A stretch of DNA of 64,000 nucleotides, taken from positions 1,536,001-1,600,000 of the forward strand of contig CBDCOZ010000003.1 of NCBI GenBank assembly GCA_965220085.1, written 5' to 3'. Source of the stretch: Candidatus Oxydemutatoraceae bacterium (lineage in GTDB: Bacteria; Pseudomonadota; Gammaproteobacteria; Poriferisulfidales; Oxydemutatoraceae). Of the stretch, positions 1 to 64,000 are shown piece by piece. Under the pieces are notes generated by a model. It saw nothing but the letters and a program-made list of their open reading frames with translations. It did not search any database and was not told the DNA's origin. A program made the translations under genes and the position numbers. How positions within the stretch are numbered: the stretch's first letter is position 1; each line of letters starts with the position of its first letter.

Positions 1-1
1 C

Positions 2-2260
2 CTCGTTAATTGGGACCCGGCGCTAAAGACGGCGGTTTCCGACCTTGAGGTCGTCGTCAAAGAAGAACAAGGGCGCCTGTGGCACATCCGCTATCCGATC
101 AGCGGCGGCGACGGATATGTCGTCGTCGCTACGACGCGGCCCGAAACGATGTTCGGCGATACCGCCGTTGCGGCACATCCCGAAGATGAGCGTTACCGCA
201 AGCTCATCGGCGGGCGGGTTGAGTTGCCGTTCAGCGGGCGGACGATTGCAATCATCGGCGACGAGCATGTCGACCCGGAGTTCGGGTCGGGTTGCGTCAA
301 AGTCACACCGGCGCACGATTTCAACGACTATCGGATCGGGATGCGCCACCGGCTTGAGTCGATCAATATCTTCAATCCGGATGCGAGCTTGAACGACGCC
401 GTTCCGCCCGACTACCGTCGGCTTGACCGCTATGTCGCGCGAGACAAACTGCTCAAGCAACTGCGAGAAACGGGATTGCTCGAGCGCGAGGAAGAACACA
501 CCCACTCGGTGCCGTATGGCGACAGGAGCAACAGCGTCATCGAACCGTTGCTGACCGACCAGTGGTTTGTCGATGCAAAAGCGCTTGCGCAACCGGCAAT
601 AGAAGCGGCAAACGACGGGCGTATCCGTTTTATCCCGCAACACTGGACGAAGACCTATCTGGAATGGATGAACAATATTCAGGACTGGTGCATCAGCAGA
701 CAGATATGGTGGGGGCACCGCATTCCGGCGTGGTACGACGAAGATGGAAATATATATGTCGGCGCGTCGGAGGCGGCGGTGCGCGAAGAAAACGGGCTCG
801 CGCCCGATGTGCCCCTGACTCAGGACGAAGATGTTTTGGATACCTGGTTTTCGTCTTCGCTGTGGCCTTTCTCTGCGCTGGGCTGGCCGCGCGACACCGA
901 CGCGCTGAAGACGTTTTATCCGACCGCCGCATTGGTCACCGGCTTTGATATTATTTTCTTTTGGGCGGCGCGGATGATTATGATGGGGCTGAAACTCACC
1001 GGCGAGGCGCCGTTCCGCGAGGTCTGTATCCACGGCTTGATTCGCGATGCCGAAGGACAGAAGATGTCCAAGTCAAAAGGCAATGTGCTGGATCCTCTGG
1101 ATTTAATCGATGGCATCGGCGCGCGAGAGTTAGTGGAAAAACACACCGCCAACCTGATGCAACCGGAGATGGCGGAGCGGATTAAGAAGCACACCCTCAA
1201 ACATTTCCCCGATGGCATACAGGACTTTGGTTGCGATGCGCTACGCTTTACTTTTATCGCGATGGCTTCGACCGGGCGCGACATACGATTTGATATCGGG
1301 CGCATTGAGGGCTATCGCAATTTCTGTAACAAACTGTGGAATGCGACCCGCTTTATCACCATGCTGTGCGGGGAGAGGCCGTCCGCCGAAACCGCTTCCT
1401 CCCTGTTACCCGACCGCTGGATACGCGCGCGTATCGCGTATGCCGCTGCGCTTGAACCGCTTGCTTTTGACCTGCTGGCAAATGAAATTTATCAATTCGT
1501 CTGGCACGATTTCTGCGATGGCTATCTGGAATATGTCAAACTGATACAGAACGGCGATGTTGCGGACAACGACAAGCAAGCCTGTCGCGCGAATATGATT
1601 GCGGTGATGGAGACTGTGTTGCGGCTATTGCACCCGATTATTCCTTATGTCAGCGAAGAGCTCTGGCAAATGCTCAAGCCATTGACCGGACAACAGGAAC
1701 AGTGGCTTCAACAGAGGCCGTGGCCGCAAACGGATGCGGCATGGGATGCGCCCGATGCGCTGGAAACAATGGAACGCATCCGGGCATATACCGATGCGAT
1801 CCGCCGACTGCGATCGGAGACGGAGATTCCTCCGAGTACTCCGGTCACCTTGTGCCTGAAACAATGGCAAGAAGATGATCGGCAACTGTTTCAACAACAC
1901 GGAGAGATGATCACAGCGCTGACACGGGTCGCCGAAATTAAATGGCTGGCGGACGATGAGGCGGAACCGGTATCAACGGCAAGGCTGGTCGGGAATGCGA
2001 AAGTGTTGATTCCGCTGGCGGCACGGCCTCAGGATTCGCCGCAAGCGAGACAGGAAGCGCGGGCGCGTTTGATTAAGGAAGTCGCCAGAATCAACGGCCT
2101 GCTGAAGAAACTCCATAGCGAACTCGGCAATGAGAACTTTATCAACAAAGCGCCCGAACGGGTGGTCGCAAAGAAGCGTGAGCAAGCGGATTCCTTTGCC
2201 AGACAACTGGGGAAATACCAAGAACAAATTGTAACATTAGAAACAGCACAAGATAGTTGA
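2..2260 (+). CDS. valS: Valine--tRNA ligase (5'-truncated by window edge)
   Basis: Frame open from base 2 (LVNWDPALKTAVSDLEV); GSGCVKVTPAHDFND, DWCISRQIWWGHRIP, KMSKS motifs; C-terminal coiled coil. Confidence 0.97.
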   Translation, partial: LVNWDPALKTAVSDLEVVVKEEQGRLWHIRYPISGGDGYVVVATTRPETMFGDTAVAAHPEDERYRKLIGGRVELPFSGRTIAIIGDEHVDPEFGSGCVKVTPAHDFNDYRIGMRHRLESINIFNPDASLNDAVPPDYRRLDRYVARDKLLKQLRETGLLEREEEHTHSVPYGDRSNSVIEPLLTDQWFVDAKALAQPAIEAANDGRIRFIPQHWTKTYLEWMNNIQDWCISRQIWWGHRIPAWYDEDGNIYVGASEAAVREENGLAPDVPLTQDEDVLDTWFSSSLWPFSALGWPRDTDALKTFYPTAALVTGFDIIFFWAARMIMMGLKLTGEAPFREVCIHGLIRDAEGQKMSKSKGNVLDPLDLIDGIGARELVEKHTANLMQPEMAERIKKHTLKHFPDGIQDFGCDALRFTFIAMASTGRDIRFDIGRIEGYRNFCNKLWNATRFITMLCGERPSAETASSLLPDRWIRARIAYAAALEPLAFDLLANEIYQFVWHDFCDGYLEYVKLIQNGDVADNDKQACRANMIAVMETVLRLLHPIIPYVSEELWQMLKPLTGQQEQWLQQRPWPQTDAAWDAPDALETMERIRAYTDAIRRLRSETEIPPSTPVTLCLKQWQEDDRQLFQQHGEMITALTRVAEIKWLADDEAEPVSTARLVGNAKVLIPLAARPQDSPQARQEARARLIKEVARINGLLKKLHSELGNENFINKAPERVVAKKREQADSFARQLGKYQEQIVTLETAQDS

Positions 2261-3204
2261 TGAACACACGTGAATTGCAGAAATGTCCCGATACTTATAT
2301 GCCTGCCGACTGCCCGGCAGTCTGCCTGCTTGAATCTTTCGGCTTGATCAAAGTCAGCGGCGAGGATGCCGGGACTTTCTTGCAGAACCTTTGCAGCAAT
2401 GATTTTGCCGCAATGCAAGACGGCGCGACATCATTGGGCGCGCTATGCAACCCCAAGGGACGCATGCTGGCGACATTCCGGGCGGTTCGTTGCGCTGATG
2501 CGTATTACCTCGCGTTGCCCCGCGAGATTGTCGACAAGACGATTCGCCGCCTGACTATGTTCGTACTGGCGGCCAAGGTCGTATTGGAAGATGTCAGCGA
2601 TGGCATGCCCGGCATCGGCGTCATCGGCGACGCAAAAGGAGCGGACATAGCCGATGTGCCGGTCATACGCCTTGACGACGGCTTGTGCCCGCGGCGGATG
2701 ATATATCCGCAAGCGATTGATTCAGTGTGGCAACAACTGGTCGCCGACGGTTACACGCCGATGGAGCCCAAGCTGTGGCGGCAATGCGATATTCGCTCCG
2801 GATTCGCACAGGCGCTGGCCGCAACCGATGCCAAGCTGGTACCGCAGATGGGCAATCTGGACTTGTTGGGCGGGGTCAGTTTTTCAAAGGGATGCTACCC
2901 CGGGCAAGAGATCGTCGCGCGGATGCACTATCTTGGCAATCTAAAAAAACGTACGTATATATTTTCCACGCCCGATAATGCCCTGGCAACGGGCGATGAG
3001 GTATCGCGCGCAGATTCTGCGACCGCCTGCGGAACGATCGTCGACTTCTGCGCGGGCGAGACGATTTCTTACGGGCTCGCAACACTCGCGATTGCCGATC
3101 ACAACGCCCCGCTGCGCGCAACGAAGACGGATGCCGCGCTGACACTAGAGCCCTGCCCTTACGAGATTCGCAGCAACAGCCACGACCCCGAAAAAGCGAC
3201 CTGA
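2257..3204 (+). CDS. ygfZ: Folate-binding Fe-S/tRNA-modification protein YgfZ
   Basis: KGCYPGQE signature; GEDAGTFLQ and CNPKGRM GcvT-like N-terminus. Confidence 0.92.
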   Translation: MMNTRELQKCPDTYMPADCPAVCLLESFGLIKVSGEDAGTFLQNLCSNDFAAMQDGATSLGALCNPKGRMLATFRAVRCADAYYLALPREIVDKTIRRLTMFVLAAKVVLEDVSDGMPGIGVIGDAKGADIADVPVIRLDDGLCPRRMIYPQAIDSVWQQLVADGYTPMEPKLWRQCDIRSGFAQALAATDAKLVPQMGNLDLLGGVSFSKGCYPGQEIVARMHYLGNLKKRTYIFSTPDNALATGDEVSRADSATACGTIVDFCAGETISYGLATLAIADHNAPLRATKTDAALTLEPCPYEIRSNSHDPEKAT

Positions 3205-3210
3205 CGGCGG

Positions 3211-3498
3211 TTATTTCGGTTTCCAGATGCCGAAAGCCTGCTCGGGATCGACCGGCGCCGGCGCGGGCTGTTGTTGCGGAGCGCGCAGATCGTCGTAGAC
3301 ATGACGGAGAAAGGCTGTCAGCTCGCCCAACAACTCCTGTCCGTCGCTATCGGACATCGGTTGCGAGGCCAGCAGATAGCCGGTGACCGCGGTCATGTAC
3401 TGGGTCGCGACCAGGCGATCCTCGCACATCGGTTCGTGTTCGCACAGGACCGCGACCACTTTGTCGGCCAGTTCTTTGGTTAGTTTAATTTCATTCAT
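3211..3498 (-). CDS. Hypothetical protein, 95 aa
   Basis: ATG start overlapping lptE stop, GAGGAAGGA upstream, natural composition, ends AFGIWKPK; function not recognised. Confidence 0.75.
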   Translation of the reverse strand: MNEIKLTKELADKVVAVLCEHEPMCEDRLVATQYMTAVTGYLLASQPMSDSDGQELLGELTAFLRHVYDDLRAPQQQPAPAPVDPEQAFGIWKPK

Positions 3499-4066
3499 GG
3501 ATTTGTTCCTTCCTCTTGTTACGAATGGTCGCCAGACGAAAAACCATTTGCTCGCTGACTTTTTGGTATAAAAATTTAATCAACTGCTTGCGTTCGTTGG
3601 CATTGCGCGGCGGGTCCAGCGAGTCGTACAAATAGGTATCCTCGACCCGGATTGTCTGAGCCGGCAACAAGTAACGACCGGAGCCGCTGTCCTCGACATG
3701 AAAGGCGATGGTCAGAATCAGCAACTTCTCTCTGGTCTTTGCATAATCGCCGATGACGAGATCTTTCTGCCGCGCCGAGTTTTTTGTAATGACAATACGG
3801 GCGGAAGCATTCTGCGGAGAGCGGATGCGCATGCCGTATGATTGCAGATGCTCTTTGATGTGCCGCCGCAACGGGCCATAGCGCTTCAGACCTTGCAACG
3901 ATACGGTCTTGAGAACGGGATCAAACTGCCGCACTTGGTCTGCGTTGTCGCCGCTCAGGCGGTAACCGCATGCCGACAACAACGATACGGCCAGCAACGC
4001 CGCCGCCGCCCGGCGCCAGTAACATCGGCTAGCGAACGACAAAATTGAGCAACCTGTCTTTGACAT
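3491..4066 (-). CDS. lptE: LPS assembly lipoprotein LptE (start uncertain: 4066 or 4042)
   Basis: Lipobox LLSACGYRL; position directly downstream of leuS. Confidence 0.85.
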   Translation of the reverse strand: MSKTGCSILSFASRCYWRRAAAALLAVSLLSACGYRLSGDNADQVRQFDPVLKTVSLQGLKRYGPLRRHIKEHLQSYGMRIRSPQNASARIVITKNSARQKDLVIGDYAKTREKLLILTIAFHVEDSGSGRYLLPAQTIRVEDTYLYDSLDPPRNANERKQLIKFLYQKVSEQMVFRLATIRNKRKEQIHE

Positions 4067-6461
4067 GAACCACCTTGACAATCTCTTTGCCGGCGATAAA
4101 AGGCCGGAGCTTTTTGTCTTCCATGGCGGCTTGTTTGACGGCATCCTCGGTCTCGCCCGCCGCGACATGGATCCTTGATCTGAGCTTGCCATTGACTTGC
4201 AAGACGAGCTCGCAGCGCTCGCTGCGGGCCAGTTCGGCATCGGCAAGCGGCCACGGGCAATGAACGATCGCTTCCTTATGCCCCAACCGATTCCACAAGC
4301 AGTGAGCGATATGCGGCACGATCGGCGCGAGCAACTTGATGATGGCTTCAAGACCTTCGCCCTTGGCATCATACCCGGCGGGTGAAATATCATCATACTT
4401 GCCTAAGGCATTGAGCAATTCCATCGCCGCTGCGATCGCGGTGTTGAAAGTTTGATTTTGATAATCGTTGTCGATTTTGATAATCGCGCGGTGTATGCGG
4501 CGACGGAGGTCGCGCAGGGTGTCGGCAACGGCGGTGAGATTGGCATCGGGCTCAAGCCGCGTGTGCGCGAGCGTCATCGTCCACAGCCGTTTGAGAAAAC
4601 GCGCCGCCCCCGCGACGCCTTCATCCGACCATTCCAGCGTCCGTTCCGGCGGCGCCGCAAACAAAACAAAGAGACGCAAGGCATCGGCGCCGTATTGATC
4701 GATCAACTCATCGGGATTGACCGTATTCCCCTTTGACTTTGACATCTTGGCGCCGTCCTTGAGCACCATCCCCTGAGTCAGCAAGCGGACGAACGGCTCC
4801 TTGCTTTTCACCATCCCCATATCGCGCATCAACTTGTGGAAAAAGCGCGCGTACAGCAAGTGCAAAACGGCGTGCTCTATGCCGCCGACATACTGGTCCA
4901 CCGGCAACCAGTAGTCGGCTTCTTGGCCTATCATCTCATCGTCGTTATCGGCACAGCAAAAGCGCGCGTAGTACCAGGCGGATTCAAAGAATGTGTCAAA
5001 GGTGTCGGTCTCTCTGAGCAGTTCGGCCCCATCGCGCATATCGCCGGTATGGCGAAACTCGGGTATCGCCGATAACGGCAGGATGCCCCGATGAATATCG
5101 GGCTGCGGAGGGAGTTCTACCGGCAACTGCCGGGCGGGCGCCGCCTCAAAATTCTCTCCGTGCCACAACACCGGTATCGGCGCGCCCCAGTAACGTTGTC
5201 TGGACACACCCCAGTCGCGCAGACGATATTGGGTCTTGATCGTCGCTTTATCGCCGAGGTCTTTTGCGATGCGCTCGAATGCGGTTGCAAAATCCATGCC
5301 ATCGTAGCGGCCCGACCGGCACAATACGCCCTTGTCGACAAAGGCTTTCTCTGTGACATCGGGAATGTCGCCGCCCTGAGGGCGAATGACACAACGAATG
5401 TCCAGATTATAGGCATTGGCAAATTCCCAGTCGCGCTGGTCGTGCGCCGGCACCGCCATGATGGCGCCGAAACCGTACTCCATCAGAACAAAGTTGGCGC
5501 ACCATATCGGCAGCCGTTCGCCGCTCAGCGGATGACGCGCAAACAAGCCCGTATCCGCGCCCTTTTTTGCTTGCGTCGCGATCTCGCCTTCGGCGGTGGA
5601 CTGGTTGGCGCGCGCTTTGACAAAATCTTTTAGCGCGGCATTATCGCGAGCCAGTCGTTCTATCAGCGGGTGTTCCGGCGCCAGCGCGAGGTAGGTCGCG
5701 CCCGGCAAGGTGTCGGGTCGGGTCGTAAAAACACGCAAGCGCTCGTCCGAGTCCGACAGTTCAAACTCGATCTCAAGACCGCGCGATTTCCCGATCCAGT
5801 TGGTCTGCATCTGCTTCGCCTGTTCCGGCCATGCATCCAACTCGGCCAAATCATCCAGCAATGCTTCGGCATAGTCGGTGATGCGCAAGAACCATTGGGG
5901 AATCTTGCGCCGCTCAATCGGCGCTCCGGAACGCCAGCCTTTGCCGTCGATGACTTGTTCGTTGGCGAGGACGGTCTTATCGACCGGATCCCAGTTGACC
6001 CATGACTCTTTGCGGTAGGCGATGCCGCGCTCCAGCAAGCAATTAAAAAACCACTGTTCCCAACGATAATATGACGGGTCGGATGTCGTCAATTCGCGCG
6101 ACCAATCATAGGCATAGCCCAGTCTCTTCAGTTGGGCCTTCATATGCTTGATGTTTTCCCGCGTCCAGTCCGAGGGGTGCGCCCGCCGCTCCAGGGCGGC
6201 GTTTTCCGCCGGCAAGCCAAAGGCGTCCCAGCCCATCGGTTGCAACACATTCTTGCCCAGCATGCGCTGGTAGCGGCTGATGGCATCCCCTATCGTATAG
6301 TTTCTGACGTGCCCCATGTGCAAGCGTCCGCTCGGATATGGGAACATCGACAGGCAATAGAACTTCTCCCGTTTGTGATCCGGCTGCGCGCGAAAACTGT
6401 CGTGCCGCTCCCAGAACAGCCGGGCTTCCCGCTCAACCTCCGCCGCCCGGTATTTATCCAT
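4029..6461 (-). CDS. leuS: Leucine--tRNA ligase
   Basis: MFPYPSGRLHMGH, GWDAFGLPAENAA, KMSKS; start placed at MDKYRAAEVE. Confidence 0.97.
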   Translation of the reverse strand: MDKYRAAEVEREARLFWERHDSFRAQPDHKREKFYCLSMFPYPSGRLHMGHVRNYTIGDAISRYQRMLGKNVLQPMGWDAFGLPAENAALERRAHPSDWTRENIKHMKAQLKRLGYAYDWSRELTTSDPSYYRWEQWFFNCLLERGIAYRKESWVNWDPVDKTVLANEQVIDGKGWRSGAPIERRKIPQWFLRITDYAEALLDDLAELDAWPEQAKQMQTNWIGKSRGLEIEFELSDSDERLRVFTTRPDTLPGATYLALAPEHPLIERLARDNAALKDFVKARANQSTAEGEIATQAKKGADTGLFARHPLSGERLPIWCANFVLMEYGFGAIMAVPAHDQRDWEFANAYNLDIRCVIRPQGGDIPDVTEKAFVDKGVLCRSGRYDGMDFATAFERIAKDLGDKATIKTQYRLRDWGVSRQRYWGAPIPVLWHGENFEAAPARQLPVELPPQPDIHRGILPLSAIPEFRHTGDMRDGAELLRETDTFDTFFESAWYYARFCCADNDDEMIGQEADYWLPVDQYVGGIEHAVLHLLYARFFHKLMRDMGMVKSKEPFVRLLTQGMVLKDGAKMSKSKGNTVNPDELIDQYGADALRLFVLFAAPPERTLEWSDEGVAGAARFLKRLWTMTLAHTRLEPDANLTAVADTLRDLRRRIHRAIIKIDNDYQNQTFNTAIAAAMELLNALGKYDDISPAGYDAKGEGLEAIIKLLAPIVPHIAHCLWNRLGHKEAIVHCPWPLADAELARSERCELVLQVNGKLRSRIHVAAGETEDAVKQAAMEDKKLRPFIAGKEIVKVVHVKDRLLNFVVR

Positions 6462-7923
6462 CCCGCTGTTTGGCGCGGCCATACACATCATCAAACCTTT
6501 CTATGTCATCTTCGCCCAAGTACTCGCCGCACTGCACTTCGATGACCCACAACGGTTCGTCGCTTTGATTCTCCAGACGGTGTTTTGTGCCGATCGGGAT
6601 ACAGACGGACTCATTGACACGCACATCAAAAGATTTCTCGTCTGTCGTCACTCTGGCAACGCCTTTGACCACCACCCAGTGTTCGGAACGCCGCCGGTGC
6701 CGTTGCAGAGACAGTTTCTGTCCCGGGTTTACCACCAGCCGCTTGACCTGAAAGTTTTCGTCCATATCAACGCCCTCGTATGACCCCCACGGGCGATACA
6801 CTTTGCGGTGAAAATCGCCCTCGCCGCGCAACTCTTGTTTCAGGTTTGCGACCAGCTGTTTCACCGCTTGGTAATCGGATCGGTCCGCCACCAACACGGC
6901 ATCCGATGTCTCGGCGATGATGTGGTTATTGATGCCGGACAAAGCGACCAGACGATAAGACGAATATACGATATTGCCCTGCGAATTATGCGCGAGCACA
7001 TCGCCGGTAACGAAGTTATCGCCGCTGTCGCGCTCAAACAACTCGGCGATCGATTCCCACGATCCGAGATCCGACCAGCCGAGATCGGCCGGCACGACGA
7101 CGACATTGGGCGCTTTTTCCATGATCGCATAATCGATGGATATGGCCGGGTTGGCGGCAAAATGATCGCCGGCAAAATGGGTGACGTTGATACCCATCAG
7201 TTGATCCCGGCGCTTGTCGGCCCAGGCGGCCGAGCACGCGCGCATGATTTCGGGCGCGTATTTCTCCAGCGCCGCGCGGTAGACGCTGCTGCGGCACATG
7301 AAGACGCCGCTGTTCCAGTAGCAGTTGCCGGCGGCGATATATTTCTCGGCTTGTCGGAGATCGGGTTTCTCGGCAAACGCGCTTACTTTATGCGCGCCGT
7401 TGTCCGATTTGTCCGCGCTCACGATGTAGCCATACCCGGTTTCGGGTCGCGTCGGTTTGATACCGAAGGTCACAAAAGCCCCTTCGCGGGCGTATGCCGC
7501 CGCTTGTTTGACCAACTCGACAAACGCCGGCTCATCGGTCATCAGGTGGTCCGACGGCAACAAGAGCAACAAGGGGTCGTCGGCCTCCTCGCAAGCGAGC
7601 AGCGCAAGGGCAAAGGCGGGAGCGGTATCTCTGGCGCACGGTTCCAGCAATACTTCGTATCGGTCGCCGTCGCTTTTGCTCAACTCTTCGGCGGTAAAAA
7701 ACCGATGGGACTCGTTGCAGACGACGATGACTTTCTTGCTCTGCAAGCGATTGACGCGCTTTAAGGTATGGGAAAACAGACTCTCGCCTTTGACTTGCAA
7801 GGCAAACTGCTTCGGATATTTGCTCCGCGACAGCGGCCACAAGCGGGTGCCGCTGCCGCCGCTGACGATCACCGGTATCACATTATCAACAGAGCTGCGC
7901 GAAGCGTTTTTGTAGTCGGTCAT
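6454..7923 (-). CDS. manC: Mannose-1-phosphate guanylyltransferase/mannose-6-phosphate isomerase
   Basis: GGSGTRLWPLSR..YPKQF, ISIDYAIMEK, GWSDLGSW; C-terminal cupin RPWG...SLQRHRRRSEHW. Confidence 0.95.
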   Translation of the reverse strand: MTDYKNASRSSVDNVIPVIVSGGSGTRLWPLSRSKYPKQFALQVKGESLFSHTLKRVNRLQSKKVIVVCNESHRFFTAEELSKSDGDRYEVLLEPCARDTAPAFALALLACEEADDPLLLLLPSDHLMTDEPAFVELVKQAAAYAREGAFVTFGIKPTRPETGYGYIVSADKSDNGAHKVSAFAEKPDLRQAEKYIAAGNCYWNSGVFMCRSSVYRAALEKYAPEIMRACSAAWADKRRDQLMGINVTHFAGDHFAANPAISIDYAIMEKAPNVVVVPADLGWSDLGSWESIAELFERDSGDNFVTGDVLAHNSQGNIVYSSYRLVALSGINNHIIAETSDAVLVADRSDYQAVKQLVANLKQELRGEGDFHRKVYRPWGSYEGVDMDENFQVKRLVVNPGQKLSLQRHRRRSEHWVVVKGVARVTTDEKSFDVRVNESVCIPIGTKHRLENQSDEPLWVIEVQCGEYLGEDDIERFDDVYGRAKQRDG

Positions 7924-9401
7924 CTTGTTTTCCCGGCTGACACAAAAAATGATAGCGCCAGCAATGATACGAAGCCGATGACGGGCCAATCGCCCCATCG
8001 GCTATATGGTGTCGCCCCTCGCCGGGGTTGTATTTCTCCCGTGAGTGTTTGCTGTTTAAACAATTCGGTACGGGAGATAACCCGCCCATCCATGTCAATC
8101 AGCGCCGATATTCCGGTGCTGGTAGCGCGCAGGAGATTACGCCCCGCCTCCGCCGCTCGTAACCTCGTTATCTGCAACAACTGATGCGGCGCATAGGAGC
8201 GACCGAACCACGAATCGTTGCTTATATTAACAAGGTAACGCGCTTCTGGCAATGCATCGCGCATAGCATGGCCGAATACGGACTCATAGCATATGGAAGC
8301 GCCGACCGCATGGTCGGCAACCTCTATCAGCGGGGCATTTTGCGAACTCTTGAGATCGGACATCGGCATATGAACAAAGCGGTCAAACAAGTTAAAAATT
8401 CCGCGCAGCGGGATATACTCCCCGAACGGCACCAAGCGACGTTTGTGATAAATATCGCCGCCGGTAACATTCATCAAACTGTTGTGGTAGCGCCCGTCAT
8501 CCGAGCGATAAAACACCCCCGCGAGCAGGTCGCTGTCGGTTTGTCGCAACGCTTTGCGCAACGTCGGAAACAGCCGCCGCTCCAGCGCGCCGACCGGCGC
8601 CGGCAACGCGGTCTCCGGCCAGATAATTAAGCGGCGCTCCGATTGTCGCAGGGTTTCGCTTTTGTACAATGCGACAATGTCTTCATAGCGCTCGCGACTG
8701 AACTTTATCTTTTGGTCGGTATTGGATTGTATCAGCGCAAAGCGAACCGGCGAGGATACCGGTTCGGTCCAATCCGCCAGCTTTGCGGCCGCGCTGCCCG
8801 CCAATAAAATAATCGCGCCGATGACGGCAAACAACCGCGCATAGATATTTCTGCAACAAAAGAAACACACGATTGTGCCGGCACAAAACACAGCGAGAAA
8901 GCTCGCGCCGTATACCCCGGTGACGGCCAGCAGCGGACTGAACGGGGAGTCGATCAGGGCTTGTCCCAGCAGATTCCAAGGCAGACCGAACGGGGTGACA
9001 CTGCGCAACCACTCGGCCAAGACCCATGCTGCCGGGCAGAGCAACAGACTGAGCCGCCAGATGCCGGAACGGCGCGCGGCAAACGCGGTGAGATATGCGA
9101 GCGCCGCGTAATACAGTCCGATGACAGCCGCCATCAGCAGTACGGCTGTGACGGAAAATATCGGCGATGCGCCGCCGTAGTCGTGCAAGCTGTAATAAAT
9201 CCAGTACACGCTGCCCAGCGAATAGACGTATCCGAACAAATAGCCGTGCCAAAATGCTCGGCGCGGAGCGGTTTGAGACCACAGGAACAAGGTCAGCGCG
9301 GGGATAAAAAATACCAACGGGTACCACGACCACGGCGCAAACGCCAGGACGGTCGTCCCCCCGGCAAGAATATTTAGGACTGGATATAGGAAAGCCCGCA
9401 C
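7920..9401 (-). CDS. lnt: Apolipoprotein N-acyltransferase
   Basis: N-terminal TM helices; WPETA, KRRLVPFGEY, ICYE catalytic motifs, SNDSWFG. Confidence 0.95.
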   Translation of the reverse strand: MRAFLYPVLNILAGGTTVLAFAPWSWYPLVFFIPALTLFLWSQTAPRRAFWHGYLFGYVYSLGSVYWIYYSLHDYGGASPIFSVTAVLLMAAVIGLYYAALAYLTAFAARRSGIWRLSLLLCPAAWVLAEWLRSVTPFGLPWNLLGQALIDSPFSPLLAVTGVYGASFLAVFCAGTIVCFFCCRNIYARLFAVIGAIILLAGSAAAKLADWTEPVSSPVRFALIQSNTDQKIKFSRERYEDIVALYKSETLRQSERRLIIWPETALPAPVGALERRLFPTLRKALRQTDSDLLAGVFYRSDDGRYHNSLMNVTGGDIYHKRRLVPFGEYIPLRGIFNLFDRFVHMPMSDLKSSQNAPLIEVADHAVGASICYESVFGHAMRDALPEARYLVNISNDSWFGRSYAPHQLLQITRLRAAEAGRNLLRATSTGISALIDMDGRVISRTELFKQQTLTGEIQPRRGATPYSRWGDWPVIGFVSLLALSFFVSAGKTR

Positions 9402-9406
9402 AAAAC

Positions 9407-10261
9407 TTACGGCCCGGGCTGTTGGCTGACTATCAGGGAATATATCCGCCTTTGATCCGCCTGAAAGACTTCAAAGGTGATATCTTTTATCGACACTTTC
9501 TCTTCGCATTTGGGCATCCTGCCGAGTCTCTCAATGACGATTCCGCCAATCGTATCCGCCGACTTGCTTTCTATCGCGGCGGAGAAGAAACGGTTGAAAT
9601 ACTCCAGCGGTGTCATGGCCTTGACAATATAGCGACCCTTGTCATCGGCATAGACATAGTGATCATCGGCCAGATCGTGCTCATCGCTGATCTCGCCGAC
9701 AATCTCTTCCAGCACATCTTCGATCGTAACGACACCGCACACGCCGCCGTATTCGTCGACGACAACCGCCATGTGATTGCGGTTTCTGCGAAACTCATCC
9801 AACAAGGCATTGAGATGCTTGCTCTCCGGTACAACCACGACTTGCCTGATATGGTTATGAATATCAAAGCTGTCTTCGCTATTGAGGTATTGCAATAAAT
9901 CTTTAGCCAGCAATACGCCGCATACATTATCAAGATTGTTATCAATGACCGGAAATCGGGAATGGCCGCTGTCGGTGATGGTTTTGACAATATCGTTGAG
10001 CTCGGCATCTTCGGAAATGGCAACGACACTCGGTCGCGGCACCATGATGTCTTTGACTCGCATATCGGATATGCGCCATGCCCCTTCGAGCATCGCGTGC
10101 GTATCGGCATGCAATAACTGTTCCTTCTGCAACCAGCGCAGGGAGTCCAGCGCGCCGTCGCGGTCGATCGGTTTTCTGGACAAAAATGCGCGAATACGCA
10201 ATGCCCAGCGCGCAAACAGCCGCTTCTTTTTGTCACGCCACTTTGCGATGGATTGCTTCAT
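9407..10261 (-). CDS. corC: CBS/CorC_HlyC domain protein CorC (YbeX)
   Basis: SGHSRFPV, VVDEYGGVCGVVTIEDVLEEIVGEI; between ybeY and lnt. Confidence 0.92.
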   Translation of the reverse strand: MKQSIAKWRDKKKRLFARWALRIRAFLSRKPIDRDGALDSLRWLQKEQLLHADTHAMLEGAWRISDMRVKDIMVPRPSVVAISEDAELNDIVKTITDSGHSRFPVIDNNLDNVCGVLLAKDLLQYLNSEDSFDIHNHIRQVVVVPESKHLNALLDEFRRNRNHMAVVVDEYGGVCGVVTIEDVLEEIVGEISDEHDLADDHYVYADDKGRYIVKAMTPLEYFNRFFSAAIESKSADTIGGIVIERLGRMPKCEEKVSIKDITFEVFQADQRRIYSLIVSQQPGP

Positions 10262-10728
10262 GGTTTTTCCGCGACGGGCAATTGATACGGATTCGGGAAA
10301 CCGAGACGCCGCATAATGCCGATCTCGCATCCTTCCATCGCGCTCGCTTGCGCTTCGTCGTCGTGGCGATAGCCTTGCAAATGAAGCACGCCGTGAATGA
10401 AAAGGTGCGCCCAGTGCTGTGGCAGAGGCTTGCCCTGCGCGACCGCTTCCGCCGCGATCAGCGCTTCCGCCAACACGATATCACCCAGATAGGCCGCCTC
10501 GGCGGTATGTTGCCGCGCGTCAAACGGGAACGACAATACATTGGTCGGCCCCGATTTTTTGCGATAGGTCTGATTGAGCCGCGCCGATTCTTCGTTGCTG
10601 CTTATGCGCACGCCCACGCGCGCGGTAATCTCCGTAATGGCTTCGCCCCAGGCGCGGAAACATTCCTCTCCCGGGCGCTCGCTTCGGGGCGCGACATCTT
10701 CGCCGTATTGTAGCAACACCTCAATCAT
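10258..10728 (-). CDS. ybeY: rRNA maturation RNase YbeY
   Basis: LNQTYR..GPTNVLSF, LGDIV, HGVLHLQGYRH metal motif. Confidence 0.93.
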   Translation of the reverse strand: MIEVLLQYGEDVAPRSERPGEECFRAWGEAITEITARVGVRISSNEESARLNQTYRKKSGPTNVLSFPFDARQHTAEAAYLGDIVLAEALIAAEAVAQGKPLPQHWAHLFIHGVLHLQGYRHDDEAQASAMEGCEIGIMRRLGFPNPYQLPVAEKP

Positions 10729-11711
10729 GAGTCTTCCGACCGCGCGTCTTTGTCGTAGGCGGCAATAATCTTTTGCAGCAGCGGATGACGGATCACATCA
10801 TCGGGGTCAAAGAAACTGAAACCGATGCCGCCGACGCCTTGCAACACTTTCATGGCGTGCTTCAAACCCGATATTTGGTTATCCGGCAAATCGACCTGCG
10901 TCAAATCCCCGGTGACTGTCGCTTTGGAACAACTGCCGATGCGGGTCAGGAGCATCTTCATCTGTTGCTTGGTCGTATTCTGCGCTTCGTCCAGAATAAT
11001 AAAAGCGTCATTCAAAGAGCGACCGCGCATATAGGCCAGCGGCGCGACCTCTATGATGCCCTGATCGATCAGATGCTGTACTTTCTCAATCCCGACCATC
11101 GCGTGGAGCGCATCATACATCGGGCGCAAATACGGGTCGGCTTTCTGCATCAAATCGCCCGGCAAAAAGCCGAGACGCTCCCCCGCCTCCACCGCCGGCC
11201 TTATCAAAACCAGTTTCTGAACCATCTGCTTCTCCAGCGCCTCGATCGCTTTTGCGACAGCCAAATATGTTTTGCCGGTTCCCGCCGGGCCGACACCGAA
11301 GGCGAGGTCAAACGCGTCGATATTGCGGATGTACCGCCTTTGGTTCTCTCCGTAAGGCTTGATGACACGGCATTGGGTGCGTATTGCCAAGTCGCTATCG
11401 TCGCCGCGATCGCCCCGGCCGTTGCCGTATGCCAGTTCCCGCACATTATGCCGTTGCAGATCAATGTGGATATCGGTCATCGTCAATTGTTTCTCCGCTT
11501 TGCCATAGAGGCGCTTCAGGACATAAGCGGCGGTCTGGCTTTTCTCGCTGTTGCCGACCACCGAGAAGTGGCAGCCGCGGTTGTTGATCCGCACATCAAA
11601 ATGGCGCTCTAACTCTTGGAGGTGGCAATTCAGCGGCCCGCACAGATTTGAAAGGCGGGTAACGCTCTTGGGCTCCAGCACAAACTCTTCGTTTACTAAC
11701 TGACTTTTCAA
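10725..11711 (-). CDS. ybeZ: PhoH family ATPase
   Basis: GPAGTGKTY, RPAVEAGERLGFLPG, YMRGRS, DEAQN. Confidence 0.93.
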   Translation of the reverse strand: MKSQLVNEEFVLEPKSVTRLSNLCGPLNCHLQELERHFDVRINNRGCHFSVVGNSEKSQTAAYVLKRLYGKAEKQLTMTDIHIDLQRHNVRELAYGNGRGDRGDDSDLAIRTQCRVIKPYGENQRRYIRNIDAFDLAFGVGPAGTGKTYLAVAKAIEALEKQMVQKLVLIRPAVEAGERLGFLPGDLMQKADPYLRPMYDALHAMVGIEKVQHLIDQGIIEVAPLAYMRGRSLNDAFIILDEAQNTTKQQMKMLLTRIGSCSKATVTGDLTQVDLPDNQISGLKHAMKVLQGVGGIGFSFFDPDDVIRHPLLQKIIAAYDKDARSEDS

Positions 11712-11727
11712 GGCGGTACGGAGTGAT

Positions 11728-13053
11728 TTATGTAACCAATCTGCCGCGCAGGGAATGGCTCAGCGCTTGGGTTATCTCTACGTCAACGAAGCGGCCGACC
11801 GTATCGCTTGCGGCGCGGAAATTAACCACGCGGTTATTTTCCGTCCTCCCCTGCATACACGCTGCGTCTTTCTTTGACACGCCGGCGACCAATACCTTGC
11901 GCACTTTGCCGACCATGTTTTGCGAAATAGCCCGCGCCATCCCGTCGATGCGCGCCTGCAGAGCGGCCAGGCGGGCTTTCTTGGTCGCCAGAGGCGTGTC
12001 ATCGGGCAAGGCGGCGGCCGGGGTTCCCGGTCGCGCGCTGTACAAGAAACTAAACGATTGGTCGTAACCGAGCTCTTCGATTAGGTCCATCGTCTGTTGA
12101 AAATCGGCGTCGCTTTCTCCCGGGAAGCCGACGATAAAGTCGGATGACAGCGACATATCGGGTCTGGCCCGCCTCAGTTTGCGGACGATCGATTTGTACT
12201 CCAAGACCGTGTAGCCGCGTTTCATCATCGCCAGGATTCTGTCGGAGCCGCTCTGCACCGGCAGGTGCAGGTGATTCGCTAACTGCGGTATTTCGGCGTG
12301 CGCTTCCGCCAACTCGTCATTAAATTCTATCGGGTGCGATGTGGTATAACGGATGCGGTCTATGTTCGGGATCGCGGCGATGTGATACAACAGCAACGCG
12401 AAGTTCGTCGTGCCGTCGGCGGCTTCGTATCGGTAGCCGTTTACATTCTGTCCGAGCAGGGTAATCTCCCGCACGCCTTGCCGGCTCAAAGATTCCGCTT
12501 CTTCCAAGATGCCGCCCAAGGGTCTGCTGACTTCCTCCCCGCGCGTGTACGGAACGATACAGAATGCGCAGTATTTGCTGCACCCCTCCATAATTGAAAC
12601 GAAGGCGGAAACCCCTTCCTTGCGCGCCGGCGGCAGATTGTCAAATTTTTCTATCATCGGGAAGGAGACATCGACGACCGCTTCGCGCGCGCGCTTGACC
12701 GTGTCTATCATCGCCGGCAAGCGGTGCAGGGTTTGCGGGCCGAATACGACATCGACATAGGGCGCTCGTGTTCTCAGCGCGCCGCCTTCCTGGCTGGCAA
12801 CACAACCGCCGACGCCGATGACGATGCCGGGGTTTGCGAGCTTGCGTTGACGCCACCGCCCGAGTTCGGAAAACACTTTCTCTTGCGCTTTTTCTCGCAC
12901 CGAGCAAGTATTCAGGATCAATACATCGGCGGCGTTTGCATCGTCGGTTTTTTCCATTCCGCGCGCCGCCGACAATACATCATAGATTTTGCCGGAATCG
13001 TATTCGTTCATCTGGCATCCGTGTGTTTTCACGTGCACTTTGAGTCGCTTCAT
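11728..13053 (-). CDS. miaB: tRNA-2-methylthio-N6-dimethylallyladenosine synthase
   Basis: GCQMNEYDS, radical-SAM CSKYCAFC, C-terminal TRAM domain. Confidence 0.96.
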
Positions 13054-14936
13054 TTGCTCTCGGGCGCCGCCGGGTCCCGGGCATCAAAACCGGGCATGAG
13101 TTTTGCAAAAAGATGTTTCAGACCTTCTATGTCTCTCGCTTCTAACATTGACTCTATTCTACCAAGAGTTGCCATAAAATCGTCGTAGTTCAATGTGGCC
13201 TGTTGTATATCTCGCATAATTTTAGGGTGATAGGTCTTCGCCGGCCGGGTATCCGAATAGAGGCTTTCGTGCAACTTCTCTCCGGGCCGCAAACCGGTAT
13301 AACGTATCTCAATATCGCCTTCGCCGTTAGGATTGTCGTTTTTCAAGCGCAAGCCGCTCAGGTGAATCATCTTTCTGGCCACATCGACGATCTTGACCGG
13401 TTGCCCCATATCGAGCAGAAAAATATCGCCGCTATCGGCCATGGCTCCGGCTTGGATTATCAAGTCCGTGGCTTCTTCTATGGTCATGAAATAACGCTCG
13501 GCTTGAGAATCGGTGACGGTTACCGCTTCGCCTTTTTGTATTTGCTCGCGAAATATGGGCACAACCGATCCGGACGAACCGAGCACATTGCCAAAGCGCA
13601 CGATGGCAAAGCAGGTGTCTTGGTATCTCTGCGCCAGCGCTTGTACCGCTATTTCCGCAAGACGCTTGCTGGCGCCCATAAAGCTGATAGGGTTCACCGC
13701 CTTGTCGGTGGACACGAGCACGAAGCGCTTCACTTGTTTCTCGACGGCCACTCTGGCCGCATTTGTGGTGCCGATTGCATTGTTTCTTATAGCGGCCAAA
13801 ATATTGCTTTCCAGCAGAGGAACGTGTTTGTAAGCCGCGGCGTGATAGATAATATCAATGGAATGCTTGACGACGTTATCGGCCATGAAGTCGCTGTCCT
13901 CCGCCGAGCCCAGGCAGGCGACGATCTGCGGAACGCTATCCGCTTTGCCGCCGGCGCCAATTTGTCGGAGTTGCCGGTGTATCTCAAACAGCGCATATTC
14001 CGATTGCTCGACCAGCACGATCACTTCGGGATTCAGCGAAAATATCCGGCGACAGAGCTGGGCGCCGATTGAGCCGCCGGCTCCGGTCACCAAGACGCGC
14101 CGGCCGGTCGTGCCGCTTTCGAGCAACTCTTGGTCCGGCGCGACTTTTTGTCGCCCGAGCAACTCTTCTATCTGCACATGGCCGAAACGATCGAGCTCCA
14201 GCGGACGATTGACGAGCTCGGAAACCGAAGGAATATTGACGACTCGGACCGGATGCACACTGAGAAAGTTCAACAAAGTCCGGCGATCTTCGTTGCCCAC
14301 ATCATCGGTAATGAGGAAATCTCTGATTCTGTATTTTGCGATCAACTCGCCCAAGCGTTCCAGAGGATATACCCGCAAGCCCGCAATTTCTCTGCCGTAC
14401 ATGGTCAAATCGCCGCCGATAAAGCATACCGGGGTGTAGCTGGACGCGCTGCGCAATGTGGCCGCTATCTGTATCGCCGACTGCCCGGTGCCGTATATCG
14501 CGACCGCATGAGCGCCGGCGTTCTGACGATACACGACAAATGTGGCGTGCATGATAAAGCGGGTGAGGAAGGTCAGCACAAACAATGCCAACCAGCCGAT
14601 CAATATGACCGAGCGCGGGAACCCTTGTATGCCGCTCGCCAAGGCGACAAAACCCCACAAACCTATGCTGACGCTGGTCGCGATGACGATGGCTTTCACC
14701 GAATGCAAACTGAAATGTCTGATGACCGCGCGGTAGAGGCCGGTGCGAATGAAAATCGGCGTGGTGATCAACGGAATCGCCGCGAACAGAGGCCACCACT
14801 TGCCGTCCAGCGCGATGAATTCTTCAAAGCGCAGGGAGAAAGCGATCCAGATTGAGAAAACGCCGATAAAGATGTCCGTCGCCACCATAATCAGTAAGCG
14901 TATCGAACGGGAAGAACTTGCCAGTTTTTCTATCAT
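13050..14936 (-). CDS. Membrane-bound nucleoside-diphosphate sugar epimerase/dehydratase (CapD/WbpM/PglF family)
   Basis: 4 N-terminal TM segments; [45 protein letters not shown]. Confidence 0.93.
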
Positions 14937-14940
14937 GAAA

Positions 14941-16011
14941 CTATCTCATCGTTTTAATATCGCGCCCGCTGCCGGCGCCCAATGCAAATGCTACCACGAC
15001 CAGCGGCAGGAGCGCGACACATGTCAATATGGCTCCCCATTGAGGGCGCAGGGCGGCCGCCAACGCAAACGGCAATAGCCAGATTATATTGATGGCGGCA
15101 ATTGCCGCTGATACATTGCGATGCGCGACGGCGCGGCTTTGCGAATATTCTTTGTCGGACTTCGCCTGCCACATCATCGCGGCGCGCTGGTATGCGTGAT
15201 CGCAGTGTGCGGCGTGTATTTTACGCCGCCCGGCCAATCGGCGCAACACGGTAACCGTCGCATCGGTGAAAAATACGCCGAATAAAATAAACCACGCCCA
15301 GATATTCATACTTTGGTCGATGCTCGTTATGATCGTCGCCAGGCCGAGCACCAATCCCAGAAAACCGCTCGCCACATCGCCCATAAAAACACGCGCCGGC
15401 GGATAGTTCCAGATCAGGAAACCCGCGGTGGCGGCAACGAGGCAGATCAACGGCGCAATCATTTCGTGCGCCGGCGCGGTGAGCGCCAATATCAGGGTCG
15501 CGCCGAGCGCAATGGAGATCGCTTCAACGCTTGCGATCATATCGATCCCGTCCATGAAGTTGAAAAAGTTCACCACCCACAGCAACACGATAAATTCAAG
15601 CATATAAAGCCCCCGCCATCCGGCTTCAAATATATATTCGCCGACCGGCACCGACGGTGTGCCGAGAAAGAAAACACAGCCGCCGACGATTAGGATGTGC
15701 AAGGCAAAACGCAAAGGAACGGACACACCGCTGATATCGTCAAGAAAACCGAGGATGGCAATCGCCAAGCCGGCCGCAAACAAGACTGTGAAATGGAATT
15801 GATTGACCGCAGGGTCGGCGATGAAAAACAGCGACACAGCCGAAAAGATGATGACGATAGACAAGCCGCCGCTGCGCGGAACCGGCGTGACGTGCAGGCT
15901 TCTTGCGTTCGGATAGTCCATGATCCGATACCGCGACAGGAGCGGAATGAGGCGGTTGGTCAACACGCACCCCGCGGCAAAAACAACCAGTCCGATTAGC
16001 ACATACAACAT
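14941..16011 (-). CDS. Polyprenyl-phosphate HexNAc-1-phosphate transferase (MraY/WecA/WbpL-like)
   Basis: Multi-TM; PNARSLH..PVPRSGG, GFLDD, NFFNFMDGID, FMGDVAS. Confidence 0.9.
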   Translation of the reverse strand: MLYVLIGLVVFAAGCVLTNRLIPLLSRYRIMDYPNARSLHVTPVPRSGGLSIVIIFSAVSLFFIADPAVNQFHFTVLFAAGLAIAILGFLDDISGVSVPLRFALHILIVGGCVFFLGTPSVPVGEYIFEAGWRGLYMLEFIVLLWVVNFFNFMDGIDMIASVEAISIALGATLILALTAPAHEMIAPLICLVAATAGFLIWNYPPARVFMGDVASGFLGLVLGLATIITSIDQSMNIWAWFILFGVFFTDATVTVLRRLAGRRKIHAAHCDHAYQRAAMMWQAKSDKEYSQSRAVAHRNVSAAIAAINIIWLLPFALAAALRPQWGAILTCVALLPLVVVAFALGAGSGRDIKTMR

Positions 16012-16014
16012 CGC

Positions 16015-16980
16015 TTATCGCTCGTTAAGCCGGCGTTCCCAGCGCAATGCATCGGCGATCATTGTTTCCAAGTCATCGTGCCGCGGTTGCCAATCGAGCG
16101 TTTGTTTGATCCGGCTGTTGTCCGCAACCAACTCGGGCGGGTCGCCCGCGCGGCGCGGCGCGATAACCGCAGTCAAAGCGCCTCCGACTCTTTCGGCCGC
16201 GGCGCAAACCTCGCGCACGCTATAGCCGCGCCCGTAACCGCAGTTGAGCGCGACCGACTCGCCGCCGGCGAGCAGATACGCCAGCGCCGCGATATGCGCG
16301 GCGGCGATATCCAGAACATGTATGTAATCGCGCACGCAAGTGCCGTCTTTTGAATCGTAATCATCGCCGAATATCTCCAGATGCGGAGCCTCCCCGCACA
16401 AGGCGCGGCAGATGTTTTTAATGATATGCCCGCCTTCGCGTTGCCCGATGCGGGCGGCGGGATCGGCGCCGGCAACATTAAAGTAGCGCAATGCGACATA
16501 GTCTATGGCGCCGGATTGAGAAGCGGCGGCCAGCATCCTTTCGCAAAATAATTTGGATTCTCCGTACGGGTTGACCGGCAACAGCGGCTCGTCTTCGGCG
16601 ATCGGGATGTTTTGCGCCGCGCCATAGACAGCGGCGGTCGAAGAAAAGACGAACTTGTCAACGCGGTATTCCTGACACAGTTGTAACAGGCGCAAGGTGG
16701 CGGCCGTGTTTTGTGCGTAATAGAGCAGCGGTTGTTCCATCGATTCGGGGACACTGCAAAAAGCGGCGAAATGCATGACCGCATCGAAGCGATGCTTGTC
16801 AAATAATTCTTCGCAACACGGATGCGCAATATCGCAGCGGTGAAACTCGCCCCCGAGCGCCATCTCACGGCAACCGCGCGACAGGTTATCGCACAGGACC
16901 ACTTCCGCATTGTCTTCAAGCAGTTTGAGCGCCGTATGGCTGCCGACATAACCCGCTCCGCCTGTTACCAGAACTTTCAT
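16015..16980 (-). CDS. galE: UDP-glucose 4-epimerase
   Basis: TGGAGYVGSH, FSSTAAVYG, YGESK, LRYFNVAGA, DGTCVRDYIHV. Confidence 0.94.
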   Translation of the reverse strand: MKVLVTGGAGYVGSHTALKLLEDNAEVVLCDNLSRGCREMALGGEFHRCDIAHPCCEELFDKHRFDAVMHFAAFCSVPESMEQPLLYYAQNTAATLRLLQLCQEYRVDKFVFSSTAAVYGAAQNIPIAEDEPLLPVNPYGESKLFCERMLAAASQSGAIDYVALRYFNVAGADPAARIGQREGGHIIKNICRALCGEAPHLEIFGDDYDSKDGTCVRDYIHVLDIAAAHIAALAYLLAGGESVALNCGYGRGYSVREVCAAAERVGGALTAVIAPRRAGDPPELVADNSRIKQTLDWQPRHDDLETMIADALRWERRLNER

Positions 16981-17010
16981 CCGTCTATCCCCGCATTTTC
17001 AATGGCCGTT

Positions 17011-18117
17011 TTAGCGCAAGTACATTTCATGCATTTTTACGCACATCCGCTCGCGGCTAAACAAATCCTGCAAACGCCGCCGCCCTTGTCGCCCCAGCCG
17101 TTTGCGCAAAGACGGGGTGGCGGCCAGCGCTTTGATCGCGGTCGCCAAGGCATCGGGGCTGCAAGGCGCGACATTGACGCCGCTCACCATATTCGCATTC
17201 ACCCAACTGACGCCGGAACCGGCAATCGTCGTCGCAATGATCGGTTTGCCAAACTTCATCGCTTCCAGTTGCACGATACCAAACGCCTCGGAGGCATGGG
17301 TGGAACTCAGGCAAAACACATCGCAGGCGGCGTAATACGCCGCGACTTCCCGCGACGACAAAGCGCCGGGGAGGAAAACCCGTTTTGACAGACCGAGTCG
17401 CTTCGCCAGATTGCGCAACTCATCCAGCAAAGGCCCGCTTCCGCCGATAACGATATGGGTGTGTTCGTCCAACTGTGACGCCGCCTTGATCAAATACTCA
17501 AAGCCCTTGTAATACACCGCGCGTCCCAGAGCAAAAACCAAAAACTTGCCGGCGTGGCGCGATCCGATGCGTTGCGCGATTTGGCTGTCGGGCGGCGGCG
17601 GATCGGTCTCTATCCCCAGCGGTATGACCGCTATCTTGTTGCGCACCGCTTGCAAAAACCGCGACCTCGCATACATCGGCGTCGTGACGATGATATGGGC
17701 GGCGGTATTTAACAGCCAGGTTTGCAACGGAGCAAACAGCTTCAAACCCAGTTTCTGACGCACGATATCGCTGTGCCAATGGACGATTATCTTCGCTTTG
17801 GTATCGGCCAAAAACAAAGCCAAAGTCGCCATCGGATCCGGGTGATGTATCTGTATGACATCGTATCGGGATGCAATTTTTCTCAGCGTCAGAACTATTG
17901 CCGGAGACAGAGAGGTCGATAAAAAAACGCCGAAACTGCCGGCGCGATATATCGCCCCGCCATCGGCGCGCTCTGTGACGGAAGAAAATGTGTCGCCGCA
18001 ACACAGCACATCACATTCCACTCCGCGAGCGACCAGCCCTTCCCGAATGTTGCGTATCGCCGTCTGGGTTCCCCCAACCGACGGAGGATAAAACCTCCCC
18101 AGCTGAAGAACTTTCAT
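17011..18117 (-). CDS. GT4 family glycosyltransferase
   Basis: GRAVYYKGF and EAFGIVQLEAM (EX7E) motifs. Confidence 0.9.
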   Translation of the reverse strand: MKVLQLGRFYPPSVGGTQTAIRNIREGLVARGVECDVLCCGDTFSSVTERADGGAIYRAGSFGVFLSTSLSPAIVLTLRKIASRYDVIQIHHPDPMATLALFLADTKAKIIVHWHSDIVRQKLGLKLFAPLQTWLLNTAAHIIVTTPMYARSRFLQAVRNKIAVIPLGIETDPPPPDSQIAQRIGSRHAGKFLVFALGRAVYYKGFEYLIKAASQLDEHTHIVIGGSGPLLDELRNLAKRLGLSKRVFLPGALSSREVAAYYAACDVFCLSSTHASEAFGIVQLEAMKFGKPIIATTIAGSGVSWVNANMVSGVNVAPCSPDALATAIKALAATPSLRKRLGRQGRRRLQDLFSRERMCVKMHEMYLR

Positions 18118-18131
18118 TTAACAAGGAGTAT

Positions 18132-18617
18132 TCAAAAGGGAATCTCATCGTCAAACGCGGGCTTTTTGCCGCTGTCGGCGCTCTCCGTGCCCGCGCTTTT
18201 CTCTTTGTCGCCCGCGGCGCTCTCCTTGTTGCCCGCGTTATCCATCGGATCATACTGGGCGGTAGATGCGCTGCCGCCCGGACGCCCGCCCAGCATCCGC
18301 ATATCCAACACAATCACTTCCGTGGTATAGCGGTCGATGCCGGACTGATCTTGCCACTTGCGTGTCTGCAAACGTCCTTCGGCATAGATTTGAGACCCCT
18401 TATGCAGATACTCGCCGACAATCTCGGCAAGCCGGCCAAAAAATACCAGCCGGTGCCATTCGGTTTTCTCCTGACGGTCGCCGCTCTCGCGGTCTTTCCA
18501 CGATTCCGTCGTTGCCAGCGACAGATTGCAGATAGCCGAGCCATTCGGAGTGTAGCGAACTTCGGGATCTTGTCCGAGGTTGCCTATCAATATTACTTTA
18601 TTTACGCTTCTTGCCAT
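18132..18617 (-). CDS. ssb: Single-stranded DNA-binding protein
   Basis: [24 protein letters not shown], acidic tail DDEIPF. Confidence 0.97.
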
Positions 18618-18747
18618 AAAAATTATCCTCTTAAAATATAAATTCGGCATTTATACCCAATGGCATAAACACACTTGCATTAAACCAGAAATCGGAACGC
18701 CTTATTATAACTAACCCGACCGTCCCGATCGCCGCTATCCCGTATTA

Positions 18748-19929
18748 TCACGACTCTTTCGTCGCCGCAACCTGCTTCATGCCGAGCGCGTAGAAAAACC
18801 AGACGAATAGCAGCGATAAGGTGAATAAGGCAATCCAATCCGCGCCAAAATACTCAATGACAGCCCCCGCTCCCATAGCGCCGGAGAACACCCCGATAAA
18901 CTGTGCGGTCGAAAAGACGCCCATCGCGCTGCCCTTTCCGCGTTCATCACACAGGCGGGTGACCAATGCCGGCAGATTCGCTTCCAGATAATTAAACCCG
19001 ATAAAGAATAGCGTTGCGCCGGCGACAAACCATGCCATGTTCTCCGACTGCGGCCACAGCGCTTGTCCGGCTATGATCAATACGAGAGACAAAAGAAACA
19101 TCTGTTTGACCAGCGATTTCTTTTCGCCAAGGAATAACATCGGCAACATCAGCAGAAACGACGCGCCCAACACAAACAGATAAAAAAGCCAATGCTGCTC
19201 GCTTGCCAGTTGCAAGCGCCCGACTAACATCTTCGGCAGGATCATGAAGTTTGCCGCCACCACCGCGTGCAGAAAAAAGGCGCCGACATAGAGCCTGACC
19301 AGCTCGGCGGAGGCCACCGCCAGACGGGAGTCGGGACGGGTGCGGCGCGCCGGGTCGCGAGGCGCATACGGTATGCCGATACCGACCAACCCGATCGCGA
19401 TCGCGCCGCATACCGACGTAAGAACAAAGAGGCCGGACATGCCGATAGCGGCATGCAACAACGGCGCGAAGATCAGCGACAAGATGAACGCCATCGCGAC
19501 CCCTATCCCGATTACGGCCATCATCTTGGAACGCTGCGCCGCGCGGCTCAGGTCCGCGGCCAATGCGGCCAATGTGGATGAAATCGCTCCGGCGCCTTGC
19601 AATGCCCGCCCGGCAATGACCTGATAAATGGACTCCGCCGATGCGGCGATGACGCCGCCGATGCAGAACACCAGCAGGCCGCCGATGATGACAGGTTTGC
19701 GGCCGAAGCGATCCGACAAATTGCCCAAGGGCAGTTGGAAAACCGCCTGCGTCAGGCCATAAATTCCCACTGCCAAGCCTATCAATACCGCAGTCGCTCC
19801 CGCATATTCGCCGCTATACAAAGAAAATACCGGCAATATAATAAATAGGCCGAGCATACGCACCCCGTATACTATGGCCAATATGGCTGCTGCGCGTCTT
19901 TCGGCGCCGGTCATCGTTGATTCTGACAT
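18748..19929 (-). CDS. yajR: MFS transporter (YajR-like)
   Basis: ~12 TM helices, LSDRFGRKP motif A; usual position between uvrA and ssb. Confidence 0.85.
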   Translation of the reverse strand: MSESTMTGAERRAAAILAIVYGVRMLGLFIILPVFSLYSGEYAGATAVLIGLAVGIYGLTQAVFQLPLGNLSDRFGRKPVIIGGLLVFCIGGVIAASAESIYQVIAGRALQGAGAISSTLAALAADLSRAAQRSKMMAVIGIGVAMAFILSLIFAPLLHAAIGMSGLFVLTSVCGAIAIGLVGIGIPYAPRDPARRTRPDSRLAVASAELVRLYVGAFFLHAVVAANFMILPKMLVGRLQLASEQHWLFYLFVLGASFLLMLPMLFLGEKKSLVKQMFLLSLVLIIAGQALWPQSENMAWFVAGATLFFIGFNYLEANLPALVTRLCDERGKGSAMGVFSTAQFIGVFSGAMGAGAVIEYFGADWIALFTLSLLFVWFFYALGMKQVAATKES

Positions 19930-20026
19930 GTCGATTGAAACCTTCGGTCGGTATGCAAATAAATATGCGATAAAAGGGTCGGTTTGGTTTAGTATATCTG
20001 TTTAACCCAACGGCGGCAATATAGCG

Positions 20027-22837
20027 ATGATAAAAATAAAAGGCGCTAGAACGCATAACCTGAAGAATATAGACCTTGAACTTCCCCATGACAAGCTCAT
20101 TGTCATCACCGGGATTTCCGGATCGGGCAAATCATCGCTCGCATTTGACACCTTGTTTGCCGAAGGCCAACGCCGTTATGTGGAATCGCTGTCGGCCTAT
20201 GCCCGACAATTTCTGACACGCATGGAAAAACCGGACGCCGATTTGATCGAGGGGTTGTCGCCAGCAATCTCCATCGACCAAAAGACAACCTCGCACAATC
20301 CGCGCTCCACCGTCGGGACGATTACAGAAATACACGACTACTTGCGCTTGCTCTATGCGCGCATCGGGGTGCCGCATTGCCCCGAGCACGCCGAACCGCT
20401 CGCCGCCGATACGATCGATCAGATGGTCGAGCGCCTGATGGCGATGTCGGAACAAAGGCTGATGATACTCGCCCCGATCGTGCGCGAGCGCAAAGGCGAA
20501 TATACGCGCCTGTTTGACAAGATCAGATCGGAAGGCTTCTTGCGCGCGCGCATCGACGGGGAGTTGTATGAGATAGACGATACCCCGAAACTGAGTCTGC
20601 GCCGCAAACACACGATCGAGGTCGTGGTGGACAGGCTCAAGATCAAACCCGGCATGGAGTCGCGGTTGGCGGAATCGCTTGAAACGGCATTGCGACTGAC
20701 CGACGGTATCGCGCATGCGCAACCGATGGACGATGACCGCCCGCATCTGGTACTGTCGGAAAAGTTTGCCTGTCCCTTGTGCGGTTATACATTGGACGAA
20801 CTGGAACCGCGCCTGTTCTCGTTCAACAGCCCGGCAGGGGCCTGCGAAGCCTGCGAGGGGCTCGGAGAAATTGAATACTTTGATGTCGACAAAATCGTCA
20901 ACCCCTCGCTGACCTTGCTCACCGGGGCGATAGACGGTCGCGATAAACACAATGCGCAATACCTCGCCGCTATGAACTCGCTGGCCAAACACTACGGCTT
21001 TGCGCTCGATGTCCCGTTCAAGAAGTTACCGCTTGCAATCCGCGATATCATTCTCTATGGCAGCGATGACGAGGAAATTGATTTTGACTATCGCACCGCG
21101 GGCGGGCGAAAATTCGCGCGCCGCCATAGTTACAAAGGTATCATTCCGGCGCTGGAAGACAGCTACGAGAACACCCATTCGGAACAAGTCAGAATGCACC
21201 TGCGGCGGTTTCTGTCATTGCAGGATTGCCCGCAGTGCGACGGCGCCCGCCTCAATGTGTCCGCTCGCAATGTTTTTATTAACGAGACCTCCCTGCCGCA
21301 AGCAGCGGCGATGTCGACCGAGCAAGCGCTGGATTTTTTCCGACACTTAAAATTGGACAAACAGCAAACCGAGATAGCGACAAAAATTCTGGAGGAAATA
21401 AAACACCGCCTGAATTTTCTGATCAATGTCGGGCTTGATTACCTGACGCTCAACCGCAGCGCCGGCACCCTGTCCGGCGGCGAAGCGCAACGCATTCGCC
21501 TCGCAAGCCAAATCGGTTCCGGGCTGGTCGGGGTGATGTACATCCTTGACGAACCGTCGATAGGCCTCCACCAGCGCGATAACCGACGCTTGTTGGATAC
21601 TCTGTTTGATCTGCGCAAGCTGGGCAATACCGTCATCGTGGTCGAGCACGACGAAGAGGCCATTCGTCACGCCGATTATATTGTCGACATCGGCCCGGGC
21701 GCGGGCAGACACGGCGGCGAGGTCGTCGCTTGCGGCGGCATACGTCAAATTGAGAGCAACAAAAACTCTCTGACCGGACAGTACCTGTCGCGCAAGCTGC
21801 GCATCGCGGTGCCCAAGGAAAGAACCGCATACCGGCGCAACAACCACATCGTCATAGAAAAGGCGTCGGGCAATAACCTCAAAGATATAAGCGCGCGCAT
21901 CCCGCTCGGCCTGTTTGTCTGTGTGACCGGTGTCTCCGGCTCCGGCAAATCTACGCTGGTCAATGAAACCTTGCACAAACAACTGGCGAATATGTTGCAC
22001 CGCAGCAACCTCAACTGCGCGCCGTGCAAGTCTGTCAAGAATTTGGAAAAAGTAGACAAGGTCGCAGACATCGACCAAAGCCCTATCGGCAGAACGCCGC
22101 GTTCCAATCCCGCGACCTATGTCGGTGTGTTCACGCCAATCAGAGAGTTATTCGCCCAAACCCAAGAAGCGCGGGCGCGCGGTTATACCCCCGGTCGCTT
22201 TAGTTTTAATGTCAAAGGCGGACGCTGCGAGGCGTGCCAAGGCGCCGGTGTGAAGCGGGTTGAGATGCACTTTCTGCCCGATATTTATGTCAGTTGCGAC
22301 GTCTGCAAGGGCAAGCGGTATAACCGGGAGACCTTGGATATTGGCTATAAGGATAAGAATATTCAGGAAGCATTGAACATGACGATAGAGGAAGCGCACA
22401 GCTTTTTCAGCGCTGTCCCCGTCATCCGTTCCAAGTTGCAAACCTTGGTCGATGTCGGTTTGTCCTACCTGACACTCGGTCAAAACTCTACTTTGCTATC
22501 CGGCGGCGAAGCACAGCGGGTGAAACTGGCGCGCGAGTTGTCAAAACGGAATACCGGAAAAACACTCTATATACTGGACGAGCCGACGACCGGTTTGCAC
22601 TTTCACGACGTGCATCAATTATTAAAAGTGTTGCACGACCTGCGCGACAAAGGCAATACCATCGTCGTGGTCGAACACAATATGGATGTCATCAAAACCG
22701 CGGATTGGATCATCGACCTCGGACCCGAAGGCGGGGAAAACGGCGGCGAAGTGGTAGCCGTCGGCACGCCCGAGGAGGTCGCCAAGAATCGCAACTCGTG
22801 GACCGGTCGCTATCTGAAACCTTATCTGGAGGAATGA
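20027..22837 (+). CDS. uvrA: Excinuclease ABC subunit A
   Basis: Two ABC domains ([18 protein letters not shown]), LSGGEAQR twice, zinc fingers. Confidence 0.98.
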
Positions 22838-22946
22838 GAGACCGTATATCCGCAGCGCAAAACACGCTCTGCGGTGAAATAATATTGTCATAATAAACTG
22901 GCATAGTACGCGCTTCCAAATCTTTATTCTTTTGAGGAGAAATACA

Positions 22947-23999
22947 ATGCAAAAGTTCATACACAGCGCTTGTTATGCAAGCCTTGGTTTGCTGATAATC
23001 GCCGCGAGTCATGCCGTCGCCAGAGAACAGATAAACATCGTGGGTTCTTCCACCGTTTATCCTTTCTCGACGGTTGTTGCCGAGCAGTTCGGGAAGAGGA
23101 CGCGCTTCAAAACCCCGAAAGTCGAGTCTACCGGATCCGGCGGCGGTCTGAAGCTCTTTTGCGAGGGGGTCGGAGAGAATACTCCGGATATTGCAAACGC
23201 ATCCCGGCGCATCAAGCAAAAAGAGATAGACAAGTGTCATCAGAACGGTGTCACCGATATCATTGAGACAAAATTTGGTTACGACGGCATCGTCGTGGCA
23301 AATGCAAAAACGTCTCCGAAAATCAGCCTCAGTCTGAAGCAGATATTTCTGGCCTTGGCCAAAGAGGTACCGGCCCCGAACGGAGCGGAAGCGTTTGTCG
23401 CCAACCCTTATGAAAAATGGAGCGATATGGATGCAAGCCTCCCCGATACCGCCATTGCGGTGTATGGTCCGCCGCCGACTTCGGGCACTCGCGACGCTTT
23501 CGTTGAGATTGCGCTGGAAGGCGGATGCAAGAAATTCGCATGGATTAAAGCCATCAAAAAGACCGATAAAAGAAAGTACAAAGAGCATTGCCATACGATC
23601 AGAGAGGACGGCGCCTATATTGAGGCGAGCGAAAACGACAATCTGATCGTGCATAAGCTCAAAGCCAACCCGAACTCATTCGGTATTTTTGGCTATAGTT
23701 TTCTCGACCAAAATACGGACTCCGTCAAGGGCGCCGAGGTAGAAGGCGTTGCGCCCGAATTTGAAGCCATCGTTGACGGCAGCTATCCGATATCCAGAGC
23801 CTTATATTTCTACGCCAAAAAGGCGCATATCGGACTCATTCCGGGGATCAAAGAATACCTGCAAGAGTTTGTCAGCGACAGGGCTTCGGGCGACAGCGGC
23901 TATCTCCTCGACAAAGGAATGATTCCTTTGTCAGAAGACGGTCGGCGGAAACAAAAAGAGATGGTTCGCTCTCTGGCTATCGTTCCGGCAAAGATATAA
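22947..23999 (+). CDS. pstS: Phosphate ABC transporter substrate-binding protein
   Basis: GAGGAG RBS; signal peptide; VGSSTVYPF, STGSGGG, PPTSGTRDAF, YPISR. Confidence 0.9.
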   Translation: MQKFIHSACYASLGLLIIAASHAVAREQINIVGSSTVYPFSTVVAEQFGKRTRFKTPKVESTGSGGGLKLFCEGVGENTPDIANASRRIKQKEIDKCHQNGVTDIIETKFGYDGIVVANAKTSPKISLSLKQIFLALAKEVPAPNGAEAFVANPYEKWSDMDASLPDTAIAVYGPPPTSGTRDAFVEIALEGGCKKFAWIKAIKKTDKRKYKEHCHTIREDGAYIEASENDNLIVHKLKANPNSFGIFGYSFLDQNTDSVKGAEVEGVAPEFEAIVDGSYPISRALYFYAKKAHIGLIPGIKEYLQEFVSDRASGDSGYLLDKGMIPLSEDGRRKQKEMVRSLAIVPAKI

Positions 24000-24003
24000 G
24001 ACT

Positions 24004-24020
24004 CGGGATCGCCGATCCCG
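24004..24020. terminator. GC-rich hairpin between convergent pstS and rplQ
   Basis: CGGGATC-GCC-GATCCCG 7-bp stem; no clear U-tract. Confidence 0.4.
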
Positions 24021-24029
24021 CAACAGGCG

Positions 24030-24431
24030 TCAGTCCCGGCTCGTAGCCGTTGCCTCGGCATCGGCTTCGGGCTTGGGACGACCGACCAGACCGACCCACG
24101 CCAGCGGGGCATTATCGCCTTTGCGAAATCCGTGCTTCAGTATGCGCAGGTAGCCGCCCGGGCGATTCTTGTAGTGCGGCCCGAGATCGGCAAAAAGTTT
24201 ATGCACCGCAGACCTGTCGCGCAACTTTGAAAAGGCGCGGCGGCGCGAAGCGACGCTATCGTTGGCAGCCAGCGTGATGAGGGGTTCGACGACTCCCCGC
24301 AAGCGTTTGGCGCGTGTCAGCGTGGTCACGATCTCCTCGTGTTCGATCAAAGAGACTGTCATATTGGAGAACATCGCGCGCCGATGGCTCGGCGCACAAT
24401 TGAGTTGTCTTTTGTCTTTGCGATGCCTCAT
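24030..24431 (-). CDS. rplQ: 50S ribosomal protein L17
   Basis: MRHRK..., [17 protein letters not shown]; follows rpoA. Confidence 0.96.
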
Positions 24432-25450
24432 TTGAGCAACCTGTGGCTGTGCATCCCCGGCGACGGCGGCGGCAGATCGACCGGCGGCCAGTTTTCAATC
24501 TGCATATTGAGCGCAAGCTCGTGAACCGCCAGCACATCCTTTATCTCGGTCAATGATTTGCGCCCCAAATTAGGCGTCGTCAGCAGCTCTTTTTCCGAGC
24601 ACTGTACCAGATCGCCGATGTAATATATCTTTTCCGCCTTCAGACAGTTTGCCGCTCTGACGGTGAGTTCCAGATCATCAATCGGCCGCCGCAAAATTGA
24701 CTTGAACGGCGCTTTGCCTTTTTCTTCGGCGACAAAATTCACCTGATCAAAATTAACGAACACGCTCAACTGCGAATAGAGCAAGGTCGCGCCCTGCTTA
24801 ATCAAATCCTCGGCGCTCACCGTTCCGTTCGTCTGAATATTCAAAACCAGTTTGTCCAAGTCGGTGCGGTCGCCGACGCGCGTGCTCTCCACTTCGTACG
24901 ACACCTGCCTGACCGGGCTGTAACTGGCATCCAGCAACAAACTGTCGGCGCTCAAGAGCCGGGTGCCCGAGATTTTGTCCCTCATGGAGACCGGCTTATA
25001 TCCGAACCCGCGACGGATGCCCAGCATCATGTTTAATCCGCTCTTGTCATCCAGATGCGCAATCACATAATCTTTGTTGACGATTTCCACATCGCCATCG
25101 CATTGGATATCGCCGGCGGTTACCACGCCGCCGCCGCGCTTGTTAATTTTTGCAATCGACTGCTCTTTGTCGCGCAACACGATAGCCACGCCTTTGAGGT
25201 TTAGCAATATATCTATCACGTCTTCGCGGATGCCTTCAAGAGCGGTATATTCGTACTGCACGCCTTCAATAGCGACTTCCACGATGGCCGCGCCGGGAAT
25301 AGAAGACAGCAGAACGCGCCGCATCGCATTGCCGATGGTATGCCCGAAGCCGCGCTCCAAGGGTTGCAATACCACTTCCATGTGCGTATCGGACAGGTTT
25401 TGTACGTCTGTCAGTTTTGGTTTTAACAAATTATCTGTATAGGTGCCCAC
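24428..25450 (-). CDS. rpoA: RNA polymerase alpha subunit
   Basis: [21 protein letters not shown]; [22 protein letters not shown]. Confidence 0.97.
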
Positions 25451-25476
25451 TTTTGCTCTGCCTCCGATTACAAGTA

Positions 25477-26100
25477 TTACTTAGAGTACAACTCAACGAC
25501 GAGAGACTCATTTATTTCCTGGGGTAGTTCCGACCGCTCGGGATAAGCTTTCAGTTCCCCCTTCAGCGCTTTTGAATCCACGCTGACCCATTCGGGGAAT
25601 CCGATTTCCTCGGCAATTTTTACGGCATCCTGGATGCGCGATTGGCTGCCGGCTTTTGCGCTCACCGAGATGATATTCGACACTTTGACTTGATACGAAG
25701 GAATGTTAACCGTGTTGCCGTTCACTCGGATGGCCTTGTGCGAAACAAGTTGGCGACACTCGGCGCGGGTTGCGCCGAAGCCCATGCGATACACGACATT
25801 ATCCAAACGCGCTTCCAACATCGTCAATAAATTCTCGCCGGTCGAACCGCGCATCGCGGCGGCTTTCTTGTAGTAGTTTCTGAATTGACGCTCCAGAACC
25901 CCGTATGTTTTCTTCAGTTTCTGCTTCTCACGCAACTGCAAGCCGTAATCCGACAGACGCACGCGGCGATCGCCGTGTTGTCCCGGCATCTTGGTCATAT
26001 TGCATTTGTCGTCCAGGTTTCTGATGCCGCGGCCTTTCAGCGCCAGGTCGGTGCCTTCGCGGCGACTCAGTTTGCAAGTTGGACCTCTGTATCTTGCCAT
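25477..26100 (-). CDS. rpsD: 30S ribosomal protein S4
   Basis: [24 protein letters not shown]. Confidence 0.97.
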
Positions 26101-26105
26101 CGTAA

Positions 26106-26495
26106 TTAAATCCTGCGGCGCTTGGGCGGACGACAACCGTTGTGCGGCAAAGGCGTCACATCATGAATGCTGACAATCTTGAAACCGGCGGCGTGCAGCG
26201 CGCGGATAGCCGAATCGCGCCCCGGGCCGGGCCCTTTGACATGGATAGTCAGCGCCTCGACCCCGTGCTCCTGCGCTTTTTGACCGGCCTGACGCGCCGC
26301 CATCTGTGCCGCAAAAGAAGTGCTTTTGCGCGAGCCTTTGAAGCCGACCATGCCCGAACTCGCCCAGCATATCGCCCTGCCCTGCAAATCGGCGATGGTC
26401 ACCAATGTATTATTAAAAGACGAACTGATGTGAGCGACGCCGTGGCTCACATTTCGTTTTGCTTTCTTCCTTGCGGAACCTTCTTTCTTTGCCAT
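26106..26495 (-). CDS. rpsK: 30S ribosomal protein S11
   Basis: [26 protein letters not shown]. Confidence 0.97.
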
Positions 26496-26497
26496 GA

Positions 26498-26857
26498 TTA
26501 TTTCTTCGTTAATCTGCGCACGGGCCCTTTGCGCGTGCGCGAGTTCGTTCGCGTCCTCTGGCCCCTGACCGGCAAACCGCGACGATGACGCACACCGCGG
26601 TAACAATTCAAATCCCTCAGGCGTTTGATATTGAGATTGATCTCACGGCGGAGATCGCCCTCGACGGTAAAATTATTAATCTCGTTGCGTATTTTTTCCA
26701 AATCGGCTTCGGAGAACGCCCCCATTTTTGCGCTTGCATCAACGCCCGCGGCGGCGCATATTTTGCGGGCGGCAGAGCGACCGATACCGTAGACTGCGGT
26801 CAGGGCGACCTCAGCGCACTTGTGATCGGAAATATTGATGCCTACGATTCTTGCCAT
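26498..26857 (-). CDS. rpsM: 30S ribosomal protein S13
   Basis: [21 protein letters not shown]. Confidence 0.97.
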
Positions 26858-26930
26858 GTATATTAAAAGCCCGCTATTATAACTTCTTTGCGCAATAAAT
26901 GCATATCCGCTTTCGTAACAAAACGACCCA

Positions 26931-27044
26931 TTAGCCCTGCCGTTGCTTGTGACGGGGATTTTTGCAGATAATCCTGACCACCCCTTTGCGCCGCACCAGC
27001 TTGCAATGCCGACATATTCTCTTTACCGATGCCTTGACTTTCAT
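26931..27044 (-). CDS. rpmJ: 50S ribosomal protein L36 (Zn-ribbon type)
   Basis: [14 protein letters not shown]...[12 protein letters not shown]. Confidence 0.96.
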
Positions 27045-27046
27045 TT

Positions 27047-28372
27047 TTAGCGCCTCTTGCCGCCCTTCAGGTTGGCTTTTTTCATCAGGCCTTCGTATCT
27101 GTTGGACAGCAGTTGGGTCTGCACTTGGGACATGAAATCCATCACCACAACGACGATAATCAACAGCGATGTGCCGCCAAAATAGAAAGGCACATTCCAC
27201 GAAAGAATCAGGAACTCCGGCAACAAGCAAACCAAGGTGATGTATATCGCGCCCATCACGGTCAGACGACTCAACACATTGTCAATGTAACTCGCCGTCT
27301 TCTCTCCGGGCCGAATACCCGGAATGAAAGCGCCGCCTCTTTTCAAATTGTCCGCGGTATCCCTCGCATCGAATACGATCGCGGTGTAGAAAAAGCAAAA
27401 GAATACGATCGCAAGCGCATAAAACCCGATATACAAAGGTTGCCCCGGCGACAGCGCATTGGACATTTGATTCAGCCAGCCCATTCCTTCGGCGCGACCG
27501 AACCACTGTCCCAGTGTCGCCGGAAACAAAATGATGCTCGATGCAAAGATAGGCGGAATGACACCCGCCATATTCAATTTAAGCGGCAGGTAGCTGGACG
27601 GCGCCGCATACATCTTATTGCCCTGCTGCCTTCTCGCGTAGTTGATGACCAGTCGGCGGTGTCCTTTCTCGGCAAACACCACAAAACTGGTGACCGCTAC
27701 CGCGAGGAACAGTATCAGCAGAACCAAAGGCGGCGACAATTCCCCGGTATTGGCCAATTCAAGCGTCCCCCCGGCGGCCGCCGGAAGCCCCGCGACAATA
27801 CCGGTAAATATGATGATCGATATGCCGTTGCCTATCCCGTGTTCGTTGATCTGCTCGCCCAGCCACATCAGAAACATCGTTCCGGTGACAAGCGATATGG
27901 CGACGATAAAGACAAAGCTGCCGCCCGCTATATACGCCACATTCTGGCTTTGCAGCGCGATCGCCACGCCGATCGCCTGAAACGTCGCCAACACGAGGGT
28001 GCCGTAACGGGTGTACTTTGAAATGACGCGCCGCCCTTGCTCGCCTTCCTTCTTCAACTCTTTCATGGAGGGAATAATCGCCGTCATCAATTGCATGATA
28101 ATTGCCGATGAAATATACGGCATCACGCCGAGGGCAAAAAGACTCAGGCGTTCAAGCGCGCCGCCCGAGAACATGTTGAACATCGCGAGTATCGTACCGC
28201 TCTGTTGTTCAAAAAACTGCGCCATCAATACCGGATCAATGCCCGGCACCGGAATGAAACTGCCGATCCGGAAAATGACCATGACCATGAGCACAAAGAG
28301 GATACGTTTCCTCAGTTCGCTCATATTTCCCGCAGTCGAAAGATGGGAAACGCCCGAAGCCACCGCAGCCAT
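27047..28372 (-). CDS. secY: Preprotein translocase SecY
   Basis: [40 protein letters not shown]. Confidence 0.98.
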
Positions 28373-28818
28373 TACTCTACCTTGCCCCCCGCGGCTTCAA
28401 TCGCTTTGCGCGCGCCGCTGCTGGCGGAACACTGACGCACCGTAATCGGGCGATTCACCTCGCCCGACAGGATCAACTTCGCTTTGCGTGTCGCCATCGG
28501 CACGACTCCGGCCTCTTTCAATACATTCAAATCAACCGCATCCGCGCCCAGCTTTGCGAGTTCGCCGAGCCGCACTTCGGCGGTCAAATCCTTTTTCCGC
28601 GAGCGAAAGCCGATCTTGGGCAAGCGCCGGTTGATCGGCATCTGTCCGCCTTCAAAATTCACCTTGTGGTAGCCCCCGGAGCGCGACTTTTGACCTTTGT
28701 AGCCGCGGCCGCAAGTGGTGCCGTGTCCGCTGCCGTTACCGCGCCCGACACGCCGCGCGACACGGCGACTGCCCGCGGCGGGCTTTAACATATTGAGTTT
28801 TAGCCGTTCTTCAGACAC
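28372..28818 (-). CDS. rplO: 50S ribosomal protein L15
   Basis: [28 protein letters not shown]. Confidence 0.96.
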
Positions 28819-28999
28819 CTTCTTCGACCTTTAGCATATAGTTAATTTTGTTAATCATGCCCCGATTCTCCGGAGTATCCGTGACGTAAGACACATGATT
28901 CATGCGCCGCAACCCCAGCCCTCTCGCACAACAACGGTGCTTTTCAAGCCGACCGTTCATACTTTTGATTAAAGTTAACTTAAGACGTTTTTCTGCCAT
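28811..28999 (-). CDS. rpmD: 50S ribosomal protein L30
   Basis: GLGLRR...[11 protein letters not shown]; between rpsE and rplO. Confidence 0.94.
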
Positions 29000-29502
29000 T
29001 GCAAAATTTCCTCTGTGCTTTTGTTACGTCTGGCGGCCACCTTCTCTGGTGTCTGCATCGCCGTCAAACCGTTGATCGTCGCCCGTACCACATTCAGCGG
29101 GTTTCTGGACCCGATACATTTGGTCAATACATTATGTACGCCCAATACTTCAAAAACCGCGCGCATCGCGCTTCCGGCGATGACGCCCGTGCCCTCGGAG
29201 GCCGGCGACATATACACCTTGGCGGCGCCGTGACGGCCGATGATCGAATGATACAACGTACCGTCATTGATCGGTATCTCCACCATTTGTCTGCGCGCAA
29301 CCTGCATCGCTTTCTGAATCGCTGTCGGCACTTCCTTGGCTTTCCCATAACCCATGCCGACCTTGCCGACACCGTCGCCGACAACCGTCAAAGCCGTGAA
29401 ACCGAATTGGCGCCCGCCTTTGACCACTTTGGCCACCCGATTGACCGCTACCAGTTTTTCCAATAAACCGTCTGTTAATTCCGCTGTTTCTATATTGGAC
29501 AT
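28975..29502 (-). CDS. rpsE: 30S ribosomal protein S5
   Basis: [25 protein letters not shown]. Confidence 0.97.
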
Positions 29503-29516
29503 ACTCTCCCTCGCCT

Positions 29517-29858
29517 TTATATTCTAAGCCCTGCTTCGCGCGCCGCTTCGGCTAACGCCTTGATCCGACCATGGTAAGGAAACCCGGAGCGATCGAACGC
29601 CGCTTGCTCTACCTGCTTGGCCTTGGCTCTCTCGGCAATCGCCTTCCCGACCAAGACCGCGGAGGCGCTTTTATTCGCTCCGACCAAGCTTTTCTCCAGC
29701 GTAGAAGCATTCGCCAGTGTGACCATGCCGTCCGCCGATATCAACTGCGCATAGATGTGCCGCGCCGTTTTATTGACGCACAAGCGGTGTTTGCCGGTAC
29801 GCTTGATTCTATGCCGAGTCTTGCGACTTCTTCTTAACCTTTGTTCTTTCGTATTCAT
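29517..29858 (-). CDS. rplR: 50S ribosomal protein L18
   Basis: [26 protein letters not shown]. Confidence 0.96.
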
Positions 29859-29864
29859 AGTTTG

Positions 29865-30392
29865 TTATTTCTTCTTCGCTTCCTTGCGGATAATCTGTTC
29901 GCCCGCATAGCGCACGCCCTTTCCCTTGTACGGTTCCGGCGGGCGAAAAGCGCGAATCTCAGCGGCGGTCTGCGCCACCATCTGCTTGTTGACCCCGCTG
30001 ACAACCACTTCCGTCTGACTCGGCGTCTCCGCCTTGATGCCTTCGCGCACCTTGTAATCTATCGGATGCGAAAACCCGAGTTGCAAATTCAAAGTCTCGC
30101 CTTTGGCTTGCGCCCGATAACCGACGCCGACCAACTCCAGCCGTTTCTCAAATCCGTCGCTGACACCGATCATCAGGTTGTTCACCAGCGACCGCATCGT
30201 TCCCGCCAGCGGCATCGCTTGCGCCTCGGCCGGTTCAAACCGAATCTTGTCACCGTCGCGCTCAAACGCAACCGACGCATGCACCGTCACGCTGTCGCTG
30301 CCTTTGGCGCCTTTGGCCGAGATTGTCCGACCGCTGATTTGCACCTCAACGGAGCTCGGCACCACAACCGGATTTTTAGCAATCTTTGACAT
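29865..30392 (-). CDS. rplF: 50S ribosomal protein L6
   Basis: GVGYRA, LGFSHP, RPPEPYKGKGVRY. Confidence 0.97.
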   Translation of the reverse strand: MSKIAKNPVVVPSSVEVQISGRTISAKGAKGSDSVTVHASVAFERDGDKIRFEPAEAQAMPLAGTMRSLVNNLMIGVSDGFEKRLELVGVGYRAQAKGETLNLQLGFSHPIDYKVREGIKAETPSQTEVVVSGVNKQMVAQTAAEIRAFRPPEPYKGKGVRYAGEQIIRKEAKKK

Positions 30393-30398
30393 GACACA

Positions 30399-30794
30399 TC
30401 ACTCTACTATGCAGACCACCTCGCCGCCTTGCCCTAATTGTCGGGCTTCCCTGTCGCTCATGACCCCTTTGGAAGTCGAAACGATAACCGTGCCGAAACC
30501 GTTCATCACGACCGGCAACTCTTTTGCTTTGCGATACACCCTGAGCCCGGGCACACTGACGCGGCGGATGGTCAGTATCGCCGGTTTCCCTTCGTGATAA
30601 CGCAGGACGCATGTAATATTCTTGAAGCCGTCTTCCTCCCCGACGCGATAACTTTCTATATAGCCTTCTTCGCGCAACACTTTTGCAATCGCTTGTTTCA
30701 TATTGGAGAACGGAATGGCGACAGATTCCTTGCCCGCGCGTTGCGCGTTCCTGATTCTCGTCAGCATATCGGCTATGGGATCGCTCATACTCAT
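30399..30794 (-). CDS. rpsH: 30S ribosomal protein S8
   Basis: [23 protein letters not shown]. Confidence 0.97.
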
Positions 30795-30809
30795 GATATC
30801 GTCGCTCCT

Positions 30810-31115
30810 TTACCAACTCGACTTCACCAAGCCCGGAATATCTCCGGCCATCGCGTACTCGCGCAACTTGTTTCTGCCAAGACCAAATTTCCGGTAGTAG
30901 CCTTTGCCGCGTCCGGTCAAAGCGCAACGGTTGCGCAAGCGACACGGGCTTGCGTTGCGCGGCAACTTCTTCAGATTCTCTATCGCCTCCTCAACCTGCT
31001 CCGGGGCGGAAGCGGCGCTCTTGATAATCGCCTTCAGTTCCGTACGACGCTTCTGCCATCTCATGACGACCCGCTGCCGTTTCTTATTTCTTTCAATTAC
31101 GCTGACTTTTGCCAT
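30810..31115 (-). CDS. rpsN: 30S ribosomal protein S14 (101-aa type)
   Basis: LPRNASPCRLRNRC, IPGLVKSSW. Confidence 0.96.
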   Translation of the reverse strand: MAKVSVIERNKKRQRVVMRWQKRRTELKAIIKSAASAPEQVEEAIENLKKLPRNASPCRLRNRCALTGRGKGYYRKFGLGRNKLREYAMAGDIPGLVKSSW

Positions 31116-31128
31116 TCTCTTGTCTCCG

Positions 31129-31674
31129 TCAATTCTTAAAAGGAAAGTTGAAAGCTGCGATCAACTCTCTGGCCGCATCATCGGAGTTCGCGCTCGTCAC
31201 GACCGTAATGTCCAGCCCGTATAACTTGTTGACTTTGTCATAATCGATCTCGGGGAATATGATTTGCTCCTTGATACCGATACTCAAGTTGCCCATGCCG
31301 TCAAAAGACCTGACACTAAACCCGCGGAAATCTCTTATGCGCGGAATAGCGACTTGGATAAGCCGCTCAAAAAATTCATACATCCGCTCGCCGCGCAGGG
31401 TCACTTTGCACCCGAGCGGCCAACCTTCGCGGATATTAAAACCGGCGATAGACTTATGCGCCCTCGTCACGCTCGGCTGCTGCCCGGCGATCAGCGCGAG
31501 CTCTTTGAGGGCGGATTGCAAAATATTCTTATCCCGGGCATCCGCTCCCAAACCGATATTGATCACGATTTTCTTAAGCCGCGGCGCTTGCATCGGGTTC
31601 TTGAGCCGCAGTTTGTTCATCAACTCGCCGACCATCGTCTCCTTATATGCCTGTTTTAATTGCGTCGCCATCAC
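31129..31674 (-). CDS. rplE: 50S ribosomal protein L5
   Basis: [24 protein letters not shown]. Confidence 0.97.
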
Positions 31675-31676
31675 AC

Positions 31677-31994
31677 TCAGCCCTTTGCCTCGGTGCCGTC
31701 TTTGAAGACGCGGGATTTCTTATTGTCTTCGCCGACCTTCATCCGCACACGCTCGCCTTTGCCCGTAGCCGGGTTATACAGCATCAAATTAGACAGCGCC
31801 AGCGGGCTTTCCTGTTGCACGATACCGCCGGCCTCATTGGTGTTCGGATTCGGGCGCGTCGCTTTGTATGTCATATTGACATTCTCAACCAGCGCTTTGC
31901 CGTCTTGCGGCAGCATCCGCAAAATCCTGCCGCGCAGGCCTTTGCTCCTGCCGGCAATCACAACAACTTCGTCACCTTTGCGTAATTTTTGCAT
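31677..31994 (-). CDS. rplX: 50S ribosomal protein L24
   Basis: [16 protein letters not shown] motif, GGIV..E. Confidence 0.96.
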
Positions 31995-32002
31995 GACAGA
32001 CC

Positions 32003-32371
32003 TCACAGCACCTCTGGCGACAGAGAAATAATTTTCATAAATTGGCTGGTGCGCAACTCCCGCGTCACCGGGCCGAATATGCGGGTGCCGATCATTTGCT
32101 TTTGGTTATTCAGCAACACCGCGGCATTTTTATCAAAACGAATCAACGACCCGTCGTTGCGGCGCACCCCTTTGCGCGAGCGCACGATGACCGCATCATA
32201 GACTTCGCCTTTCTTCACCCGGCCCCTCGGAATCGCTTCCTTGACGCTGACCTTGATGATGTCGCCGATGTTTGCATAGCGCCGGCGCGACCCGCTCAAT
32301 ACCTTTATGCATTGCACTTTGCGCGCGCCGCTGTTATCGGCCGATTCCAACATGGATTGCATCTGAATCAT
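32003..32371 (-). CDS. rplN: 50S ribosomal protein L14
   Basis: [23 protein letters not shown]. Confidence 0.97.
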
Positions 32372-32375
32372 CGTA

Positions 32376-32642
32376 TCAGCCTTCCCCCTTGGCAATGATG
32401 CCGACCAGATACCACGACTTTGTCTTGGACATCGGGCGACCCGGCGCGATTCTCACTCTGTCTCCGACCTTGCACTCGTTCTTTGCATCGTGGACATGAA
32501 ATTTGGATGAGCGAGACACATACTTCCCATACATAGGGTGGCGAAACTGGCGACGCACTTCGACGGTTATCGTCTTGTCGCGCTTGTCGCTCACGACATC
32601 GCCCACCGCCGAGTGGCGCGCCTTGTTATCAGCTTGACTCAT
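32376..32642 (-). CDS. rpsQ: 30S ribosomal protein S17
   Basis: [25 protein letters not shown]. Confidence 0.96.
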
Positions 32643-32829
32643 CGTGTTTCTCCCTAAGTATCGTTCTTACCCGCGCGATGTCGCGCCGTACCTCGCCAAA
32701 GCGGTGGTTCTGTTTGTTCTGCGGGCCGCTGCCTTCCATGCCGAGTTTGAGCTTCTTGTCCAACAGACCATCGAGCTCCTGCAACAAACTCTCGGCATCC
32801 TTTTCCCTTAATTCCTTGGCTTTCATCAC
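32629..32829 (-). CDS. rpmC: 50S ribosomal protein L29
   Basis: [17 protein letters not shown]. Confidence 0.94.
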
Positions 32830-33239
32830 ATCACTCCCCGTCCGGCAAAGGCGGTTCTGACCGGCAACTTGGCCGACGCCCGCTTAAACGCTTCGCGCGC
32901 CACATCCTCGCGCACGCCTTCTATCTCATAGAGTATTCTGCCCGGTTGCACCAGCGCCACCCAATATTCCACGTTGCCTTTGCCTTTGCCTTGGCGGACT
33001 TCCAGCGGCTTTTTGGTAATCGGTTTGTCCGGAAAGATACGTATCCATATCTTGCCGCCGCGCTTGATGTAGCGCGTCATTGCCCGCCGCGCCGCCTCGA
33101 TTTGCCGCGAGGTGATACGGCCGCGAGTGCCCGCTTTGAGACCGTATTCGCCAAAACTCACCCGGTTGCTATTGAACGCAAGCCCGCGGTTGCGGCCTTT
33201 GTGTTGCTTTCTGTATTTTGTCTTATTTGGTTGTAGCAT
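32826..33239 (-). CDS. rplP: 50S ribosomal protein L16
   Basis: [27 protein letters not shown]. Confidence 0.97.
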
Positions 33240-33939
33240 CTTGCGCCCCCGTATCCTGAGCATTCTGTCGCACCGGCCTCACGCCCGCCGCAAGCCCGGT
33301 TTTTTCTTCCTTCTTGACACAGATCCACACCTTGACCCCTATGATTCCGTAGGTTGTCTTGGCCTCGGCAAGCCCGTAGTCAATGTGTTCGCTCAAAGTG
33401 TGCAACGGCACCCGCCCTTCGCGATACCACTCGGAACGCGCTATCTCGGCGCCGTTCAGCCGTCCGGCGATATTCACTTTAATCCCTTCGGCGCCGAGCC
33501 GCATCGTATTCTGCACCGCTCTTTTCATCACCCGGCGGAACATGATGCGATGCTCCAGTTGGCGGGCAATCCCTTCGGCCACCAGCAAAGCATCCATCTC
33601 CGGCTTGCGAATTTCTTCGGTATTCACTTGAACATCCTTCGCCTCAAGTTTTATCATGCGGGCAATCTCGGTGCGCAACTTCTCGATGTCTTCGCCGCGC
33701 TTGCCGATCACAATGCCGGGACGCGCGGTGTGAATGACAATCCGCACCGAAGAAGCGGAAGGCCGCGATATCTGTATCCGGCTCACCGACGCATGGGTCA
33801 ATTTCTTATGCAAAAAGTTGCGCACCGTAATATCGCTGTACAGCCTTTCCCGATACTCGGTGCCTTCGCTCAGCCACTTCGACGTCCACTCGGTGGTAAT
33901 CCCCAACCTGAATCCGATAGGATGTACTTTCTGTCCCAT
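33223..33939 (-). CDS. rpsC: 30S ribosomal protein S3
   Basis: [31 protein letters not shown]. Confidence 0.97.
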
Positions 33940-34283
33940 CAGCCCGCTTCCTTGCCGTCGCTCAACGTCAACACGATATGGCTCGTACGCTTGAGGATGC
34001 GCGCGCCGCGCCCGCGAGCGCGAGCGCGAAAGCGCTTATAGACCGGCCCCTGATCGACATACGCGGTCACTACCTTCAACTCATCCATATCCGCGCCATA
34101 ATTGTTTTCGGCGTTCGCAATCGCCGACCGCAACAGTTTGTACAATATTTTTGCGGCGGCGGTGTTGCCAAAGCGGAGACGCTCAAGCGCGTCCCCGACC
34201 GCGCGACCGCGAATCAGGTTTATCGCCAAACGGCATTTCTGCGGCGAGGCGCGAACCATCTTAAGTTTTGCCGACACTTCCAT
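33939..34283 (-). CDS. rplV: 50S ribosomal protein L22
   Basis: [21 protein letters not shown]...KRTSHI. Confidence 0.96.
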
Positions 34284-34284
34284 A

Positions 34285-34557
34285 TTATTTAGCCTTTCTG
34301 TCCCCGGAATGTTGGCGGAATGTCCTCGTTAGCGCAAACTCACCGAGCTTATGCCCTACCATATGTTCGTTGATAAAAATCGGCAAATGATCCTTGCCGT
34401 TGTGCACCGCAATGGTCAGCCCCACCATGTCGGGCACCACCATGGAGCGACGCGACCAGGTTTTGATCGGGCGCTTATCTTTTGTTTCAATCGCTTTCAC
34501 AACTTTTTTCATCAAGTGATTATCCACAAAAGGACCTTTTCTAAGTGAGCGCGGCAT
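34285..34557 (-). CDS. rpsS: 30S ribosomal protein S19
   Basis: [19 protein letters not shown]. Confidence 0.97.
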
Positions 34558-34559
34558 AA

Positions 34560-35396
34560 TTATGACTTCCCTTTCGATCTGCGACGAACAATAAACCTGC
34601 TGGTTTGAAGGTTCTTCTTACGTGTTTTGTAACCCTTAGTTGGCATTCCCCAAGGTGAAACCGGATGGCGGCCTCCCGAGGTCTTCCCCTCACCACCGCC
34701 ATGGGGGTGGTCAACCGGATTCATTGCAACACCGCGAACAGTCGGACGAATACCCCGCCACCTTTTTGCTCCGGCTTTGCCGAGCTTAATCAGATTATGC
34801 TCGCTATTGCAGACCGTGCCGATTGTCGCACGACATCTGAGTAGAATTTTACGCACTTCGCCGGAGCGTAATCGTAAAGAAGCATACCCGCCTTCTTTAG
34901 CGATGTATTGTGCGCTACCGCCAGCAGAGCGGGCGATCTGCGCGCCTTTGCCGGGCTTCATCTCAATGCAATGGACGACCGTACCCACCGGAATATCGGA
35001 CAGTGGCATCGTATTACCTACTTTAATCGGTGCGCCCGGACCGGATATCAAGCGCGCGCCGAGCGCCAATTGATCCGGTGCAATAATGTAACGATATTCT
35101 CCGTCCGTATATAACACTAAAGCAATATTGGCACTACGGTTGGGATCATATTCAATACGTTTGACACGACATTCAATACCATCTTTGTTACGCAAGAAAT
35201 CAATATGCCGATATTTTCTCTTGTGGCCGGCGCCGATATGTCTGGTGGTGATACGACCTTTGTTATTGCGCCCGCCGGTTTTGCTCTTGCCTTCTGTCAG
35301 CGGCGCAAAAGGCTTGCCTTTATGCAAGCCGGCATGCTTGACGCTGACTTTGAAGCGCTGACCGGGTGATTGGGGTTTGCTCTTTACAACCGCCAT
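34560..35396 (-). CDS. rplB: 50S ribosomal protein L2
   Basis: [29 protein letters not shown]. Confidence 0.98.
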
Positions 35397-35400
35397 GGCT

Positions 35401-35706
35401 CTAGTTTGATCCTGTCATCGTAATCGTGTTGCCTTCCTGCAATGTGACATAGGCTTTCTTCCAATCCTTGCGCCGTCCGACCGCGCGCCCCATCCCTTTG
35501 ACCTTGCCGCGCACACTGACGACATTGACCGCGCGCACCTTCACGTCGTAATACCTTTCTACCGCGATGCGGATCTGCTTCTTGCCGGCATTGCCGGCAA
35601 CCCGAAACACATACTGATTATCCTGCATCGCAGTGGTCGCCTTCTCGGATATATGCGGCGCGCGTAACACCGTGCGCAGGGTTTCTCCGGGCATAGGGAT
35701 TTTCAT
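35401..35706 (-). CDS. rplW: 50S ribosomal protein L23
   Basis: [15 protein letters not shown]. Confidence 0.95.
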
Positions 35707-36302
35707 GACAAACGCTCCTGAAGCTTTTCAACCGCCGCGCGTGTCATCAGCGCTTTTTCAAATAACAACAAACTCAGCGGATCAAGCAAGTCGGCTCTGG
35801 CGACCCCCACCGCAGGGAGGTTTCTGGCCGCCAAATAAATATTCAGATCGTCTTCTTCGATCACGATCAGGGCGGAACGCAATGACAACTCTTTGAGTTT
35901 TGCGGCCAGCAAGCGGGTCTTGGGCTGATCGATCCCGAGCGTGTCGATGACGCGCAGACCGCCGCGACGATTGAGCTCCGATATCAAGGAACAAAATGCC
36001 TGGCGGTACATCTTTTTGTTCAATCTGATTTCGCGCTTCGCCGGTGTCGCCGCAAAAGCGCGACCGCCGCCTCGCCACAACGGATTCCTGTTTGAGCCGA
36101 CCCGCGCATTGCCGGTGCCCTTCTGCCGCCAAGGCTTGCGCCCGCCGCCCGATACCATGCCGCGCTTCTTCTGGGCTTTGCTGCCGGTATGGGATTTGGC
36201 AAACGAATGATTCAACACTTGATGCACCAACGGCTCCTTATACGCCCGGTCAAACACCGCGGCGGATACTTCCATCGGCCCGGCGCTGGTCTCAATTTGC
36301 AT
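35703..36302 (-). CDS. rplD: 50S ribosomal protein L4
   Basis: GGGRKPWRQKGTGNAR, PLWRGGG. Confidence 0.96.
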   Translation of the reverse strand: MQIETSAGPMEVSAAVFDRAYKEPLVHQVLNHSFAKSHTGSKAQKKRGMVSGGGRKPWRQKGTGNARVGSNRNPLWRGGGRAFAATPAKREIRLNKKMYRQAFCSLISELNRRGGLRVIDTLGIDQPKTRLLAAKLKELSLRSALIVIEEDDLNIYLAARNLPAVGVARADLLDPLSLLLFEKALMTRAAVEKLQERLS

Positions 36303-37044
36303 CGCCCTGCCCCTCCTCAGCCGGCTTATCGCCCTGTTGCTCCGGCACAGCGTCGCCCCGCTCCTTGTTGTCCGCCGGCGGCGCAACTTGTTGCGCAAGG
36401 GCGCTCAGGTCAATATGTTGCATATGCTCTACCGCCACCCCCGACTGCGGAGCGCCGGGAACCGAACCTTTGATCATCAGCAAGGACTTTTCCTTATCCA
36501 CCGCCGCCACTTCCAAATTGATCAGCGTCGTCCGCTTGCCGCCCATGCGACCGGCCATCTTTTTGCCTTTGAAAACCTTGCCCGGCGTCTGACACTGGCC
36601 GGTAGAACCGGCGACGCGGTGAGAAAGCGAGTTGCCGTGAGAATTATCCTGCCCCCTGAAGTTATGGCGTTTAATCGTTCCGGCAAACCCTTTGCCTTTG
36701 TTGATGCCAATCACTTTTACTTTTTGCCCGGGCTCAAAAATCCCGACATCCAAAGTATCGCCGACCGCCTTCGCCTCGGCATCATCGACCCGAAACTCCC
36801 GCAGATGCGAGTAGCCTTTGTCCGTATCCATTTTCTTCAAGTGGCCGGCGGCGGCTTTGTTCAGACGCTTGGGATCGCATTCGCCCGCCGCTACTTGCAA
36901 CGCGGCATAGCCGTCGCTCGCAACCGTCTTGACCTGCGCGACGCGATTGACCGACGCTTGAATCACAGTAATCGGTATGGAGCGCCCGTCCTCCGTGAAG
37001 ATGCGACTCATACCGACTTTTTTTCCGAGTATTCCTATTGACAT
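36292..37044 (-). CDS. rplC: 50S ribosomal protein L3 (with C-terminal extension)
   Basis: GKKVGMSR, KGKGFAG.IKR, KGKKMAGRMG, KGSVPG. Confidence 0.97.
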   Translation of the reverse strand: MSIGILGKKVGMSRIFTEDGRSIPITVIQASVNRVAQVKTVASDGYAALQVAAGECDPKRLNKAAAGHLKKMDTDKGYSHLREFRVDDAEAKAVGDTLDVGIFEPGQKVKVIGINKGKGFAGTIKRHNFRGQDNSHGNSLSHRVAGSTGQCQTPGKVFKGKKMAGRMGGKRTTLINLEVAAVDKEKSLLMIKGSVPGAPQSGVAVEHMQHIDLSALAQQVAPPADNKERGDAVPEQQGDKPAEEGQGDAN

Positions 37045-37049
37045 CTTAC

Positions 37050-37358
37050 TTACTTCAGTTGCACATCTACCTCGGCGGGGAGATCCAATTTCATCAGCGC
37101 ATCGACCGTTTTCTCGGTCGGGTTCAGGATATCCATAATCCGCTTGTGCGTGCGAATCTCGTATTGATCGCGCGCGTCTTTGTCGACATGCGGCGATATC
37201 AAAACGGTAAAACGCTCTATCTTCGTCGGCAACGGGATAGGCCCGCGGATAGCCGCGCCCGAACGCTTTACCGTGGTTACGATCTCGCTTGCCGATTTAT
37301 CAAGGAGGCGATAATCAAAAGCTTTCAGTCGTATCCTTATCCTATCGCCCACATCCAC
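37050..37358 (-). CDS. rpsJ: 30S ribosomal protein S10
   Basis: [27 protein letters not shown]. Confidence 0.97.
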
Positions 37359-37381
37359 TTCTCTCTCCTCCGATTGCCCGC

Positions 37382-38572
<1,191 letters not shown>

Positions 38573-38586
38573 GATTATTTCCTCCT

Positions 38587-40689
38587 CTATGCGGCTGCTT
38601 TGTTCTTGATGACTTCATCGACGATATTCGCCGGCACCTCGTCATACTTTTTGAATTGCATCGTATACGTCGCCCGCCCTTGGGTGGCGGAGCGCAAATC
38701 CGTCGCATAACCGAACATCTGCTTGAGCGGCACCAGAGACGCAATCCGCTTGCCCGAAACGCCATCCTCCATAGACTCAATGATGCCGCGGCGGCGATTC
38801 AGATCGCCGACCACATCGCCCATGTATTGCTCCGGCGTGACGACCTCAACCTGCATGATCGGCTCCAGCAATACCGGCGCGGCCTTCGTCACCCCTTCCT
38901 TGACGCCCTGCGATGCGGCGACCTTGAACGCCATCTCGGAAGAATCGACATCGTGATAGGAACCGTCATACAAAGTGACCTTCACATCCACCAAGGGATA
39001 ACCGGCGAGAACGCCGTTCTGCAGCTGCTCGCGCGCGCCCTTATCCACCGCCGGAATATATTCTTTCGGCACCGACCCGCCGACGATCTCATTGGAGAAC
39101 TCATACTCGCTGCCGGGCTCAAGCGGTTCAATCCGCAGCCAGACATGGCCGTATTGCCCGCGCCCGCCGGTCTGGCGGACAAACTTGGATTCCTGCTCCA
39201 CCATCTTGCGAATCGTCTCCCGGTAAGCGACTTGCGGCGCGCCGACATTCGCCTCCACGCCGAATTCGCGCTTCATCCTGTCCACGATAATTTCCAGATG
39301 CAACTCGCCCATGCCGGAGATAATCGTCTGCCCGCTCTCCTCATCCACACTCATACGGAAAGACGGATCCTCTTGCGCCAACTTTTGCAAGGCCAAACTC
39401 ATCTTCTCCTGATCCGCCTTGGTCTTCGGCTCGACCGCGACCGAGATGACAGGCTCCGGAAAGACCATGCTCTCCAGTTTGACCGGGTTATCGGCGCTGC
39501 ACAAGGTGTCGCCGGTCACCACATTCTTGAGGCCCACCGCAGCGGCGATATCACCCGCGCACACCTCTTTTATTTCCTGACGGGAATTGGAATGCATCTG
39601 CAAAATCCGACCGATGCGCTCCTTCTTGCGGCGCACCGCATTCAGTATGCTGTCGCCCGATTTCAGCACGCCCGAATACACGCGGAAGAAGGTCAAGTTG
39701 CCGACAAAAGGATCGCTGGCGATCTTAAACGCCAGCGCCGCAAACGGCTCGTCATCGTCGGGCTTTCTCAGCGGCGCCTCTTCGCCTTCGTCGGCGACCC
39801 CCTCGACGGCGGGTATGTCGGCCGGCGACGGCAGGTACCGCACCACCGCATCCAGCAAGGCTTGCACCCCTTTGTTCTTGAACGCCGACCCGCACAGCAC
39901 CGGCACGATCTCATTGGCCAGCGTCCGTTGCCGGATACCTTGATAAATCTCTTCCTCGGTCAGCGCATCATCCTCCAGATATTTGTTCATCAATTCTTCG
40001 TTTGCTTCGGCGGCGGCCTCCAACAACTCGGCGCGATACTTCGCGCATTCCTGTTTCATATCGTCGGGAATCTCTTTCGCCTCATAGGTCGCCCCCATAT
40101 CGTTCTCATTCCAGATAATCGCTTGCTCTTTGACCAAGTCCACCACGCCTTCAAAGTTCTCTTCGGCGCCGATCGGGAGTTGCAACGGACACGCCACCGA
40201 ACCCAAGCGTTCGCGAATCTGCCCGACCACATGAAGAAAATCGGCGCCGGCGCGATCCATCTTATTGACGAACGCGATTCTCGGCACCCGATAGGTCTCG
40301 GCCTGACGCCACACCGTCTCCGACTGCGGCTCCACGCCGCCGACCGCGCAAAACACGCCGACCGCGCCGTCCAACACCCGCAACGAGCGTTCCACCTCAA
40401 TCGTGAAGTCAACATGCCCGGGCGTGTCGATGATATTGATCCGATATTCCGGAAACTGCTGGTCCATCCCCTTCCAGAAACAGGTCGTCGCCGCCGAGGT
40501 GATGGTAATCCCCCGCTCCTGCTCCTGTTCCATCCAATCCATCACCGCGGCGCCGTCGTGCACCTCGCCGATCTTATGGGAGATACCGGTGTAGAAAAGC
40601 ACCCGTTCGGTCGTCGTCGTCTTGCCCGCATCGATGTGCGCCATGATGCCGATGTTGCGATATTTATCCAGCGAAACAGAGCGTGCCAT
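38587..40689 (-). CDS. fusA: Elongation factor G
   Basis: [30 protein letters not shown]. Confidence 0.99.
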
Positions 40690-40694
40690 TTTAA

Positions 40695-41168
<474 letters not shown>

Positions 41169-41173
41169 TTACC

Positions 41174-41548
41174 TCAGCCCTTGGCCCGTTTGGCGCCGTA
41201 CTTTGAACGGCCTTGGGTGCGATTCTCAACCCCTTGCGTATCCAGGCTGCCGCGCACGATGTGATAGCGCACACCCGGCAAATCCTTGACCCGTCCGCCG
41301 CGGATCAAAACCACCGAGTGTTCTTGCAGGTTGTGGCCTTCGCCGCCGATATACGTCGTGACTTCGTAGTCGTTGGTCAGGCGGACGCGCGCGACTTTGC
41401 GCAACGCCGAGTTGGGTTTCTTCGGGGTGGTTGTGTACACACGAGTGCACACGCCTCTTTTTTGAGGACATCGTTCAAGCGCGGTAACATTGCTTTTTGC
41501 AATCTTGCGCTTACGCGATTTGCGTACCAATTGATTGATAGTAGACAT
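41174..41548 (-). CDS. rpsL: 30S ribosomal protein S12
   Basis: [25 protein letters not shown]. Confidence 0.99.
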
Positions 41549-41620
41549 AAATTTTTAATATCTTGCTGCAAAATATCAGCCCGCCATTCGTAATACCTGC
41601 GAACAGGAAACTTTGGCCTA

Positions 41621-41656
41621 GCCGCGCATTATAATTGGGAATCGAAACTAAGTAAA
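41621..41656 (-). promoter_or_regulatory. Sigma70 promoter of the str operon with GC-rich discriminator
   Basis: Minus strand TTTACT-N17-TATAAT-GCGCGGC about 80 bp upstream of rpsL. Confidence 0.65.
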
Positions 41657-41687
41657 GCGGAAAAAAGAGAATTCTTGCCGGATTCCG

Positions 41688-41717
41688 CCGGCAACGGAAA
41701 TTGTTGTGAAAATGGCG
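41688..41717. repeat. Left copy of ~30-bp imperfect inverted repeat (partner 44259-44287)
   Basis: CCGGCAACGGAAATTGTTGTGAAAATGGCG vs reverse complement of partner CCGACAGCGGAAATTGTTGT-AAAACGGCG: 3 substitutions + 1 indel. Confidence 0.7.
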
Positions 41718-41967
41718 CGGTTCAATCGCAATTTTCCCGCATCGTCATAGAGATAGGGGCAACAATACCGCCCTTTGCGGGCGGCGACACTATATATATG
41801 GCGGCCATGACCCCCCCTATCACGCCACTTTCCCGCCCGCGCCAAGATTTCCGAAGGACAAGATTATGGGGGGCCTTCCGCAAAAGAACGCTATCGTGCG
41901 GTCTCGCAATCTTACAAGGTGATGTTTGAGAACCTTCTCTCCCGCGAGGAGCGCCGGTCAGCGGATG

Positions 41968-42454
41968 TTATCGTAGCGGGCCTGCGAGAAGGAGTGTCGT
42001 GCGAGTGCTGCGGCTTGCTCGCGCTATCGCAGCGGGCCTGCGAGAAGGGGCGTGTCGTGCGAGTGCTGCGGCTTGCTTGCGCTATCGCAGTCGGCATTCA
42101 AGAAGGGGTGTGTCGTGCGAGCGCCGAGGATGGCTCGCGCTATCGCAGTCGGCATTCAAGGAGGGCGTGTCGTGCAAGCCACCGAGGCTTGCTTGCGTTA
42201 TCGCAGTCGGCCTTCAAGAGGGAGTGTGTCGTGCGAGTGCTGCGGCTTGCTTGCGTTATCGCAGTCGGCCTTCAAGAGGGAGTGTGTCGTGCGAGTGCTG
42301 CGGCTTGCTTGCGCTATCGCAGTCGGCATTCAAGAAGGGGTGTGTCGTGCGAGTGCTGCAGCTTGCTTGCGCTATCGCAGTCGGCATTCAAGAAGGGGTG
42401 TGTCGTGCGAGTGCTGCGGCTTGCTCGCGCTATCGCAGCGGGCCTTCCAAGAAG
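41968..42454. repeat. Tandem array: 8 units of 58 bp (first 56 bp) plus the gene 3' end as a partial ninth unit
   Basis: Unit starts 41968, 42024, 42082, 42140, 42198, 42256, 42314, 42372, 42430; consensus CTATCGCAGTCGGCATTCAAGAAGGGGTGTGTCGTGCGAGTGCTGCGGCTTGCTTGCG. Confidence 0.97.
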
Positions 42455-43958
42455 AGGCGCAGGCGCAAGCGTATATCAACCCCCAGGTTGATGGTCATCG
42501 TATAGGTGTCTGCGCTGTCTGCGACGCCATCGTGCACTGTGAAGGTGAAACTGGCGAAGTCGGAGGCGGCGCGAGCGCCCATCGGGGGATACCAGGTGAA
42601 AGTGCCATTGTCCAGATTGGCAACGGTCACCGAGGCGTCGTCGGTCACTGCGGTACCGCCGATGCGCAACGTGCCCGTGCCGACTGCTATGGTCTCAACG
42701 ATGGTGATGGCGACCAGGGCGGCGTTGTTATCCTCATCCATGAACGGGAAGTCGGAGACCTTGAAGACGAAGGGCGCGGCTAAGGTTGTGGTTGTGGGCA
42801 CCTTCACCGAATTGTCGGCGCTGGTAGGGGCATCGTTGACATTGCGGATGATGTTGCCTGTGGTGCAGCGTCGCTCGCTGTTGGGCGGCGTGAAGTTGTC
42901 CTCAAAGGATACGCACACCCGCACAAACTTGTCGACATGCGCCTGCAACGGCGTGAAAGTGGCGGCGGTGGCCCCGTCAATATCGGCGTAGTTGGCGTCT
43001 GTCAGGGGCGCGTCATTGCCCGGAGGATCAGCCTGTTGCCATTGCCAGGCGATGGTGGAGCGGTTAATACCGCTATTGGCATCTGCGATAGTGCCGGTGG
43101 TGGCGGTCAGGGTCACATCCTCGTTCCAGGGCGGCGCTGTCACATCGGGCAGACCGATGGCCTCCACCTGCGCCGTCGGCAACACCAGGTTTATGGTGAT
43201 GGTGGCCATGTTGCTCCGGGAGAGGGTGGGTGAAAATACGCTGAAAGTAAAGCTGGCATAGCCCTCAGCAGGTGCCGTTGCATCTTCGGGCAACCTGTAC
43301 ACTGGGCCGTTAATTCCTCCGAAGTCAGGGAGTAGTGCATTATTACCCTCCCCCCAGATAAGCCCAGCGGCACTATGAATAGAACCAGCGCAGTAGCAGG
43401 TTGGGTTTCTATTACTACACCTCCAATGTCATCGTCATCTTCGTCAAAGAAGGTGAAGTCATCTGACGAGAAGGCATAGCTCGCGGTACCCAGTGGAATC
43501 TCAATAGTGTTGTCCTGGGCAACAGGCAAATCATCCACATTCACCACGGCGGCGACGGAGGACCAGCATCGGGTCTCGCTGTTGCTGGCGTCATCCTCAA
43601 AGGTCGCACAGGCGCGGATGAACTTGCCGACATGGACCTGCAATGGGGTGAACATGGCCTCGGTCGACGTGGTGTTGGTTATATCAATGTAGGCGCTTTC
43701 CGTCGGTGTGCCGCTTACCGGGGCATCGGCTTGTGACCACTGCCAAGTCGGCGTGAACACGGTGAGGCCATCGGCGGTATCGCCTATCGTGCCTTGGGCT
43801 GCGGTCAGTGCGTTGTCCTCGTTGGGTCCCGTCGTAGTCAGATTGGTGCCGTCGGCTGCCGTCACCGCCGGTTCGCCGGTGGCGTTCTGCGCCTGCGCTT
43901 GAGCGCAAACAACAAACAGCGCCGGCAACAGAAGCGAGCAGAGGCTGCGCCGTATCAT
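42430..43958 (-). pseudogene. Secreted Ig-like/cadherin-like repeat protein (~509 aa if repaired), split by one frameshift near 43350-43395; ends DIRLRLRLFLEGPLR
   Basis: GGGAG RBS + signal peptide MIRRSLCSLLLPALFVVCAQAQA; two (X-Y) domain pairs across ORFs 43191..44105 and 42430..43302: X = LTA..GTI.D...WQW.QAD...FTPLQ.HV.KF.R.C..FED; Y = N..D.P...DN...F...DF.F.DED...ASFTF.V. Confidence 0.8.
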
Positions 43959-44258
43959 CGTTGCTCCCCGCCGCGCGGGGGCGGTATCGTAAGTTTTGCA
44001 GTTCATGCTCTTGCTTTGATCAGGGCGAGCAACATCAGCGACCACAGACTCCCGCGGATTCGTGTTGCCTGCCGTTGCGCGGGAGTCATATCGAAAATTT
44101 GACAAATCATATCTACGGTTTTAATAACGACATGTTTCATGCATGCACGATTAGTGCCCTACTATACCATAAAACGCGCGTCACCCGCCAATGCCGTTGT
44201 ATCTTGCCGCATCCCTGTGCGCCCTGACATTCCCTTCTCCCCGCCGGATATTTGCAAT

Positions 44259-44287
44259 CGCCGTTTTACAACAATTTCCGCTGTCGG
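44259..44287. repeat. Right copy of ~30-bp imperfect inverted repeat (partner 41688-41717)
   Basis: CGCCGTTTTACAACAATTTCCGCTGTCGG; its GCCGTTTTACAAC core recurs at 47711-47723. Confidence 0.7.
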
Positions 44288-44341
44288 GCGGGCGGAGTCG
44301 CGTACGCAAGCCCCCTATGCCGATTACGCTTGATGCCTGTT

Positions 44342-44664
44342 TGATGCCATGCCATATCGACACCTGCGGCAAATATTGTGCCCTGTCCTGAGTACTTGAA
44401 GCCTCGGCCCGCAATATACTTCCGGCAACCCGGAACATTTCCGGCATGACTCACCTTTGATACCAAGACACATCGGACGCCGGCGCCACACATTGTGCGT
44501 CGTGGGTGTGTGATGCTTCGGCCCGCAACAAACCCTCTTCAAATCCCAAACTCTTCCCGAAGCGTACGGCGAAAGCGCTCATTGAATGCGCATGATGCCA
44601 TGCCATATCGACACCTGCGGCAAATATTGTGCCCTGTCCTGAGTACTTGAAGCCTCGGCCCGCA
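44342..44664. repeat. Perfect 72-bp direct repeat (44342-44413 and 44593-44664), 179 bp apart
   Basis: TGATGCCATGCCATATCGACACCTGCGGCAAATATTGTGCCCTGTCCTGAGTACTTGAAGCCTCGGCCCGCA read at both positions. Confidence 0.95.
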
Positions 44665-44693
44665 GCGCGCTCCCTTTTATAGCGTGTTGCTCC

Positions 44694-44792
44694 CATCATC
44701 TCAGAGCTTCAAGGTTTGGCGACATCCGCCCTCGTCCGGAATCTTCCACATTGGCCAGTTCATCGTCTCAGGGCTTCAAGTTGGCGACCATC
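44694..44792. repeat. Imperfect ~32-bp direct repeat, period 67 bp
   Basis: CATCATCTCAGAGCTTCAAGGTTTGGCGACATC (44694) vs CATCGTCTCAGGGCTTCAAGTTGGCGACCATC (44761). Confidence 0.8.
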
Positions 44793-45001
44793 GTTGCCTC
44801 CTGTACGCCGGAAGCGGCTATTCTACAGGCTTTTGCGGCCGTAGAATGTGTCGATATTGCGGCAACCCGTGTCAAAGCGGCAATCCGCAATGCTTCCGGC
44901 GCCAGCGCTTGGGAGCCCGCAGCGCCGCAAACAAATGCGCTGGTTGCGGGGCGAATATCTCGCACAGCGGCAGGCGCGGGCTTCGTGCGCGCCGCCATCG
45001 T

Positions 45002-45090
45002 TCCAATATCTGGTATACTGCGCTATCGGGGTGAGCAACTTGCTCCTTTAGCTCGCCCCGTCCGCCGCCGCTCCAATATCTGGTATACTG
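45002..45090 (+). promoter_or_regulatory. Duplicated 19-bp element containing an extended -10 (TGgTATACT), flanking a hairpin
   Basis: TCCAATATCTGGTATACTG at 45002-45020 and 45072-45090; CGGGGTGAGC/GCTCGCCCCG stem between them; upstream of the 45175 gene. Confidence 0.55.
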
Positions 45091-45174
45091 GCATCATTCC
45101 GATTAGCCCGATGAAAGAGTCGCCCGCACACAACGCCGATGCCGTCACATCTCAGTTTGCATAAGTATTTCCGC

Positions 45175-47565
45175 ATGCCTCCTTCCTTCCCCTGCATTTT
45201 TGCCAGGGTTTGCGCAACACTGTTCGCCGGTGTCTTCGCCGCGAACACCGCACACGCACAAGCCGGCCAATCCAACTGCACCCTCAACGAGGCGCTCACC
45301 CAAGTTCCCTCCGCCCAGCGCGCGCAGGTCTCCATGCAATTTGAGGCCTGCGCGGACAAGGACTGGGCGGCGCAAAAGCATTTCCTCTTCGGCGAAGGGT
45401 TCGGCTTTGACTTCTGCTACTGCAATGTCCGAGTGCTGGATGCGTCCTCGTCGAGCGAATGCGACCACCCTGCGACGACCTCCGCACTCAGCGCCACCGT
45501 GGACAACAACTTCAACCTCCACTATTACTTCGGCGCGACCCTGCAGTATCTTCCGGAGCGGACGGAGGAAAACAAGGACGCCTGCTTTGTGGCGCATTGT
45601 TTGGACGGGAAGGAGCCGTCGGGGTTTAATATGAACGGCGAAACCGAATGCGCAACGCCCTCAACGGCGGTGACGGTTCGCGCCATAGCGATGCCGGCAG
45701 AGGGCGGGAGCGCTGCCATTATGGGCGCGACCACCGCCTCGGTGATTCTCAACACCACCGCAACCATCGTCGCCACTCCGGCGGAGGGATGGTATGTCGA
45801 TCGGTGGGAAGGCGACGGCGGCGCTTGCGACGGTCAAACCGGCAGGCTCGAAGGTTTCAGGGGCGTGGACACAGACGAGAAATCTTGTTCGCTGCCCGCC
45901 AGCGCCGGACTGACTGTGACGGCGCATTTTGCGTTGGCGCGGGTGACGGTTCGCGCCATAGCGATGCCGGCGGAAGGCGGGAGCGCTGCCATTATGGGCG
46001 CGACCACCGCCTCGGTGATTTCAAACACCACCGCAACCATCGTCGCCACTCCGGCGGAGGGGTGGTATGTTGACCGATGGGAGGGGGACGGCGGGGCCTG
46101 CGCCGGACAAGTTGGCGGGTTTGGAAGTTCCGGAGCGGCGGACACGGATGAAAAATCCTGTTCGCTGGCCGCGAGCGCCGGACTGCGGGTGACGGTTCGT
46201 TTCGCGTCGGCGCTGTGCGTTTTCAGCGAACTTCCGTCGGGGCTGCAAACCGAGTTGGTCTCCCTGCAGATTGACGCGTGCAACGCGAAAGGATGGGGGG
46301 CGCAAAAGCATATTTTCGGCGGGGCGGAAGTGTGCCACTGCAACATCAATGCGTGGGACGGGAGGAGCGGCGACCCGGCCCGGCAGTCGTGTTTGGACGG
46401 CTCCCTCCCGCCGCATCGAACCTCCGGGTTTTCCTCGCTTGGAGAGACAAACTCCAACACGGTCGCCCCATTTTACTTCGGCGCGACCCTGCAGTATCTT
46501 CCGGAGCGGACGGAGGAAAACAAGGACGATTGTTTTGTGGCGCGATGTTCGGGGTTGACGGAGCCGTCGGGTTTCAACACAAACGGGGAGACGGAATGCC
46601 TCGCGGCAAGCGGGGCGATTTGCGGGGGTTTGACTCCGGCGAAAAATTTTGACGGCGTCGCCTGCGTGGAAGGTTGCGCGACGGGAGCGACATTGAATTC
46701 GGCTACGAACACTTGCGAATGCGGCACGGGCAATCCTAACGACTGCCTGACGCCGAGCGAGGCGGTTTGCGCGGAGCTGACTCCGCCGAAGTTTTTTGAC
46801 GGGTCGGATTGCGTTGATTTTGCGACTTGCGCGGGGCTGTTGACTTTGAATCGGCAGCATAACGGGTGCGAGTGCCGCGCGCCGAATGTTGGGACGGCTT
46901 CGGATTGTCGGGCGCCGAATCCGATTGTTTGCGCCGCGCCGGCGGTTCGGCATCCGACGGCGAATGTTTGCCAATGCAATGCGCCGAATGTTGGGACGGG
47001 GGCGGACTGCAAAGCGCCAAGCGCGGAGGTTTGCGCGGCGCTGAGTCCGGGGAGGTTTTTTGACGGGTCGGGCTGCGTTGATTTTGCGGAGTGCGCGGGG
47101 CTGTTGGTTTTGAATCCGGCGCGCAACGGCTGCGAGTGCCGCGCGCCGAATGTTGGGACGGCTTCGGATTGTCGGGCGCCGAATCCGATTGTTTGCGCCG
47201 CGCCGGCGGTTCGGCATCCGACGGCGAATGTTTGCCAATGCAATGCGCCGAATGTTGGGACGGGGGCGGACTGCAAAGCGCCAAGCGCGGAGGTTTGCGG
47301 GGGGCTGAGTCCGGGGAGGTTTTTTGACGGGTCGGGCTGCGTTGATTTTGCGGAGTGCGCGATGGCGGCGACATTGAATGCGGCGGCGAATACGTGCGAA
47401 TGCAACTCGCCCAACGAAGGGACGGCGCAGGATTGCAAGGCGCCGAGCGCGGAAGTGTGCGGGGATTTGACGCCGGCGAAGCGCTTTGACGGAACTGCCT
47501 GCGTCGATGCGCCCGAAGACATCAACCTGCGTCTGCGTATCTTCCTTGAGGGCCCGTTGCGATAG
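45175..47565 (+). CDS. Secreted cysteine-rich modular protein with two InlB B-repeat-like domains and Cys-rich tandem repeats; ends DINLRLRIFLEGPLR (alternative start 45139)
   Basis: Signal peptide ...AGVFAANTAHA-Q; 2 x 91-aa repeat (ATPAEGWYVDRWEGD...C...C...VT..F); 2 x Cys domain ending YFGATLQYLPERTEENKD; 88-aa repeats with 10 Cys each. Confidence 0.88.
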   Translation: MPPSFPCIFARVCATLFAGVFAANTAHAQAGQSNCTLNEALTQVPSAQRAQVSMQFEACADKDWAAQKHFLFGEGFGFDFCYCNVRVLDASSSSECDHPATTSALSATVDNNFNLHYYFGATLQYLPERTEENKDACFVAHCLDGKEPSGFNMNGETECATPSTAVTVRAIAMPAEGGSAAIMGATTASVILNTTATIVATPAEGWYVDRWEGDGGACDGQTGRLEGFRGVDTDEKSCSLPASAGLTVTAHFALARVTVRAIAMPAEGGSAAIMGATTASVISNTTATIVATPAEGWYVDRWEGDGGACAGQVGGFGSSGAADTDEKSCSLAASAGLRVTVRFASALCVFSELPSGLQTELVSLQIDACNAKGWGAQKHIFGGAEVCHCNINAWDGRSGDPARQSCLDGSLPPHRTSGFSSLGETNSNTVAPFYFGATLQYLPERTEENKDDCFVARCSGLTEPSGFNTNGETECLAASGAICGGLTPAKNFDGVACVEGCATGATLNSATNTCECGTGNPNDCLTPSEAVCAELTPPKFFDGSDCVDFATCAGLLTLNRQHNGCECRAPNVGTASDCRAPNPIVCAAPAVRHPTANVCQCNAPNVGTGADCKAPSAEVCAALSPGRFFDGSGCVDFAECAGLLVLNPARNGCECRAPNVGTASDCRAPNPIVCAAPAVRHPTANVCQCNAPNVGTGADCKAPSAEVCGGLSPGRFFDGSGCVDFAECAMAATLNAAANTCECNSPNEGTAQDCKAPSAEVCGDLTPAKRFDGTACVDAPEDINLRLRIFLEGPLR
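45670..46203 (+). repeat. Two intragenic 273-bp (91-aa) repeats
   Basis: GTGACGGTTCGCGCCATAGCGATGCCGGC at 45670 and 45943. Confidence 0.9.
46792..47360 (+). repeat. Intragenic 264-bp (88-aa) near-identical tandem repeat, slightly over 2 copies, with degenerate flanking units
   Basis: TTTTTTGAC-GGGTCGG anchors at 46801, 47065, 47329. Confidence 0.92.
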
Positions 47566-47690
47566 CCGGCATCACTCCGCTCAAGCCGCCGGCGCGTCCC
47601 GTTTGCTTCCTTCGTCGCATGGGTTTCTTGAACAGCGGTCTGCGGGTGCGGCCGACTGCGGCGCGGCAAGGGAGGGCTACCCGCCGCTCA

Positions 47691-47726
47691 CCGTGTAAAA
47701 ACGGCAAGATGCCGTTTTACAACGGC
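47691..47726. terminator. Hairpin between the convergent Cys-rich gene and rpoC
   Basis: CCGTGTAAAAACGGCA-AGA-TGCCGTTTTACAACGG imperfect inverted repeat. Confidence 0.5.
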
Positions 47727-47790
47727 TGCTCATCATCGGCTAGGCGGCGCGTATACGCCGCGGGGGCTTTATCGCCCGAGCGGAGGGCCC

Positions 47791-51987
<4,197 letters not shown>

Positions 51988-52024
51988 TTGTAATCAACTC
52001 CTTAAGTAATCGGGCGCGGCGGCA

Positions 52025-55000
52025 TTAAGTGTCTTCGCTGCTTCGCATATCAATATTGAGTCCGAGCGAACGGATCTCTTTCATCAAAACATTGAACGAC
52101 TCCGGCAGGCCAAACTCGGTGCTCTGCTCCCCGTTAACGATGCCTTTATACATCTTATTGCGGCCCCTCGTGTCGTCAGACTTCACAGTCAGCATCTCTT
52201 GCAACACATGCGCCGCGCCGTAGGCTTTCAGCGCCCACACTTCCATCTCGCCAAAACGCTGGCCGCCAAACTGGGCTTTGCCGCCGAGCGGTTGCTGCGT
52301 GATCATGCTGTAGGGGCCGGTCGAGCGGGCGTGCATCTTGTCGTCCACCAGGTGGTTGAGCTTCATGATGTACATATAGCCGACCGTCACCGGATGATCA
52401 AACGGATCGCCCGATCGTCCGTCGTATAGTACCGCTTGTCCGGACTCCGGCAGGCCGGCGAGTTTGAGCAGCCCTTTGATTTCCTTTTCGCTGGCGCCGT
52501 CAAATACCGGCGTTGCAATCGGCAGGCCGGCGCGCAAATTATTCGCCAAGGTGATGACCTCATCGTCGTCCAGCTTTTTCAGGTCTTCTTTTCTCACACC
52601 GTCGCCGTAGTCATATATCTCTTGCACAAAACTGCGGAGCTCGCCGACTTCCGCCTGTCGATCAAGCATCTCTCCGATCTTCAAACCCAAGCCGCGGGCG
52701 GCCCAACCCAGATGGGTTTCGAGTACCTGTCCGACATTCATACGCGAAGGCACGCCCAAGGGGTTGAGAACAATATCCACCGGCGTGCCGTCTTCCATAT
52801 ACGGCATGTCCTCAACCGGCGCGACCCTTGACACAACGCCCTTGTTGCCGTGCCGGCCCGCGAGTTTGTCGCCGGCTTGCAAACGGCGCTTGACCGCCAG
52901 ATATACCTTGACGATCTTTAAGATATCGGGAGCCATTTCGTCTCCGGCCTGCAAACGCTTGCGCTTGCTTGCAAAATCTTTCTCCGAGCGGCGGGTCTGT
53001 TCCTCCAACTGCCTGGCGAACTTTTCCAGTTGCTTGCTCACCGCATCATTGCGCATGCGGATATCAAACCATTTCTCGCGCTTGATACTATTCAGATACG
53101 CTTCGTTGATCTGCGTGGCGGAAGTCAGGCCGTTCGGCCCTTTGTCCGCAATCTTATTAGTGAGGAGTTTAGCGACGCGGGCATAGACATCGTCCTCATA
53201 GATACGCAACTCGTCTTTCATGTCCTTGCGCAGTCTTTTGATCTCATCTGTCTCAATCCACTTGGCGCGCTCGTCCTTGTCCATGCCGGTGCGAGTCAGC
53301 ACTCTGACATCGATGACCGTGCCTTCCATGCCGGAAGAAACCCGCAACGAATTGTCTTTTACATCGGCCGCCTTCTGACCGAAGATGGCCCGCAACAGGC
53401 TCTCTTCCGGGGTGACATGCGCCTCGCCTTTCGGCGTCACTTTGCCGACCAAGATGTCTCCCGATTTCACCACCGCGCCGACGCGGATAATCCCGCACTC
53501 ATCCAAGTTTGCAAGCAGGCTTTCGCTGATGTTCGGAATGTCCGCGGTGACTTCCTCGTTGCCCATCTTTGTCACGCGGGCGGTGCACGTCAGCTCTTCT
53601 ATATGAATCGTGGTAAAGCAATCTTCTTCGACCGCTTTCTCGGAAATGAGAATGGAGTCTTCAAAGTTGTATCCGTTCCACGGCATAAAAGCGATCAGCA
53701 TGTTTTGTCCCAGCGCCAACTCGCCGCGGTCGGTGGAAGAACCGTCGGCCAGCACATCGCCTTTCTCAATCATATCGCCGGGCGAAACCAGCGGCGACTG
53801 ATTGACACAGGTGTTCTGGTTGGAGCGGGTGTATTTGATCAGTTTGTAAATATCAACCCCCGCTTCGTCGTGCTGTGTTTCTTCGTCATTGACCCGCACG
53901 ACGATGCGCGACGCGTCCACGCTATCGACTACTCCGCCGCGTTGCGCCACCAGAGTCGCGCCGGAGTTAGACGCGACAAACTTTTCCATGCCGGTACCAA
54001 TCAGGGGTTTCTCGCTGATTAGAGTGGGCACCGCCTGGCGTTGCATATTGGAGCCCATCAACGCGCGGTTGGCATCGTCGTGCTCTAGGAACGGAATCAG
54101 GGCGGTCGCGATTGAAACGATTTGCCGCGGCGAGATATCCATGTACTCAACCTTATCGGGCGCGGACAACATGGACTCGTTTTGCTTGCGACAGGAGACT
54201 ATCTCGTCTATCAGATTGCCTTTGGTATCCACTTTTGTGTTGGCTTGCGCGATGGTATATTGGCCTTCTTCGATCGCCGACAAGTACTCGACTTTATTGG
54301 TCAGGCGCCCCTTGTTTACTTTCAGGTACGGCGTCTCCAAAAAGCCGTGATGGTTCGGTTGCGCATAGGTCGCCAACGAGTTTATCAGGCCGATGTTCGG
54401 GCCTTCCGGAGTCTCAATCGGGCATAGTCTTCCATAGTGTGTCGGGTGCACATCGCGCACTTCAAAGCTGGCCCGCTCGCGCGTCAGACCGCCCGGCCCC
54501 AGCGCCGATATCCTGCGCTTGTGGGTAATCTCGGACAGCGGGTTGTTCTGGTCCATAAATTGGGACAGTTGGCTGGAGCCGAAGAATTCCTTCACCGATG
54601 CCGTAACCGGCTTGGCGTTGATCAACTCCTGCGGCATCAAGTTTTCCGCCTCGGCCGAGGTCAGGCGCTCCCGCACGACCCGCTCTATTCTCAACAAACC
54701 CGTGTGTACGGCATTCTCAACCATCTCGCCGACACAGCGCACACGGCGGTTGCCGAGATGATCGATGTCATCGACCGTGTCCTTGCCATTGCGGATGGCG
54801 ATCAATACTTTGAGCACATCGACAATATCCTGCTTGTCGAGCGTGCCTCTGATCTCCTCTTTTGTCTCGCGTCCGATCCGGCTGTTGAACTTCATGCGTC
54901 CGATTTCGGACAGGTTGTAACGTTCCGGACTCATGAAGATGCTGTTGAAAAGCGCTTCGGCCGCATCTTTGGACGGCGGTTCTCCCGGCCGCATCATTTT

Positions 55001-56143
55001 GTAAATATCCACTTTTGCGTTGGCTTCTTTTTCCTCGTACTTTTGGGTCGAATGGGTGTTTGACTCCAATCGCAGGGTCAGGGAGATAAAGGGGCCGTAA
55101 TCGATCTCGTTGGTATATATGGTCTTGAAGGTTTTCACTTTCGCCTGCGCCATACGTTCCAGAATCTCGGCGGTGATTTCATCGTTAGCCGATACGACTA
55201 CCTCGCCGGTCTTCTTGTCCACGATGTCGTGCGCCAGCGTCTTGCCGACGATGTAATCCGCCGGCACTTGTATCACCGATATCTTCGCTTCCTTGAGCTT
55301 CTTTACGTGGGCGGCTGTGACCCTGCGCCCGGCCTCCACCAAAACTTTTCTGCCGACGACGATGTTAAATTGCAGTATCTCTCCTCGCAGACGCTCCGGT
55401 ATGATGCGCAACTTGTAGATCCCGGCGCTGTAAGCGATGCGATCGGTATCAAAAAAGGTATCCAAGATTTCCTCGTCGCTCATCCCCATCGCATGGAGCA
55501 AAACCGATGCCGGCAACTTGCGGCGGCGGTCTATGCGTACGAACAGGCAATCCTTGGGATCAAATTCAAAATCCAACCAGGAACCGAAGTAAGGAATGAT
55601 GCGAGCGGAGTATAAGACCTTGCCGGAAGAGTGCGTCTTGCCTTTATCGTGCTCAAAAAACACGCCCGGCGAACGGTGTAATTGCGATACCACGACGCGC
55701 TCTGTGCCGTTGATAATAAAGGAACCGGTATCTGTCATCAGCGGTAATTCGCCGAGGTAGACTTCTTGTTCCTTCATTTCGCCGGTGGGGCGGGGACGGT
55801 CTTTGTCGCGCTTCTTATCCATCAGCACCAAGCGTAATTGCACTTTCAGCGATGCGGCATAACTGCGTCCGCGCATCTTGCATTCCCGTACGGTGAGCTC
55901 CGAATCGCTCAATTCATAACCCAAGTATTGAAGCTCGGCGTTGCCGGAACTGCTGACGATCGGGAAAACAGAATCCAGCGCTCCGTGCAAGCCCTTTTTC
56001 TTGCGCTTTTCATGCGCTATCCCTTTCTGCAGAAAGTTCTTGTACGCATCGAGTTGCATCTGTAGCATGTCGGGCACCTCAAGCCTTTCGACTTGTCTGC
56101 CAAACTTTTTGCGAATCCGCTTTCTCTCGGTGAAGTTATACAC
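52025..56143 (-). CDS. rpoB: RNA polymerase beta subunit
   Basis: [44 protein letters not shown]; GTG start after AAGGAG. Confidence 0.99.
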
Positions 56144-56241
56144 TTTTATGCCACTCCTTTAACACGTATGAACGATGCTCTCAGGCAAATAGAAACCCGC
56201 GCCGGCGCCGCGTAGGCCCGGATTAATTGCTATGTGCCCGC

Positions 56242-56616
56242 TCACTTGAGCTCAACAGATGCGCCCGCTTCTTCAAGCTGCTTCTTGATTGCTTCCGCTT
56301 CTTCTTTGGTCGCGCCCTCTTTGACAACGGACGGAGCGCCTTCGACCATCTCCTTGGCTTCCTTGAGGCCAAGACCGGTAATGCTGCGAACAACCTTGAT
56401 AACGCCGACCTTGCTGTCTCCAAAACCGCTGAGGGTGACGTCAAAGCTGTCTTTTTCTTCCGCTTCCGCCGCCGCGGCCGCGGCCGCCGCCGGCGCCGCC
56501 GCAACCGCCGCCGCCGTCACACCAAACTTTTCTTCCATTGCGGAAACAAGATCGACGACATCCATCACCGACATTTCGGAAATGGCATCAATTATATTTT
56601 CCTTTGATAAAGACAT
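56242..56616 (-). CDS. rplL: 50S ribosomal protein L7/L12
   Basis: [10 protein letters not shown] hinge, [12 protein letters not shown]. Confidence 0.98.
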
Positions 56617-56641
56617 AATATTTCTCCTGTTAAGTTAATTC

Positions 56642-57178
56642 TTATGATTTCTCATGATCCCGCTTTTGCATACGCACCGCATCTATGGTACGTGCCAACT
56701 TCGCAGTCGGAGCGGCTAAAATTCTGGCCAATTGCGCGATGGGTTCTTTCATGACCGCCAATAATATGGCCAAGGCTTGTTCGCGGTTCGGCAGGCTCGC
56801 CAAGCGACCGATCTCCGATAGGTCGCGCAATTCTCCGTTAAACGAGATGACCTTGGCTTCAATCCCTTCGTTGGCTTTGGCAAACGTGTGAATCACCCGC
56901 GCCGCGGCGGCGGGTTCCTCGTTTGAGAAAAACAGCGCCAGAGGACCCTTCAATTCGTCCGTCATGCACTCGTAAGGCGTGTCCGACAGGGCCTTTCTGG
57001 CCAGAGTGTTCTTGACGATACACACCGAGACGCCGTCTTCGCGCGCCTGCTTGCGCAATTGATTCATTTGATTGGCGGTCATGCTTTGGTAATCCGCCGC
57101 CAGAGCAAGCGAGGCATGCTTTGCCATAGTCGAAACCTTGTCAACTATCATTTGCTTTTTTTCCAGATTCGTCGTCAT
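56642..57178 (-). CDS. rplJ: 50S ribosomal protein L10
   Basis: LRKQAR..VKNTLARKA, LASLPNREQ. Confidence 0.96.
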   Translation of the reverse strand: MTTNLEKKQMIVDKVSTMAKHASLALAADYQSMTANQMNQLRKQAREDGVSVCIVKNTLARKALSDTPYECMTDELKGPLALFFSNEEPAAAARVIHTFAKANEGIEAKVISFNGELRDLSEIGRLASLPNREQALAILLAVMKEPIAQLARILAAPTAKLARTIDAVRMQKRDHEKS

Positions 57179-57182
57179 TTCC

Positions 57183-57878
57183 TTAGCTCCGAAGCACAGA
57201 CTGATCGATCTTTAAGCCGGGGCCCATGGTTGAAGACACGACGAGCTTTTTCATGTATGTCCCTTTTGCCGAAGCCGGCTTTGAGTCCCATATGTGAGAA
57301 ATCAATGCGCCGAGGTTCTCTTCCAATTTGTCATTGTCAAAATCCAAGCGGCCGATACTGCAATGAATAATCCCCGCTTTGTCCGTGCGATACCTCGCCT
57401 GCCCGGTTTTTGCGGAGCGCACCGCGTTGGCAATATCTTGGGTTACCGTTCCGTCTTTCGGGTTGGGCATCAGTCCGCGCGGGCCGAGAACCTGTCCGAC
57501 TTTTCCGATCGACGGCATCGCATCCGGCGATGCGATGACGACATCCCAATCAAAATTTCCCGCCTCAACTTTTTTAACCAACTCCTCAAGACCGACGTCA
57601 TCCGCGCCCGCCTGCTGTGCCGCATCGACCAACTCCCCTTGCGCAAACACCGCCACTTTGATCGCCTTGCCCAAGCCGTGCGGCAAATCGCCGGAGCCGC
57701 GCACGACCTGATCGCTTTTGCGGGAATCCACGCCGAGCTTGATGCTGACATCCACCGATTCGGAAAATTTGGCCTTCGGACATTGCTTCAACAAAGAAAA
57801 AGCTTCGTCGGGCGCATATTGCTTGTCCTCCCGGCATAGTTCTAAGATCGCTTTGCGTCGCTTGGATAGTTTTGCCAT
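57183..57878 (-). CDS. rplA: 50S ribosomal protein L1
   Basis: LPHGLGK, LGPRGLMPNPK, SSTMGPG. Confidence 0.98.
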   Translation of the reverse strand: MAKLSKRRKAILELCREDKQYAPDEAFSLLKQCPKAKFSESVDVSIKLGVDSRKSDQVVRGSGDLPHGLGKAIKVAVFAQGELVDAAQQAGADDVGLEELVKKVEAGNFDWDVVIASPDAMPSIGKVGQVLGPRGLMPNPKDGTVTQDIANAVRSAKTGQARYRTDKAGIIHCSIGRLDFDNDKLEENLGALISHIWDSKPASAKGTYMKKLVVSSTMGPGLKIDQSVLRS

Positions 57879-58318
57879 TACCGTACCCCCTCCGTTTCAA
57901 TACCCATGCTGCGCGCGCTGCCGGCAATCGTTCTCACGGCATTATCCATATCAACCGCCGTCAAATCGGCGCTTTTCAATTTCACGATCTCTTCCAATTG
58001 CGCGCGGGTTACTTTGCCGACTTTTTCAATGTTCGGCGTACCGCTCGCTTTTGTGACCCCGGCCGCCTTCTTCAGCAACGCCGATGCGGGCGGAGATTTT
58101 ATTACAAACGAGAAGCTCCTGTCATCATATGCGCTGATGACTACCGGCACCGGCATCCCCTTCTCAAGATCTTTGCTCCGCTCGTTGAACGACTTGCAGA
58201 ATTCCTGAATATTCAGGCCGTGCTGTCCCAACGCCGGGCCTATCGGCGGGGCCGGGTCGGCGGCGCCCGCGGGCACTTGCAACTTAATCACTACTTCCGC
58301 TTGTTTCGGCGCGGCCAT
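57878..58318 (-). CDS. rplK: 50S ribosomal protein L11
   Basis: [22 protein letters not shown]. Confidence 0.98.
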
Positions 58319-58857
58319 CAGCTTTTCTCCACTTGAGTAAAATCCAATTCGACAGGTGTCGAACGACCAAAAATCTGCACCAATACCAGCAACTTGCTCT
58401 TTTCATAATTGACTTCTTCCACCATGCCGCTGAAGTCATTAAACGGGCCGTCGGTGACACGCACCTCCTCGCCCGCTTCAAACAGTATTTCCGGCCCGAC
58501 TTTGCTGCTGCCTTCGCTCATCCGCTTCTGAATGTTGGCGATTTCCGCATCGCTGAGCGGACGCGGGCGCAGATTATTCTCCATAGAGGCGCCGACAAAA
58601 CCGACTACGCGCGGCACATTCTTAATCAAATGCCAGGTGTCGTCATCCATTTCCATCCTCACCAAAACATAGCCCGGAAAAAACTTGCGTTCCGCTTTGC
58701 GCTTCTTCCCTGCCTTCATTTCGACTATTTGTTCCTGCGGTATCATGACTTCTGTAATCTTGTCCTGGACATTGTTTTGCGCCACGCGGTCTTCAAGAGA
58801 ACGCTTGACTTGCTTTTCATATCCGGAATATGTCGATACGGCATACCAAGCTAACAT
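58318..58857 (-). CDS. nusG: Transcription termination/antitermination factor NusG
   Basis: [37 protein letters not shown]. Confidence 0.97.
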
Positions 58858-58865
58858 CGCGCCAA

Positions 58866-59237
58866 TTACCGGATCACCATCTGCATGAACCATGCAAGAA
58901 GCAGATCCAGCATCCACAAAAAAATGGCAATTACAAAAATGGCGGCGAATACTATCAGTACCGAATGCAAGGTTTCGGTCTTGGTCGGCCATACCATTTT
59001 CTGCAACTCAACACGCGAACCGCGCAGAAATTCGGCGGTCTCTCTTCCTTTCATAGTCATGAAGAAAAGTACCGCGGCAATGATGACCGCGCCAAAAACG
59101 GACATCACGCGATAAAAAAGATCGTTCTCGTCAAGCGTATAAAAAAGCGCGATGCCGGCCGCCAGCGACAAGCCGGCCGCCGCCATCTTTAGCGTATCTT
59201 GCAACGAGTTGTTCGGTGTTGTCTTCTCGGCAGCCAT
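58866..59237 (-). CDS. secE: Preprotein translocase SecE (3-TM type)
   Basis: ELQKMVWPTK.ET motif; between tRNA-Trp and nusG. Confidence 0.94.
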   Translation of the reverse strand: MAAEKTTPNNSLQDTLKMAAAGLSLAAGIALFYTLDENDLFYRVMSVFGAVIIAAVLFFMTMKGRETAEFLRGSRVELQKMVWPTKTETLHSVLIVFAAIFVIAIFLWMLDLLLAWFMQMVIR

Positions 59238-59260
59238 CACATTCCGTCCCGACTCAAGTG

Positions 59261-59337
<77 letters not shown>

Positions 59338-59395
59338 AATCAGGCACACAATATATGAGTACGGATACATAAACCTTTAACGAATAGAAAATAAC

Positions 59396-60586
<1,191 letters not shown>

Positions 60587-60626
60587 GATTATTTCCTGTT
60601 AATATTAAGTTCAAAATTTCAGGCGG

Positions 60627-60698
60627 AGCCCATAACCGGGATTGAACCGGTGACCTCTTCCTTACCAAGGAAGCGCTCTACCGCTGAGCTATATGGGC
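60627..60698 (-). tRNA. tRNA-Thr (GGT), CCA not encoded
   Basis: GCCCATA acceptor stem, TTGGTAA loop, GGTTCAAT; followed by CCG. Confidence 0.95.
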
Positions 60699-60741
60699 AC
60701 ATGCCATCTCCGCAAAGTATCGCACTTATCCTGTTAGCCAG

Positions 60742-60812
60742 AGCGGGTGAGCGGGATCGAACCGCCATCATCAGCTTGGAAGGCTGAGGTTCTGCCATTG
60801 AACTACACCCGC
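60742..60812 (-). tRNA. tRNA-Gly (TCC), CCA not encoded
   Basis: GCGGGTG acceptor stem, CTTCCAA loop, GGTTCGAT; followed by CTG. Confidence 0.95.
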
Positions 60813-60886
60813 TAATGAGTTACGCTTCAAAATACCAATGCTCACTGCCATTCTCGCTATTTTATCCGCTGCTTGCCTCCTCACAA

Positions 60887-60968
60887 TGGAGGGGGTAGGA
60901 TTCGAACCTACGAAGGCAAAGCCAGCAGATTTACAGTCTGCCCCCGTTGACCGCTTGGGTACCCCTCC
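60887..60968 (-). tRNA. tRNA-Tyr (GTA), CCA not encoded
   Basis: GGAGGGG acceptor stem, CTGTAAA loop, long variable arm, GGTTCGAAT; followed by TTG. Confidence 0.95.
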
Positions 60969-60983
60969 GCCAGTCAATCCGAT

Positions 60984-61012
60984 ATTATCGCATTATCGGA
61001 TATAGTCGTCAA
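60984..61012 (-). promoter_or_regulatory. Probable promoter of the tRNA-tuf operon
   Basis: Minus strand TTGACG-N17-GATAAT (preceded by TG), overlapped by ATCCGATA/TATCGGAT inverted repeat. Confidence 0.45.
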
Positions 61013-61155
61013 ATGATTTTTCATCTATCGCAGGTTTGGGAGGCGACACCGCGCAATATAGCCCTCGCCGGCGGGAAAAGTTCCGCAATATTCAAGGCGT
61101 TACAAGGGCCATCGGGCCGCTTGTCCTCGCTGCGGCATGGCCGACGCCATAGCGC

Positions 61156-61653
61156 TCAGGCGGCAATGCTTCCGGCCTCGTGCCTGAGCAACCACGCTTT
61201 GACCCTGCCGGCGCGCGCGCCGTCGCTGCCGCAATAATGTCCCGGCCAGCGATTCGCAGCAGAAGGAATAACCCGGTGACACGGGATGATAATTGGCGCC
61301 GGGTTGGCGCGACACGCTCCGCCGACCGCTCGCGGATGATTTTTAATGCGGTCGGCCAATTGCCGATAGGTCAGAACATCTCCCGCGGATGTTTTTCTCA
61401 GTTGACTCCAAACGCGAGAGCGAAATGGCGTCGCGCAATCGATATCTAATTGCACCGCAAACTTCCATTGCGGATTTTTAAAGTAGCTATTCAGTTGCGC
61501 GGATAACAACTCCTCGGTTTCGCTTGCAACGCTCAGACGCTCCTTGCCGGTCATTCTCTCGACAAAACGCAATCCGGTCACTTTGGATGACCGGATACTT
61601 ACGGCGAGGAGCCCGAGCGGAGATTCCACATGAAAGACGCCGGCGACTGCCAT
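61156..61653 (-). CDS. ogt: Methylated-DNA--protein-cysteine methyltransferase
   Basis: SPLG N-terminus, TPFR..VW, RAVGGACRANP, PCHRV active site. Confidence 0.9.
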   Translation of the reverse strand: MAVAGVFHVESPLGLLAVSIRSSKVTGLRFVERMTGKERLSVASETEELLSAQLNSYFKNPQWKFAVQLDIDCATPFRSRVWSQLRKTSAGDVLTYRQLADRIKNHPRAVGGACRANPAPIIIPCHRVIPSAANRWPGHYCGSDGARAGRVKAWLLRHEAGSIAA

Positions 61654-61686
61654 CACGCGATGCGCCGGCGCGCGCTGTTCAAGCAT

Positions 61687-61763
61687 TGGTCGGGGTGAGA
61701 GGATTTGAACCTCTGACCACCGCAACCCCATTGCGGTGCGCTACCAGACTGCGCCACACCCCG
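61687..61763 (-). tRNA. tRNA-Pro (GGG)
   Basis: CGGGGTG acceptor stem, CCGCA-ATGGGGT-TGCGG anticodon arm, CCA end; usual position after ihfA-merR. Confidence 0.95.
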
Positions 61764-61768
61764 ATATC

Positions 61769-62119
61769 TCATTTGAGTATTTCCAGAATATCTTCAAGTT
61801 CTTCTCTAATGCCGCTGATCAATACGCGATTGCCGGAGGGCTCTTCGTCCCTTGCTCTCTGTTGCATTTTCTTTTGGGCGCCGTCTATTGTGTATTTCTT
61901 CTCCCGCAACAACATGTAAATGGTGCGTATCGTATTGAGGTCTTCCGACTGGTAAAACCGGCGCCCGCCTCTGCGTACGGGTTTTAGCTGCGTGAAAATA
62001 CTTTCCCAGTAACGCAGGACATGCGGCTCAATATCGCACCACTTGCTGACTTCCCCGATAGTCAAATAACGCTTATCAGGGATCCGTGGAAAACTGCTCT
62101 TGCTCCTCTCCTCCGCCAT
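61769..62119 (-). CDS. MerR family HTH regulator (ihfA-associated)
   Basis: [13 protein letters not shown]...[19 protein letters not shown]. Confidence 0.9.
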
Positions 62120-62399
62120 GGAAAGCTACCCTCCCCTTCAATTTTTGTCCCGGCCTGAATACGACAACTCTGCGGGGCTCAATGGAAACCGGCTCGCCGG
62201 TCCTCGGATTGCGCCCGGGACGGGCCCCCTTGTCGCGTAACATAAAGTTACCGAAACCGGAAAGCTTCACACATTTGCCGCTTTCCAGTATTTCTACAAT
62301 TTCACTGAGGAAGATTTCAACAAACTCGTGGGACTCGCGATTACTAAGCCCTAATCTTTCATTCAGGTTCTTCGCCAAAGTTGCTTTAGTAACTGCCAT
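62076..62399 (-). CDS. ihfA: Integration host factor alpha
   Basis: [32 protein letters not shown]; follows pheT. Confidence 0.95.
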
Positions 62400-62424
62400 C
62401 CTTCTGTCCTCTAAAATAGACTTT

Positions 62425-63999
62425 CTATTTTTCTCCTCTCAGAGTTCCTCCAAATTCATGTATTGCGCCGGTAATCTTTTCAATCAGCATATCGCTGTCT
62501 TTGCTTTCCATAGTGCGGTCCATATCTTGAAAAATTAATCCGATACCGACACTCTTATGCCCAGGCTCGACAGCTTCACCGCTAAATATATCAAATATTA
62601 TTATTTTTTGAAGCGCGGAGGAAGCCGCCGCTCGTATACATTTTACCAAATCATCAACCGAATGCTTAGCCGGTATGGAAACCGCAAGGTCCCGGCGGAT
62701 TGAAGGATAACTCGAAAGCGGCTTGTATTGCCGCGTTGCGAGCGCCGGTAACAGCGACGCGTCCAACTCAAACATAAATACCGGCATACTCATTTTGCGC
62801 GTCCGCTCCAACTGCGGAGCCAGTTGCCCTACGCAACCGAGTTTGACCGCGCCCAGCATAATGTCGGCACACTGTCCCGGATGAAATGCTTTGTGCGAGC
62901 CCGGCACAAAATTCGCTTCGTCAAACGGCGATAACAGACGTTCCACGTCGCCTTTGATACGGTAAAAGTCATAGGCTGCTTTGTCGACATGCCATTGCTC
63001 CGGCGCCACCGTACCGCATGCGACGCCGGCCAGAGAAAGGCGCTCATGCGCTTTCTCGCCTTCCTGCTCGAAGACATTGCCTATCTGAAACAATCGCACT
63101 CGTTCAAACTGGCGCCGCAGGTTGTGCGCAAGCGACTGCAATAAGCCCGGCAAAAGTGTCGCACACAACTCGTCCATATCGCCCGATATCGGGTTTTCCA
63201 ACGCCACCGCCCGGCGGTCGGAAAACAGCTTTTGTACGGCCCCATCGACCAGACTATAAGTCACCGCTTCGTGATATCCGGCGCCCATCAGATGCTGGCG
63301 CAGCTTTACAAAACCTTGCCGCCTGTGATGCTGCCGCGGCAGCCCTTCGAGCGACATGTGAAAATCTTCCGGAATCCGGTCGTAGCCGTACAGACGCCCG
63401 ATCTCTTCGACCAAATCTTCTTCAATGTTCAGATCAAAACGCCAACTCGGCGCTTCGCATTCCCATGCCCCGCTCGCCGATTCCAACTTGCAACCGATAG
63501 CGCTCAGGCTGCGTTCGATAAAATCCTCCTTGATGGCAATTCCAAGACGGCGTTTTACCGTATCGGCGGCAAGCGAAATTTTGGGGCGTTGCGGCAAGCT
63601 CTGATTATCTTTCGCACATACAACAGGACCGGGCGCGCCGCCGACCCACTCGCAGATTAAGCTCGTAGCTCGTTCGATGGCGCGTTGCGGCAAGCAAAAA
63701 TCAACTCCGCGCTCAAAGCGGTGCGCCGATTCGGTCTGGATGTTATGCGCCCGCATACGGCCGCCGATTACCCGCGGGGCGAAAAATGCGCATTCAAGAA
63801 TCGCCTCTGTCGTCCGCTCATCTACCGCGCTTGTCTCGGCGCCGACGACGCCCGCCAACGCCTGCGCGCCCTGATCGTCCCTGATAACCAGATCTTTTTC
63901 GCTCAGTTGCAATGGTTCTCCGCCGATAGCCGTCATCTTCTCGCCGGGTTGCGCATAGCAGACCCTCAGCGCGCCTTTGATTTTATTGCGGTCAAAAGC
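62425..63999 (-). CDS. pheT: Phenylalanine--tRNA ligase beta subunit (5'-truncated by window edge)
   Basis: [45 protein letters not shown] domain. Confidence 0.96.
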
Positions 64000-64000
64000 G

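Follow-up and report, generated by a model that had tools for sequence, protein, structure and literature searches.

A short terminal peptide, selected and portable among the Sec-exported proteins of a gammaproteobacterial family, is a candidate address tag for surface docking

Introduction

To our knowledge, in each of the well-described bacterial sorting tags that many proteins share, a signature is coupled to a membrane helix and is served by a processing enzyme of its own. LPXTG with sortase, PEP-CTERM with exosortase and MYXO-CTERM with myxosortase are many-to-one in this sense, one signature being found on dozens to hundreds of the surface proteins of a lineage, and GlyGly-CTERM with rhombosortase was reportedly described by Haft and Varghese in 2011. 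Large adhesins are also targeted from their C-termini by type I signals and by the type IX CTD, which folds as a domain of some 70-100 residues. In Vibrio cholerae, GlyGly-CTERM is required for surface retention after type II export (Gadwal et al. 2018, PMC6219818).

Here we analyze a peptide tail that ends two genes in the window, i.e., the whole stretch of 64,000 nucleotides (positions 1,536,001 to 1,600,000 of contig CBDCOZ010000003.1, assembly GCA_965220085.1 of a Candidatus Oxydemutatoraceae bacterium). The bacterium is small, marine and uncultured. The tail resembles GlyGly-CTERM in several respects: it forms the very C-terminus of many unrelated proteins that Sec exports, it takes the place that GlyGly-CTERM has on orthologous trypsin-like proteases and on giant adhesins of a sister species, and both are found in genomes with type II secretion. 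It differs in length (10-15 residues versus about 25-35), in lacking the Gly run (its single Gly lies in EGP), the membrane helix and the basic end cluster, and in that the motif is also found at an N-terminal position; furthermore, the presence of rhombosortase does not track the tail, and this enzyme, being an intramembrane protease, has no means of processing a peptide that lacks a membrane helix. The many-to-one distribution of LPXTG, PEP-CTERM and MYXO-CTERM is shared by the tail, but their tripartite architecture is not, there is no match to an NCBIfam sorting signal and, in contrast to the sortase-type signals, no gene for a processing enzyme adjoins the tail genes at the loci inspected in two relatives (G003 and G012). 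Because the autotransporter domain PF03797 is likewise C-terminal on similar, sometimes giant, Sec-exported adhesins of the sister family, the tail may fill the anchoring role of that barrel, although it is a single strand against ~250 residues and 12 strands. With the BAM beta-signal it has in common a C-terminal amphipathic beta-strand of alternating hydrophobics with one aromatic, but its end is not aromatic, no barrel precedes it, and the register around the Phe is different; the domain preceding the tail of the first window gene is a soluble beta-sandwich in the model, unlike the barrel of a BAM substrate. Compared to the type IX CTD, the tail is short and has no predicted structure, and Sec-like leaders are found in 172 of the 186 tail frames described below, whereas type I substrates have no Sec signal peptides. 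In the initial annotation, too, the tail was said to lack the transmembrane helix of PEP-CTERM, GlyGly-CTERM and LPXTG signals, the terminal aromatic of the BAM signal, and the length of a CTD or an autotransporter barrel.

Results

Gene 1 lies on the minus strand and consists of a C-terminal ORF of 290 aa (42430-43302), with cadherin-like/Ig-like passenger domains and the tail (42430-42477, translated as DIRLRLRLFLEGPLR and followed by a TAG stop at 42430-42432), and of an N-terminal ORF in another frame (43191-44105, minus strand) that includes the family leader MIRRSLCSLLLPALFVVCAQAQAQ at ~43887-43958. The gene is frame-broken, i.e., the signal-peptide ORF and the tail ORF overlap in different frames, with the break within 43191-43302, and an intact paralogue, 84% identical and in a single 543-aa frame, is present at G000:C3:1047214-1048104 (G000 is the genome of the window). 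Gene 2 (plus strand, 45139-47565, 808 aa counted from the first ATG) likely starts with MPPSFP... at ~45175, with a signal peptide to ~45258, and contains two InlB-B-repeat-like units, Cys-rich 264-bp repeats and the tail (47518-47565, plus strand, translated as DINLRLRIFLEGPLR before a TAG stop). The common C-terminal end of the two genes is (D)I(R/N)LRLR(L/I)FLEGPLR-stop. A codon-by-codon reading reproduced the reported likeness of the tails at 13 of 15 residues and the use of different codons at 8 of the 13 identical ones; the proteins were also said to share nothing else, and indeed BLASTP aligns the tail alone (14/23, E 5e-6), all non-tail segments having E values of 0.27 or worse. In an AF2 model of the last 150 aa of gene 1, block-mean pLDDT is 78-95 for the beta-sandwich and 53-64 for the tail. 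The end of gene 1 is also the start of a 58-bp tandem array of 7.9 copies (41994-42454, assigned to neither strand). Its first unit is made of the last 8 tail codons and the stop of gene 1, and the later units are decayed, out-of-frame copies; since the array starts in the tail codons, DNA-level duplication of gene ends goes on alongside the constraint on the peptide.

In the 2.49-Mb genome G000, 186 frames of at least 150 aa end in LRLR[LIV]FLEGPLR, and together they comprise 162,891 codons, about 20% of the DNA. Six-frame translation gives 220 tail matches, 34 of which are short remnant frames. The count is far above chance: back-translated RLRxFLEGPLR with a stop occurs 211 times, compared to 0 for the pattern read backwards. 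The 186 tails are written in 160 different 36-base codings and represent 9 peptide versions, and the pairwise codon differences among them are 88,986 synonymous versus 9,122 non-synonymous (91% synonymous), with most of the non-synonymous ones falling at the L/I/V site. The frames end in TAG (114), TAA (48) or TGA (24), and in other genera the tail peptide is written with AGA/AGG rather than CGN. Because 160 codings and all three stop codons go with 9 peptides, it is the peptide, and not a DNA repeat, that is selected, as had been proposed from the two window genes. A signal-peptide-like segment was detected in 172 of the 186 frames. Among 16 tail proteins scanned for domains, eight match He_PIG, Big_9/Cadherin, Calx-beta, PPC or InlB-B repeats, and the other eight showed no domain match, in agreement with the earlier claim of Sec-type export and varied passengers. 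The tail is, therefore, a selected, portable peptide module on very different passengers. No Pfam or NCBIfam model covers it, which is consistent with its not having been recognized as a described signal, and full-text literature searches for tail peptide strings gave nothing relevant.

An alternative is that the tail acts mainly at the DNA level, as a handle whose conserved 3' end promotes recombination, gene conversion or tandem duplication among the members of a phase-variable gene family, the peptide being incidental. DNA-level turnover is at work as well, as seen in the tandem gene ends (copy spacings of 58, 156 and 168 bp, with arrays that begin within the tail codons), in the 34 remnant frames, and in the partial conservation of bases 1-6 3' of the tail stop; the shared leaders and poly-Pro/poly-C tracts of 79 of the 186 frames would also fit a handle. 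However, the 160 DNA versions of 9 peptides with their 91% of synonymous differences, the use of all three stops, the different codons of other genera, and the in-frame occurrence of the motif at the N-terminus of unrelated genes point the other way, and the homology available to recombination could be a by-product. As the main explanation, a DNA handle is improbable.

Of the 19 family genomes, 13 have large proteins that end in a looser core, [RK]x[RK]x[FY]LEG[AP]; at least four genera are represented. The initial annotation had raised the prospect that only two proteins carry the tail; instead, there are ~186 in G000, and a relaxed pattern matches 4-26 times in each of the 12 tail-positive relatives and 216 times in G000, with 0 matches for reversed-pattern controls. 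Carriers in the relatives have 870-3,300 aa and end, for example, in RIRVFLEGALQ, RIKVFLEGALN or VRVRVFLEGPLQ directly before the stop, or in RLRVFLEGAV followed by 13-15 aa, so that the last residue is Q, N, L or P, or an extension of 13-15 residues is present. The peptide can be written as [LIVMF]-R-[LIV]-[RK]-[LIVM]-F-L-E-G-[AP], and its G000 form as LRLR[LIV]FLEGPLR-COOH. The CGN-coded tail pattern was found in 0 of 34 other genomes of the order. A sample of the class (399 non-family genomes) contained one tail-pattern match, a chance one inside an efflux-pump gene, a search of 185,579 species genomes returned one that is out of frame within a porin gene, and strict tail patterns had 0 matches in JGI metagenome contigs. 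In the genomes searched outside the family, matches to the looser core appear to be due to chance only.

Three further Sec proteins have the motif 20-25 residues past the predicted site of signal-peptide cleavage, with a GGSS linker after it; in one of them, a trypsin-like protease, the motif is part of the pro-region and GGS comes immediately after it. Models from shallow alignments (10 and 3 rows) show the motif as a free, unstructured extension in both the C-terminal and the N-terminal setting. Because of the three N-terminal copies and the 13-15-residue extensions in the relatives, a free C-terminus is not required. The trypsin-like protease family offers a direct contrast between tags: orthologues P0001-P0003 have a C-terminal Gly run, a hydrophobic helix and a basic cluster, and P0004 and P0151 have LGLRLRVFLEGA... 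where P0001-P0003 have this GlyGly-CTERM-like signal. In the tail-free relative G008, GlyGly-CTERM-like ends are found on proteins of 17,453, 6,823, 1,789 and 1,764 aa. The true GlyGly-CTERM examples of G000 and G008 look quite different from the tail, and the tail is not a simple replacement for them, since GlyGly-CTERM giants and tails occur together in several genomes.

A further alternative is that the tail serves protease recognition, maturation or turnover, in which case a trypsin-like or a tail-specific periplasmic protease would read ...PLR at the C-terminus or an internal ...PLR-GGS junction. The G000 tails end in Arg, the N-terminal copy in the pro-region immediately precedes GGS, and G000 has a secreted Trypsin_2-like family in multiple copies, all of which would suit such a tag. 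Conversely, the final Arg is not conserved, given the alternative ends of the relatives, the orthologues of the trypsin-like protease are themselves cargo with sorting signals, and ten invariant residues are long for a cleavage site. We regard this explanation as improbable.

A dedicated export or attachment machine for the tail, as initially envisaged, was not found by gene neighborhood, genome subtraction or profiling. Ten 20-kb loci of G003 and G012 contained no conserved accessory gene next to the tail genes, and subtraction of the complete tail-free genome G008 from G000 left 455 non-tail genes, 117 with a leader, among which there was no clear reader candidate. GspC and a second secretin are each present in 19 of 19 family genomes, BamA in all, and rhombosortase (TIGR03902 above cut-off) in 18 of 19, including all six tail-free ones; because they occur with and without tails, none of the four tracks the tail, and GspC, the second secretin and rhombosortase were rejected as its markers. 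Two porin-like outer-membrane candidates were dropped, too, as their profile across the family genomes does not fit tail presence. A PF13557 "transporter" barrel (G000:C3:2005979-2007046) occurs in 10 of the 13 genomes with tails and in 0 of the 6 without, counts in which related genomes are non-independent samples; it is absent from all three tail-positive genomes of genus g2 and belongs to a very widespread family (4,566 matches, about 50% identity in other phyla). As a reader of the tail, this barrel is a weak lead. A complex prediction for BamA residues 345-765 with the tail-bearing domain, run without controls, lent no support (score 0.00) and speaks neither for binding nor against it. 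Also rejected were PPC-repeat proteins as scaffold or reader (the PPC protein adjoining an N-motif gene has 0/18 relatives, and several tail proteins just carry PPC repeats as cargo), the GlyGly-CTERM protein adjoining rhombosortase (its body is unique to G000, and the sorting signal alone matches elsewhere), and the trypsin-like protein, whose orthologues are tagged cargo. G000 has 0 matches each to the usher PF00577, CsgG PF03783 and the autotransporter barrel PF03797, and no extra Omp85 or TpsB; Slam PF04575 gave 0 matches in G000 and also 0 in the control genomes of the same search. TolC is present in G000. In four sister-family genomes, PF03797 has 1 to 32 matches each, some of them on giant proteins.

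The complete type II system and second secretin module of G000 suggest another possibility, i.e., that the tail is an outer-membrane translocation signal and not an anchor, with a channel (GspC/GspD, the second secretin or BamA) reading the strand and the protein then being released or otherwise held. This would be in line with the absence of autotransporter barrels from G000, given that the sister family uses such barrels on similar giants. The GspC PDZ domain also selects some Vibrio substrates (PMC12369372). However, the candidate channels are equally present in the six tail-free family genomes. Type II substrates are not known to depend on linear signals, which counts against a translocation signal. 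Finally, the C-terminal equivalent in Vibrio is a retention tag and not a secretion tag (PMC6219818). A translocation signal is, on balance, unlikely.

Discussion

The tail is a many-to-one tag without a membrane helix, and no dedicated enzyme was found for it in this analysis. It is probably a localization or docking tag of some kind. We slightly favor the more specific reading that it addresses the envelope proteins exported by Sec in this one family, which would dock at the surface after export; the narrower version, in which a docked strand retains proteins at the surface once the type II system has exported them, is somewhat less likely than not. Under this proposal, the carriers would be exported by Sec and would then pass the outer membrane, most likely via the type II system, which all members of the family possess; that proteins of 15,000 aa can take this route is an assumption. 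The tail would form a free amphipathic strand, its Leu residues facing one way and Arg/Arg/Phe/Glu the other, with E-G-P/A as its close, and might dock non-covalently on some conserved component of the outer membrane, either the edge strand of a protein or LPS. Such docking would keep the protein on the cell surface, as the GlyGly-CTERM-derived lipid does for other proteins of the same bacteria.

The alternating hydrophobic/basic pattern, the modelling of the tail as free and unstructured, and its very large number of copies could also be explained if tails paired mutually as a Leu-face/Arg-face beta zipper and tied different proteins into one surface coat. However, the like-charged Arg faces would repel each other, and a specific partner is suggested by how strictly FLEG[AP] is conserved; mutual pairing is very improbable. 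If docking on a conserved component is taken to its full extent, the tail may represent a surface-sorting signal of a new class: a 10-residue strand without a membrane helix, functional at either protein end and without a dedicated sortase-like enzyme, that plugs adhesins, including those of 15,000 residues, into a conserved outer-membrane component, replaces anchoring by autotransporter barrels or GlyGly-CTERM, and enables a phase-variable repertoire of ~186 genes in one symbiont. This is possible, with the balance of probability somewhat against it.

It should be noted that the tail is kept letter for letter over a fifth of the genome and recurs in at least four genera. The question of its role can be tested through the contrasts that the family itself provides, namely, tail-positive versus tail-free relatives, and tail versus GlyGly-CTERM on one protease family. 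If the tail is an anchoring or docking strand, it would point to a new way of retaining proteins on the Gram-negative surface. It would then also be of use as a small display tag that can be moved between proteins, and would account for the ability of this host-associated bacterium to swap hundreds of surface proteins on one fitting.

Tail genes in the window and in the genome

The tail, a C-terminal peptide of exported proteins, is encoded twice in the window (G000:C3:1536001-1600000): tail 1 (42430-42477, minus strand) translates as DIRLRLRLFLEGPLR before the stop, and tail 2 (47518-47565, plus strand) as DINLRLRIFLEGPLR before the stop. Both lie where the initial annotation had placed them, and a codon-by-codon reading reproduced its count of 13 identical residues among 15, with 8 of the 13 differently coded. 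Outside the tail BLASTP detected no resemblance between the two proteins, as had been proposed: it aligned the tails (14/23, E 5e-6), and the remainder gave E 0.27 or worse. Gene 2 (45139-47565, plus strand) consists of a single frame and carries a leader of Sec type. Gene 1 (minus strand) is frame-broken, with overlapping leader (43191-44105) and tail (42430-43302) ORFs in different frames; an unbroken paralogue elsewhere in this genome (G000) is one 543-aa frame, 84% identical. AlphaFold2 (10-row alignment) modelled the C-terminal 150 residues of gene 1 as a beta-sandwich (block-mean pLDDT 78-95) and the tail as an unstructured extension (pLDDT 53-64).

The final 8 codons of tail 1 contain the start of a 58-bp tandem array (41994-42454, 7.9 copies). 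Gene 2 has two internal tandem duplications (45669-46213 and 46751-47446), with periods of 273 bp (2.0 copies) and 264 bp (2.3-2.6 copies) and 85-93% matches, which repeat one InlB-B-repeat-like and one Cys-rich unit. The two genes are wedged between 38587-41548, read as fusA-rpsG-rpsL, and 47791-51987, read as rpoC; the flanking genes are presumably rpsL and rpoC, and the site would lie inside the normally contiguous rpoBC-rpsLG-fusA region, all names being provisional readings of the sequence.

The tail is not confined to these two proteins. A six-frame scan of G000 (2,492,841 bp, 3 contigs) with [FL]LEG[PAS]LR-stop gave 220 matches, of which 186 close stop-to-stop frames of at least 150 aa and 34 are short remnants. 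The 186 frames total 162,891 codons, approximately 19.6% of the genome; 15 are at least 1,000 aa long, the longest 15,193 aa. The back-translated tail pattern occurs 211 times, compared to 0 for a reversed control. By our own heuristic, 172/186 frames have a signal-peptide-like segment and 79/186 a run of at least 4 Pro (poly-C tract) just ahead of it. A strict family leader was found in 50 frames, 45 of them ending in the tail and 5 being a G-to-D variant or broken genes. When 16 passengers were scanned against Pfam, 8 matched nothing and 8 matched He_PIG, Big_9/Cadherin_3/4, Calx-beta/DUF5006, PPC or InlB-B repeat models; no Pfam or NCBIfam model covers the tail itself.

Conservation of the peptide and of the DNA

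The 186 tails comprise 160 distinct 36-base codings and 9 peptides, the final seven residues being fixed by the search expression; the same constancy was seen in the preceding four residues and in a looser FLEG[PA] scan. The peptide versions are LRLRLFLEGPLR (129/186), LRLRIFLEGPLR (29/186), LRLRVFLEGPLR (21/186) and six singletons or doubletons. Tails differ pairwise by a mean of 6.2 per 36 bases, with 88,986 synonymous and 9,122 non-synonymous codon differences, most of the latter at the L/I/V position, and the stops are TAG (114), TAA (48) and TGA (24). The many codings of few peptides and the mainly synonymous differences show that the peptide is under purifying selection, and the earlier view that selection acts on the peptide rather than on a DNA repeat is upheld.

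In information content, bases 1-6 past the stop roughly equal third codon positions, with no conservation beyond; their consensus is approximately C-G-C-G-A-G (0.6-1.0 bit each). We take this conservation to reflect common ancestry, recombination break-points lying directly beyond the stop, the alternative being a termination context. Gene-end duplication at the DNA level is real, but secondary to selection on the peptide.

Distribution among relatives

The strict G000 form was absent from all 40 relatives searched and from JGI metagenome contigs, and its one match among 185,579 species genomes was out of frame. The wider form was reached through 1,082 homologues of a trypsin-like protein. Three of these (P0001-P0003) end in a Gly run, a hydrophobic helix and a basic cluster; at the same position two others (P0004 and P0151), both on one other 1.34-Mb contig, end in ...LGLRLRVFLEGAELSR and ...LGLRLRVFLEGALPL, respectively.

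The relaxed pattern [RK..]x[RK..]x[FY]LEG[AP] was found in 13 of the 19 genomes of the GTDB family, reversed-pattern controls giving 0. Matches numbered 216 in G000 (genus g1); 26, 17, 7, 5 and 0 in G016, G018, G003, G012 and G008 (g4); 11, 7, 7 and 0 in G010, G014, G006 and G001 (g2); 12, 8, 8, 7 and 4 in G011, G015, G007, G017 and G002 (g3); and 0 in all three g5 genomes and the single g6 genome. Outside the family, 1/399 genomes of an even class sample was positive, inside an efflux-pump gene, 2 genomes being scanned within the order but outside the family. None of 34 other genomes of the order had the CGN-coded 8-codon pattern, and the ...FLEGAL[QN]-stop form had no match in a second metagenome scan. 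The tail is confined to a single bacterial family, within which G000 shows a huge expansion.

Large proteins end in the motif at the loci read in G003, G012, G010 and G006. All seven G003 matches end in RIRVFLEGALQ, RIKVFLEGALN or RLRVFLEGALQ before the stop; in G012, VRVRVRVFLEGPLQ-stop closes two proteins that exceed 3,300 aa, with three tandem remnants besides; in G010 and G006, RLRVFLEGAV is followed by 13-15 further residues. The Arg codons are often AGA or AGG in relatives, whereas G000 uses CGN.

One G003 tail gene (L080; 3,295 aa) lies immediately upstream of a cluster read as nusG-rplKAJL-rpoB, names which are again provisional readings. The G012 remnants (G012:C1:1225902-1227488, L088) are 45-aa frames, each ending in ...VRIRIRMFLEGP[LP]P-stop; duplicated "ghost tails" of this kind also follow genes of G000, so the habit is shared between genera. 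Several G010 contigs (C17, C31, C42 and C46; L053, L056, L058 and L060) stop no more than 100 bases away from a copy of one gene end, ...YLRLRVFLEGAVLTNTTTIQT[DN]P, so that its copy number in this draft is probably under-counted.

A tail profile search also found three Sec proteins with the motif away from the C-terminus, in a common distinct module: an MKKLL.. signal peptide, NPMTVPQDVLT[IV]AQA, an acidic linker, PL[KR]LRLRVFLEGPLR, GGSS and then the cargo (PPC-domain arrays in two, a trypsin-like protein in one). The module was modelled as disordered (pLDDT 38-47, 3-row alignment). The motif thus has no strict requirement for a free C-terminus, a point on which the initial proposal of a C-terminal tag is not supported.

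Search for a component that recognizes the tail

G000 encodes a full type II system together with a second secretin module, and single copies of Omp85 (BamA) and TolC. Autotransporter barrel, usher, CsgG and Slam gave 0 matches, the Slam search matching no control genome either. GspC, the second secretin and rhombosortase were rejected as markers of a reader, since they occur in tail-free genomes too. Ten 20-kb loci around G003 and G012 tail genes share no accessory gene. Of 1,905 rough G000 gene calls, 614 have no match in the complete genome of the tail-free relative G008 (159 tail genes and 455 others), and the 117 leader-bearing non-tail genes among them include no stand-out candidate. Of three outer-membrane candidates profiled, a PF13557 barrel follows the distribution of the tail, occurring in 10/13 tail-positive and 0/6 tail-free genomes. 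It is a weak lead: it is missing from all three tail-positive g2 genomes, related genomes do not count as independent samples, and the family is very widespread. The dedicated export or attachment machine initially envisaged was thus not found by tail-gene loci, G008 subtraction or candidate profiling.

Other G000 genes absent from G008 include a secreted Trypsin_2-like family of at least 8 genes (G000:C3:189880-194733, 216775-221000 and 335530-337600; approximately 280-330 aa), which ends ...NLNRYCSDSN without the tail, and a 1,297-aa gene (G000:C3:1913062-1916955, minus strand), adjoined by a small Cas4-like gene, whose N-terminal motif we take to be Cas12a/Cpf1-type nuclease-like.

Comparison with GlyGly-CTERM

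The tail does not show the features that define any of the sorting signals compared; it is a strongly selected, portable peptide module on exported envelope proteins. G008 has no tail-like end even with a loose expression, and its proteins of 17,453, 6,823, 1,789 and 1,764 aa end GGGGG-AM[DEN]P-W-LLLL...RRRR, which is GlyGly-CTERM-like; the largest is an open frame on the minus strand (L090-L187). Rhombosortase is above cut-off in 18/19 family genomes, including G000, which retains two GlyGly-CTERM-like proteins (picked by eye from a heuristic list), and G006, G010 and G014 have giant GlyGly-CTERM proteins alongside tails.

In Vibrio cholerae, the GlyGly-CTERM of the trypsin-like protease VesB is cleaved by rhombosortase and lipid-modified, and is required for surface retention following type II export, VesB being released without it (PMC6219818). 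To judge by the ends of P0001-P0004 and P0151 and of the G008 giants, the tail takes the position that a known surface-retention tag has on an orthologous protease family and on the giant adhesins of a sister species. Mainly on this argument from position, the tail is most likely a docking or surface-retention tag, which would be read by a conserved envelope component; the main rival is that it acts as a translocation signal. If exported like VesB, the 17,453-aa G008 protein would be an extreme substrate of rhombosortase and type II secretion.

Follow-up and report, generated by a model that had tools for sequence, protein, structure and literature searches.

A 58-bp tandem array at the stop codon of a C-terminally tagged, cadherin-like gene: a probable non-coding minisatellite of a dispersed family

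The window analyzed here (the whole 64-kb stretch of DNA) contains a conserved cluster comprising rplKAJL, rpoB, rpoC, rpsL, rpsG, fusA, tuf, S10, and further genes, within which the identities of rpoC, rpsL, fusA, rplB, secY, and rpoA were confirmed. Its gene order and composition are those of a Gram-negative-type str/S10 cluster, and five tRNAs were its sole Rfam matches at the gathering score. An insert of about 6 kb between rpoC (47791-51987) and rpsL (41174-41548) carries two divergent genes, termed gene A and gene B. The main features of this region are as follows.

45139-47565, plus strand: gene B, 808 aa; its body is InlB B-repeat-like and unlike gene A, with the same tail, ...INLRLRIFLEGPLR-stop.
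42430-44105, minus strand: gene A, encoding a secreted, cadherin-like member of the tail family (from Pfam, fold, and homologues).
41675-41694, minus strand: hairpin resembling a terminator, located past the array and before the promoter-like site of rpsL.
41628-41656, minus strand: promoter-like site before rpsL (TTTACT, 17-nt spacer, TATAAT; 10/12 matches).

Gene A ends in ...DIRLRLRLFLEGPLR followed by TAG, with its ORF end at 42430 on the minus strand, and the hairpin at 41675-41694 is likely to be the end of its transcript. The gene is seen as two ORFs (43191-44105, which includes a signal peptide, and 42430-43302), with one frameshift somewhere between ~43311 and 43400. Its N-terminal half is 65% identical to residues 1 to 210 of P0004 and its C-terminal half is 74% identical to residues 174 to 502 of P0003, whereas the reciprocal halves are merely 43 to 44% identical. 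This mosaic structure indicates past recombination between paralogues at the gene A locus, and gene A may be decaying. Gene B terminates in ...LRLRIFLEGPLR-stop, the same tail as that of gene A, and neither linker nor array was found on its 3' side. The distal flank of the array was considered as an ancestral gene end resembling the 3' flank of gene B, and this was rejected, as 329/1000 shuffles scored as well. Also rejected was an inverted repeat formed by the AQAQAQ codons of the signal peptide and the LRLRLR codons, which by eye have about 11 nt in common; no inverted repeats of at least 16 nt were found between them, and the similarity is a by-product of codon complementarity.

Tandem Repeats Finder placed a tandem array next to the 3' end of gene A at 41994-42454 (period 58, 7.9 copies, 88% matches, score 666). 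The array starts within the last eight codons of the gene and continues beyond its stop. Each unit is composed of a tail copy of 24 nt, which includes a stop, and a 34-nt linker, giving nine tail copies and eight linkers in total, of which the first element lies in gene A and the last is a tail copy. The elements are listed from the gene outward, followed by the ORFs that are open on the other strand.

41968-42454, tail copies on the minus strand: whole array, including the last, tail-only copy.
42430-42453, minus strand: u0 tail part, the first array copy; last seven codons of gene A plus TAG (FLEGPLR-stop).
42396-42429, minus strand: u0 linker.
42338-42395, minus strand: u1, in tail-then-linker register.
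42280-42337, minus strand: u2, in the same register.
42222-42279, minus strand: u3, in the same register.
42164-42221, minus strand: u4, in the same register.
42106-42163, minus strand: u5, in the same register.
42048-42105, minus strand: u6, in the same register.
41992-42047, minus strand: u7, 56 nt.
41968-41991, minus strand: u8, tail copy only (LLAGPLR-stop), with unique DNA beyond.
41919-42491, plus strand: 190-aa ORF running antisense through the array, taken as an artefact and used as the array probe.
41999-42505, plus strand: open ORF of 168 aa, taken as an artefact.
42052-42783, plus strand: open ORF of 243 aa, taken as an artefact.

Cut in 58-nt steps from 42453, the minus strand reads FLEGPLR (the gene itself), LLECRLR twice, PLEGRLR twice, LLECRLR twice, and LLAGPLR, each followed by a stop. 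This is exactly the series of unit readings given in the original prediction, including the final LLAGPLR-stop at 41968-41991, and the TAG and TAA stops and CTG and CTA leucine codons that it described both occur in the units. A 21-nt tail pattern with up to three mismatches gave eight in-register minus-strand matches spaced 58 nt apart, compared to zero in shuffled sequences; the same pattern also matches the end of gene B at 47545-47565. Unit u4 has a 1-nt insertion that is balanced by a 1-nt loss at its end. The linker was found nowhere else in the 64-kb window, and each minus-strand frame of the array contains four to six stops.

Units u1, u2, and u6 are mutually 2 nt apart, and u3 differs from u2 by 3 nt. 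The units had been described as mosaic, which the comparison bears out: u3 combines the linker of u2 with the tail of u4, and u4 and u5 have a CCTCGG block in common. Units u0 and u7 share GGCCCGCTG and a GCGCGAG linker and contain an identical tract of 44 nt (CTGCGATAGCGC...). The interior units are homogenized to the mutated variant GCCGACTG, while the edge units retain the ancestral GGCCCGCTG. A homogenized interior with ancestral-looking edges is typical of arrays growing by unequal exchange, and it explains why the most distal units are those in which GPLR had been seen to persist. The L-R-stop block, CTGCGATA(G/A), is present in every copy and shows only synonymous changes across the nine copies in the window. 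However, other blocks, such as GCACGACAC, are equally kept, and the retention of L-R-stop is unremarkable given the overall identity of 88%.

Outside the gene, every one of the eight tail copies has two to three codons altered non-synonymously at positions where the family does not vary: F becomes L or P, E becomes A, G becomes C, and P becomes R. Variable columns make up 10/24 of the tail part versus 13/35 of the linker (Fisher p=0.79); with the aberrant linkers of u4 and u5 omitted, the tail is the more variable of the two (10/24 versus 5/35, p=0.03). No array-type tail (ECRLR, EGRLR, or AGPLR) was found among the 60 tail-bearing homologues. The best alignment of the units with the gene requires a one-base gap (gene CTTCTTGGAAGG versus units CTTCTTGAA(G/T)G), which makes the seemingly in-frame L-L-E partly a matter of chance. 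Upstream of the variable sites, the homology extends over no more than the 7-nt CTTCTTG, which lies one base out of register, so that an exchange there would shift the frame. When the frame of gene A is continued into u1 via this common CTTCTTG, it reads FLNADCDSASKLQHSHDTPLLECRLR-stop and EGPLR is lost; an end of this type occurs in none of the 60 tail-bearing family members. The tail copies of the array are best read as pseudo-tails, which lie past the real stop and would be untranslated and decaying freely.

The real tail behaves differently from these copies. Homologues of the C-terminal ORF of gene A were collected at E <= 1e-3 (n=91). FLEGPLR is C-terminal in 60 of them, usually as LRLRLRLFLEGPLR, and these are all of the homologues on three contigs (49/49 on the 2,046,636-bp contig, 3/3 on a 230,214-bp contig, and 8/8 on a 215,991-bp contig). 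The remaining 31, on other contigs, are cadherin-like and have no tail. Outside the tail, the bodies of the family members are 33 to 53% identical to the query, with the exception of P0003 at 80%. Across an alignment of 30 members, the tail varies at one position alone, which is held in at least 90% of members. Within FLEGPLR-stop, genes A and B differ by four nucleotides, all of them synonymous, and this combination of a shared peptide with synonymous-only DNA differences indicates that the constraint is on the peptide rather than on the DNA. Judged from the sequences, the tail is a protein-level C-terminal tag. The AlphaFold model of the gene A C-terminal protein (mean pLDDT 89.9) consists of tandem beta-sandwich domains with cadherin/Ig-like fold matches; its last strand stops at residue 243, and the tail, residues 246 to 259, is coil with a pLDDT down to ~67. 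No Pfam or NCBIfam model covers the tail, and the peptide was absent from the literature searched, in which the one match was an unrelated human phosphoproteomics paper. We infer that the tail serves as a recognition or sorting tag.

Since the plus strand of the array is nearly free of stops, gene callers at times report ORFs that run across arrays of this kind. Other arrays were detectable solely where they had been annotated in this way, and the number of arrays is therefore a lower bound. With the 190-aa plus-strand ORF as the probe, a word-index search found P0094, and an HMMER search, which had no length limit, added P0095; shorter ORFs over arrays were also sought by word index, with no result. 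P0094 (198 aa), which lies outside the window on the 2,046,636-bp contig, is the antisense translation of an array of about six units. Threading its repeats on the consensus unit of the window forced 27 mismatches in 345 nt, mostly at sites that are variable in the window. In a codon-consistency test, the antisense of its end codes jointly for 37/37 testable C-terminal residues plus the stop of P0020, while the next best of 61 proteins reached 14. This fit indicates that a second array starts at the P0020 stop codon. P0095 (348 aa) corresponds to about 16 units of 54 to 57 nt, and its end fits 19/19 testable residues plus the stop of P0013, with P0007 next at 17; because this discrimination rests on three residues, we refer to a gene ending like P0013.

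Identity to gene A is 39% for P0020 and 45% for P0013. The variants GGCCCG(C/T)TG and GGCCGACTG (CCG versus CGA) and the CTA leucine codon are found again in all three arrays. The copies in the P0020 array apparently retain LEGPLR-stop intact, which could reflect either youth or constraint. The further HMMER hits P0096 to P0099 (E from 9e-22 to 8e-4, 23 to 33% identity) were rejected as unrelated, as they share just a period of 58 residues. In a genome-contig collection that included neither the source genome nor its relatives, there were no loci matching the unit pattern and none matching a degenerate tail-codon pattern, which is valid in that it matches both gene ends in the window. Overall, the results point to at least three arrays of one unit family, each apparently running from the stop of a different paralogue of the tail family. 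The original prediction proposed a search for similar arrays behind other tail-bearing genes and counted an array unique to this locus as evidence against it. At least two more stop-adjoining arrays are inferred from the antisense ORFs, so that it was right to tie the array to the shared 3' end of the family.

The bulged stem that had been proposed for each unit can be drawn, and 81% of its cells pair. However, none of its 10 pairs is changed on both sides, 422/500 shuffles pair as well, and the covariation check suggested at the time gave it no support in the units. One compensatory change was seen in a 5-bp stem, GCGAG/CTCGC, a result reached by 303/500 shuffles. Minus-strand RNA of the array folds worse than 100/100 shuffles (z +2.63), and for plus-strand RNA the z value against shuffles is +0.35. 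Even at E up to 1, Rfam gave no matches to 41550-42520, and the plus strand showed no promoter-like site between 41564 and 44224. RYYYAAC and GTTRRRY are the inverted core sites of integron attC, and neither was present on either strand of 41968-42454. The sense strand of the array is 38.5% C and 24% G; its C/G of 1.60 is in the top 2% of 2542 same-size windows, and the windows above it are the antisense strands of tuf and fusA. On the plus strand over 41968-42454, two frames are free of stops and the third has one.

These properties are those of a minisatellite. The array has a head-to-tail unit within the range of 10 to 100 bp, its position is non-coding, as the stops in every minus-strand frame and the changed invariant residues show, and its unit is dispersed, as inferred for P0094 and P0095 from antisense ORFs. 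MIRU units, according to Supply et al. 1997, reportedly carry small ORFs whose ends run over the stop and start codons of the genes on either side, and these ORF ends are the nearest precedent for a unit spanning a stop. In contrast to MIRU, the present unit is derived from the last codons of one paralogous family, and its arrays start at the gene stop. The array is thus MIRU-like in kind but not a member of the MIRU family, beside which it is set by description. MIRU-type minisatellites of 40 to 100 bp are reported at 41 intergenic sites in M. tuberculosis, and the likeness to the MIRU/VNTR of this species lies in the tandem units of 40 to 100 bp, the intergenic position, the occurrence at several loci, and a function that is debated or absent (PMC2734929).

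The literature yielded one useful precedent for stop-spanning arrays of this kind, the tandem lipoprotein paralogues of Staphylococcus aureus, in which the evolving unit is reported to span the 3' end of one ORF, the spacer, and the 5' end of the next ORF (PMC2568036). There, as here, unit and ORF are out of register, a stop and a spacer belong to the unit, the family is a surface family, and unequal recombination is involved. However, the units of that system are the size of whole genes, all functional, while those of the present array are 58-bp non-coding relics. Silent-cassette loci, such as Neisseria pilS with its conserved 3' repeat and Borrelia vls, hold a variable region between conserved flanks. 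The array resembles them as a tandem set of promoterless partial copies of the 3' part of a surface gene, with short linkers, in a recombining family. In contrast to silent cassettes, its units hold only eight family-invariant codons, in degraded form, and with copies of the invariant region only and 0/60 recombined tails, it was rejected as an antigenic variation locus of this type. REP/BIME elements are short GC-rich repeats located after stop codons, sometimes clustered, and are defined by a stable imperfect palindrome. The array likewise consists of short GC-rich repeats just past a stop codon; this assignment was rejected for want of a stable fold on either strand and of covariation in the proposed stems. 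A CRISPR array was rejected because the units abut directly, the entire 58 nt being repeated with no unique spacers, and an integron attC array because there are no core motifs on either strand and no stable fold.

We conclude that the array is probably a minisatellite that codes for no protein, situated in the 3' UTR of gene A or the intergenic DNA beyond it, and a member of a dispersed family that grew by slippage or unequal exchange, and we put the probability of this reading at roughly 0.62. Its seed would have been a tandem duplication of a 58-bp segment in which the last ~24 nt of the gene, coding FLEGPLR and the stop, are joined to 34 nt from the 3' flank, with growth presumably by replication slippage or unequal exchange. 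Homogenization of the interior to GCCGACTG, with GGCCCGCTG kept at both edges, would be the edge effect of concerted evolution. The unit may have spread by inheritance with duplicated 3' ends or by gene conversion anchored on the invariant tail. The invariant C-terminal tag would be the shared anchor of the arrays. Of the four explanations put forward originally, the neutral minisatellite is the one that the data favor, on account of the changed invariant residues, the variability of the tail, at least equal to that of the linker, and the homogenized interior. The anatomy of the array, its freedom from coding and structural constraint, and its recurrence are observed, and what we infer from them is slippage as the mechanism, transcription as part of the 3' UTR, and neutrality. 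Against neutrality, arrays behind at least three distant paralogues fit a retained function equally well, the P0020 array seems to keep LEGPLR-stop, the changes in the L-R-stop block are synonymous, and one genome is insufficient to establish neutrality.

Functional readings would give the arrays a part in a contingency system of this family of at least 60 members, either as 3' recombination anchors or as a slippage switch of the C-terminal tag and its sorting; taken together, we regard such a role as unlikely. As anchors, the arrays would extend the 3' homology of the family and would promote or accompany gene conversion and domain shuffling among at least 60 paralogues. The chimeric gene A, made of P0004-like and P0003-like halves, the unit variants common to arrays behind three diverged paralogues, and the out-of-register evolving unit reported for S. 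aureus (PMC2568036) are all consistent with this. However, just three arrays were detected versus 61 tail-bearing proteins, gene B has none and shares no downstream homology, and mosaicism is possible without arrays, which makes an anchoring role rather improbable. Reversible replacement or destruction of the tag by slippage or conversion of the real tail with a variant unit, and with it a change in sorting, appears somewhat more doubtful. The units do supply variant tails with stops, the frame of gene A does run into u1 through CTTCTTG with loss of EGPLR, and patchy conversion between units is evident in the mosaic. The originally suggested swapping of silent C-termini nevertheless fails on the lack of array-type tails in the 60 homologues and on an upstream homology of 7 nt that is off by one base. 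In addition, the likely exchange tracts (the 44 nt beginning CTGCGATAGCGC in u0 and u7) would leave the tail unchanged, and the P0020 array, with LEGPLR-stop seemingly kept, offers no alternative tail. A role of the sense-strand RNA, as a C-rich, poorly structured 3' UTR acting as a rut-like Rho-loading zone or as a stability element shielding the rpsL operon, is also improbable. It would be in keeping with the high C/G, the poor folding of the minus strand, the location between the stop of gene A and the promoter-like site of rpsL, which share a strand, and the other arrays directly after stops. However, the composition is not extreme, being exceeded by the tuf and fusA antisense windows, the terminator-like hairpin farther downstream is a distinct element, arrays are lacking behind gene B and, it appears, most paralogues, and gene A itself is frameshifted.

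A plus-strand product, either an antisense RNA array pairing with the 3' ends of the family or a real repetitive protein, is very unlikely, despite the open frames (ORFs of 190, 168, and 243 aa), the complementarity of every unit to the family tail, and the annotation of P0093, P0094, and P0095 as proteins in the source. The "protein" is the same DNA in rotating frames, with a unit length of 54 to 58 nt between arrays; its sole true relatives are other arrays, the other four hits having only the period in common. Neither does the sequence support the processed or antisense RNA once envisaged, for which promoter-like site, Rfam match, structure, and covariation were all negative in the searches above. 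That repeated site-specific integration and excision left scars at the tail, or that the array is an empty one of the integron or CRISPR type, is scarcely credible. The direct repeats do include the gene 3' end, like att sites. However, the units abut without spacer or cargo, attC-type core sites are missing from both strands of the array, the linker has no second location in the window, and the interval between genes A and B contains no ORF of at least 100 aa except A, B, and ORFs in overlapping frames. The integration scars suggested earlier thus receive no support, and, judged from the ORF list, no recombinase is apparent in the 6-kb insert.

Nothing in the sequence requires a role of the array in termination, recombination, or tag switching. 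The array alone would be an ordinary slippage product and a possible marker for strain typing. It also serves as a warning for annotation, as wrong-strand ORFs of three arrays have been annotated as "proteins". The tagged protein family is a more unusual object than the array. The array points to a large, unnamed, secreted cadherin-like family, with at least 49 members on one 2.05-Mb contig, whose tag of 12 C-terminal residues is invariant, has no Pfam or NCBIfam model, and did not occur in the literature searched. Should the arrays affect recombination, termination, or tag loss, they would provide a new link between a minisatellite and surface variation. If the contingency reading were true, this family would have a new kind of variation device, made from the codons of its own sorting signal.

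Genes A and B are carried on an insert of ~6 kb (window positions 41549-47790) that separates rpoC from rpsL, two genes that are usually near each other in the conserved rpoBC-str cluster. Elsewhere in the window, positions 56466-56516, upstream of rpoB, are occupied by (CCG)17, a trinucleotide repeat with 79% matches. Its minus strand could encode an Ala-rich hinge of ribosomal protein L7/L12.

Gene A, the minus-strand cadherin-like gene at 42430-44105, is divided by a single frameshift located within 43311-43400, a region that contains a run of six G at ~43350. The gene is a chimera of two types of tail-family homologue, with an N-terminal half resembling P0004 (65% identity) and a C-terminal half resembling P0003 (74% identity). 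A pseudogene, a phase-variable tract, and a sequencing error are all possible explanations of the frameshift. Gene A and its 58-bp array are enclosed by a 24-nt inverted repeat (88% complementary) with arms at 41688-41711 and 44264-44287, one of which overlaps a terminator-like hairpin ahead of rpsL.

The intergenic region between the divergent genes A and B contains a perfect 72-nt direct repeat, with copies at 44342-44413 and 44593-44664 spaced 251 nt apart, as well as a 35-nt motif present three times and a 29-nt motif present twice (CCAATATCTGGTATACTG core). These repeats may represent duplicated promoter or regulatory DNA. Further repeat-bearing spans of this region were as follows:
44385-44670
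44992-45090

Gene B itself contains long in-frame tandem repeats that encode Cys-rich modules:
45669-46213, plus strand, 273-bp repeat, 2 copies, 85% matches
46751-47446, plus strand, 264-bp repeat, 2.3 to 2.6 copies, 88 to 93% matches

About 60 to 95 nt 3' of the gene B stop codon, a weak tail-like stretch was seen on the plus strand at 47624-47660 (TTCTTGAA..., followed by GCCGACTGCG at 47651). As a local alignment this is a marginal match, since 31 of 1,000 shuffles scored equally well, and the 10-mer has one further occurrence, at 1803. This stretch may be a decayed solitary array unit.

When the periodic 190-aa open reading frame running antisense through the array (plus strand, 41919-42491) was used as a HMMER query, four unrelated database "proteins" (P0096 to P0099) were matched, each with a strict 58-residue period. 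These are probably translated tandem DNA repeats of other organisms; periodic query proteins collect periodic artifacts.

The sequence LRLR(L/I/V)FLEGPLR is the invariant C-terminal end of a large cadherin/Ig-like family with signal peptides (P0002 to P0073), and it occurs in the window at two gene ends:
42430-42471, minus strand, end of gene A
47524-47565, plus strand, end of gene B

In gene B, the tail is attached to an unrelated body. The tail was carried by 60 of the 91 homologues, 49 of them from a single 2.05-Mb contig. It is covered by no Pfam or NCBIfam model and was absent from the literature searched. In the AlphaFold model, it forms a flexible extension beyond the last domain. We regard the tail as a candidate new C-terminal sorting tag.
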